Position numbers and translations under genes: made by a program. Under the pieces are notes generated by a model, which did not search any database, had not been told where the DNA came from, and was given only the letters and a program-made list of their open reading frames with translations. This document shows positions 1 through 64,000 of a DNA stretch of 64,000 bases, piece after piece. The first letter of the stretch is position 1. Every line of letters begins with the position of its first letter. The stretch is from Octopus vulgaris (lineage: Eukaryota). The stretch covers positions 147,498,001-147,562,000 of the forward strand of contig OX597815.1 in assembly GCA_951406725.2 (NCBI GenBank). Direction: 5' to 3'.

Positions 1-62
1 TGTTTCGAAAGCATATACACACATACATACATAAATACATACACGCTCGCGCCCGCCCGCAC

Positions 63-98
<36 letters not shown>

Positions 99-940
99 AC
101 ACACACACACACACTTATGGGCACTTATAAGTGAACGGTGGATTTTTTTTACTACAAAATGCGGCAATTTCATATAGCGAACAGTCATTAATGGAAATAA
201 ATTATAGGTATATAATTTAACTTTTATGCAGGAAATAGTTTCAAAATCACGCATGCTTAGTTACGTTTATGTATTAACCATCATCATCATCAGCAGCAGC
301 AGCATCATTATCATCAACGTCGCCGGCATCACCAAGATCACCGTCGCCGGCATCACTAACATCACCTTCATACCAACACCAACATCATTACCACTACCAC
401 CACAAAGAACACCACCACCACAACCAACAACAACAACACCATCAACACCACCACCACCCCACCATTGCTTCGTCACCATCAACACCAGTACAACCACCAT
501 TAACATCATAATCGTCACCATTGTCGTCGCCGTCGTCGTACTCAGAGATATGCTCCTCCCCTCCTCCTTTTTCTCATCATCACCATCATCATCGTCATCA
601 GCATCATTTCTGACTGATACCGTTATCCACTTGATCATTGTTTCAACGTGATAGCCCTTTCCGCAGCTCTAATTTCCATCATAATCGCTGGAAGAAGTTA
701 TGCATAAATCATAAGATATTTAATCTATTGATAGGTCTCCATCTAGATGAAGCAAAGTTAATTTCAGGACATAGCACACAAAAAAATTACGTAAACAGAG
801 ACTTGACCTGTCGATGTTTATATAGGTCTCTGAATTATTGAGGAAAAATCACTGGTTGTGAGCATGGGAGAATAAAAAGAAAGTGAAAGACATCAAAGTC
901 ATAATACACATCCGAATCTTTCTCTCACTCTATCTCTGTT

Positions 941-1007
<67 letters not shown>

Positions 1008-1152
1008 AAAACAATTAAGATTCAAGTCAATTCTAATGAATTCACTTGAATATGGTACTTAACTTAGATGCACCAGAAAACTATATGGTGTTAACCAATA
1101 CAGTAGTGTGGGGTGATTATAAACGAGAAAGAAGCAACAAGAATGGATTAGT

Positions 1153-1243
1153 TTTTAGTACAATTGTTTCATACAAAGACAGGCTTTATTAAAAGTTGCA
1201 AATATTGCAGCAGATAAAAGTGTCCCGTACTCATCAGCTAAAA
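1153..1243 (-). ncRNA. Type I hammerhead ribozyme motif (inverted copy)
   Basis: Reverse complement of 1353-1443: TCATCAG at 1231-1237, GTTTC at 1166-1170, TAC at 1159-1161. Confidence 0.85.
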
Positions 1244-1352
1244 TACATATGAGTTCTCCAAACATCGCAGCAGATAAAAGTGTCCCGTACTCATCAGCTA
1301 AAATACATATGAGTTCTCCAAACATCTTAGATGTTTGGAGAACTCATATGTA

Positions 1353-1443
1353 TTTTAGCTGATGAGTACGGGACACTTTTATCTGCTGCAATATTTGCAA
1401 CTTTTAATAAAGCCTGTCTTTGTATGAAACAATTGTACTAAAA
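1353..1443 (+). ncRNA. Type I hammerhead ribozyme motif
   Basis: ttttag CTGATGA(1359-1365) gtacgggaca...tgtctttgtat GAAAC(1426-1430) aatt GTA(1435-1437) ctaaaa. Stem I is ttttag/ctaaaa, stem II is extended, stem III is AC-AATT-GT. Confidence 0.85.
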
Positions 1444-1472
1444 ACTAATCCATTCTTGTTGCTTCTTTTCTC

Positions 1473-1557
<85 letters not shown>

Positions 1558-1650
1558 GATATTAATAGTAATAGTATGACAGCAAAAGAATGAATGGAAT
1601 CTCGATATTATGTTGAGGAATTTATCTGTAAAATTAGTATAATTAATATT

Positions 1651-1711
1651 AATAACTGACGAGATGCCCGAGCAGTTTTCCGACCTAACATCCAAAACTC
1701 GGAGTTTTATT
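1651..1711 (+). ncRNA. Degenerate type I hammerhead motif
   Basis: aataa CTGACGA(1656-1662) gatg...catc c AAAAC tcgga GTT ttatt. Stems I (aataa/ttatt), II (gatg/catc) and III pair, but GAAAC reads AAAAC. The fragment lies between (TA)n tracts. Confidence 0.6.
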
Positions 1712-1762
1712 ATGCCAACCGAATAATTTTTACATATTATTTCTTATATATATATATATATA

Positions 1763-1829
<67 letters not shown>

Positions 1830-1869
1830 GTATATGTATGTTTGCATGTATGTATGTATGTATATATAT

Positions 1870-2165
1870 ACTCGTTTGCTTCTTTGTTTGTCACTTGAAT
1901 GCAGCCATGCTGGAGCACCACATTTAGTCGAACAAATCGACCCCAAGAGTTATTCCTTGTAAGCTTAGTACTTATTGTATCGGTCTCTTTTGCCGAACCG
2001 CTAATTTGCGGGGAAGTAATCACACCAACATCGGTTGTCAAACTCAGTCACACGTGAACACGCCAACGTCGGCTGTGAAGCGATGGTGGGGGAAAACACA
2101 GACACAGAAACACATGCACACAGACACTCGTACATATATATGCATATACACAGCCACTCCTGCGC
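1870..2165 (-). mobile_element. tRNA-derived SINE family A, internally deleted copy
   Basis: Reverse complement of the tail and head of 2430-2845 and 23351-23763 (gctccagcatggc...; ggcgcaggagtggctgtgt). Confidence 0.75.
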
Positions 2166-2381
2166 TGGCAGAAACGTTAGCACGTTGGGCGAAATGCGTA
2201 GCCGTATTTCGTCTGCCGTTACGTTCTGAGTTCAAATTCCGCCGAGGTCGACTTTGCCTTTCATGCTTTCGGGGTCGATAAATTAAGTACCAGTTACGCA
2301 CTGGGGTCGAGGTAATTGACTTAATCCCTTTGTCTGTCCTTGTTTGTCTCCTCTGTGTTTAGCCCCTTGTGGGTAGTAAAG

Positions 2382-2385
<4 letters not shown>
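2164..2385 (+). mobile_element. tRNA-derived SINE family B (Nin-domain-like core)
   Basis: gctggcagaaacgttagc (A-box-like)...gagttcaaattcc (B-box)...gcctttcat-ctttcggggtcgataaattaagtaccag. Several copies occur in the window. Confidence 0.85.
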
Positions 2386-2429
<44 letters not shown>

Positions 2430-2431
<2 letters not shown>

Positions 2432-2589
2432 GAGTAGCTGTGTGGTAAGTAGCATGCTTACAAACCACATGGTTCCGGGTTCAGTGCCACTACGTGGCAC
2501 CTTGGGCAAGTGTCTTCTACTCTGTCCTCGGGCCGACCAAATCCTTGAGCGTGGATTTGGTAGACGGAAACTGAAAGAAGCCCATCGTA

Positions 2590-2638
<49 letters not shown>

Positions 2639-2845
2639 GTGTGTGTTCGTCTCCCCACCATCGCTTGACAACCGATGCTGGTGTGTTTATGTCCCCGAAA
2701 ACTTAGCGAGAATGATAGAATAAGTACCAGGCTTACAAAGAATAAATCCTGGGGTCGATTTGCCCGACTAAAGGCGGTGCTCTCCAGCATGGCCACAGTC
2801 GAATGATTGAAACAAGTAAAAGAGTACAAGAGAGTAAAGAGTATA
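2430..2845 (+). mobile_element. tRNA-derived SINE family A (CORE-like, internal TA/TG microsatellite)
   Basis: tRNA-like head (tagctgtgtggtaag...gggttcagtgcc), ggcaccttgggcaagtgtcttc core and (aagagt)n tail. Highly similar to 23351-23763 and 24797-25177. Confidence 0.85.
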
Positions 2846-3195
2846 AAACAAATTAAAGGGGTAGAATATAAGCAAATAAAACTTAAAGGCAAAATTAATA
2901 GCGGTCACAAAATTGACGAGGCTACAGATCAGCACTGCTTTTCGAAATCGTGATACGGCTATATGAGCCAAGTCTTACCTGCTCTTATATGTCATAAAAT
3001 ATATCGCTTTCATGAATTTGGAGTTAATTTAAGTCTTATTTAAGTATAAGCGGTGTTAGTCAGTACCCTCTGTCAATTTTGTGAACTCACTCTGTCAATA
3101 TATATATATATATATAAAACATAATATACTACATATCAAATATATATATATACATGTATATATGTGTATGTTTGTATGTATGTGTGTGTGTGTGT

Positions 3196-3227
<32 letters not shown>

Positions 3228-4038
3228 ATAAATGCACATCACATACTACGGTAAAAACCCCTATGCATAGACATATTTTATTTGAAGCTTGCCTTCATCA
3301 GATAATGATTAATCTCTCTATCCTCCATATATACGTCGAAAATTGTTTTGAAATATATTATAAATTCCTTCAAATCACCTCATCTTCTCATTCAGTTTTG
3401 CTCAGAATTCCCTCAAGATATTTCGTTTCCGTCTCCATCTTAGAGAAAAATTTCAATAAATTAAGAATTTATGGCGTGTGGCAGTTATTATATGACCTTT
3501 GATCTTCATTAAGAACGTTCATGACTTTGGTGGCTTTGACGTATTTGACTTTACGCTGTTCATATTTCTATCTACAGAAAATACACTTGCATAAAAATGT
3601 ACGAAACAAGTTTTCCATCTGACAATATACATTTACTTAACTGCAGTCTAAATTGGACAAACATGACGGGTTGAAATAAGCGGAGCTATGTACTCCAAGT
3701 TTTCCTCAGCAGCAAACAAAGAACGCCTTCTGTTGCAAAGTCTGTAAGTGAAATTGGCACATGAAATTTTACATTCGTTGAAGACACCTCGATAAGACAA
3801 TGTGAAATGAAGACAATGAATGCCGCTATTATTCTGTTTTTTTTCTGTCAACAGTATAGCGGCATATTTTAATAAATGAAGTTAAATTTTTCAAACGGAA
3901 TTCCGTAGCCAACTTATATTAAATACATGTCCTTTTTTAAACTTATACTGCACCCAAAGATGTGTATTATTATTATTATTGTTACTATCATTATTATTGT
4001 TATTATTAATATTATTATCATTATTATTATTACAGATT

Positions 4039-4609
4039 GAGAGAGCAGTACCTGCCATCAACTTCACACGGAGTTATAATATACGAAGCCCAGTTTACCC
4101 ATAACTACCCGTTTCGTAAGGGTACACGAGGCACATGCATTGCAACTATATGTACACCACACGGTTATCTCAAATCAAGATAAACAGCGCATGACCATGC
4201 AGGTGGGGCCCAGCTGGAATTTTCTTTGAGCTCGAGTAGCATATTCTGCTCAAAATGTCCCTGAATAAGTGTTCTTTGAGGATGTTGAACGAAACACACA
4301 CGTTTACAAAAATGACTTATTCAAACACACAAAATTTCTCAGAACACAAGGCTATGATGCTTCCCCACTACTTCTGCTCGTGATCAGTGATTCACATATC
4401 GTCAGCCACTAAGCGACATGCTCAACTGGTTAAGGTCAAACAAATGACAAGCACATCTGTGGTATTGAGCAGAATATTTGCTGTAGCCCATCTTTTATAC
4501 CAAGACAAGACAATGTACATGGTAACACTTCCAATTAGTTAAGATCAAATGCCATGAGAGCCACTGCCTGGTACTGCATCAGGGCATTGAGAGCACTGCC
4601 TGGTACTGC

Positions 4610-4610
<1 letters not shown>
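4039..4610 (-). mobile_element. ~560-bp non-coding element in a (TAA)n tract
   Basis: Reverse-complement homologue of 62346-62900. Both copies are flanked by TAA/ATT repeats. A short terminal tandem duplication lies at ~4556-4610. Confidence 0.75.
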
Positions 4611-4859
<249 letters not shown>

Positions 4860-4860
<1 letters not shown>

Positions 4861-7800
4861 TTGCCTTTGCACAAGTTCAAACGCTGTAGATGTACTACGG
4901 TGCCATTTGTTCATTACCAGTGAACTAAGTTAACACCCCTTATTTTCGAGCCCCATCCAGAGTATTCGGGCTGTTCGAGGCAGTGTTGCTTTCTGAAATT
5001 GCTCCACAATATTGCTGCCCCTATTTGTTCCACGTACTTCTCAAAATTTTTACTCACTGTTCCCAGGGCTCCGATCATCATTAGCACTACTATCACCTTC
5101 TTCGTCGATCACAGCAGCTTAACCTCCCAAGCTAAACTGTCATATCTGTTGAGTTTTCTTTCTTTCTTATCGCATATCTCGTTGTCAACTGACCATGCTA
5201 TATCTGTGATCCAGAATCGTTTGCTTTCTTTCGGAAATTAACACTATGTCTGGCTTCCTATTCATTATCTCATGGTCGCACTGAATCATAATAACCCATA
5301 GGATCATTGCATTATCATTTTCCATGATGCCTTCGGAATGTTCTACCACATGTTTTGTTCTGTCAAGTACATATTTGTTGCAAAGTGTTCAATGGACAAT
5401 CCTTGCTATATTATTATGAAGTCTCCTATTTTTTGTTCTGGGCTAGTGGCGTATATTGGCTGGTAATATGTCATACTTTTTCGCCATCTTGTCCACAAAT
5501 TCTACACTTATCGCTTTCTGCTCTGTTGTCTATTCTGCATTTGATGTAACTTATTTTTAATGCTTGTTTTGGGGTAACACGGATTAGAGCCACTATTTCC
5601 GGTTTTGAATAACTTTCCGTCATTCACAGCCATCTTTTTTCTCTATTTGTCTTATCTCCAGCATCCTTATGAAATTGACCATGCATTCTTTTCTTTACCC
5701 ACCTATTTTCAGTTACATTCGTTTTCACTTTCTTGTACAGTTTTTTATCCTTGCAATCTTTCATCTTACACAAGCCTGATCTTACGTCTAATAAGAGCGG
5801 TTCTGTGGCATTTTTTACATACCATGCTATGTTGTTTTCTTCTGCTTTAATGATGTGTTCGCATCCAATCAGTCCTCTTCCTCCTCTATCTCTTGTTACA
5901 TACAGTCTGTCCGTATCACTTTTTAGCTGGTGTATCCCATGTCTAGTTAGCATCTTCCTTGTCTTTCTGTCTAAGCTGCTTAGTTCGTCTACTTTCCATG
6001 CGATTACCTCTGCTCCATATATAAGGAGTGACACCGCCCAGGTGTTGATAGCTTAAACCTTATTCTGTCCGTTTAATTTCGAATTAAGCATCAGTCCCAG
6101 TCTGCGCAAGTACTCCACTTTAATTTTTTCTATCATTTCCTTCTCCATCAGTTTATCCATATACAATACCCCTAGGTACTTATTGTCTATCTCTTTTATC
6201 TGCTCCACAATCTCCACCAACGGTATCACTAGCCCGTCCATACATTTGATTTTGCCTCGCTAGAAGAAAGAAAACACCACACCTTTTCAGTTCGAACACC
6301 ATTCTGATATCAGCAATGAAATTATACACCGTATCAACGTGGGAACTGACTTGAGATTCATCTTTACTATAATGTTTGAGGCCATCCACAAATAACCAGT
6401 GGTTGACATCTTGTTAGCGTCTCTTGAATACATACTTAGCGTTTACTTTTCTCAGACTAACTGTTAGTGGTATGAAGCACAGTAAAAGATCGATGGGGAC
6501 AGGCAGTCCCCTTGGAAGATGCCTCTCTCCATTTCTATTGTCCTTAAACGTCTTCCATATGCTGTCAGTTCCGTCCTCCAATTCGGCTTATTTTTTCGAA
6601 GCAATCGCCCAAAACCCGATGCAGTACCAAATAGGTTCATATATTCCGTAATTCAAGAATTTGGGAACATATCGTACGCCTTACGATAATCGATCCATGA
6701 TATGGCTAAGTTAGATTTCCTCCTCTTGCAGTCTCTAATAATAGTATTGTCTACCAGAAGTTGATCCTTGTTACTACTGCACTTACACTTAGAACCCTTC
6801 TGCTCATGTGGTAGAACTCCAACTTTCTCTAGATGTCAGCACATTGACTCTGCGACAATTCCAGTCAATAATTTTCACGTAAGTGGCAAGCAGTAAGTGT
6901 CTACCGTATAGACTTTTCCGATGTTTTTCAAGCGCACCATTGTCTTACCCATTGTTAGCCATCCTGGTGTTATTTGGTAGGCATCAAACAAGGTGTTGTG
7001 TTGTGTAGCTATTCGTGCATAACTTTCACAAAATATTTTGATGCAGTAACTTTGAACACCATGTGGTCCCAGGTCTTTCCACTTGTCCATTTTGTTTTTG
7101 CTGATTTCCTTCACTTCCCTAGCTGAAATGATTAGTTCTGTCTGTTTAGGACAGATTACTGTTTGTCTCAGTTCCTGCAACCGTTCAACATCCTTTTTCT
7201 GCTCTTTGTCTTTACTCCAGATGTCACTCCAAAGCCTTTGCCTTTCAATGTCATCTTCTATCAACTTTTGATCAGTACGCTCTCAATTTAGTTTTCTGTG
7301 GAGTCTCTTCTGATCAACTTTCAATAATCTATTCTTCTGATATCTCATCATATCTTTGGTCGTATCTTACCATTCGTTGCAACAAGGTGCGGTTTCAGTT
7401 CCTCCATTACCAATTTCAGGGTCTTTCTCTCAATATAATACTTCCTGTTCAATGCCCTGTATTTTTGTTTGTTTCTATGCCCCTCCTTCTCTTTTCGATT
7501 AACACACAAATGTCCTTTGTGAGCATATCTAACCCCGCCTAGATTCTTCCTTTCCACCGTGGGTCTTTTCTTATGTCACTCCCATTACATTTCATTTTCT
7601 TGACATCAGCACCCACATTTTCTGCTACAAAAATACTTGCTGCCTTGATCAAATTATTTGTGTCTGTGATGTTTTTTTTCTGATATATTTCTGAATTTGA
7701 TTCCCATCTTTCGTTTCCTGGTTCAGTTTCCACCGATCAACCATTTTAAGATTGCAAATAATGTCGCTATCGTTCTCCTGTCGCCTTGTCTTTATTCTGT

Positions 7801-8565
7801 CGTAGATTACCTTTTGCTCAGCTGTCATGTCACCATTAATGTTATTGTCTTCTTCCAGACCATCTATATGTCTCTCGTCAAGCAAGCTATCACTGTTCCC
7901 TTCCTGTGGTTTATTAGAGATTTCAACTCCGTGTTCTGCTATGAGATACTTTTATCATTGGGAACTGTATTTCTATCGTTTCCTCTACCCGTCTTTTGAT
8001 AGATTCGAACTCTACATCTTTGAACAAACTTTTTCCTTATTTCTCTAGCTTGATCAAAGAATATATGTTCCGTGAGTTGAAACAATCCTCTTTCTCTTCC
8101 TGCATCATACATACGTTTTCGGTATCCCCTAATATGAACACCATTTTCGACTACGGGGTTGCTCAGGTAGTAACACACCATGACCACTACATTAACTTGC
8201 TTGTTCCATCTACGCCGTGTGTGCTGGTCCCTTGCTGGATAACGACAGGCTGGAGTCAGACCAGTATCTCTGAGCCTGTCGAGTGCAACACTTTCACCAA
8301 CAAGAGTTTCTGTTTCATTTCCACTGTTATTCGCAATATTTTGTTTTTTCATTGTCACTCATATGAAGTAACGATTAACAGATTGCTCGATTATCATTTT
8401 TTTTATTGTGACACCATCACTAGATGTATCATCAATCAGAGCATAGGGAAATTCCAACTGCTTCCTTTCATTATTACTATTATTATCATCACTGATATTA
8501 TTATTTTCATTATTTTACTATTTGTCATTGTGAATATTTCCTCTGATCTGCCATGAGTTTTAGAC
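4860..8565 (-). mobile_element. Near full-length decayed R4/Dong-clade non-LTR retrotransposon (RT + CCHC + restriction-like endonuclease)
   Basis: Fragments include the N-terminal RRRWNKQVN..CYYLSNP..YRKRM, RT VNHWLFVDGLKHY (YMDD equivalent), KYLGVL, DRLYVTRDRGGRGL, a CRICG zinc knuckle, RKPDIV and IGALGTV. Many stops and frameshifts are present. The 3' end abuts (TAA)n. Confidence 0.9.
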
Positions 8566-8944
8566 AAATCATTATTATTATTGTGATTTTATTTATTTCC
8601 ATTTATTATTAAAAGGTGTTATTAAATGTTGCTTAGGTTCAACTTTTGTCTTTTACTTCAGATAATCATAAATATGTGAAGTTTTAAGTTCGAGCAAGGG
8701 AGACAGCTTGGTGAATAAATTAAATTCAACAGGTCTGTAAATTGATTCCGCAGATAGTGAAGAGATCAGTAATGGACATTCCTGTGCGATAAGGAGACAA
8801 ATGAGGCCTCACATCTTTGGGGTCATCAGAGGTCAAACGTGTTTATTACTACCAGCGGTCAATGAGAGTGCTGATCTTGGTCTTGAAAAGAAACAATTCA
8901 CCTTTTTCTATTTTTAATTGTTGATAGAAAATGAATATGTATAT

Positions 8945-10050
8945 ATTGTTTTTTGTATTTTATACTCGTGTGGCATCGTCCGTTTTTCTGTTCCTGTTTC
9001 GTATACATTCGATCCTTCTTCCAAGAAATCTAATACTCGTAGCTTAGTTTTTCCTTGGGGCTGGCCGGATCGGAGTGATCTCAAGATTAATCAGCCGAAA
9101 TTGCTAGGATGATCCAGTTCTTGACTGAAGATTGAAGGCTTCGAATGTCCCGTCCGTGTTTTTTGTATCGTCTTCTAAATGTTTTATGTTCTTGTCCCAC
9201 TTTGTATTTTTCTACATATAATATATATAGCGACGTCCGTACCCTCGTTGGCCTTATGTAAGTACATATTCCTGTAAATTTGGTACGACTCTACACACTG
9301 TCTCTCTCTCATACATTTCTCTGCCTTCCACACTTTGCACTCTACTTTGATCTGTCCCCTTCTCTCTCTCTCTCTCTCTCTCTCTACTTCTCCTCCTTTT
9401 CTCTTTTCTTACCTCTGATTCTTTGGTCTAATCTTCCCCCCACTCTCTCACATTTCTCTGTCTTTCTCACTTTGCATTCAGAAGCCAATCCTTGGCACGC
9501 ACTCTTTCTTCTCCCCTCTTTAACTCCTTCCTTCTCTCTCTTCTCCCCCCTTTGTTGCCTTCGTCCCTCTTTCTCTCTCACTTTGTTTCCTTTGCCCCCT
9601 TTCTTTTCTCTCTCTTCTCTCACGTGACCGCTGGTCAAATCAGCCTTTTGGCCTCCGACCACTGCCGTGAGAACATCGATGTCTTCGTCTGCCGATAAAG
9701 GCATTTTTTCAAAATACGCCAGCTAAACTTGTTGTACTGTTTATTAGTCGTAAGACACCAGCTGTTTTTGTCCTGTTTTTACCATTATTGTTTTTTGTAT
9801 TTTATATTCGTGTAGCATCGTACGTTTTTCTGTCCCTGTTTCGTATACATTCGATCCATCTTCCAAGAAATCTAATGCTCGTAGCTTAGTTTTTCCTTGG
9901 GGCTGGCCGGATCGGAGCGATCTCAAGATTAATCAGCCGAAATTGCTAGGATGATCCGGTTCTTCGAATGTCCCGTCTGTGTTTTTAGTATCGTCTTCTA
10001 AATGTTTTACGTTCTTGTCCCACTTTGTATTTTTCTACATATAATATATA
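8945..10050. mobile_element. Element with ~270-bp direct repeats (8945-9225, 9787-10050) around a CT-rich spacer
   Basis: Two similar copies of ttttgtattttata-tcgtgt...ttttctacatataata, each ending in (TA)n. A third copy lies at ~58745-58985. Confidence 0.7.
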
Positions 10051-10099
10051 TATATGTATATATATATGTGTGTGTGTGTGTGTATGTGTGTGTGTGTGT

Positions 10100-12960
10100 A
10101 CATATTGGGACAGTCATAGCAATGAGGAGGCATAATTTCTGACTAAAAACCTTCAATATATTGTGTGGCCTATTTGCATTTATCCTTCTCCCATTTTGAA
10201 GAGAATCTTCCAAAGAAGTGCGATGTCATCTTTTTCAAACAAAGGAGGTGGCGTGTGTTCCCACTAGCTTTTATCATGGGGCAGGGCCATATCTTTGCAA
10301 ATTACCCAGTGAATATACTGTGCTGCTCTATCATACCTGTTGAAATATTCTGTAGGTACAAGAAGGCTGCACATGGAAACAACATGATCAATACTTTCAA
10401 TGTGGTCTTTATATACACCGCATATTAGGCTACTGCCGTTCTTTAAAATGGTGACCTGGTAGCTTCTTGTAGTTTGGCATTAATCTTGGGCTGCTATGAT
10501 AAAGCGTTGTGCCTCTGATGTTAAGCCTAAAGACACAAACCATTGACGGTTAAGGGCTTTGTCATCATCAGCATTATTGGCTGTCTTTGGGTATTTGCTG
10601 CTGAGAGGCATGTCTTGTCATTTATCAGTAAGAATATATAAAGTAAGTTTTAGCAAGGGTTTTCATACTATTAACTTTTCCTGCGCTTGTTTTAAGCACG
10701 TATGATTTTGAGATTTGTTGTATTTAGAATTCACTTAAATATTTCTTTGCCTTTTTTGATACTGAGCATTAGGTTTTCTTGTTCTCATGCTTTAAGACAA
10801 GGTCAATCATCCTGTCATCAGAGTTTTTCAGGTAGGTCTGTAGGCGAGTTGTGGCAATCTTCCTTGTCAATTCTAGTTCTAAATGTCCATGTTTGCCTGC
10901 TTTTCTTGGCAGGTAATGTTGTTCTATATCTGTCTTAGTGTGGTGTATTCTATGCATTCTCATCAGCAACTTTCGTAGTTTTCTGTCAAGATTACAGATT
11001 TCAGTAATTGACTAGTTACTTAATAATATTGGAACTATAAATCACCAACAGTTTGGCTAAAGTATTGATCGTTTCGTTCCAGTTTCTTGCGTTCAGCTCT
11101 GACTTGCGTATGGCCCTTACCCTGCGATAGCATTATTTTCTGACCTTTCCCATCATGATTGAGTTTTGATTCCGTCAGCTTGAAATACCCCAAGATATTT
11201 GTAACCCTCTGCTGGTTATAAATTATTTATAACCTTAACGTTAGATGTTTGCACCACTTTCCTTCTGATAAAGTTATCTTTTGCACATTTATCTAGGCCA
11301 AATTCCATCCTGATATCATCACTGCAATTTTTTACAGTTGCTAGTAAGCCCTGTAATTGTTGGTCATTTTTTGCAAACAGCTTTAAATCATTTATATAAA
11401 AGAGATGATTTACATCTTTATCAAAAATTTCATAACCATATTATACACCATCGAGCAATTTCGAAAGCAGCATTAAGGCTAGACAAAGGAGGAGTGATAA
11501 TAGAGAGTCAATTTGAAAATGAAGCATGACATTTTTACATCTCCAGCATTGAAAAATTATTTGTCACTATTCAAATCCGTGTAGTACCCCATGCTGTCAT
11601 ACTTACAGAGAAGAAATTTCGCAGAGTAGGTACTATTTTATAAATCTCCAGTCAGTTCTTAATCCAGCTATGTGGTAGAATATCAACAGCATTTTTTATA
11701 GACTATCCGGGACTATTGGTAAGTTCTAGTGTTTTTTGCGACAATCTTCCAAAATCATCTTATTGATGACTAGCAGATCTTTTCAACCATTGGACCTACG
11801 TTTATATCTTTTTTACTCATTAGGGAAGATGCCACTTTCTATTAAAATGTTATAAGTATATGCAGTCAAGACATATGCCAGGATTTTATACATTATTTTT
11901 AAGCAGGTTATGGGTCTAAAATATTTTAGTTCTTTTGTTTCTTCGTTTTTCGGAAGTAAACATGTAATGCCATTAACTCTCCAAGAGGGAATCATATTGG
12001 GTTACTGCAAAACATTGTTGTAAAGTCTTGTCAGCAATTCCTGACTCTCTAGGAAAACATTCAACCAGAAGTTAGGCATTCTATCCTTGTCTGGAGATTT
12101 CCATTTACTTGTTTTCCTGAGAGCAGATCTTACATCCTCTACATTCATGCCCTTCCAATTTTGCTCTTCTAAGGAGCTTGAATCAATAGATATTATATCA
12201 ATCCACGGGCCTTTTTAAACTTTACCCAAATTTTATTCCCAAACTCCTGCACTTCTTTTGTCGGGACAGACGTTATTGTAACTGACATTTTACCTATCTT
12301 CTTGTAAAATATTTTGGCTTATTCTTAAACATGTTGTCCTCGAAGAACCTAGAGCACTTTTCATACCTATTTCTTTATTACCCACAAGGGGCTAAACACA
12401 GAGAGGACAAACAAGGACAGACAAAGAGATTGAGTCGATTATATCGATCCCAGTGCGTAACTGGTACTTATTTTAATCGACCTCGAAAGGTGGAAAGGCA
12501 AAGTCGACCTCGGCGGAATTTGAACTCAGAAAGTAACGGCAGACGAAATTTCACTCTGCATTTCGCCCGGCGTGCTAACGATTCTGCCAGCTTTAGCAGA
12601 TACCTTTTGTTTGATAATTTCTATAGTGGTAGCGATGTAAAGTATGGATTTCATATACATTTTTTTTTTAATTTTCGGATTTTTGTTGGTTCGATATTCT
12701 CGTCATTCTTAGAGATTTTTAAACATTCCATGTCAGGCTGAAGTAACTGATTTCGTTGTCGGATACGCTCTTGCCAAATATGCTTTTTGTTGGAATGTTG
12801 TCGTTTCCTAATATTTTCAGCACATTGAATTATTGATGTCCTAGCGGATGCATAGAACTTGTGATTGACAACTGTAATATCATCATCAGCTGAAATCATT
12901 AAGTGCAAGGCCAATTACTTTCAGGTTTTTCTAAGAATTTTAAATATTCGGGACCGTGTT
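10100..12960 (-). mobile_element. Second decayed R4/Dong-like LINE, interrupted by a SINE
   Basis: Fragments: GITCLLPKNEETKELKYFRPITCL, HHTKTDIEQHYLPRKAGKHG, YKYLG-like and RINANRPHNI...LLIAMTVP (RLE). It lies next to (ATT)n at 13005-13155. Confidence 0.85.
12365..12597 (-). mobile_element. SINE family B copy nested in the LINE
   Basis: Reverse complement of 2164-2385. Confidence 0.85.
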
Positions 12961-13030
12961 ACGTTCATTCATACGGGTTTTTTTTTTATTTTCAACCATG
13001 AATATCATTATTATTATTATTATAATTGTA

Positions 13031-13114
<84 letters not shown>

Positions 13115-13801
13115 ATTATTATTATTATTATTATTATTATTGTTATTATTATTAATGTCGCTAAAGGCTAATATAATATATATACCACTTATTTCTATAA
13201 TCATTATATATCAATTATCAAATTCGTGATTTTCTTTGAGAACTACCAACTATTGCCATTGGATTCCTTTCTCACTTTACTGAAGTAGCGGTATCCTTCT
13301 TTATATTGACTTTCTAACACACACACACACAAACACAAACACACACACATACGCTAACACATACACACACACGCTCACACACACATATGCCATGCATACA
13401 ACTTGCATGTGGAAAAAACAGGATAATGTTATTATGTTGGGAATATGTTAGCTAAATGTTATAAACTGTTGCATGCAGACACAAGGAAAATTTGCGAATA
13501 TTTCGAGAAATGTCCAGTTCATAACATAGTATACATCTATAGAAGGATATGTTTTAATTAGTGTTGAAAGCAATGTTTTTAACAGCCTATGGTATCATAT
13601 ACCTTTCTGTGCTATTATAGTGAATGTCACCTCCGTTTTGGAGTTAGGAATTTCCACTTGGTGATTACACACAGTATTTACACAGTGAACACTAATTAAG
13701 GGAAAAGATAAGTCTTAGCTTTTGTCACGTTTGCTGCAGGTCGCTGGAACATCGTCGTTTTTAGAAAATTAATATTTTTTCTTAGAATTACTTGTTTTAT
13801 A

Positions 13802-13855
<54 letters not shown>

Positions 13856-13885
13856 ATATATGGTGAAGCCGAGCCATGATACGTG

Positions 13886-13916
<31 letters not shown>

Positions 13917-13920
13917 TACG

Positions 13921-14815
13921 TATAGGAGTTGGACAAAATAGTGGGAACACCTTAAAATTTCAAACAAATTTATCTTAATATGGGGTATGACGGCCTATGG
14001 CAGTAATAACGGCTTGAATTCTACGAGGTATGGACTTGTATATAGTTTCAATTGTTTCTAAAGAGACCTTACTGCATCGTGCAGTATAGTCACCAGTTCT
14101 TGTAGTCATGATGGTGGGGGATATCAACTCCTTACTTGTTTTTCTAAACTGCACCTTAAATGTTCAATAATGTTGAGATCGGGTGACTCTTCGGGCCAGA
14201 TAAGATGTTTAACTTCACAACAATGTTTCTTGTGCCATTCAGCAACAAATTTAGCTGTGTGAATTGGTGAATTACCATGCTGAAAGATTGCATTTCCCTT
14301 CGGAAACAGTTCCGCAACCATAAGAATAATTTGATCAGATAAAATGCCTAAATAGTCTTTACTATTAATTCTGCCATGAAAGAAAACCATTAGGCCGTCC
14401 GATTTCCAAGATATAGTCCCTAGATCATCACAGATCTTCCTCCATGTTTAACAGTTGGAAGACTGCAGTCTGAGTCAGATGTTTCTTTTGACTGTCTCCA
14501 CACGTATACTCGGCCGGTTGTCGAAAATAAGGTAAATGATGTCTCGTCCGAGAAAATAACTTTCTTCCATTACTCTAGGGACCGATTCTGTAGGTCTTTA
14601 CTCCACTCTAAACGCTTTAAAACGTTTGTTTTTGAGTGTAGTGGTTTTCTGATTGCATCCCTCCCGTGAAATCCGATGTAGAGTTTTTGTGGAAACCGGC
14701 TTCTCGAGGTTGTCGTTAAGCTCTGGAGTAATTTTAGGAGATATACTTTTGAGATCCTTTGTAACAATTTGCGTAAGAGTCCGACAGTCCGTATCTGAAA
14801 GATTTGGCTTTCATA
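13921..14815 (-). mobile_element. Tc1 (DD34E) transposon remnant, 3' half
   Basis: IFSDET, AIFQHGNSPIHTAK and WPEESPDLNIIEHL motifs. The terminus ta-taggagttggacaaaatagtgggaacacc is at 13921, and the element is truncated at (TATG)n. Confidence 0.9.
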
Positions 14816-14923
14816 TATATGTATGTAAGTATGTGTGTATGTATGTATGTATGTATGTATGTATGTATGTATGTATGTATGTATGTATGTATGTATGTAT
14901 GTGTATGTATGTATGTATGTATG

Positions 14924-14955
<32 letters not shown>

Positions 14956-14984
14956 TAAACATACATATATACATATAGCTACTT

Positions 14985-15330
14985 TTCCTCTAGAAATATT
15001 GGTTTGAGGAAATTGGTATATTGTATTAACGATCCACAACACCATGTACGAAATCCTCGGCTGTTGGTAATGCACAAGTGTCAAAAGCATAATGATATCC
15101 ATTAAGCAGCTGACAAGGGGTCTGCTGTGTATTGTGGTTTCATGGTTCTTAGTTGTTCTTCCTTGAAATATTGAAATTCTTTCCTTCGTAGGCTTATACT
15201 TGTTAAAGGATACCTTCCGCTTAATGGCGCTTTCTGTTATACTATTCAGTGATATTGCGTGATTGCCCTTCACTAGGAAACTAATTCTGGCATTTTTAGG
15301 GGTATCTATTGCTTCTACTTATTCATGTGT
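14985..15330. pseudogene. Rearranged Penelope-like RT fragment
   Basis: The + strand at ~15100-15130 encodes AADKGSAV (PLE KPADKG-type RT motif). An adjacent - strand segment resembles the NLSxEE region upstream of that motif. Confidence 0.5.
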
Positions 15331-18310
15331 TGCCTGTTTATGGTCGTTGTGTTGTACGTATTCACATTCTCATGCAGACACACACATGCACATTCACGTG
15401 TGCGCACGCACGCGCACACAAACACACGCACATATAAACACACACAAACATATATATACATACAACTCACGAACCAACTACCCTTAGTTCACTCCATTGT
15501 TACAAACATATTCCTGAACATGTGTACACTTAATATTAAGCAGTGAAATTTCTAAGTATATATGCTCTAAATAAATGGTTTCTCATTGGCAGATGAGTTA
15601 CACTCATCCTCAGTGGCCATGGCAGATCACATGATGGGCTGTGTAGATTTCGTAGGTCACATCAGCTAATTTGCAGTAGACCCCGCATTCCATAAAAGTA
15701 GATCTTCCTGTTTTCAGTAAACTTCTTTGTGTAAATAAACTTGAAATACCATTTCAATAGGAGTATTTATAGGAAACAACGTTATATTTGGTAACGTGAT
15801 ATTTTGTTTTGACATCACAACTCAGGTTTTTTCTTTAAGGAAATCTCGGGGCGGTTTCAAAATATTCAAAATGCAATTAAACCAAGAGACACTACCTTTG
15901 TGCCCCATAATGTTATGTAATTTTCCTGTTGACAACGACCCTGAAAATAATGTGCGCAGCGCTTCAAGCAATTTTTACAATATGTGTGTAAAACAGAGAA
16001 ATAATGTTTTCCCTGTGATTAGCACAAATTTATTATACCTCTTGACGCCTCTTTCGCTTCCGTGTAGTTCCTCGATATACCTTCATACTAATAATGTATT
16101 CCCCTATAGCTCAGTACCTTGGACATTGGAACTATCCTAACTGGGCAAATGGATTCATTTTGATAGTTACATATCAGCATACTTAATGCACACTAACCTT
16201 TTGATAATGCCATTCCTATTTAGTGATTCGCTCAAGACAAGCATGTCACATCTGAAAATATATCACTATAGAACTTGAAAACTATTCTACTGAAGATTGC
16301 TGATAATCTAATAATTTGGACACCATTGAAATACAAAATAACATGGGCTCTGTATTAAAATTGGAATGCAGGTTTTGTATAGAATTATACAAAACCTGTC
16401 ATGGCATTAACGGTTTACCCAAGACGTTGATTGTGATGAGGTGATTTGAAAGTGATATTCGTATTTAATGGAAATATACAGAAATATCTATGAATTTCTT
16501 CTCCAAATAACTAATGGTGTAACCATTCATATTATTTTAATTTTCAAAAGTGTCTAAGCAAACGGAAAATCAGGGTGTTGTGGGTTCAATATCAGATGTT
16601 TTACCACGAAAGCGACATCCCGTAAAATGGTCGAAAAATAAAGCAGTCTTTCTTTCTTAAGCTGTAGGAATTATTATGATTAATTAGATTAATTTCCACA
16701 CATCCGTGACATCTCTTAATATCGGGTCGTCGACCATGGTGATTTGGCCTCGGAGACCTACAGATTTGAGAAAGAGGAACGTTTATATGTACGTGCATAA
16801 ATGTACGGAAAAGTACTCAATATGTGCATGTTAACTTTTGTTTCAAATACCAGAGAAATAGCTGATGATATCAATGCCATAATTTAATTGACTGATCAAG
16901 AAGCATTTCTGGTATCAGAAGCGATGGCTTCGATTTTATACATGCATAGTATACCTCGCATACTGAGTCTGCGAAACTTTCACGAAAATAAAAAAGAATT
17001 CTGAGTTCATTCCTCTAAGAATATTTAAAGTCCATGGTGTATTGTGTGGTCACTTCTGTTGTCTTCACAGCTGTTTGCTTAATAAATAAAAGGAAGTCTT
17101 CGAAATTACTAACGCAAAAATTTTCAGCTTCGAGCATTGTATTATACAAAGAAAAGCAAAGAACATTCCAATTGTGTTCACTTTCAGTTTCAGGCAACGA
17201 ATACTTCAATGTTGCTTCTTTTCAGTCTCTTCAATTTTAAACGTCAGGAAATTTACTTTAATTTAATCTTGGCGCCCCTTCCGCCATTTTCTTGGAATAG
17301 AACTTATACCAAGGACACATTTTAAATGAACACAATTGTAATTACCAAGTCAACACGTGTTTTCTTAAACGATAGCAATTGTGACATACGATTAGCTTTT
17401 GAAAGCACGAGAATTACAGTTGCCTGCGGCAAACAGACAGCCAATGGTAATATTCAATTACATGTTCTAAATTAGTTTCTACTTTATGAATACGATCTCT
17501 GTATTTACTTGCTGAAAACATTCACCAATAAGCGAAACATTTTTTCAGTAACGTGTTTTATTTCGTTTTATTTTATAAGACTTCGATTTTATAAAATTTA
17601 TTCACACTGTCACCTTATTTCTGATCTTTAAGCAATATAAGTTGTCGACATTTTTTCTAAAGATTCCAGATTATTTTCTTTCCGAAGTCTTACTCCATTG
17701 AGTTTATTTCATTTATCTCTATTTTGGGAAAATGTTATGTTACGGACTGTATTCTCTACATTCAACATAGCACTAAGATAACAATCACACGTTGTTATAT
17801 GTTTTAAAGCCTATATTCTGAATATTTAGCTAGAAGAAAAAGTAATTTCATTAATTCATTCAAACCCTGAACAAAACACAGTAACAGACACAAGCCTATA
17901 TAAAGACAGAAAAACACGTTATTATTTGCGTTTCTTAACGTTTAAACAGTTAAAAATGAACGTTGCAGTTTCATCAGATATCTTTAGAATGGTGTTTTAT
18001 ATAACAAATAAAAGGAACTAACTTATTAATAAAAATCCACTGGTTGTATGTTTGAATCGTTGATGCTGGAAGGATGGCTGAAAGATGAATAAAATTGGAA
18101 TACGTTCAAACTATTAGAAAATCAGATGTTATTATCATTCCTTCCCTTCCTATCCCTTGACCGTATAGTCGTCGGAGCATTCGTAGATTACGACGCAAGC
18201 AGATTTCAACATATCTCTTGGTCATTCGATGCCCTCTGTGAGTTGGCGATAGTGAGGCCTCTCCACTGATGCTGTTAACCCGGATGAAAAACGATGCAAT
18301 ATGGGTTCTG

Positions 18311-18361
18311 GTGTGGTTAACATGGACGTGTGGTTAACATGGACGTGTGGTTAACATGGAC
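18311..18361. repeat. 3 x 17-bp perfect tandem repeat gtgtggttaacatggac
   Basis: Visible directly in the sequence. Confidence 0.95.
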
Positions 18362-19133
18362 GTATTATAGCCAATTAAGCTTTTCTCCAAGCTGTTAGCC
18401 ATAACCGTCCACCTCTATCTGACACCCCTTCGTTTCAAACATTCCGCCCTTGATTTCAGATGTTCCTCTGCCTTAGCAGGAGACTTCTTAGGAGGTATTA
18501 ACAGAAGTATTTCGCCTCTTGATGCAGTTTTAACATCATCCCTCACTTGGTTTAGACCACCAGCTGACGTGGGACAGCGGGTGTGATGCAAGGGTTTATC
18601 AAATGAAAGATTATGAGTTGAAACCGGGACCAGTATTATAGTGTTGTAATAAAACTAAAACACAGAGGCTTCACTGAAAAGGGAGCTGAAAGATGGCGCA
18701 AAGAGGAAATTTTAAAGGAATTGCAAGACGAAGGGTTATAGAACGCACAACAAGTAAAAGAGAGATCTTCAAATACCGGAATATATATCAGGGCATACAA
18801 ATAATGATATAATGTGTATAAATATTTAAAATCTGATGTTAACTTCAATTCCACAGCAGTTAATGCATATATGTGTGTGTACTTGATCAACAAGCTTGGG
18901 GAGATGAGAAAAGTAGGAAAATTGGCGTAAAAATATCATGGGGTGAACTACAAAATAACTTTTTTCAGCTTATCGAGTTTCTACACAGATATGCTGGAAG
19001 TAAATAGACAACTTTAATTTTCAAAATTTCTGATCTAAGCGTCTTAATAGGTTTTCAGTGGTGTAGAATTTACAATGTATTTAATCTTTTTCATTCCAGG
19101 TGCTATTATATTAAATATTTGCGAAAAGTAACC

Positions 19134-19510
19134 ATGCCACGCACAAAAAATTCAGCAGAACTGTCAGATTTTCAAACAGGTCATATTTTGGGGCAATCTG
19201 AGCCTTGTCTGAGCCAGCGAAAAATTGCTGAAAATCTTCAAATTCCTCTTGCTACTGTTCATAAAATTATAGTGCAAGTCAAAAGCCAAGGAAAATAATC
19301 AACAGATTCTCGTCCCTGCCTACATGGGCCCTCGGAAAGAAAGCTTCGCTGTTTGAAGAGAATTGGGGAAAACGAAACCCATTCGAAGGTTTCTGACATT
19401 GCAAAACAGCTAGAAGTTAGTTCAAGAACGTATGTTACATATCTGCATAAGCTTGGGTATTATGGATGAGCAGCTAGAAGAAAACCTTTCTTTCAACCAA
19501 TCAATATAAA
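19134..19510 (+). pseudogene. Tc1-like transposase N-terminal (HTH) remnant
   Basis: MPRTKNSAELSDFQTGHILG..LSQRKIAENLQIPLATVHKII and later KLGYYG*AARRKPF, with stops. Confidence 0.8.
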
Positions 19511-20739
19511 ATAAAAGAGTTTGACAATTAAACGTGTCTATTTACTTCCTGCATCTCTGTGTATATGGAAGAAAATGTACAACCATTTACGTTAGTAAAC
19601 CACTACTGTTCCTTAAAATAAATTTTTTTATAACTTCTACGAACTGTTCAATGTTTACTACCTCCATACATCTCGATCTTTGGATCTTACCTCCACACTA
19701 GAACCATAAATATTTTCCTACTCATGCATCCGCATATATTTGTGTGTTTATGCTTGTGTTTGAGTGTTCTGAAACTTATTGAAACACGTTCACATTCTTT
19801 TATATAATGATGACTAAATATTCCATTGTCTGGCAACCTGCTGTTTGAATGTTTCTAAATTATTTTGTTATGTGAGCGCTGGCTTTGGATACATGCTGTG
19901 GTGCATTCTGGATGGTGAAGTCAATGAGTGTAAGTGGTTCAATGTTTGTAAAATGTTCACTAATTTGTGTAGATTTTACTTTATTTTACATTTACAAACT
20001 GCTTATTTTGATAATAATTGTCAAAGCACTCAGTTCTTAGTTGAATTCACGGTTACTCCAAATGCAATTTATAATTCTAGCAATAAACTTAAATTTTTAT
20101 CCGTTAAAATCTATGACGAAATTAACGTCGTATGTTTGTAACATTTTTTCCAACCAAACATTAAAGAGTCAGACGTCACCAGTGAAAGAGTATGGTTTGT
20201 TAATGCATCCCTTCATTTCACTGGTGACTAATATGTTACGAGTAGACAATTCCTTCGGTCGATTCTCTCCCGTTCTGACACAGCGGCTGTCCATGACGTT
20301 GTATCTGAGGGAGCAGAGTGTTGCCCTGCGTATTCACAATATACTACACTACAATGACATGATCTGAAGTATCATTCTCAAGGTCACAGCATAGCACCTA
20401 GTTCAAGAGTTGTACCCATAAAATTAATGATCGCGAGGTGGACACTTTAATCATTAGTTGACGCACCTTCTCTAACAAACATGCAGAATGTTTCATCCCA
20501 CATTTCAAATAATCAATTCCTACTTAGATTTATATATTTACGCATCTAGTTCTTGCATTGACCAATACAACTGTGTGTGTGTGTATGTGTGTGTTTGTGT
20601 GTCTATATGTTCGTGTGTGCCTATGTGTGTGTCCCCGTATATATATATATATATATATACTCTTTTATACCCTTCTACTTGTTTCAGTCATTTGGTAGTG
20701 GCCATGCTGGAGCACCACCGTGGTCTTACTGATCTCCTC

Positions 20740-21500
20740 AGTCTGGGGCTTTTCCCATCATGACTCCTGTATGTGCCTTTGAGGATATGTGGGTCTTTGA
20801 ACCCTAGACTATTGCAGTATCTGGTCCTGAATGGAGCGGTGATATCTTTGGCGCTCAGTTCTGGCATTTGTACAACACTCAATGCCGAAAGTAGGTACTA
20901 GCCCCACTAGAGTTTTCCATATATAGATTATTGTATATCTCTCATGCTTTTTTTCCAGGGTGTAAAATTTGCAGTTTTCTCAGCCTATCCCTGTAGCTCT
21001 TCCGCTGCACTGTTTCAATAGTTTTAGTGTATATTGACGTTGGACTGCCTTAAGCTTCGCTGTTAGTTTGGCACAATGTGGTGCCCATAACTTCGAGCAG
21101 TAGTCCAGGCAGCAGAGAACAAAAGTTATCTACAGGGTTAGCATAATTTCCTGCTCACTTGTCTTGAAGGACCTAAATGCCCATCAAGCCAGTTGTCAGC
21201 ACTTTGCTGTTATCTTGGCAATGTGCATAAAATATGATGCGTCATTGCACATACTGATCCCAAAGCCCCTAACTGCCTATGACTCTCGGAAGATAGTTCC
21301 ATTGTTCCTGTATATGCAGGCTGTAGTGTATTCGAGAGTTGATAGTGTAGTGCTTAAAATGTTCCTGCATTAAACTGCATGTTGTTTATTTCAGTCCACT
21401 TATATATCGAATACAGGTCCCACTGTAAGCTTTCAAAGTCATCGTGATTTTTTATTGCCTGTGATGAATTTGTACCATAGACGGCATGGCTAGTGACAGT
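20740..21500 (-). mobile_element. CR1/Jockey-group LINE 3' remnant
   Basis: YGTNSSQAIKNHDDFESLQWDLYSIYKWTEINNMQFN (region after YADD), DLGI-like segment, LDYCSKLWAPH and KAVQRQYTK. Confidence 0.8.
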
Positions 21501-21532
21501 GGCTATCCACGTACCGTGGCTATGTCTAAGAG

Positions 21533-21582
<50 letters not shown>

Positions 21583-23350
21583 ACTCCATAAGCAACTGTA
21601 AGCAGAATCACCAGTTTCCAGTAAAATAAGCACCCGAATATATGTAAAGATATATATAAATCATAGTATGTGTGTATGATGACTAACGCATATATTCCCA
21701 CAATTGTCAACCGATTTTCTCCAAACTTTACATACATATTAGTTAGGTCCCAAAGACATAATTAATATGTGTGTAAGGTTTTGCCCAGAGATCCTGGACA
21801 TTTTGCCCAGAGATTCTGCGTAAATGGACGTAAATGGAAATGGTTTTTTTGTATGTGCTGTCTTCCATACTTATTGAATAATTTTATAAATGTGAAATGA
21901 TTTTGTCTACTTACTTATTTCGACTGTCCACCTGCGCGGTGACCCAGTCAGGAAACATTTTCTTTTCATGTAAATGTTAATTTAAAAGATTTATCTGAAA
22001 AATTTTATTTAGCTGTTATATTTAGAACAACACGTGTTATGAATCCGGTAATTTTCTGTCATGTAAATAAATGTTTATGTTAATTTAAAAGATTTATCCA
22101 AATTCGTTGTGTGTACCTAGTTTCTTTTCACATGTTGGGTTGTCCGTACTTTTTAAATCTATATGCTCGTATATTACCATTAGAGAATATTACTTCGTGT
22201 TTATCAAATTTAAAAATTTATTATTTATTTATATATTGTAATTCTGTGTTATTACATTCTATATTTTTTTATGTGTATTGGTATGTCTAGAATGAATTTT
22301 GGTTAGACACTATTATATAACTGAAAGTATTTTGTCTATTTATTTCGACTGCTTTCCTTATTTTTTAACTTATATGGAAATAGATTTCCAGTACAGAATA
22401 TTTTTGGGATTTATTATTTATTTATGTTGTAATTATGTGTTAGTACTTTCTATATTTTTTATATGTTTATTACTGTGTATTGTTCGGGCTTTGGTTAGAG
22501 AATATTATAAAAGTGAAAGCATTTTGTGTATTTATGTCGACTGTCCACCTGCGACGGTGATTAAATTGGCTAGGAACACTGTACGTAATGAATATCCAAA
22601 ACCAAACAATATTAATCTCCATATTTAAGCTGCATTAAACTTTGGCAAGCTTACCTTTACCTATTCTGAGTTACTTGAAAGGTGATGTCCCATTTCCTCT
22701 TTTCTATGTTTTAATAACTTTGTTTACCTAAAAAAGCGTTGTTTCACTTACACATCAATAATGATATTTCGACTGTTGTCCATTGTTTGAAATGAGTTTT
22801 ATCATTGTCATTCTAATCTCTTTTAAACAATCACATATGATTCGTCCCAAATAAACAACAATTAAATAAGAATTTTGCCCCTACTAGCGAAAGCTATATG
22901 TATCTTTCAGAAAGCTCCATACCAATTTAACTTTATGCGGCATTCGCTGTTATTTTATCCGCAGGCTATGTGGGAAGAGAGAATAAAGGGGCTTTTGTTA
23001 GCTTAGGATAGAATCGATAATCACTTGGTACACTAAAACCTATTTTCGTTTTCCAGATAATTACAAGCATGCCACCGAAAAAGAGAGCACGTAATGGCAA
23101 AGAGTCGTCTACGTAAATGTGAGGCACCTAGTTAGGTCGGAATAAAAAAAAAAAAAATGCACACCCACAGCAGTTAAAGATGAGTACCAGCCTTGCTACA
23201 GTAGCACTGACAGAATATTCGGGTAAAGTATGCAGTTAAATAGACCCAACCGAGTATATTATTCGCTCTTTACTAAATATGCAGTCTATAATATACTTCA
23301 GAATACGCGAGGGGCATGTTCCGGGATAAGTGAATTAAAAATAAAGAAGT

Positions 23351-23763
23351 AGGCGCAGGAGTGGCTGTGTGGTAAATAGCTTTCTTGCTTACCAACCACT
23401 TGGTTCCGAGTTCAGTCCCACTGCGTGGCATCTTGGGCAAGTGTCTTCTACTATAGCCTCGGGCCGACCAAAGCCTTGTGAGTGGATTTGGTAGACGGAA
23501 ACTGAAAGAAGCCCGTCGTATATATGTATATATATATATATATGTGTGTGTGTTTGTGTGTGTGTGTTTGTCCCCCCAACATTGCTTGACAACCGATGCT
23601 GGTGTGTTTACGTCGCTGTAACTTAGCAGTTCGGCAAAAGAGACCGATAGAATAAGTACTAGGCTTACAAAGAATAAGTCCTGGGGTTCGATTTCCTCGA
23701 CTAAAGGCAGTGCTCCAGCATGGCCGCAGTCAAAATGACTGAAGCAAATAAAAGAGTAAAGAG
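23351..23763 (+). mobile_element. SINE family A, full length
   Basis: ggcgcaggagtggctgtgtggtaa head through (aagagt)n tail. Confidence 0.9.
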
Positions 23764-24050
23764 TAAGTAACAATTGATGGATAGGTTTCAATCAATTACA
23801 CTCGTTTGTAACGATTTTTAAATTGATTAATGAGTGTATAAATTGCTGGGAATCATTATAAAAAAACCGTTTTCTTCAGATGAATACATGAATGTTACAA
23901 TCAGCGATATTTAAAACAATTCCAATTTCCATGACTGTAATATTCATGCATTCATCTGTAGAAAATGGCTTTTTTATAATGATATAATCAATTAAACATT
24001 CGTTAGACACAGCTGTAATCAATTGACACCAGTCCATCAGTTGTTACTTA
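23764..24050. mobile_element. Foldback MITE-like palindrome
   Basis: Imperfect inverted repeat along its whole length: taagtaacaattgatgga/tccatcagttgttactta and atcattataaaaaa/ttttttataatgat. Ends are TA. Confidence 0.75.
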
Positions 24051-24394
24051 TATATACATATAAGTATGTATATGTATGTATATACACACACATATTCACG
24101 TAGTTAATCACTGCAAACTGCTGCTGATGCCTATAATTGCTTATAGCATAAGATTGAGATAGAGAGAGAGAGAGCAAAAGAGAGAGAGAGAAAGTGAGCG
24201 AGAAAGTGGGAGAAAGAATGATTATTATGAGGCAAGTGTTCTTTTTAAGGGGAGAGATTCGCTGCAGGTTTTGTATTTATTTTACCTAATGTTGTGAGGG
24301 AAAGTGATATACTTCCATATTGCTATATATATAATTCATGTCATTTATTAGATATTCCAGCAGTTGGGGATAGAAGCATTTCACCATATTTGCG

Positions 24395-24427
<33 letters not shown>

Positions 24428-24428
24428 C

Positions 24429-24468
<40 letters not shown>

Positions 24469-24490
24469 ATATATATATATTTTTATACAT

Positions 24491-24786
24491 GTGGAGGCGC
24501 AATGGCCTAGTGGCTAGGGTAGCGTACTCGTGGTCGTAGGATGGCGGTTTCGATTCCCAGACCGGATGTTGTATGTGTTTATTGAGCGAAAACACCTAAA
24601 GCTCCTCGAGGCTCCGGCAGGGGTTGGTTAACCCTACTGTACTACTGTATTCAGACTACTGTACATCTTTCTCTCACTCTTTCTTCTGTTGGCCTGCTCG
24701 CTTAGCCAGCGGGGTGGCTACAACAATGCGAAGTGCATTGTGACCAGCGATGTGTAGCAACCTCTGATAGCCTGGTCGGTCACGAT
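24491..24786 (+). mobile_element. tRNA-derived SINE family C
   Basis: ggcgcaatggcctagtggctagg (A-box)...ggtttcgattccc (B-box). A homologous copy is at 58340-58642 (-) and a related head at ~44575-44638 (-). Confidence 0.85.
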
Positions 24787-24796
24787 AATCACTATG

Positions 24797-25177
24797 AGGT
24801 AAGTAGCTTGTTTACCAACCATATGGCTCCGGGTTCAGTCCCACTGCGTGGCACCTTGGGAAAGTGTCTTCTACTATAGCCTCGGGCCGACCAAAACCTT
24901 GTGAGTGGATTTGGTAGACGGAAACTGAAAGAAACCCGTCGTATATATGTATATATATATGCGTGTGTGTGTTTGTGTGTCTGTATTTGTGCCCTTAGCA
25001 TGGCTTGACAACCGATGTTGGTGTGTTTATGTCCCTGTTACCTAGCGGTTCGGCAAAAGAGACCGATAGAATAAGTACTGGGCTTACAAAAGAATAAGTC
25101 CCGGGGTCGAGTTGTTCGATTAAAGGCGGTGCTCCAGCATTGCCGCAGTCAAAATGACTGAAACAAGTAAAAGAGTA
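24797..25177 (+). mobile_element. SINE family A, 5'-clipped
   Basis: Homologous to 23351-23763. Confidence 0.85.
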
Positions 25178-26626
25178 CATATATATATATATATACATAT
25201 TTGAGTGTTTGTGTATGTGCGTGCGTGTGTCTAGCGTGTTAGAAACACCTTCATTTCTAGGAATGACAGCCAAAACGCTCTAATGCTGTAGTCGAAGCAC
25301 GTAGATGTATACATCTATATTGTTTGGTAAAATATTTAAAACCGCTGTCTATATTAATATTCTGCATGCACAATAGTGATTCGCCAAATCATCCATGGAT
25401 TTTTATGAGGAAATCTAATATGCTGACAGAGTACTTAGTCCGGAATCTGCTGCAGTCAAGCCAATCCTTACTGAAGAGGTAACTGGAATTGCCTTAACTG
25501 ACCGGTCACATAGGGTATTCTCGATCGGTATTTTCAGATAATTATAGTCCCTGTCAGTATATATGCATAAAATTATGCGTATTGACTACTGCATTAGCAC
25601 ATTTTAGCTCTTATTTCTGGCAATGTTGGTGTTTCTAACAACCTTGTCCCATTTAGTAACAATTACTGTTTTGCTTTTTGGTAAAGGGTTGGAGAGAAAA
25701 CCAGTAAGGATGAAGAACAAGAGAGGGAGAGAGATAGACAGGGAAGAAATAGTAAGGGAGAAGTGTGCGCATCATAATCCCACCCTTCCCTATTCTTCTC
25801 TCCCCTTCACCGTTCCCTCTCTCTTACTCCTCCACCTCATCCTCCTCCTCGACTCACTCGTCACCGACACGTGATCAGAGGGAAGCCATCTTTCCAACTG
25901 CTACCTTCACCAAGACCAGGCCAGCTTATCCTGTCTTTCATAAGCTGTCACCTGAAGCGTTCAAAATAATTTTTCTATCGTGTTGGCTTAACAGCCGTCA
26001 TCGTTTGTTTTGACTGTTTTATTCTTATTGTTCTGTCTTTTACCGTTTTTATTTTTTTATTGTTTTTAATATATTGTTTTGTTCTTACTATCCTGTTCTT
26101 GTAACCACTTTTACCCTCCGCAAAAAATCCCAAATTTTATTTAATTTGCTGTGCGGGAAAGACTGTTTCAATGAAGTCCCGTCTTATTCTTACTTTCGAA
26201 ACAGGGACGAAACAGGGACAACTGAAGAACGGGGATTTTCCTTGTGCTGTAAGTCTTGTACTCTGTGTTTTTCGTTGTTTGAAAAAAAGGTCCTTTCTAT
26301 GTTTTTGTTTTTATGTTTTCGTTTCTCATTGTGGTCAATTTTTTTTTTATATCCTGTACCCATCTATGTATTTATATATTTATATATGCATATATTTATA
26401 TTATATATATATGTATATATATACATATGTACACAAATTAGTAAATAAATGGCACAACTAAGTACCGATATTTACTGGAAATAGCGAACGTAAAAATACG
26501 ACGCTAATGTGTAGCTTCACCGCGTATATATTAGCAAAAATGCGTGTGTGCAACAAATTAGAGAAAAGAAAACCCGTCTTACCTCCAGGGAGAACATCTG
26601 AAAGATGAAACACCCGGAAAAGGATA

Positions 26627-26705
26627 ATGTGGTACCTGCAGGTTTCAGGTTTTACAAGATATGTCTCTCACCCATATTTTGTTTTACCTTCATCAGCCAA
26701 ACATA
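26627..26705 (-). ncRNA. Type I hammerhead ribozyme motif (unit 1)
   Basis: ggtacctgcaggtttcagg...ccttcatcagcca, with the core intact. The unit-2 copy (~27060-27135) has GAAAC changed to GAATC. Confidence 0.85.
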
Positions 26706-27179
26706 TACCAAGACGAAATCTACGATGTTACCACATTAATACTAACACACTCGACTGAAATGCGGAACGCTAACAGTACGAGAAACGGTGAAGAAGTTTC
26801 AAAATATCAGTAATGCAATACAAAGTATTGCCTTCCAGTAAAAGTAGCCCGTGAGGGAAAAATACACAAATTAGTAAATAAATGGCACAACTAAGTACCG
26901 ATATTTACTGGAAATAGCGAACGTAAAAATACGACGCTAATGTGTAGCTTCACCGCGTATGTATTAGCAAAAATGCGTGTGTGCAACAAATTACAGAAAA
27001 AAAAACCCGTCTTACCTCCAGGGAGAACATCTGAAAGATGAAACACCCGAAAAAGGATAATGTGGTACCTGCAGGATTCAGGTTTTACAAGATATGTCTC
27101 TCACCCATATTTTATTTTACCTTCATCAGCCAAACATATACCAAGACGAAATCTACGATGTATACCACATTAATTTAAT

Positions 27180-27365
27180 TAAACTTGGCATTTAGCTTCT
27201 GTTAAGTCAAGCCCCTTAACCAAAAACTTGTCTACTGCAGCCCCTTGGTCAATGCAGTTTTGGCCTCTTGGTCGATGCAGTTTTGGCAGGTATCAACAAA
27301 AGATTTACAGCCCTCCTGGACAATGAGGAATGCCAACTGGCTATTATAACACCAAGTTCACCAGA
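27180..27365 (+). pseudogene. hAT (Ac/Tol2-like) transposase C-terminal fragment
   Basis: KLVYCSPLVNAVL, then after a short duplication LVDAVLAGINKRFTALLDNEECQLA, then a frameshifted PKF-like end. This resembles the Tol2-type YCSPLVDAL..GI..RF..PKF segment (recalled, not aligned). Confidence 0.65.
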
Positions 27366-27460
27366 ACCAAAGTTTTTGGTTAAGGGACTTGACTTAACAG
27401 AAGCTAAATGCCAAGTTTAATTAAATTAATGTGGTAACATCGTAGATTTCGTCTTGGTAT

Positions 27461-27540
27461 ATGCTTGGCTGATGAAGGTAAAACAAAATATGGGTGAGAG
27501 ACATATCTTGTAAAACCTGAAACCTGCAGGTACCACATTA
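27461..27540 (+). ncRNA. Type I hammerhead ribozyme motif
   Basis: atgcttgg CTGATGA(27469-27475) aggt...acct GAAAC(27519-27523) ctgcag GTA(27530-27532) ccacat. Stem III is ACC-TGCA-GGT. Stem II is extended by acaa/ttgt and atatg/catat. Confidence 0.88.
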
Positions 27541-27839
27541 TCCTTTTCCGGGTGTTTCATCTTTCAGATGTTCTCCCTGGAGGTAAGACGGTTTTTTTTT
27601 CTGTAATTTGTTGCACACACGCATTTTTGCTAATACATACGCGGTGAAGCTACACATTAGCGTCGTATTTTTACGTTCGCTATTTCCAGTAAATATCGGT
27701 ACTTAGTTGTGCCATTTATTTACTAATTTGTGTATTTTTCCCTCACGGGCTACTTTTTACTGGAAGGCAATACTTTGTATTGCATTACTGATATATACAT
27801 ATGTATATATATATATGTGTTATATAAATATATGCATAT

Positions 27840-27930
<91 letters not shown>

Positions 27931-28184
27931 AAAGTAAGATAGTGGTTATGAGGGTAATCAGTTATAGTAAGATAGTGGTTATGAGGTATCAGTTATCCAA
28001 TATACTGTAAGGAGCATTTTATTTATATTATTCTTATGACATTATTATGTTGCATATTGATGTATATTGTTTTGTTCGATTTTCACGTTCCTATTTATAT
28101 AATTAATTAATAAATAATATGAAATGGTAATATATGTAAGTTGATGTTCGAAATGAATTTGTTCCTCCATTTTCTTATTTGTAT

Positions 28185-28252
<68 letters not shown>

Positions 28253-28257
<5 letters not shown>

Positions 28258-29803
28258 GTACCGAATATTTTTAGAAATTACACTACCACTGGCCTAGCAT
28301 GTATAAAAAGTCAATAGACAACATATTCTCAATATAAAATAATGTACATTTAAACACAGGAAGATCTACGTTTAACAGGTAATTTCACGCGCTAGAAGAA
28401 GCAGTCAAAACGACTGAAACCACATTTAAGAGCAGGAACTTTCACCTGGCAAATTATATTTATGTTAGAAAAATTTGAATCCTAGGTATAACCGTAAAAA
28501 ATAACAATGTAAAGGTTTTTATTTTTCATTCCCTTCGAAATTGCTTTTAAATGTAGTTTCGGTCGTTTTGACTGCATCTTCTCGCGTCCGAAATTATTCG
28601 GGTTTAATAACTATCTATAAATGAAATAATATATGAAAAGAATACATCATTATAAAATCTTAGTGCGTCTTCTTTTTGCTTCAGACTAAATAAATTCAGA
28701 TTTATGAATTAGATAATGGCTATTGACAGAAATACAATCATCACCTTCCATAAAGTAGGTGACAGTAATAGATCTATAGCAAAAAAGCTTAAAATTAACC
28801 GAACAAGAGACTGGAAAACTGCCAAGAAATTTCAGGGGACTGGTTCTACCGCTGACTGACCTGAGCGTAGCTGAAGAAGAAGTGTGCGGACCACTCAACT
28901 TATCAAAAGCACTAGAGAAAAGATACAGTGAAATCCTCATTGCTCCGTCAGAAAACTGGCTGCCACAGCATAGAATAGCTGAACATCGATGTATCGAGTG
29001 ATTGAGGAAGATCTCCAGAGTCAACCCTACATGATGATTTTTCGACATCAGCTCACACAAGTTAACATGGCCATGAGACTTGAGAGAAGTCGTCTTATCG
29101 TGCGTGAGATTGCTGAAGGCATGCTGGCCAGACAGGTGTTTAGTGATGAAAACTAATTAGACATCGAACAGACAGTATACATCCAGAATGACAGACTTTG
29201 GAGTTTTTCTGACTCCGTCGATGATAGATTCGTAATTCGACGTCAAAATCTACAATCGGGTAAGTATTGGGGTTGGGTGGGGCTCATTTTTCTATCCTCG
29301 GGTGTTAAAATTAACACTCAGCGATGTATTAGCGACAGTCTGGAAGTTGAAGTCCTTCCACGATCGAATAAGCATTTTCAAGGCGTACGTTGGAGCCTCT
29401 AACATAACTCGACACCATCCCACAGATTTTTAACAGACACAGCACTGAATACAGAAAAACATAATCTGTCTTTCATACGTAAAGATGCTCCGATCTCAAC
29501 CTGTTGAATTTTTGTGTTTGGCCCATTTTGAAAACTAGGGTCTTAAGCACACTTCATGCTTCGCTGGACACTCTGAAGGCAGTAGTGCGGCAGGGCAGGG
29601 GTTAGATTCCGCAAGAAGAGCTGCGCACCAAAACGTAATGCTGTTATTCTAATCACAGGTGGTAATATAAATATAAATGTGGCAGTGTCATAATTGTGTT
29701 TCCTTTACCATTGCATTTGAACGCTCGGACCCGAAATATAACAATATTTTGCTTAGGCAAACTTGAAAGGAATCGGGTACCTTAATTTTGGGATACCCTA
29801 TAT
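28253..29803 (+). mobile_element. maT/DD37D-like Tc1-mariner transposon, decayed
   Basis: MAIDRNTIITFHKVGDSNRSIAKKLKI (HTH, from ~28717), VFSDEN*LDIEQTVYIQNDRLW, an LQQDSAPSH-like motif and PDLNLLNFCVW. Imperfect TA-flanked ends (tagggg-tacc / gggataccct) lie in (TA)n. Confidence 0.8.
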
Positions 29804-29889
29804 ATATATACATCTAATATAAGGATAACAGTTTATTAAAATTTTTATTAGTGACCAGCATATAAAAATACCTTTTAAGGTGAAAATTA

Positions 29890-30230
29890 TAAAAGTAATT
29901 ATAAGGGCAAAAAGAAAAAAAATTCCTTTGCCAATATACTGAAAAATAGACGCTAAAACGTCGAACCACATAAAATATTTTCACTGTCGAAACGAGGAAA
30001 GCAAGGTAACAGAGATTCATAAAAATATGGTTATCCACAGAAATTCATAACACTATTTAGTTATTCTCGGGGATAACTATACTTTTATGAATTTCTGTTA
30101 GCTTACGTTCCTCGTTTCGGCATGTGCTGTTATAGGTGAAAATATTTTATGTGGTTAGACGTTTTAGCTTCTATTTTCCAGCATATTGCCAAAGAGTATC
30201 ATTTTTTCGTCTTACCCTTTATTTATAATT
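29890..30230. repeat. Imperfect foldback element between (TA)n tracts
   Basis: gctaaaacgtcgaaccacataaaatattttcac pairs with gtgaaaatattttatgtggttagacgttttagc, and cgaaacgaggaa pairs with ttcctcgtttcg. Confidence 0.75.
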
Positions 30231-31168
30231 GTGTGTGTGTATATATATATATGAAATCATAGAAAATCATGCCCTTATTGAAATAGATATAATTAGTAAG
30301 AAAATATTAATCCTAAGCGGTAACAAAACAAACAAACCTACGAAATAAAAATTTATTAAATTTTAAAATTAAATGAAAATTTTCTAAATTTAGTTATAAA
30401 TAGAGAAAAACAATTAGATTTAGATACTAAAAAATAAAATATATACAGTTATTGTTTATTCCTTCGGCGAGTATGGAGAGAGTAAAACAACATGCTGACA
30501 CTAAAAACCAATATTTATCACTTAGGGGCATGGTAGTATTTGACCTAAATTCACCGAGATGGCAGCTAACCACTGTCCTGTTAACGCGAAACTATAAATT
30601 TTGGCTATTTTTAGAACAGAACTCCAAAGACAAATAACCTTTCAATCACACACACATAGAGAAAGAAGGCTCTCATGACAGTTAAGCTTAAAGGCAAACA
30701 TACTAAGATACTCTCACACACACACACAAATACACACAAAAATCGCATGCTGCTATTTTAGTCTATAATGAACACTCAATCTATTACGATGTAAAGATAC
30801 TTATGTAGATTTTGTGGCCCTGAGGAGATTTCTGCATTCTGAACTCATAATGCAATTGTGAATTACAAAATAAATGAAGGTGAATATTAAAACAATCGTA
30901 GGCATTACGTAATCGTCAGTTATGTAAAGAAATTAAATTTCTTGAACTCAAAGTCTCCATTTTGTTTATATTGCACTAGCCAGTAACCCTTTTTCTATTT
31001 TCTCTTCCTGTATATTTCTGTATTCCTTTCCGTCGAAGAGCGTAGGCTCAAAACCTAAAAGACTTTCTCAATTCCTGAGCGTTAAACTAATACATTTGTT
31101 TGTTGTTTACACAACTGTCTTCGTCTTCTCTTTTTTGTAAATTCTCACTATGTATGTGTATGTATATA

Positions 31169-31233
<65 letters not shown>

Positions 31234-31244
31234 CATACACACAC

Positions 31245-31288
<44 letters not shown>

Positions 31289-31669
31289 CAGTACTGGGAG
31301 AATAAGAACGGAACGAAGCGAATCGAATCGACACGAGGGCGCTGTCAAACAATAGTGTAATAAATAAAATATTTGCATACATACAAACATATATGTACGT
31401 ACCTACATCTACATGTATATATATATGCATATATAAATATATATACGTGAGTACAGGACACCACAATTAGACGTAGAACTCAACGAGAAACGAAAACGGA
31501 TAAACCATTTTTTTACAACAGAAAAACAGATTACAGGACATACTACACAAGGAAAAATCCCCTTCATCAGCTGTCACTTGTTCGACCCTGGCGTGTTTCG
31601 AAGGCAAGACAGAACACCACCCGTCAAATTAGTCCTTCCTGCGAGAGAATTAAAATAAAATTACCTCGC

Positions 31670-32200
31670 AGTCAATTAAAAGTTGGTATATTATATCCCA
31701 TATTATTATTATATTAAAAACATACAGTTAGAAAACAATAGGAAAACCTTCAAATTTCTATTTGAAATATTTTAAAGTTCTGATTTTTGAATGAATGCAA
31801 GACAAACCTAAATCTAGACGATTATTTAGTAGATTTTTATTTTTCCTATACTTTACAATCTCGTAGGTCTCCATAGAACAGAGTTGACAGCCTACTCTAT
31901 TATTTCTGTAAGGTATTGCCCTTCTAACTATTTCCCATTTTAGGTTATATTTAATATTTTTAGTTTTGAGTTCCCAAATTTTGCTAGATAGTGTAGTGCA
32001 ACCTGCCTTATGATCTAATAGAAAAAATTAAAATCTACTAAATAATCGTCTAGAGTTAGGTCCGTCTTTCATTCATTCAAAAATCAGAACTTTAAAATAT
32101 TTCAAATAGAAATTTGAAGGTTTTCCTATTGTTTTCTAATTGTATCTTTCTAATATAATAATAAATAGAAAATATAGTATACCAACTTTTAATTGACTTT
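31670..32200 (-). mobile_element. Penelope-like element remnant: GIY-YIG endonuclease C-terminus between ~180-bp inverted repeats
   Basis: The - strand at ~31850-32010 encodes TTLSSKIWELKTKNIKYNLKWEIVRRAIPYRNNRVGCQLCSMETYEI (PLE-type T.LS..IW.LK...W.I...CxLC). Inverted arms are 31670-31849 and 32019-32198. Confidence 0.8.
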
Positions 32201-32786
32201 ATAGTCAACTAAATTACTTAAATCATAGAATTGCTCATTTTCCCAATTCCATTCTAAATTTAACATGTAATACTATTCCCCCAGTTATAATCTGACTTTC
32301 ACTATAAATTTGACCATTTGCTATTGAATTTAATTGACCTCTAGATAGTGACCTAGATTCTTTCTCTCCATACAAAAATAAAAGTTAAAATAAAAATAAA
32401 AATAAAAATATATAGCCTTCTATTCTAGTGTTAATCTTGATTTTCTTACTGTATCTTTCTCTGTCGATAACCTAAAACCCTCTTATTTCTTTCCTTATAT
32501 CTCCCTTTCTCCTAACTCCTACTATAAATTCTGATGGCTTTCATTTGAAAGTAAGGTTTGGTCAACCTTACGGTCTCTTAAGAATTTAATGTTCCTCCCA
32601 CACTAACCTAATTTTTCTGTCACCATATTAATAGACTGACCCTTCTTTCTAGTGTCAATCTGTCTTTGTCCTTTTACATCCCCCAATTTTTTTCCCCTTC
32701 TGTTCTTTTCTCCAGCTAATCTGCTTCCTCAACCTACTATACTACCATTCCTATCACTAAAGAATTTTTTTCTTGCAACAGTTAGA

Positions 32787-33282
32787 TGTGAACTTAATCT
32801 TGGTCTGACTGGCATCTTTCTTCATGTTTCCTGAAATTCATATCCACAACTTTCTCGGTATTTTTACCTTCTCTGGGATGTTACTAATTGATTTGAGAAC
32901 ATTACATTGTTGGAAAACATATATGAACTTAATCTTGGTTTGCCTGACATCCTATTTCAAGTTCCTGGAACTCATATCTACAACTTTATGGGTATATTTG
33001 CACTCTCTAAGATGTTACTAATTGATTTAAGAACTTTACATTATTGGAAAACCTATATGAAATTAGCTGAAGATTACTTGACATATTATATTTGCTGTAA
33101 TATTTGCAGCCTTAATAAATTGTTATAGTATAAAACAATTGTACTAAATTTCCGGATCCATTCTTGTTGTTTATTTTTTTGTTATAATCACCCCACATAA
33201 CTTTATGGGTAATACCATAAAAAATTCTGGTGCATCTAAATTAAGTACCATATACATTTGAATCTAAATTGTTTTGCTGAAC

Positions 33283-33285
<3 letters not shown>
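32787..33285 (+). mobile_element. Diverged family H1 copy with 2 x ~134-bp upstream repeats and a degenerate hammerhead
   Basis: 33060-33280 is homologous to the reverse complement of 1004-1243: ttag CTGAAGA(33067-33073)...AAAAC aatt GTA ctaaa (G12>A). It ends in (TA)n. Confidence 0.75.
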
Positions 33286-33314
<29 letters not shown>

Positions 33315-34193
33315 TACATATGAGCATATTTTAGTAGGAGTTTGTATCTGTATACATATTTTGTAACTTTATCCATTTGTAATCATTTAATTATTAATTA
33401 TAGAGATATATACATTAAAATTATTTAATTGATCAGTTGGCTGATTGACTAATTGATTATTTAGCCAATCAGTTGATTGATTAATAATTTAGTTCACTGA
33501 TTAGGTGTACTGAGTGGTTAATCAAGGGACTGATTGATGGCTTTATAAATTTCCAATTCCGACCACTTTTAAACCCATTTATTACCTCCCCTTACCCATA
33601 CCGAGTCCTAAATGACCCAGGCAAAAGTTGTTTCCTTGTTTTCTTTTTCATGTTATTCTTATTTTTTTATACTTTTATTTTCTTGACATTATGGACTTTA
33701 GAATATTTACCCCTTAACCTTCTAAATCCCTAATTGTCCATATAGGTAATTCTCTAAAATTTAATGTTATCTTATTAGTCTTATATTATTTCATTTCATC
33801 GTATTTTATTTTAGTTTATTCTGTATTGTCGTAAGCGACTTCGGGCCCCTTACTGCATATATCATTTTAAAATTGATTTACACCGTATTTAATACCTGGT
33901 CTTTTGTTTTTAAATTCTAACTGACCAAATCATATCGGGCATTTGACCCTCGTCTATCTCAATTTGAACAAGCGGTGGATTGACTAACATAACTATTAGT
34001 AAGTAAAAATTACATTAATCAATACGCACTTTATTATGATAAATACTATTACTTAGAACTACAAACATAATTATTACTAATAATGATATTTAATATTTTA
34101 ACACTTTATTGTATGGTTACTCATTTCTTGGCCTATCCTTTTTACGAAACAGCTATTACTGTTCTTCTTCTTCTTCTTCTTCTTCTTCTTCTT

Positions 34194-34271
<78 letters not shown>

Positions 34272-34272
34272 C

Positions 34273-34315
<43 letters not shown>

Positions 34316-34499
34316 GCTATTATTATTATAATTTATTCACCCTATGCCACCGTACATGGGTTCATCCAGCTGAATACTCCTTTATAGGTTTAGTCATTTA
34401 TTTAACGTCCTAGGGAGAAACACACACAACATTACTTGATTCTCATGATATTCAACCTTTCCTTCTTCTTTCTTTGTCTCTTCGTTTTATTTATTTATT

Positions 34500-34620
34500 T
34501 CCACTCTGATGAAGCACCATTACACCAATCGGTTTTTATTACCAACAATGATATATATGTTTAGCATAATAATTGTGATATCAAAGAACATTGGCGGCAG
34601 AAACAGCTGTTAGATTGGAT
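34500..34620 (+). ncRNA. Type I hammerhead-like motif with long stem II
   Basis: ccact CTGATGA(34506-34512) agcacca...tggcggca GAAAC(34600-34604) agct GTT agattgg. Loop III is the palindrome AGCT, and stems I and II are imperfect. Confidence 0.65.
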
Positions 34621-36097
34621 GCAGTCTTTTTGTAAATAATCAATAAATAATAATTGATCCAAATCAATTGCTGTTCATAAATATTACCTCCATTTTCTGT
34701 CGTATATATATATATATATATATATATACATGTGTGTGTGTGTGTGTATGTATGTATATATATATCTACATACATATATGTTTATATATATGTGTGAATA
34801 TATATGCGAGTGTGGATATGTTTCTACATATATATACGTATACGTGTAAATCATCTTTATTTTTCTTCTTCTTCTTCTTCTTCTTCTTCTTCTTCTTCTT
34901 CTTCTTCGTCTTCTTCTTCTTCTTCTCCGTCTTCTTCTGATTGTTATTAATATCACTATAAAATTGATTATTATGGTGATGAGGGTGTTGATGATTATAA
35001 TAATGGGTACTCTGTGAAATGTGATAGTTTTAATTATTATTGATATGTTAGTATTCATTAATACTTCCGATATTTATATCCACGACAAATGTATGTTTTT
35101 ACCCACTATTATTTCGTAAAATATAATATAATATCTACGCCCTTATCTGCATTATATGTGTTCTCTCGACGTTAATTACATCATAAAACATAAATGTATA
35201 GTTGAACTACGCTTTCATTATATGAATAAGCAGCTGTTTGCTTGAAGATGTGCCATTTCATGTGTGGAGTTGACACACAGACAATTGTGTCCGTGTGTTT
35301 TATATCTGTTCTTTACTATAAAGTATTTTTATCTGTAAATGTTATTACTACTTGATAGCAGAATAATATATTTTGCAATGTTAAAGTAACAGTATGTGAG
35401 TTATTGTGGTGTTTGCTCGTTACTAATTTGGTCTCATTTTATTTGAAATAATATTAGTCTTTCTATTGAAAGAACAATTACTACCCGGTAATGTTCTTTT
35501 TTTTCTGTATTGCCCCAATGCACCTAATATATTGCGAATGCAAGCAGGAGAAGAAGTGTGTTGAAGGTTCTCTTGAATAACATTAGTCAACGGGGTTCGT
35601 AGTTTGGGGATCAGAGATCATCTCCATCTCTATAACTCTCCAATTTGAAGGTTCATAGTTACAGTACCATAGATTTATGAGTAGAATGCTGCAGAAAAGT
35701 ATCGCAAAATAGATTCTTCAAGCCAAGCCAAACGAAAGTAGAGTCGGATTAAACCACGTGAGAGATGGTTGGATAACAACCTTAGTATCGGTTGGTTATG
35801 CCTTAGGTTCCGGCAGGAGAATGTAATTGGCGATTACTTCTGAGAGGACCCGATGGAGAAAGAAGCTGAGGACTCCACCTCCCCTACCTCTCAGGAATAG
35901 GGGACGGCAAAAATAGATAACTGGAAGTTGCACGTCATTTGTGTTATCCTCTGTTTTCCTGTGAATGTAATTAAAAATATGAAATCATTTGTGATGTTTT
36001 ACAAATTGCTGATCTTCAAATTAGTAGTTTATTGAAAAATCATTTGAAAATACAAAAACAAAATTTTCAAATCAGTTTTCAATAAACAAATCCTTTA

Positions 36098-36320
36098 AGG
36101 CTGAGAGCTGGCAGAATCGTTAGTACGGCAGGCGAAATGCTTAGAAGCATTTCGTCTACCGCTACGTTCTAAGTTCAAATTCCGCCGAGTTCGACTTTGA
36201 CTTTCATCCTTTTAGGGTCGTAAATTATAAGTACTAGTTGTTTGTGCTGGGGAAGATCTAATGGACTGGTCCCCTCCGCCAAAATTTCGGGCCTTGTATC
36301 TGGAGAAGAAAAGAATAAAC
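36098..36320 (+). mobile_element. SINE family B variant
   Basis: gagctggcagaatcgttag...aagttcaaattccgccgag...tttcatccttttagggtcg. Confidence 0.8.
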
Positions 36321-37556
36321 ACATCCTCTTATAATTTACGCTTGCACTTTCATTACTGTAAACATCCCATTTCTGATAATAAGGTTACTCTTGTATTAAC
36401 ATTTTCCCCGTAAACATAAGTTTTCCCCACATGGCCTAGTTATTAATGTTCTGTGTATTGGTAATCAGCAACACATTCTGGTCATATAGATATGACGAAA
36501 TCTGTGATGCATTATCATATTTAGGTGAGTAATGAATATAATTGTATAACAGGTAGAATAGAAATAACTATCAATTGTTTGCATAGAGCTATTGTATCGC
36601 ATAGAAATATCAGTAGCTCCCTTCTTTGTTATCTTGCATTTTTGACCACTTTTCCTTGTTTAATTCTCCGAGTCTGTAGAAAAATTTGCCATACTTATCA
36701 TACATATTTACTCCCTTCAAAGAACTGAATTTTTCACAACAAGGAAATAATAAGAATGTAGTTTACTGAAAGTAAGGATATTGACTCTTTCAAAGCGAAC
36801 ATTGCGTTCTGGACGAGAAATAGCGTGAAGGAATATTTGGCTCGGTTCCCGGCATGTTGTTCCAACAGATGCACCATTGACGACAAAGCTTGCTGGAACA
36901 ATAAGCAGCAATGTAGAAATGAGCTTCAATGCTTTTCCTACAGTCTTCTTACAGGTCGAAATTAATTGCCCGCTGAGTGAGCGAAACCTTTCGTTTCATA
37001 ATTAGTAATATACCGGAGAAAACTTCATTCAATTTCAAAACAGATTATTGAGAAATTTACTTCAGAATCTATTGGTAACACGTATCGATAACCTCTTCGC
37101 CTCAATGACAATGATGAATTTCAATATCCGTCTTACACCGTGTAAAGTCAAGACTCCAAAACCGACTGTATCCACAGTATGTCATGCGCATCGCTATGAT
37201 CACAAATATGTCAAATGTCTCAAAATTAATTGAGTAAAAGCTTGCAAGAGACAACGAGTTGAATAAGGTCATGTGTATGAAATTTCTGCAAAATTAGATA
37301 CATTTCGCATTAGATGAATTTAAATGTATCAAACCGGCATGTAACATTTTATATCTTACTTGCAACCATTTACTAATTCAAAGTATTATTCCTGGTTAGT
37401 CGAGAAACACTAGCAGGTTTTATAGAATATATGTTAAAATTCCTACCGTTAGGACAGTTCAATATTATAAATAACACATTTTAAGTCGTAATATGTCTTT
37501 GTATACTGTAATATTGTTCGGCAAGTTGCTACGTCACTCTTTTCAGCAAGTTAATA

Positions 37557-37637
<81 letters not shown>

Positions 37638-37925
37638 TGGCACAAATGAATAATAACAGACAATGGCTAAATGTCAGTTCATGAATGACATTTGTCCATC
37701 GCCTGTAATCATTCATTTGCTCATAATACACTATAAGGCGCCACGATCAACACAACGCGTATTTCGACCAGCCCCTAGGCGCTAAATACTCGTAGGGGTG
37801 GATTTTTTTGTGTGTGCATAACCTGAATATTTTTCCTGGATATTTTTCGACCATAGGTGAAAACCACAAATTAAATCAACCCTACCTGGTGCACATCTTA
37901 TGTGCATCCGTTTCTCTCGAGTATC

Positions 37926-37966
<41 letters not shown>

Positions 37967-38009
37967 GCGCTGATCAGCATGGCCGCAGTCAAATGACTGA
38001 AACAAGTGA

Positions 38010-38048
<39 letters not shown>

Positions 38049-38049
38049 T

Positions 38050-38697
38050 ATGAAGAATGTCCGTAGCCACTTCAACATAGCAGTTTCTTTCGAACGGATT
38101 TAACTGCGATTTCCTAACCCTAACAGGATATCTATAGCTGGTTAACGATGCACAGCTGCATCCGATAAAATTGCAAGCGACGAGACCCGTAGACCAGCCT
38201 GGTTGCTGCTTATTTCTACCTCTCTTCAGTACTGGACACCTCTTCTGCTAAAGATAATAGTAGCACACTACTGCTCATAATATATATATAATTCAAGCGA
38301 AACACAGTCGCTGATCTTGCAACAAGCAAAAAAAAACAACAGTTCTAAGGTCTGTCTTAGATACCAACGCAATAGTTTTAACAGCAAGTAATATTCGTAG
38401 ACACTTCAGCATGGGTGTTCTGATCGAATGGACTTGACTGCGATTTTTTTTACACCAAGAAGGCTACTCCTCTAGCAGGTTAATGATGCAAAGCTGCATC
38501 CGAAAGATTGCAAGCAGGGGAACGAATCCGTACCAAATTGTAACGACGGGACTAGCAGAAGAACATGGTTTCAGGCTATTTCTGCCTCTCTTCAGAACTG
38601 GACACTTCGTCTGCTAGAGATGACTATGAACATTAGTTATTAGTACAACTACTGCGTTGATATCTAAGAAAGATTTTAGAACTAGCTCTTTTGCTTG

Positions 38698-38700
<3 letters not shown>
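38050..38700 (-). mobile_element. Two diverged ~230-bp units, each with a degenerate hammerhead (family H3)
   Basis: On the - strand, 38186-38236 reads ccagta CTGAAGA gaggt...GCAAC caggctg GTC tacggg. 38556-38602 reads ccagtt CTGAAGA gaggc agaaata gcct GAAAC catg TTC. The element is flanked by (TA)n. Confidence 0.6.
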
Positions 38701-38755
<55 letters not shown>

Positions 38756-39259
38756 ATATGTATAGACGAGAAGAAAATGGAGGAAATATAACAAACATAA
38801 GTTTTTGGGCGATAGTATTCTATTATTTAATTAGTAAATACAGGTGACACCTTAACGTACTAATTACATAATGGCTCACTAGCGGAAAAGGCACACTTCT
38901 GTTTGTTATTTGTCTTCCATTTTCTTTACGTCCATATACATTAAACTACGGTTACCCGCTAAATTACCTGCTGCCGTATACATTTTACCAAGGAATATAC
39001 CTATTGAGGTAATTACTGGAAGTGCTTCGCGATATATCTATTCCTTAGAGGCTTTAATCACCTCTAACTTATACCTGTACATAAATATATTTATATATGC
39101 GCATGCATGAATATATGTATACGATGAAAGCAATACTGAATTAACATTCCGTATATCATGTCGAACGCAGATATACAGTTGAAATCTTTAAAACTTACGC
39201 ATTCGTTGCAAGAAAGTATCACGTAGAGACAAACAGTGTTAAAAATACAAAAATGTGTC

Positions 39260-39602
39260 AGTGATAGACAGAAGAAACGCGTTTTGCAGCAGCAGTGGAA
39301 CGAATAATTTGGATTGTAACTCGAAATTTTATGATCAAATTTCTGTCACGAGGAGAATTGAGGTAAAACGGATTAACAGAGGTAATTGGTTCGTGGGTAG
39401 ACAATTTGTACACTTCACATTTAGTAGTGAGAATAAAAAATTATTTTGTTAAGATTGTTTGAAGAGAAATAATTCGTGATAGATGCCAGATCCTTGGGGG
39501 CAGTTGCTGCACTGCGCTTGTACAAAAATATTACCGAAAATATTGCATAAGAGAATGCTTTTCTATGGGTTGCTGTACAGAGGCAGATGATATCATGTAA
39601 GT
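39260..39602. repeat. Local duplication, copy 1 (copy 2 at ~42936-43234)
   Basis: gatagacagaagaaacgcgttttgcagcagc...cagaggcagatgatatcatgtaag is shared, with a ~50-bp indel between the copies. Confidence 0.85.
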
Positions 39603-39959
39603 TAATTCACATACATTACTTACAAAATTATGAAATAATATTTCCATTGTACATTGTTTTGTCATAATGGTAAAATATATATAATTTGAAGCAATGTTGC
39701 AGGCACATTAATTGAATTCCAGGCGGACGAAACCAGTCAGCAAATAGATTCTCTCAGAGACAAACAGTTCATTGACTTGCTAAGTAAATTTCTGTTAGAC
39801 ATAAAGAAAACAGAACACAGCACAAGTGTCACTTCGAATATAAAACAAATGTAAATTCTAAAACAGACATATGTGCAGAATTCTATGTAACTCTTCATCT
39901 ACCTACATTTATGTATTTATATATTTACTTATACCCATGTAAACTCTGTATGTGTGATG

Positions 39960-39993
<34 letters not shown>

Positions 39994-40091
39994 TGTATGT
40001 ATGTATGTATGTATGTATGTATGTATGTATGCATGTATGTATGTATGTATGGATGTATGCATGCATGTATGTATGTATGTATGTATGTATG

Positions 40092-40123
<32 letters not shown>

Positions 40124-40310
40124 GTTAATCCAAACATGAAAGCACAAAAAACCACAACAACGCGAGGACGTGGAACAAATATAGTATTATTGGACGCTCA
40201 GAAAGAAGGAGCTCTTCGTCGGAAACATAGGAGAAGGAAAGATCCAGAGAAGGGAAGACAGAGGAAAGAAAATATGTATGTATATCTATCTATCTATGTA
40301 TCTATCTATG

Positions 40311-40462
<152 letters not shown>

Positions 40463-40491
40463 ATCTATCTATCTATCTATATATCTATCTA

Positions 40492-40523
<32 letters not shown>

Positions 40524-40529
40524 ACACAC

Positions 40530-40935
40530 AGAGTCCATTGCCATCTCAACTCGAACAAAACTCCGCTTTTTAGTTCAAACGTAAAATCTGTGCTTTTTGT
40601 AGGGCTCTGAAACATGGTGAGCCACCTGCAGCAACTACAAGAAGATCCAGACCTTCACCAACAAATATCTCCGGCAGATCCTCCATCTGAATTGGTTCGT
40701 CAGATTGTTAAACACCGACCTGTGAGAAAGGGGTAACTAGGAGCCCATACATGTTCAGATTAGACGAAAGAACTGGATCGGACACACACTGTGAAAATAA
40801 CCCTCAAATGTGACACGACAAGCTCAGGACCACTGGCCTGACATGAGAAGCAATCAAGGAACACGCCATTGACCGCTAAAAGTGGAAAACAACTGTTGAT
40901 ATCCTATGCTCCACAAGGGGCAAAAGTGATTAAGA
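40530..40935 (+). mobile_element. RTE-clade LINE 3' remnant
   Basis: RRKNWIGHTL..PSNVTRQA and a KW...DILCSTRG C-terminal motif, ending at (TA)n. Confidence 0.65.
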
Positions 40936-40960
40936 AGATATATATATATATATATATGTA

Positions 40961-41085
<125 letters not shown>

Positions 41086-42164
41086 TATTGATAGATATAT
41101 ACATATATGTAGTGTAATCGAGCATTAAAAACTGAACATTAAAGATCGAACATTCAAAATAACGAATCATAAAAGAACTAGAACGTACGCATGGGATGTG
41201 TTAGTTTGGCGCTCAGTTAAAGTTAGTAAAAGGGTGTGTTTTCTATGTTTCGAGCATAGCTGTTCGCGAGAAAGAGGAGAAAGGAAAGGTCCAGAGAAAG
41301 AAAACGTTCAGGAAAAGCACGTGACCGGAAGTGGATATGAGTGTGTATTTTTGTGTCTCTCTACGTCCTATCATCATTACCACCACTACCACTTCACAAC
41401 CGAGGTTGGTGTGATTACGCGCACATAATTTAGCGGTACCACCTATATGAGTGATAGGGTCAGTTCTAGGCTTTACAGAAAAGGAACTGGGGTTGATTTG
41501 TTCGACTAAAATTCATCAGAATGGCCGTAGTCCAATGACTGAAAGAGCTTAAAGAAAATAACGTGCTTTAGCATGTGGATATTTAGAGTTGTCTGAATCT
41601 GTGTCTGTGAGAGTTCGCATCCACTCTGCGAGCGTGTCATTGATTACTGTTTATAATAAATCATTTTTCAATCTACCTGTGAACGCAGAAGGCTTATTTT
41701 GTTAGATATATAGTGAAGATGCTCAACGTATCTTTACAAAGATCTGTATTGAGATGCTTTAGCGTTTCCACTTGGCACGTTATGTATTCCGCATGAAATA
41801 TCATATTACTCCGCTTCACTACGGCAAGCGGTGCAGATGTGTGTACGCATGTGAAATTGGCTGTGACATTTTCGGTATTTATCAATTGACTTAATAGGGG
41901 AAATCATTCTAAGAATCTTTAGATAAATAGTGGCATTACAAATATCACTCAGCGATTATTATTAGGATTTTATAGAGATAATTATCTTCCTGTTGAAATC
42001 GAGCTGTGGATTTGAAATATAATTCAGCGAATTTTCTTTGAAGCTTGTTTATATAGTGCCATAGATGGTCATTAAAACTATTCTACCATTCAAATAACGT
42101 TGCGTTCATTGTCATCTATCTGATAAGAAATTTGATGTTGCCGAAGGCATGGATTTAAGGAGGT

Positions 42165-42231
<67 letters not shown>

Positions 42232-42383
42232 CATTATTATTATTGTTGTTGTTGTTGGTAGTGGTGTAGCTGGCAATTCAATTATGGCAATGTGTGATTT
42301 ATTTATGTTTGGGTCTCTAAGCAATGAACTAGACATTTCTCATCACTCTGATTGGATTTGCACGGTCATTTTTATATATCAGG

Positions 42384-42414
<31 letters not shown>

Positions 42415-43411
42415 CTATAGTTTTCCACCAAGTTTGCCATTCACCGATTCAGAAGATATGCAGTCATAATTCTTAAATCACTATATTGTAGCAATAAGTG
42501 GCAATAAAATCCGATTTAAGTCCACCATCAAATTATATTTCTGTACAATATTATTTTAATTGGGATAATAGCGAGGTATTCCTTTGCGATGGTTCTGGCA
42601 GATTGGAATGGAGAATGGGCTAAATTGATAATATCTCGAAGTCGATAATAGCAATATTTAGCGTTCTTTTGTAATGAAAATGAAGCATTTCTTCAATGAC
42701 TAATGAATAATTAATTCCCTCTATCAACCCTATTATATGGAAGATAATTACTTTGTCGACCGCTGAATTCTATAATGCAAAACTGAGATAGGTATGATTT
42801 GAACGATGAATGTAATGGATACGCATATATTTAAGATTAACACGTGTATATTAGATTTCACATATAAGACTTCCTTCAGTTTCGTTCGTCAGTCAATGAT
42901 GGCTTAGAATGTGTAACCTAAGACGACGATCTTCTGATAGACAGAAGAAACGCGTTTTGCAGCAGCGGTGGAAAGAATAAATTAGATTGTAACTCGAAAT
43001 GTTACGCTCGAAATTCTGTGACGAGGAGACCTGAGGTAAGACAGATTAACAAAAATGACTAGTTCGGGAGCAGACAATTTGTATACTTCACATTTAGTAG
43101 TGAGAAGAGAAAATTATTGGATTAAGATTGTTTGAAGAGAAATGATTCGTGATAGATGACAGATCCTTGGGGGCAGTTGCCGAACTGCGCTTGTACAAAA
43201 ATATGATGTGCAGAGGCAGATGATATCATGTAAGGAGAGTCGAGTCTATAAAATCAATGCCAGTTCCTATTTTTGAAATTGGATACTGATACAATCAAAC
43301 ATGATATTTCCGGTGAACAAACAAAGCTGTGAGTTGTCAAACTCAATGAAATGCGTGTACATACATACATACATACATACATACATACATACATACATAC
43401 ATACATACATA

Positions 43412-44190
43412 AGGCGGCGAGCTAGCAGAAACGTTAGCGCGTCGGGCGAAATGCTTGGCGGTATTTCGTCTGCCGTTACGTTCAAATTCCGTCGAGGTCG
43501 ACTTTGCTTTTCATCATTTCGTGGTCGATTAAATAAGTACCAGTTACGCACTGGGGTCGATATAATCGACTTAATCCGTTTTTCTGTCCTTGTTTGTCGT
43601 GTCTGTGTTTAGCCCCTTGTGGGTAGTAAAGAAATAGAAATAGGTATTTCGTCTGCCGCTACGTTCTGAGTTCAAATTCCGCCGAGGTCGACTTTGCTTT
43701 TCATTTTTTCGGGGTCGATTAAATAAGTACCAGTTACGCACTGGGGTCGATATAATCGACTGAATCCGTTTGTCTGTCCTTGTTTGTCTTCTATGTGTTT
43801 AGCCCCTTGTGGGTAGTAAAGAAATAGAAATAGGCAATTCGTCTGCCGCTACGTTCTGAGTTCAAATTCTGCCGAGATTGACTTTGCCTTTCATCCTTTC
43901 GGGGTCGATTAAATAAGTACCAGTTACACATTGGGGTCGATATAATCGACTTAATCCATTTGTCTGTCCTTGTTTGTCCTCTATGTGTTTAGCACCTTGT
44001 GGGTAGTAAAGAAATAGGTATTTCGTCTGCCGCTACGTTCGGAGTTCAAATTCCGCCGAGGTCGACTTTGCCTTTCATCCGTTCGGCATCGATGAATAAA
44101 GTACCAGTTACGCACTGGGGTCGATGTGATCCACTTACCCTTTGTCTTCCCTTGTTTGTTCCCTCAATGTTTAGCCCGTTGTGGGCAATA
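43412..44190 (+). mobile_element. Head-to-tail tetramer of SINE family B
   Basis: One full head followed by units restarting at gtatttcgtctgccg at 43461, 43644, 43834 and 44018 (period 183-190 bp). Confidence 0.9.
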
Positions 44191-44353
44191 TATACATACA
44201 TACGTACATACAGAAATATATACATACATACGTACATACATGCATACATGCATACATACATGCATGCATACATACATGCATACATGCATACATACATGCA
44301 TACATGCATACATACGTACATACATACGTGCGTACGTACATACACAAATATAC

Positions 44354-44384
<31 letters not shown>

Positions 44385-45324
44385 GAGAGAGTATGAGAGA
44401 TAAAAAGAGAAATTTAGAGAGAAACACAGACACACACACACCCATATATAACAAATACAGGTACAACAAAAACAATCGTTGAGAGAAAGCTGTGTTGAAA
44501 GAGTAGAGCGTGGTTCGCTACCATACCCTGCCTGAACTTAATGGACCTTTAGGTATTTTCGCTAAATGGACACACACAACGACCGGTCTGGGAATCGAAA
44601 CCGCGAGTCCGTTGCCCCAACCACTGGGTCATTGCGCATACTCACACACACACTCATGCACACACATATATATATATTCATTTACTTTCTCCAGACTACC
44701 ATCTGTATGCCTTTCCTATTTATTATGACGTACAATCTCTCTCAATGACCAATGCATATGTGGTCGTATTTGTACGTATTTCTGAGTATGTCAGCTGATA
44801 TAGATCTATATGGAAGCACATATGAGTATTAAGTGTATGTTGCACTCCATACTTAAAAGAAACTAAAATTTTAATAATTTTAAAATGTCATGTGAACAAC
44901 GGAATAAAAATTACGATGCAAATACAAGCAAATAAATGCTTTTTCTACAAACTAATACCACAATGCTTAACGCTAAACTGATAATAGAACAGTAGTTGAA
45001 GATACACAATGAGATATTGGTAAACACACAGAAAGGAGACATAGAGACAGAACTGTACGTTTGCTTATATGTGCGCGGCTACGAGTTCAGGACTATAATT
45101 TATTCAAATTAGTTTATTATTCCTTTGATTTACGAGGCAAGTTTCTGAATTGTGTTTTAACGTCAGTAAAACATTCATATTTATATATTAATGTTGATGT
45201 TTTCATATACGTTTATGCAACCGTTTCATTCTTACTCTCTTCAATCAATGCTTCTCTCCCCTCTCCCTGTTCTTTTTCTATATATATATGAACTATATAT
45301 ACATGCGCATATACAACCATATAA

Positions 45325-45424
<100 letters not shown>

Positions 45425-45443
45425 GTCTATATATACAAGCCTA

Positions 45444-45474
<31 letters not shown>

Positions 45475-47359
45475 GTTTGTGACGAAGAATGGATAACGGG
45501 AGAGCTAAGACAAATCAGAAATTTACCTAATTTACTGAATGCTTTTGCTTAGAGCTGTACTTTCCCCTCAACAATAACTCAGTTCTCTCAGGAATATGCC
45601 TAAAGAAATATTTTATTCATCTGCAAGCGGCAGGCAATCACATGTGCACAACATTGAAATCAGCGCAACATAGATTTCAACACTACCGTTGCATGATGCA
45701 CGCATGCTTATAATAAATATATCTGAATCAGAAGGAACATTTTAAAACGTGTTTCCGCTTTGTTTTCCCGTCTTAATCTTTTGTTTCCTTGGTCTAATTT
45801 TAACTGACATCCCGACTTAACTATAGAAGTGCTTTCAATCTTCCTCTTACGTTTTAGTGTCATCGTAACACTGTGTTACCGTGCATTCTATATTACTAAC
45901 TCGTATATGCCGACATTCACTAGGTTAGCAACATAGGAAATAATATAGAAATCGTTAAACCGGTAGAAGTGGGAGTTTCCTTCACTTAGAAGAAATATTG
46001 GTTATGACATATTCTATATATATTGACGTTAAATATGCATTTTTGAGATTCATAAACTAATGCGTATATTGATTTGAATAAACATAGAGAATGTTTGTTA
46101 CAATAAAATTGTATACACACAGTCATTTATAAAATATATAAATACATTGGAGTATGTTAAAAAATATTTTACTGTATTTAGTATATTTAGGCGCAAATGT
46201 ATATGGTGTCTCAGTCCTTACTTCTCTTCAATATTTGTTGATTTTTCAGTATTCTCTCAAATCCTCAACATTATGTCAAGTGAAGAACAAATAGATTTCT
46301 GGAGAAAACGCGCGTTCCTTTTTTTTATTATGAATATTATTTAGCAATACTGAGAATTAATAGAATTTTTGATAATTGCTTTTCAATAAGTACATTGATA
46401 ATATTATATTGTTTAAAGAAGGTAAGGCAATACTTTATGATGTATATTCATACCAAATGTCTGGCGCTTTATATAATGAAACAAGTATGTGTCAAGAAAA
46501 AGTAAGTGCTACACAAACGTAGATTGTCAGCACTGAAATGAATTCATATTCACAATGGTCTGCTGCAGGAATGTGTTTTGACACATCTGTTTGCTGATTT
46601 AATATAACAAAACACTTCACGAAAGAAACCTCGCAACTATCTATTGTCTGCAATTCCGATGTTTCATTTTTAAACAAATCAATGTCACTCATTTGATCTC
46701 CGTCTCAAAACTACTTCCATCAGTTTATTTAAATTCTCAGTTTCTTTCGCAAATGTTTATGATTCCAACCCACACCTTCCAGGAAATGTGAAAGTATTTT
46801 TAGGCTGTACAAACTTTGGGTATACAATACAGTATATTGTTCCGAACAGGCCCTTACCTACCTAAGATTCAAACGCATACATGGGAGTTGAGCCAGAATG
46901 TGTTGGTTAGATAATATTTTCACTTTCAATTGGTCATGCTTGAGTATCTAACAGGAAAGTGTAATGATGGTTGTTTCAGATAAGATCCCATTGAGGAGTT
47001 ACTTGAATACCCTAACCACACGACTGCTCCAGATAGTGGGTAACCAACTATTTTTGTCGTCCAATATTATGAAGGGAAAAAGAAATAGATTTATGTGTGT
47101 TCATAACATTACACAATAATCCTTTGTAATATGTGTACACGGCCTGAGATCTGGTTGAGGAGCTAGTCGATTACATCAGTCCTGGTGAGTAACCGGTATT
47201 TATTCCATCGATTCAGAAAACATGATGAGCAAAGTCGACCTCGGCGTATTTGAACTCTGAGATAGGAAAAAGGTTTGAAATGTTGCAAAGCATTTTCTCC
47301 GCCATGCTGACAATTTTGCCAGCTTGGAGACCAAAAAAAGTTACACAATAATAATATTG

Positions 47360-47615
47360 AAGTGACGTCGATGGCGCAAGCGGAGAGAGAAATATTCGAA
47401 GGCTTGTACCACCGAACAGTTAGTCAGATCTGGCTGCTGGAAGTGAAACTTCAACGAAGTTGGGTCTAGAGAGGGCGTGGGCCAAAAATACGCACCCTGC
47501 TCCTCCATTGGTCAGTTGAAGCTGAGATTGTGCCACGTGACAGTTACCTATTGCTGGCTGCTGGAAACTACCGGCGAGTATTTAAAGGGAAATTTGGCAG
47601 GGTGGTCATTCGCCC
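47360..47615 (+). promoter_or_regulatory. Candidate RNA Pol II promoter (CRE-like, GC box, CCAAT, E-box, TATA, Inr)
   Basis: TGACGTCG 47363, GGGCGTGG 47473, ATTGG 47507, CACGTG 47534, TATTTAAA 47579 and TCATTC 47606-47611, with the Inr A 29 nt after the TATA T. The region is locally GC/CpG-richer and non-repetitive. Confidence 0.65.
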
Positions 47616-48792
47616 GCTAACATTTGTTGACACTGCATCGAAGAATCGAAATAGCAAGAGGCTGAATAAAAAAAGGAAAAAAAAACGCACTGAACACCAA
47701 AGCTGAAGATACCTCCGAAAGTGTCGGGGAGAGACTCCACGTCGAAAACAGTAGAGGAGTAGGGGCAGAAACCGGGCGTGGCTGCGCCTGATGATAACCG
47801 TAGACACTGGATGCTATAAATGAGCTGTTGAGGTAGCGAACCACAAAACGTGTTTGGAATTCCTATCACGTTCACATAAAGTTTGAGCCAAATACTTTCA
47901 TCATACTTGTATTCCACTAAAATAAACGGATATTTAGAAAATGTATTCCATAAAATGATCGAGAAGGCCAAAGAAGCAACGGAAATGCTTTCAAAAATCA
48001 AATAATAAATAATACAAAAAAATCTTAAGGGAAAGAATTATTTTGCGATGTGGAAGAGAGTCACATCTTAAAGATGTTTAAGATTCTTTGAAAACAAAGA
48101 AGGAATTGTGAATTGTGAATGTAGAATGGTGTGACAATTTGTGTGAAATGTGGCTGGTGGAAAGAAAATCTCTAGTTGTAACAGAATCATATTACTGACT
48201 AAATATATTTAGGATCAAAAGTATCTGGCCACTCAGTGGTTACGAAACCTATAAAACAGGAACATCATTCAATAATATATATTGTGCAAAGCAGAGGAGT
48301 GGGTCAAAAGTATAAGATGCGGAGTTAATCTTAGCTATATCACGTGCTTCAATCAAAACTGAAAGACTGCAAATCCACGGAGAATTAAATTAATATCGGA
48401 TGATGTTTGAGATATAAAGTCACTTATTGCTAATTGCTCAAATACATTGCAGGAGAAAAAAAAGAAATCACAAAGAAGTGAAGTCAATGACAGATGTTCA
48501 GGATAGAGATGATTGACCAAAATAAGTGGACGGTTTATTGATCAGCAACGCAGGAATTGATAATAATAACACGTGAAGTATATAGGAAAGGCAATTATAA
48601 CATTCAGTATATAAAATACACAACCATGCACATACGTATATTTCTGAGAAAATGCTTCAAATATTATAGATTTTTAACAATGAAAACAACTGAAGTATCA
48701 TGTATAAATTCAATGTTTACTAGTGTTATAAATGCTAAATATAACTTCTCTTCTAAAAAATGTCATGATATAAGTTTTATTAATTCCATGTG

Positions 48793-48902
<110 letters not shown>

Positions 48903-48938
48903 ATATATCAAAATAAGCAACAAGGATATCTAGAGGTA

Positions 48939-49010
48939 ATGCCGTACAATCGTTTCATGCAACTCCATTTAATTGATCAATTAAAAATGTAGAAAAATCT
49001 TCAGCTGCAC
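48939..49010 (-). ncRNA. Degenerate type I hammerhead motif
   Basis: - strand: gtgcag CTGAAGA ... gcat GAAAC gatt GTA cggcat. Stem II is poorly paired. It lies in a ~230-bp insert between (TA)n tracts. Confidence 0.5.
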
Positions 49011-49135
49011 AAAGACATATAATTTAATTAAATTAGAACAGAAGGACACATTTGTATAATTTCACTGAAGATCTCCAAGAAGTTAAGGAGATAGGCAAAG
49101 AAAATGTTGTACCTACAACATCATAGTTCTAACTT

Positions 49136-49227
<92 letters not shown>

Positions 49228-49234
49228 TATATAT

Positions 49235-50363
49235 TGTTACGAGGGGTGGGACCTCCGATTCGAACTGTTACGGAATCCCTCACACCCAGGCCCGTTCGAT
49301 GCAGCGAATGTTTTCGCCACGGAAACTCGTCGGAGAGGAGAGAGAGATACAACAACAACAACAGCAGCAGCAGCACAGAGGCAATCGAGAGAGGCACAAA
49401 GAGGCAAGACACAACTGGCTTACATTTAACAACTAGTTTATATGAAAATCAATTGTTACAACATCAAATACATTTCAGATACATTTAAAAGAGGACATGC
49501 ACGTGACAACTCAATACATCATACAGGTATACCACAGATCAAAGCATTTAAACATACAAGTAACAATATAACCGTCCGGTAACACAGTTCTATTTCAAAA
49601 CACATCAACAAGTCATATACAGTTCAAAGGACATTACAGGCCTAACAGTTCAATGTTCATTATACAATGTTCAAATCACAACACTGTACACAATGTCTTT
49701 ACACAATTCACATTGTTCTTTTCACTGTCTCATTTCTTTTCACTGTCTCATTTCTTTTCACTGTTCAATACATCAATTCCTTGTCCTTCTTTTTCTTCAC
49801 ATATCAATACACAATTCACGTACCTTAATTCCTAATTAGAATAGCCAGTGTCCCATATTGTAGTTCCTCTCTCTCAGTACTGCTAGCCCCAACTTGCCAA
49901 ACTCTTGCCCCGAATTCCCAAATCCTCGCTCCTAAAATTCCAACTGCTCGCTTTGAAACCGAAATCCGACTGTCCGCTTTGACGACCGAATACCGACTGT
50001 CCCTCTATCACTACCCTCCATCTGTCTCTTAGCACTTATACTCTCTCTATCCCGCCTGGTCCTATGTCCCTATCTTTATCGACGCTGTCACTGTCATCCT
50101 CTCCCCTAGTTCTCAGATTAATTACTCTGTCTGTCTCACTACTTATATTCTCTCTATCTTCACTGTCACTAGATTCTTCCTTACTCTATCTTCCTCGGCC
50201 CTCACATCTCTCTGACCCCTAATCGACCGGCACAAGGCCAAAGGTCCCTCCAAAAGCCATTACTCTCCCAGTAAACAAAGGGCTGTAGCTTTTTACTCCA
50301 GACCTGCAGGCGTCACTCCCAACAAAGTGGGTCAAGAAATACTGTACCAGCCAAACCATAACA
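49235..50363 (-). mobile_element. Solo LTR (Gypsy-like), 1129 bp
   Basis: TGTTA...TAACA inverted termini and ATAT on both flanks (49231-49234, 50364-50367). It is non-coding, with internal short repeats (ccgactgtcc). Orientation is tentative. Confidence 0.7.
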
Positions 50364-50593
50364 ATATATATAAATAATGACTCATTTTGACTGTGGAAGC
50401 CAAAGTACTGTATTGCATTCTTAATGCCGTAAGAAGGGTGCAATAATATACACTGAGAGGGGAGATAACTATTATAGCATTAACAATTGTTAATTATTGT
50501 TTCTTGCAATATGGTTGATTCGGCACCCTCAGTCACAATTAATAACGATTAAATTTTTCCTTTAGAGTGTTATATTACAACTAGCTGTTTATA

Positions 50594-50817
50594 TCAACCC
50601 ATTAAGTCCCAAGGTACTTAAATTTCTGAACATTATATTTTTTTACGAATGATTGGAATTAGGTTAAAATGTAAAAAAATACTAAAACTCCTTTACTTCA
50701 AGTAGAAATAGAAACACTCGCTGTCCTATAAATAGAACACTGAGAAAATTTGTTACAGTTTATTTAATGTTTTCATTTAGTGTCCTATTTATAGGACAAT
50801 GGAACTTAATGGGTTAA
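50594..50817. mobile_element. piggyBac-like MITE
   Basis: tcaa-CCCATTAAGTCCCA ... TGGAACTTAATGGG-ttaa terminal inverted repeats with TTAA-like flanks, plus an internal inverted repeat tgtcctataaatag/ctatttataggaca. Confidence 0.7.
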
Positions 50818-51674
50818 TTCTCAGTATATACATTGACATTTCGCTTAATCAGTCACAAATATTCATGGTAAAAGTATATATGTTGAGAGTCGGATTTAGC
50901 CAAAATCATCTAGAAACCTACGCTTAATAAGCGAAACTGGTTTAGTGTAGTGACCCTAGAGACAATCAGAGGACTGTTATCTGCCCTGTCAGTGTCAGTG
51001 TATATATATTGCACGCTACTTACAACATTAAGAGTTTTTAACACTTATTTCTTGCAATATAGGTATGCCGGCTGCCTTAGTCACAATTAGTAAAGATAAA
51101 AGTTTTCCTTTATGGTGCTACAATGCGCCAAGCCGTTGTATCTATTATATACGTGTGTGTGTTTATTCCATGTTATGTTATATATATATGTATGTATGCC
51201 TGCGAGTGTGTGTGTGTGTGTGTGTGTGTTCATTCCATGTATTATATTTTATTATATTTTATATATATAATGATATGTAAATGTAACATCCAAATATCCA
51301 GGTGTAGGACGTTTGTAAGCATCGGGCAGTCCGTAGAAATTATAAAAAACAGCTTTTTTAAAAACTACATTTATATTTTCTTTACCTTGTGATCTCTGTG
51401 TATCTTCCTCTCTACAAATGAGAATATGCAAGTAGGATACAACAGACGCAGAGTAACATTACCTGCATGTGCGCCAATACGCTGTACGTATAATTTTACT
51501 GTGATAAACCATCATTTTGCCTAGAACTATGTAATACTATTGCTCCCTGTTTCTGCTTTTCTTCTAGCAAACTCACCTTACTACCCTTCCTATTTCTTTC
51601 TCTTCCTCTTCTACTCCTGACGAATTTACCTCTAAAATTCTACGTTTCTTTCTATTGATTCTGTTTATATATAT

Positions 51675-52177
51675 ATATTATATTAAATTAGAGATAAAAC
51701 CACTATTAGGCAAATCATACAATGAAAAACTTAAGCCAATACATAATATTAATTAATTTATATTATTTAAATATATATCAAAATTATTAAAAAAGATAAT
51801 TAATATAATACTACGATCGTTTCATGGCTGTTCAATTCTTAAAAATTTCGAGTTACAGTCATTCTTCAGGTGGTTTAAATATTTGACTTGGCAAGGTTTA
51901 AACAATGAACCAAAATTTTGAATCAAAAAAGTTTTTTGAACAGCCATGAAACGACCGTAGTGTTATATTAATTATCTTTTTTAATAATTTTGATATATAT
52001 TTAAATAAAATAAATTAATTAATCTTATGTATTGGCTTAAGATTTTCATTGTATGATGGGCCTAATAGTGGTTTTATCTCTAATTTTATATAATATAATA
52101 TTTTACTATAAAATTGGATTCAATCCTAAATCTGATTTTTCCGTGTAAGTTTGGATTTATTCCCTAATATTTTATTA

Positions 52178-52180
<3 letters not shown>
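51675..52180. mobile_element. Palindromic Penelope-type element (family H4) with hammerhead
   Basis: Inverted arms ~51677-51835 and ~51935-52095. On the - strand, 51808-51875 reads ccac CTGAAGA atgactgt...acagccat GAAAC gatc GTA gt. The + arm keeps only the GAAAC-gacc-GTA half. Confidence 0.8.
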
Positions 52181-52227
<47 letters not shown>

Positions 52228-52404
52228 TATATCGGTAGCCGCTACACACATTTTTCTCTCCTTGTTTTTTCTGTGTCCCTTTCTGTAGAAGAGCGTAGGC
52301 TCGAAATGTAAAAGACTTTTTCAATTCCTGAGCGTTACACTTATACATCTGTTTCGTTTTACACCACCTGTCTTCGTCTTTTGTTTTTTTGTGAACTCTT
52401 GATA

Positions 52405-52446
<42 letters not shown>

Positions 52447-52660
52447 GTTGAAACACTCCTGTCACAACCTGGAAACTTGAAGACTGATTTAATGCAAGAA
52501 AGTACACTAGTCCCTTAATATTTTATATCCAATAAGGCAATCAATACTTCATTTCATTTTACTATATATACTATTTATACTATATATTGTATATTCTACA
52601 TTAATATTATAAGGAATATAAATAAAACATAAAAAAACAGACATATTTGGAATTCCTTTG

Positions 52661-52698
<38 letters not shown>

Positions 52699-52830
52699 AA
52701 TGATTGATCTCAGCCTTATATTTACAAAGACCTTTCCCAAGTTTCTTACAAATGAACCAAAACATCCTCCGTCGTCCCCTTTTCCTTTTCTTTATTATTA
52801 ACAAATATAGACAATTGCCCACTCCCATAC

Positions 52831-53115
52831 CTTATTCAAACATATGTTTTTCCATATTGTTCTCTCACTCCGCGATTTGCCACTCATTTTCGATCAAATC
52901 TCCTGTGAGTTAACTTGGGATCATTTGACGGCAATGTAAGCTTTAACTATCTACGGCTTGATGTAAACTTTAACTACCTTATTCAAACATATTTTTCGAT
53001 ATTGTTCTCTCACTCCGAGCTTTGCTATTCGCTTTCGATCAGATCTCTTGCGAGTTAACTTCGGATCATTCGATGACAACGCAACTTTTAACTATTTTCG
53101 GCCTGATGGATAGCT
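52831..53115. repeat. Diverged 2 x ~147-bp tandem duplication
   Basis: ttattcaaacatat...atattgttctctcactccg...gagttaactt.ggatcatt begins at ~52832 and again at ~52979. Confidence 0.8.
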
Positions 53116-53850
53116 AGTGGAGTACCCCTTGTTGAATAGTTCTGTTAGCTACGAAACATATGTAGCCACGATGTTACCCGCTCGTCCTTTACTTTGGATA
53201 TATATATATACATCAAGAAAATACATCTACATGGGCGGCTATAAATTTGTTTCCTTCTTTGAACTTTTTCCTTTTCCTTTCACCTTTCCAACAAAGAGTT
53301 ATGCCCGAAACGTCAAAAACTCTCTCATTTTTACTAAACGACATACTAAAACATTCCATGTGCACGCCCCCTAGTTCTTTGTTACTATTATTTTTCACGT
53401 TGTTGATTCGTTTTGACTGTATATATATGTAGTAAGTAATACATCTTATGGTATCCACTTAGTAGTTTGCTGCTAAAGCATGTTCGCTGGCTTAGTGTTT
53501 CGTTGGGTATGTAATTAATAAGAGAGACGGAATATAGAAGATAAAGGAATACTTATTGTTCACTTCAATTATTTCGACCCATCAAGCATCAATCCCACGC
53601 GTGTGAGATATTTCAAAACTGTATCTCGTTAAAATAGACTGTTTTGCACAACTTATTACTGCATGTTTTCTTCTTGAACTTCGCAAATTATATATATAAA
53701 TTTTTCTCTCCTTTTTTCTCTCCTCGTTTCTCTCCTTGTTTTTTCTGTGTCCCTTTCTGTAGAAGAGCGTAGTCTCGAAACGTAAAAAACTTTTTCTCTT
53801 CCTGAGCGGTATACTAATACATCTGTTTGTTTTGTACACCACCTGCCTTC

Positions 53851-53901
<51 letters not shown>

Positions 53902-54329
53902 CACACACACATATATATATAAACTCACTCACATTTCGTTCATAGTTACATAATTTCATTCACACACGATGTTTCTTTGCTTTCAGTTTGCTTTCATTCT
54001 GAATAAAAACTAAAGATAGATTTTAAGATTTAGTAGATTTAGTGAGAAACTTATATTTTTCTTTTCAATAAATTCAATTCCTTGAACAATGACTGCCATT
54101 GTGGTTTCCTAGAGGATCGTTCATTTGGGAATATGTCTGTATGTTACATAATCTTATATGTATACCCTTGACATTTGTATGGAAAGTAATATTCTTCCAC
54201 ATCATCAATGTGGCGCTGTGATCAGTCTATGATAGCAAATATAACTTAGAAGCGTCTACGTAAAAATGATATGCAAGACATTTCAAAAGACACACCCACA
54301 CACACCTATAAGCATACATAATCACACAT

Positions 54330-54397
<68 letters not shown>

Positions 54398-55634
54398 ATG
54401 TATGTATACACACATATATATGTGTGTATGTTTGTGCGTGAGTGTGTGTGGGGGGCAGTTCGAATTTTACATAGTTCTTTATTATCTATTTCTTTCGTTT
54501 TTCGTATTCTTCAAGATGAAATCTAAATTATAATGGAAAAAACGGATCGTTTCGTTGTTCATTTATGAGTCGGATGCAATTTTTTCCCCTGTTTAGAAGA
54601 GGAGGATATTGTTTTTGCAATGTTTCAGAGAGATGTTTCAGGACAATGAAGGGAGAGGAGAAAACAAAACATTGGATGGGGAAAGCATAGGCATATAGAT
54701 ATATAGACAGACAGACAGACATATTGATAGATAAATAGATAGATAGATAGATAGATATATAGATAGATAGGCAGACAAATAGATAGACAGAGAGGTTTCT
54801 TTTCAAATTGATGTGGTCAATTCCTTGTAATTATATTACTAAGCATTTTTCTTTATTTCTTTATCTGTTTCTTTTTTCATTTATACCGACAAACATATTT
54901 GTAAATAAACATATTTACTCTCAAGGGCTGGTGACCTTTCAAAGATGGAAAGTTGAGGAAGTAGGGAAAAATAAGAAAAGACAGACCGCTGCGGTCATCA
55001 CTGAAAAATATCAAAGTGTTCAAAGTTCAAATTCCAATGAAAAATGGATATTCCTTTACGCTTGTATAGCCAAGTACCATATCCTGTGTAATTCCATGTT
55101 TTGCATGAACAAACGTTAAATAATAGTACAATATTCAACTTAATCTATTCTCTATGTACATTTAATCAAACACCATGAATGAGTTTTGTATGTATATTGT
55201 ATATTTATCCGGAAGCCTCTTTGTAAGTCACAAATTATATAATAAAGCAGGGCCTGCTTAAATATACATACATACATACATACATACATACATACATACA
55301 TACATACATACGTATATGACCCGGGTCAGGGTCATGCTGAAATCATGTGGAGCAGCATTGTTGATGTGAAGCTGGGTGTTTCGATATTTATTTGACGTAT
55401 GATCTTTATTTAGCGAAGCTACACGATAAAATCTGAACGGAAGAGCCACTTCCGCAAACGATTACTCTAGGGTCAACCAAACCAGGGAGTGGATTACTGC
55501 CAGTTGATAGAACATGTGATTCATCAAATCTTTTAGATACAAGAAAACACTGTGGAGTTCTAGACATTTATAGTATCAAGAAATCAAGTTGGATGGCTCG
55601 TAGTAGTAAAGACATATATAAATGTATCTATGTA

Positions 55635-56876
55635 TTAGGTTGTTCCGAAAATAATGGCCGTTCTATGTGTTGTTTTGAAACGCAATTTTATCATAGTATT
55701 TTAATTATATTTTAGGTAGATTCCAACGTACTTAATAATTGATTTATGCTCTTTAATATGTTTCCAATTATTTCAGACAGAAAACATTCTTGAAGCAAAG
55801 CCCCCTTAATTATGAACATCCCAAAAAAGATCATCACTTACCTTTGTTGTATGAATTCACGCTTAGGTATAATGCCTCCCAAACTGCTGCCAAATAAACA
55901 GAGCATAGGGAGAGGGGTCCACAAGTGATCGCACAGTACGAAGATGGTTTCAGAAATTCCGTAGTGGTGGTGAGAGAATTGAAGGTGAAGAAAGTAGAGG
56001 ACGGTCATATCAGTCTTGACAGTGAACAATTGAATGTAATTGTTGAACACATCCCACGTCAAAGTGTCAGAGAAAAGTCTCAGGCACTTGGTGTCGGTAT
56101 GGCAACGGTCTCACACAGCCTGCAGAAGATTAGTAAGGGGAAAACGCTTGATAAATGGGTACCACATGAACTCAATGAAAATTTTAAAAAGTTCGGCGTT
56201 TTGAAGTGTGTCTGATACTTTTTCTGCCAAACACCAATGATACATTTCTTGACGGAATAGTTACTTGTGACGAAAAATAGATCCCTTATCATAACCGTAA
56301 ACGAACAGATCAATGACTGGATAGTGATGAGTCCCCTAAACATTTCCGAAAGCCAAAGTTGCATCAGCAAAGAAAGACTAGGGCACTATCTGGTGGTCTG
56401 CAATTAGTGTTGTCTATTACAGATTTCTGGAAGCCAACCAGAATATTAATGCCGAGGTTTCCTGCAATGAATTCGTTGCTAAAGATGAGACTCGCAATGG
56501 TAAATCGGCTTGGCCCAATTCTGCTCCAAGATGATGCAAAGCTACATGTTGCAAGAATGACGCCGCAGAAACTCACGGACTTGGGATATGACGCTTTACC
56601 ATATCCTCCACTAACTACCATTTTTTAAACATTTAAACACGTTTTTAAGTGATAGAACTATCAGGTCCAAACCAGAGGCGGAATCAGCTTTCAAAGATTT
56701 GTTTGCATCAAAGCCAATAAGTTTTTCTCAACGAGACATAATTAATCTCGTTGATTGATGGCAGAGATGCATAGAAGTTCACGGCTCATACTTTTACTAA
56801 TCAAAACATTTCTATTGTTAATTTTTACAGAATAAAATTGTTTCTGAAATCGGCCATTATTTTCGGAACAGCCTAA
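55635..56876 (+). mobile_element. Full-length decayed mariner (DD34D) transposon
   Basis: 26-bp TIRs ttaggttgttccgaaaataatggccg / cggccattattttcggaacagcctaa with TA on both sides. Motifs WVPHEL, TCDEK, LQDDAKLH and YPP are present, with stops and frameshifts. Confidence 0.95.
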
Positions 56877-58292
56877 TATCCATGTGTACTGTGTTGGTGT
56901 TTTCACTAGAGCTATCGCTTGACAAACTGTTAGTTTGCATTTACTACATTTACACTAGCGGTGTAGTTCAACAAAATGGACAGAAAGAATCAGTACTAAG
57001 CTATAAAATAATCGGTACTAGATTTATTTTTTCGTGCTCCAGCATGACCACAATCTAATGCCTGAAGCAAGTAAAAGATAAAAGATAAAATTTAAAAGGT
57101 AAAATCTCAATCGTTTTAAAAACGCGACAGCATTTGAAGCTTTCATGTAAATTTGCATTTAATGGATGTACCTGCATAGATGGCTTATTCACTTAAGTTT
57201 CCAATAAAAGAAATCATACCGCAGTTGTAAAGCTAGGCAAACAGACATTCGTTTACGAACATAATTTTCTTTCACAAAATCGAATTTAAAATTTATAGAA
57301 TCATTTCAACGATCTTCTGTAAGTTAGAGGGGGTGGACCATTAAGTATTATTAATTTTAAATGTGAACGAATAATATAAAGCAGTGAAATTTATACACAG
57401 CGGCATTAACAATTCCACATGTAATAAATATTAATACGCTTTGAACAAAATGCGTAAAAAAAAGACGAAACCCGATTCAATGTACTAATATAAAGTATCA
57501 AGAATAAAGATGAACTGAGATAAATATATACATACGTAGATACGCAAACGAATGCGCACTGACACACACGTTTGTGTGGTGTGTGCGCGCGTGTCTATGT
57601 ACATATGTATGTATTTATCTATGTATCTATCTCTCTCACTATATATATAAAACACAGGTAGATACACACACACACACATACACACACACAAACACACACA
57701 CAAACACACACACACTAAACCAATAAACGAAAGATTCTCTTGACCTGAGTCTATAGAATGCTTTACATATATAAATTTGAAAAATATTTCGTAAGATAAA
57801 ACGTATTTTTAAAACATGAAACCGATTTATTAAGCTAATAATTAGTTAGATAAGTGATAAAAAATCGTTATGCATGGATACGGCTATTTTTTGTTTTAAC
57901 TATCAGTGGTAATAAAAATAAAATTCAGCTAAAAGTTTTAATGAATTGTAAACATTTTCCTTTTATTATCATTGATGTCTCTCTCGTGTATTTAGATTTC
58001 TGCATATATTAAATAAATATAAGAATAAGGTTACGTTCTATATTCCCTTTAATTGGCACCTTTGATGTTTTAGGAAATATTTATATATGAATAAATAATC
58101 AAAATAAGATGTATATATTATTCATATATTTGAAAGGAAATTGAGTGACTGAAAATGTTTTTGTACATAAAAGCAAAAGAAATGAATCAACTGATAAAAA
58201 AAAAACTAATGGTTTAAACGTTTATTGGAAATCGCTCACAATATATTTAATTAAATTGTTTGTAAATTGGACGTAAGGAACATTTTAAGTAC

Positions 58293-58339
<47 letters not shown>

Positions 58340-58344
<5 letters not shown>

Positions 58345-58639
58345 ATCACGTGACCGACCAGACAATCAGTTGTTGTTACACATCGCTGGTCACAATGCGT
58401 TCGCATTGTTTTAGCCTTCGGATGACACCACTCCGCTGGCTAAGCGAGCAGGCCAACAGACGAAAGAATGAGAGAAAGAGTGGTGAAAGAGTACAGCAGG
58501 GATCACCACCCCCTGCCGGCGCGTCGTGGAGATTTTAGGTGTTTTCGCTCAATAAACACACACAACGTCCGGTCTGGGAATCGAAACCGCGATCCTACGA
58601 CCGCGAGTCCGCTGTCCTAACCACTGGGTCATTGCACCT

Positions 58640-58642
<3 letters not shown>
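58340..58642 (-). mobile_element. SINE family C
   Basis: Reverse complement of 24491-24786. The head has a CTCGC anticodon-loop-like segment (Arg-TCG-like). Confidence 0.85.
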
Positions 58643-58715
<73 letters not shown>

Positions 58716-58996
58716 GTATATGGGTATATATATATATTTACCGTTATTGTTTTTACGTTTTTGTATTCTTATTGGTGTCACGCATTCTGTATTTTTGTTC
58801 GTGTACTTCGTTCGTTTTCCGTCCTCGTGTTGTATACATTCGAAGCTTTCTTCCAGGGGATCTAATGCGCTTGGCTTAGATTTCCCTTGGCGGGCTGCCC
58901 ATATCGGAGCAATCTCAAGATTAATCAGCCGAAATTGCTAAGATGATCTGGTTCTTGACTGATGACTGATGACTTTACTGTTTACCTATGTATATA

Positions 58997-59070
<74 letters not shown>

Positions 59071-59209
59071 GAGAGAGAGTAACCACTATGTGGTCGACTC
59101 TAGTGCTAAAAATAGATCCGCTATGGTATAGCCACTAAAAATTGTTTCCAAGGAGAAATAACACAACATTTAACGTAGGGCAAGTGAAAAATAACGAAAA
59201 AAATAGATT

Positions 59210-59287
59210 AACTCTGGACAATTGTTTCATTATTAATGTAATATGCAATTTTACTTACATAACATCTATAATTCATCAGCAGAAGTT
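59210..59287 (-). ncRNA. Type I hammerhead ribozyme motif (inverted copy)
   Basis: Reverse complement of 59893-59970, with TCATCAG at 59273-59279. Confidence 0.9.
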
Positions 59288-59892
59288 TGTCTAGAATACA
59301 ATTTATTAAATCACACATTAAATTTCGACGCAGCGTCAAAACACACGTGCGGTTCAATCGATTGTATTAGCAGCTATGATTCAAATTCCCCCGCCAAAAG
59401 TGTGCCAAGACTTCGGGAAACGAATACTGCATAAAATATTTACTGCAGCATAATAAATTTTACAAATGAGGGTTAATCAATTTTTTTCGTTATTTTTCAC
59501 TTGCCCTACGTTAAATGTTGTGTTATTTCTCCTTGGAAACAATTTTTAGTGGCTATACCATAGCGGATCTATTTTTAGCACTAGAGTCGACCACATAGTG
59601 GTTACTCTCTCATATTTATGTATAAATTTGTATTTTATCCCTGGTTTTATGTGCTAAGCCACTTGGTGTTAAATTGATGGTATTATTAAATTAATATCAA
59701 ATTTTTCACCCTCATTTGTAAAATTTATTATACTGCAGTAAATATTTTATACAGTATTCGTTTCCCGAAGTCTTGGCACACTTTTGGCGGGGAATTTGAA
59801 TCATAGCTGCTAATACAATCGATTGAACCGCACGTGTATTTTGACGCTGCGTCGAAATTTAATGTGTGATTTAATAAATTGTATTCTAGACA

Positions 59893-59970
59893 AACTTCTG
59901 CTGATGAATTATAGATGTTATGTAAGTAAAATTGCATATTACATTAATAATGAAACAATTGTCCAGAGTT
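59893..59970 (+). ncRNA. Type I hammerhead ribozyme motif, GUC cleavage triplet
   Basis: aacttctg CTGATGA(59901-59907) attat...ataat GAAAC(59952-59956) aatt GTC(59961-59963) cagagtt. All three stems pair. Confidence 0.9.
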
Positions 59971-60759
59971 AATTTATTTTTTTCGTTATTTTTCACTTGC
60001 CCTACGTTAAATGTTGTGTTATTTCTCCTTGGAAACAATTTTTAGTGGCTATACCATAGCGGATCTATTTTTAGCACTAGAGTCGACCACATAGTGGTTA
60101 CTCTCTCATATTTATGTATAAATTTGTATTTTATCCTTGGTTTTATGTGCGAAGCCACTTGGTGTTAAATTGATGCTATTTTAACTATCTCCCTGCAACT
60201 AAATGACCACAAAATAGTAGGAGCGCAGATCACGAAGGAGCAGTAAGGGAGCGTGCAGATACAACAGTTTCGTTAGAGAATACAGAGCATATAATATTGC
60301 TTCACGTGCAGTACAGATACTAGAACAAGAAGAAGTTATAAGGCTGCCACGGCAACGAGAAGGCCAAGATGAAACGGTGAGAGGGGAACGAGAATGGAGA
60401 GACAGAGAAGGGTAAAGAGAAGGAGAAAGAGAAATAAAAGAGAGAGGGAGAGAGAGAGAGAGAGAATGGGAAAGACAGCGAGATAATGAATGAATAATGC
60501 TGTTGCAGAGGTAGTGAGAAAAACAGAAGAGACTAGTTAGGGAACTTAAATTAGGCGACTGGGAGAGAAAGATGAAGAAAAATATAACAAATGAGATTGA
60601 GGTATACAACTATATTATGAAAATCAATGTGATGAAGAAAGAGAGAGAAGACAGAGAAATGAGATGCACACCTCTCCGTAGATGTGATAATGAAAATAAC
60701 ACAACAGAAACATATGAAGAACCTGAAGTCATCGATAGCCCAGTTACTCTAATGGTCTT

Positions 60760-61350
60760 CTCTGCTATCTTGGCCTGGCTTCGCAGATGAAGGTTAAGAA
60801 GGCTGTTATCCACGTCGTCGGCACGCTCGTTCGTGGCTGATAAGGCCGATGTGGGATCGACATATCCGATTTCAATGATGACAGGGCCCAATGATGCAGC
60901 TGTATTATTTTTTCCCCACTGGCTGTTGCCTTCAGGAGAGGCACTGCAAGAGATCTCAAAGGAGGAAAGAGCATCGCTGATGTGTATGGTGCCAAGCAGC
61001 ACGGTCAGCTGTTAGAGTGGGCCACTCACGATAATCAATGTTACAAACGCTAAGGGAATGCTTCAGGCAGTCCTTGTAACGCTTCTTTGATGCCCCCACC
61101 CTGTTGCGGTGGCCAGTGTTGAACGCACCGTATATGATGATCTTCGGTAAGCGATGATCTTTTTTCCTGTCAACGTATCCTGCCCAACGTAGTCGTGCCC
61201 CAAGTAAAATGGTTTTCAGGTTGGTGAACTCTCCTCGCTTGAGAACCTCAGTGTTGGTGATGTTGTCGCTCCAGTAGATGTTGAGGTTAGTGCGAAAGAG
61301 CCTGAAATGACAGCAGTTGAGGACCCAGGACTCAGAGCCATATAGGTCAC
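60760..61350 (-). mobile_element. RTE/BovB-like LINE 3' fragment
   Basis: RLRWAGYVDRKKDHRLPKIIIYG..NTGHRNRVGASKKRYKDCLKHSL and a terminal RICRSHIGLISHERAC zinc-finger-like motif. Confidence 0.85.
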
Positions 61351-61384
61351 AGCAGCAAAAACAACAATCATAATAATAATAGAC

Positions 61385-61567
61385 CTCTCTACCATAGGTA
61401 CAAGACCTGAAATTTTGAGGGAGAGGAAATGTCGACCTCAGTGTTTTATTTATACTTAATTTATCAACCCCGAAAGGATGAAAATCAAAGTCGACGGCGG
61501 CGGAATTTGAACTAAGAACGTAGCGACGGGCGAAAATCCGCTAAGGATTCTGCCAGCTTGCCGTCTT
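61385..61567 (-). mobile_element. SINE family B variant
   Basis: ccccgaaaggatgaaa...cggaatttgaact...attctgccagcttgccg. Confidence 0.8.
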
Positions 61568-61595
61568 ATTGGCGACGACGATGATGATGAGGATG

Positions 61596-61662
<67 letters not shown>

Positions 61663-61688
61663 TAATAATAATAATAATGATAATAATA

Positions 61689-61743
<55 letters not shown>

Positions 61744-61744
<1 letters not shown>

Positions 61745-62311
61745 TGTAACTGAAGGAGAAAATGTAACCATTCTGTGGGACTTTCCAGTACATACAGACC
61801 GAACCATCAAGGCCAATAAACCAGATATTGTTGTGAAAGACCAAAACAATAAAGTTTGCTTATTGATCGACATGAGCATCCCCTGTGATCATAATATCTC
61901 AGCGAAAGAGTTTGACAAGCTCAGAAAATATAAAGACCTACTCATTGAAATTGAGAAAATGTGGCATCTCAAGGCGGTTACAATACCAGTGATCGTAGGA
62001 GCACTAGGAATGATCAAGAAGGGAACCGAAAATTATATGAGAATGATCCCTGGCTTACCATCCCTGCAAGAAGTGCAAAAGATTGTCTTAACTGGTACAT
62101 CACACGTATTGAGAAGAGCATTGTCGATGTGAGAACTGTTGCTGCTCATGTATTTTAATTTTAATTTAACTTAAAAAAGAAAAAAAAAATGTACGAACTA
62201 CTGAGTTTGGTTTAATGGCCAAGCCAATATACACTATGAGTTTCTTTGCCCTAGGAGTCGGGAAGACACTTGGCAAGAAATGGAAGAAAATTTGAAAGAA
62301 GAAAAAAAAAA
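61744..62311 (+). mobile_element. 5'-truncated young R4/Dong-like insertion with an open RLE domain, 3' UTR and A-rich tail
   Basis: Stop-free VTILWDFPVHTDRTIKANKPDIVVKD..CLLIDMSIP..KLRKYKDL..PVIVGALG..TSHVLRRALSM* (stop at 62132). (TAA)n lies on both sides. Confidence 0.92.
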
Positions 62312-62345
62312 GTAATAATGATAATAATAATAATAATAATAATAA

Positions 62346-62900
62346 AATGCCATGATGGAGTTCTAGGCAGAGGCTCTTAGGCACCTAATCTTAACTGATT
62401 GGAAGTGTTATCATGTACATCGTTTTGTCTTGGTATAAAAGATGGACTATAGCAAATATTCTGCTGAACACTACAGATTTACTTGTCAGTTGTTTGACCT
62501 TAACCAGTTAAGCATGTCCCTTAGTGGCTGACGATATATGCATCTCTGATCTCGAGCGGAAGTAGTGGGGAATCATCATAGTCATGTTTTGAGAGGAATT
62601 CTTTTGGGCATGGATAATTCACCTTTGGAAACATGGGTGTTTTGTTCAACATCCTTAGACAACAATTATTCAGGGACTATTTGTGAAGGATGGGCTACTT
62701 GACCTGAAGAAAATTCTAATTGGTCCCCACTTGCAAGGTTATGTGCTGTTTATCTTGATGTTAGATCACCATGTCGCGCACATATGTTTGTGATGCATAT
62801 GCCTAGTGCACTCTTATCAGACGGGTAGTCATTATGGTTATACTTGGTTTCGTATACTTTACCCCAGTGTCATTTTAATGGAATGCACTGCGCTCTCACT
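62346..62900 (+). mobile_element. ~555-bp non-coding element in (TAA)n (copy 2)
   Basis: Homologous to the reverse complement of 4039-4610. It ends in ctctcactc followed by (AAT)n. Confidence 0.75.
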
Positions 62901-62901
62901 C

Positions 62902-62960
<59 letters not shown>

Positions 62961-63045
62961 TAATAATAATAATAATAATAACAACAACAACAACAACAAC
63001 AACAATAACAACAATAATAATAACAATAACAATAACCACAACAGC

Positions 63046-63110
<65 letters not shown>

Positions 63111-63150
63111 CAATAACAACAATAAAAACAACAATAATAATAATAATAAC

Positions 63151-63210
<60 letters not shown>
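62901..63210. repeat. (AAT/AAC/GAT)n microsatellite
   Basis: Visible directly in the sequence. Confidence 0.95.
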
Positions 63211-63211
<1 letters not shown>

Positions 63212-64000
63212 CGCTATAAACAAGAAGAATCCCCCGGATGTCTAAGACACCAGATCTCCCGGCAGAGACCCCTCAAAACCAAGTGCAAAATACTATTTGA
63301 CTTCTATCAACATATGGGCTGCTGCCGTAGTCCGCTATTGTGTCACCCATTCGGAAATGCACCCGAGAGGAGATTAACCAACACGATTACATTACCCGAA
63401 AAGCAATTCCAATGCATGGTGGCCTCCACACTAAACAGAACGTACACAGACTTTACATGGAGTGGTATAAATGTGGACGTTATCTGATTAGCGTTCGGGA
63501 GTGTATCAACAGCGAAGAAGAAACATTGCAGGGTATTTGCTAAATAGCAAACAATGCAGAATGATTTACTGGCTACGAACTTGAAAGTGCTAATGAATTC
63601 CGATTACGAATGGCTAACGAGAGAGAAGACACTCTACTCCGCATGGAATTATATAGTTCCATCGTGAAATTAACAACAGGAATAATCATGGAGGTGGTTG
63701 AACAAGTATGACCTAAAAATATATACTGAAATCTTAATCATCAGGATTAAGACATTAGATACCAACTCAGTGTAAAGGAATATATACCACACAAGTGTAA
63801 TAAACCTCTGCAGAATGTGTAGGAATGAGAGCCGAGAGCGTTACTCACATTGTTAGTGTTTGTGAAAATCTTTTCGCAAAGAGAGTAGCAGTGAAGACAC
63901 GACAAGGTAGCCCAAAACCTTCACTGGCTACTATACCAGAAGTATGGATACGACGTAACGGGTGCTTAGTTTCAACATGCACCAAAAAACTTAATGGACA
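63210..64000 (+). mobile_element. Decayed R4/Dong-like LINE fragment running off the window
   Basis: MHGGLHTKQNVHRLY...GRYLISVRECI, LCRMCR and RHDKVAQNLHWLLYQKYG. Confidence 0.8.

Follow-up and report, generated by a model that had tools for sequence, protein, structure and literature searches.

The question raised by this locus is whether a 433-bp repeat bearing hammerhead motifs on both strands is a retrozyme, able to release a monomeric RNA by ribozyme cleavage, and how its copies came to lie partly in tandem and partly inverted. With good confidence we read the locus as one insertion of a non-coding, highly repeated hammerhead repeat, likely a non-LTR retrozyme copied by the enzymes of Penelope-like elements (PLEs) into TA-rich DNA. 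Judged from its letters, the repeat likely functions as a non-LTR retrozyme does, and it has the anatomy of a PLE insertion with none of the PLE genes; such a retrozyme is best read as a non-autonomous PLE derivative.

The direct copies start at 26430 and 26863, which gives the period of 433 that had been predicted. Positions 26430-26740 match 26863-27174 at 97.8% over 312 nt and recur inverted at 27425-27734 at 98.4%. The tandem repeat is real, but its arm holds 1.72 units and not the two originally described, because one copy is partial (only 26430-26740 match). The inverted third copy is likewise present; it ends at 27794 rather than 27792 and is part of a 425-bp inverted repeat (26804-27229 and 27370-27794) with a 140-bp loop between the arms. 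On the hammerhead strand, the left arm opens with about 195 bp of sequence foreign to the unit, followed by a full unit and then a partial one of 311 bp; the right arm has 55 bp of that foreign sequence and then 370 bp of the unit. The arms lie head to head with both 3' ends facing outward, and they differ at 8 of about 425 positions. The features of the insertion are as follows.

26417..26429, no strand: target-site duplication, left copy, in TA-rich DNA; 9 bp are certain (26421-26429), at most 15 bp with microhomology
26430..26740, minus strand: copy 1, a partial unit of 311 bp; it stops at the main 3' end, which lies 203 nt beyond the predicted cut
26627..26704, minus strand: hammerhead 1, intact type I, from descriptor scan and constrained fold; CUGAUGA 26696-26690, stem II 26689-26647, GAAA 26646-26643, stem III 26643-26634, H17 26633
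26741..27174, minus strand: copy 2, one full unit
26804..26862, minus strand: tail segment of 59 bp, which the insertion has on its right side (27735-27794) and lacks on its left; sign of a second 3' end
27060..27137, minus strand: hammerhead 2, damaged, with A15.1>U at 27076 (reads GAATC); H17 27066
27175..27229, no strand: non-unit segment of 55 bp, left copy; inverted match at 27370-27424 with 1 mismatch
27230..27369, no strand: unpaired palindrome loop of 140 bp, with a 23-bp tandem duplication at 27240-27287
27370..27794, plus strand: right arm, inverted and truncated at its 5' end, made up of the 55-bp segment, copy 3 and the tail; it faces the left arm head to head
27461..27538, plus strand: hammerhead 3, intact type I; CUGAUGA 27469-27475, stem II 27476-27518, GAAA 27519-27522, stem III 27522-27531, H17 27532
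27795..27803, no strand: target-site duplication, right copy, followed by a TA/CA microsatellite

The three type I hammerhead cores (CTGATGA) lie at 26696 and 27129 on the minus strand and at 27469 on the plus strand. Each is accompanied by a 43-nt stem II, GAAA, the palindrome ACCTGCAGGT and a GUA cut triplet. Stem I has 3+3 bp and a 2-nt bulge in each copy, and stem II is made up of 4 bp, an AAA/AAA internal loop and a 9-bp distal helix with one mismatch. The 10-nt stem III palindrome ACCUGCAGGU stands next to the GUA triplet in every copy, and position 10.1-11.1 is A-U instead of the usual G-C. The A15.1>U change at 27076 is private to copy 2. The original prediction of one hammerhead per copy, the first intact and the second altered from GAAAC to GAATC, together with an intact plus-strand hammerhead with a palindromic stem III, was borne out, and what it observed at the locus is confirmed. 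In the window, by which we mean the whole 64-kb stretch of DNA that was analyzed, a strict descriptor gave 7 matches, every one with a palindromic stem III of at least 8 nt; 100 dinucleotide shuffles gave a mean of 0.07 matches (maximum 1), none of them palindromic. The match at 1297 on the minus strand reuses the downstream half of that at 1237 through a 60-bp duplication. The Rfam hammerhead models had no match over the window at the gathering threshold, and a search of 26400-27830 up to E = 10 returned 9 weak matches, none to a hammerhead. Hammerheads of this kind, with stem II arms of 39-62 nt, may for that reason escape Rfam and short-spacer descriptors. A metagenome pattern scan gave no matches.

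Beyond what had been predicted, the locus has a target duplication, a one-sided tail, a separate central repeat and an inversion that extends over 425 bp. The boundaries of the insert, set by comparison with the sequence inside the unit, are exact (left 26430, right 27794), and ATACATATG adjoins them at both ends, reaching 15 bp with microhomology. The 15-mer at 26417-26431 recurs on the plus strand only at 27791, a unique pair within the window, in which the 9-mer of the duplication occurs 5 times on the plus and 3 times on the minus strand. The 59-bp tail is at the right end and missing at the left. A partial tandem with an inverted copy beside it, a tail at one end only and a target duplication together describe PLE insertions in parts of PMC8557442 and PMC3846280, and a section of PMC11167929 traces the tail to two internal reverse transcriptase (RT) start sites and reports AT-rich targets; the two 3' ends at our locus match such a pair of start sites. 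The inverted copy is, by analogy with these elements, a signature of PLE-type insertion.

No PLE gene accompanies this anatomy. The 433-bp unit is non-coding with 37.9% GC, the longest ORF of the insert has 69 codons, and none of the 7 insert ORFs searched has a Pfam match; a search of 18 ORFs (these 7 and 11 elsewhere in the window, out of many more listed) gave one sub-threshold match, outside the insert. Neither an RT nor a GIY-YIG gene was found at the locus by the ORF and Pfam search of the insert, no partner PLE came to light among the ORFs searched, and neither a protein family nor an RNA family was found for the loop at 27230-27369. The centre was also considered as the end of a PLE ORF, and this was rejected: it has no Pfam match, its variants by eye are not concentrated at third codon positions, and a contig of another run likewise has the 23-bp duplication, which shifts the frame.

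The sequence of events that we propose would begin with transcription, on the hammerhead strand, of tandem copies elsewhere. Through the 10-nt palindrome of stem III two hammerheads would pair, so that cleavage would occur mostly in dimers and could yield monomers of 433 or 434 nt, possibly circularized. A PLE endonuclease would nick TA-rich DNA, and RT would begin inside the unit, either 203 or 262 nt beyond the cut. In this case RT would have copied a dimer that had not been cut and that had about 195 nt of another repeat on its upstream side; the end of the cDNA may then have folded back on itself and been extended, which would have made the inverted arm from copy 2, and repair would have left the target duplication of 9-15 bp. 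The insertion appears to be young because the arms differ by about 2%. Among the copies there are 11 variable sites, of which 2 are private to copy 1, 6 to copy 2 and 2 to copy 3, and 1 is shared; in the region common to all three copies, four sites are private to copy 2. The shared site is a rare allele at 26994 (about 1% of depth) in copies 2 and 3. Since these two copies have in common both this allele and the upstream 55 bp, copy 3 would be a fold-back copy of copy 2, a derivation that we favor, if thinly, on a single shared derived site. The template was presumably a dimer transcript and not a circle read twice, since its two units would already have differed. Copy 3 is intact, and therefore copy 2 probably lost A15.1 after insertion and the template hammerhead would have been intact but uncut.

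The wider family was followed in public sequencing runs by comparing contigs from 4 of the 24 listed runs with 26741-27369 at 85% likeness. X15 and X10 are guessed to be RNA (depth 6-270), and X1 and X4 are the other two runs. In the two DNA runs the summed depth, which is not the same as copy number, was 7,400-390,000 for the unit vs 30-1,400 for the centre and 270-620 for the 55-bp segment at 27175-27229. The unit is highly repeated, so that the retrozyme prediction does not fail on a single-copy sequence. The 55-bp segment is part of a separate, much less repeated sequence, and the centre is a repeat of its own: a contig that spans 27172-27326 then enters sequence unlike the unit. The head-to-tail joint, from the start of the unit back to its end, was present in all four runs. 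GAAAC at 27076 accounted for 4342/4342, 10937/10937, 22/22 and 6.6/6.6 of the depth. H17 varies between A and C in the family (GUA or GUC) and A15.1 is kept, a pattern of variation that looks compatible with function. At 26862 and 26873 the contigs have loose ends of (TA)n, and therefore other copies end where copy 1 does. Among loose ends at 27069-27112 from different runs there are stem II variants that would swap G-C for A-U and repair an A-C mismatch; these sit on different contigs and hence do not amount to demonstrated covariation.

As to transcripts, contigs of 313 and 308 nt in the two runs guessed to be RNA cross the head-to-tail joint at low depth, and one of them bridges the cut site; in such contigs a circle, a multimer and DNA look alike. 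No contig spans two hammerheads. The centre is without cover in these two runs, which carries no evidential weight. The part most abundant in DNA is missing from X15, which hints weakly at a real transcript, and the X10 depth profile resembles that of DNA.

The 433-nt circle is strongly self-paired, as its predicted folding shows (z = -3.8 and -4.5 in two shuffle runs; the lowest z of 20 window controls was -2.0). The antisense circle likewise folds well (z -3.8), and the hammerhead region alone folds no better than its shuffles (z -0.2 to +0.4). The active fold of a single hammerhead costs 5.8-7.5 kcal/mol relative to the ground state, and 6.7 kcal/mol in the circle. In a precursor of copy 2 and copy 1, the free fold reaches -146.7 kcal/mol, against -138.9 kcal/mol for the double hammerhead and -135.5 kcal/mol for the single copy-1 hammerhead, which places the double hammerhead 7.8 kcal/mol above the ground state. 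The self-duplex of the stem III palindrome, at -17.7 kcal/mol, fits the dimer mode described in part of PMC4209133. The double hammerhead, in which the intact core of copy 1 faces the cut site of copy 2, could be the only route to a monomer at the locus. The mutation at 27076 would not strictly exclude monomer release, because it is the copy-1 core that would face the copy-2 site. In read-through RNA, copies 2 and 3 would pair with each other into a long hairpin; for this reason, and because copy 2 is broken, the locus would be a poor source of monomers. From cut to cut the monomer (27065-26633) has 433 nt at the locus; that of the family probably has 434 nt because an extra A at 26839 is present in most of the contig depth. 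The original prediction that a 433-nt monomer would be released is not supported at the locus itself, where copy 2 is without A15.1 and the active folds lie 6-11 kcal/mol above the ground state, so that the locus is not a clean source of monomers; it finds support at the level of the family, which is repeated, joined head to tail, nearly always keeps GAAAC and has a predicted self-paired circle.

Two other hammerhead families, unrelated to the first and alike in design, were found in the window.

59048-60184: second, unrelated family; 496-bp unit, 44-nt stem II, 8-nt palindrome, GUC triplet
1005-1479 and 32786-33283: third family; head-to-head hammerheads at 1237 (minus strand) and 1359 (plus strand), 60-nt stem II

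The insertion at 59048-60184 has cores at 59279 on the minus and 59901 on the plus strand, both in intact hammerheads, an inverted arm, a tandem arm of 1.4 units, two 3' ends and a left end in (TA)n, and its circle has z -3.8. The tandem arm comprises one cut-to-cut monomer plus about 220 nt, is joined to the inverted arm by 5-nt microhomology, and has its 5' end 1-6 nt 3' of the predicted cut. Since the chance is about 1 in 80 per end and one of three intact families is positive, the overall probability of such a coincidence is about 4%. The position of this 5' end may hint at cleavage in vivo, and we treat it as a lead only. The depth of the 433-bp family falls from the bin 27035-27055 to the bin 27056-27076, which holds the cut site, by 6.1-fold in X1, 2.5-fold in X4 and 3.7-fold in X10, and rises across the same bins in X15. 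This step could reflect copies that run from the cut to the main 3' end, again only a lead; subfamilies diverging in the ribozyme would also give it, and the private changes of copy 2 lower the depth near 27056-27076. At 1005-1479 the third family is bounded on either side by (TA)n and contains a 60-bp internal duplication, and an older copy near 33067, with 76% identity, has lost G12 and is preceded by a 134-bp tandem.

Several other explanations have to be weighed against a retrozyme insertion. The unit might be the pseudo-LTR of an autonomous PLE and the locus a truncated insertion of it, without an independent retrozyme life or circular RNA, which we regard as rather unlikely. The anatomy equals that of truncated PLE insertions (in parts of PMC8557442 and PMC3846280), pairs of opposite-strand hammerheads 100-700 bp apart are described for truncated PLEs in a passage of PMC4209133, stem III and the TA targeting resemble those of the Hydra-clade PLE hammerheads (PMC8557442 File S2, in part), and hammerhead cleavage was dispensable for PLE insertion in vitro according to a section of PMC11167929. 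However, depth is alike on both sides of the head-to-tail joint (7,800-13,000) and about 300 in the upstream centre, none of the 20 loose ends listed out of 118 runs from the unit boundary into an element body, and nine short motifs were absent, by exact match and with wrapped lines, from the portion of the PLE consensus supplement of PMC8557442 that was compared. That the repeat is a satellite or SINE-like sequence spread by other means, with the hammerheads as dead or slow passengers, is quite improbable. The active folds are not ground states, and most of the family depth falls in a 190-bp part without the ribozyme; yet three unrelated families have all retained the core, the three stems and the stem III palindrome, H17 varies solely among permitted letters in the differences listed, and the insertion at 59048-60184 begins at the predicted cut.

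The centre and the inverted arm allow two further readings. The arms may have met in a perfect palindrome centered on TTAA, with 27174-27425 a later MITE of 252 bp with 56-bp terminal inverted repeats. TTAA flanks it at 27170-27173 and 27426-27429, the inverted 56 bp have 1 mismatch, and the centre is a separate repeat whose contig departs from the stretch at 27172; the depth on the supposed terminal repeat (270-620), however, is no higher than that on the inner part, and no strand-change joint occurs among the contig joints listed. The ends of piggyBac elements typically start with CC, and the ends here do not. On balance we doubt this version of the centre. The inverted arm as a fold-back artefact of long-read assembly is hardly credible: although the contig comparison stopped at 27369, short of the inversion junction, there are 8 differences between the arms, no duplication extends into the flanks outside the TA tracts, the insert lies between direct copies of its target site, and in other families arms of 68-97% identity are arranged in the same way.

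A single retrozyme insertion made by PLE enzymes may then be compared with known systems. With metazoan non-LTR retrozymes (parts of PMC7229834 and bioRxiv 10.64898/2026.07.22.740005) the locus shares a non-coding tandem unit of a few hundred bases with low GC, a type I hammerhead, a long target duplication, a highly self-paired circle and many copies. Its unit has a full-core type I hammerhead (in copies 1 and 3, and in copy 2 with the family letter restored), is joined head to tail with GC under 45% and no ORF, and is bracketed by a target duplication longer than 4 bp (9-15 bp), and its monomer circle is highly self-paired. Two intact hammerheads in tandem, as in retrozymes, are not found at the locus owing to A15.1>U in copy 2, and likely exist elsewhere in the family. 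Nor are the helix sizes canonical (stem II of 43 nt, no Rfam match): known metazoan retrozymes have a 4-bp stem II with a short loop, whereas the 433-bp unit has 43 nt in stem II and a 10-nt stem III palindrome. The predicted ground state of its circle hides the ribozyme, as in some mussel circles. Unlike known non-LTR retrozymes, the insertion has inverted arms. Part of bioRxiv 10.64898/2026.07.22.740005 makes the case that animal retrozymes derive from PLEs; in that study 8 of 9 predicted retrozyme dimers failed to cleave and the 35 genomes are those of vertebrates, insects and one coral.

With EN+ PLEs (parts of PMC8557442, PMC3846280 and PMC11167929) the locus shares a tandem with an inverted 5'-truncated copy, a tail, a target duplication, captured sequence and an AT-rich target; an ORF for RT and GIY-YIG is absent from the insert, the tail has 59 bp vs 30-40 bp in these elements, and the unit closes head to tail. 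The Hydra-clade PLE hammerheads in PMC8557442 File S2, as far as its entries extend, also have by eye a near-palindromic stem III of about 4 bp, (TA)n targets and a ribozyme near the 3' end, and a Hydra family of Octopus bimaculoides is among them. Their stem II and loop take about 10-26 nt vs 39-62 nt in the window, and no sequence match to the entries was found. In the sections of PMC8557442 concerned, a long stem II of about 50 nt is given only for two spike-moss PLE-X families, and the core halves of eight Naiads, two of them from cephalopods, lie 35-50 nt apart. The part of PMC13282606 on O. vulgaris has 31 recently active Penelope-like families and no mention of ribozymes. The literature searched, which did not extend to Repbase or to most subscription journals, held no description of cephalopod retrozymes and hardly any of hammerheads with a long stem II or extended helix II.

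The retrozyme-PLE link has so far rested on co-occurrence and sequence trees, and the role of the hammerhead in endonuclease-bearing PLEs is called unclear in part of PMC8557442. The single locus is an ordinary, partly decayed mobile element, and its value is in a genome-wide test: insertions of this kind are mechanical signatures that can be counted across the genome, and if their 5' ends pile up at the cut, ribozyme-processed RNA would be a real template. A broader proposal is that the octopus has several unrelated, abundant retrozyme families with a stem II of 39-62 nt, whose insertions record 5' cut ends, two fixed RT start sites, inverted arms made by fold-back and (TA)n as the target. 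We put this forward tentatively, as possible but not yet probable. If true, hammerhead cleavage in vivo would feed PLE-type retrotransposition, and the "half-core" motifs of Naiad PLEs might be complete long-armed ribozymes. The long stem II suggests that ribozyme counts in such genomes are underestimates.

Some minor observations were made elsewhere in the window. Degenerate hammerhead-like motifs with a long stem II and a near-palindromic stem III occur at 51669-52101, 30820 and 49004, the first of them in a 433-bp palindrome with TA-rich ends. Fold-back repeats at 23764-24050, 29903-30219, 31670-32198 and 38758-38941 have 68-92% arm identity and are possibly older insertions of the same type. 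The dispersed repeats at 26188-26428, 31391-31609 and 38056-38621 have a CTGANGA box beside TA tracts and failed the descriptor; they are possibly minimal hammerheads of other PLE ends. A 190-bp repeat forms 3.8 tandem copies at 43480-44185 and is dispersed at 2204-2392 and 12363-12592. We take it to be an octopus SINE-like element, and the microsatellite load is presumably also typical of Octopus; a literature search on the motif of this repeat found nothing. Decayed LINE-like and mariner-like remnants were recognized by eye at 5600-11000, 28686-29400 and 60956-62132. The LINE fragment at 61758-62129 has many protein homologues (at least 120 matches, 4 of those listed bearing names), the best named among the matches listed being from Octopus sinensis (73%), followed by Penaeus chinensis (66%).
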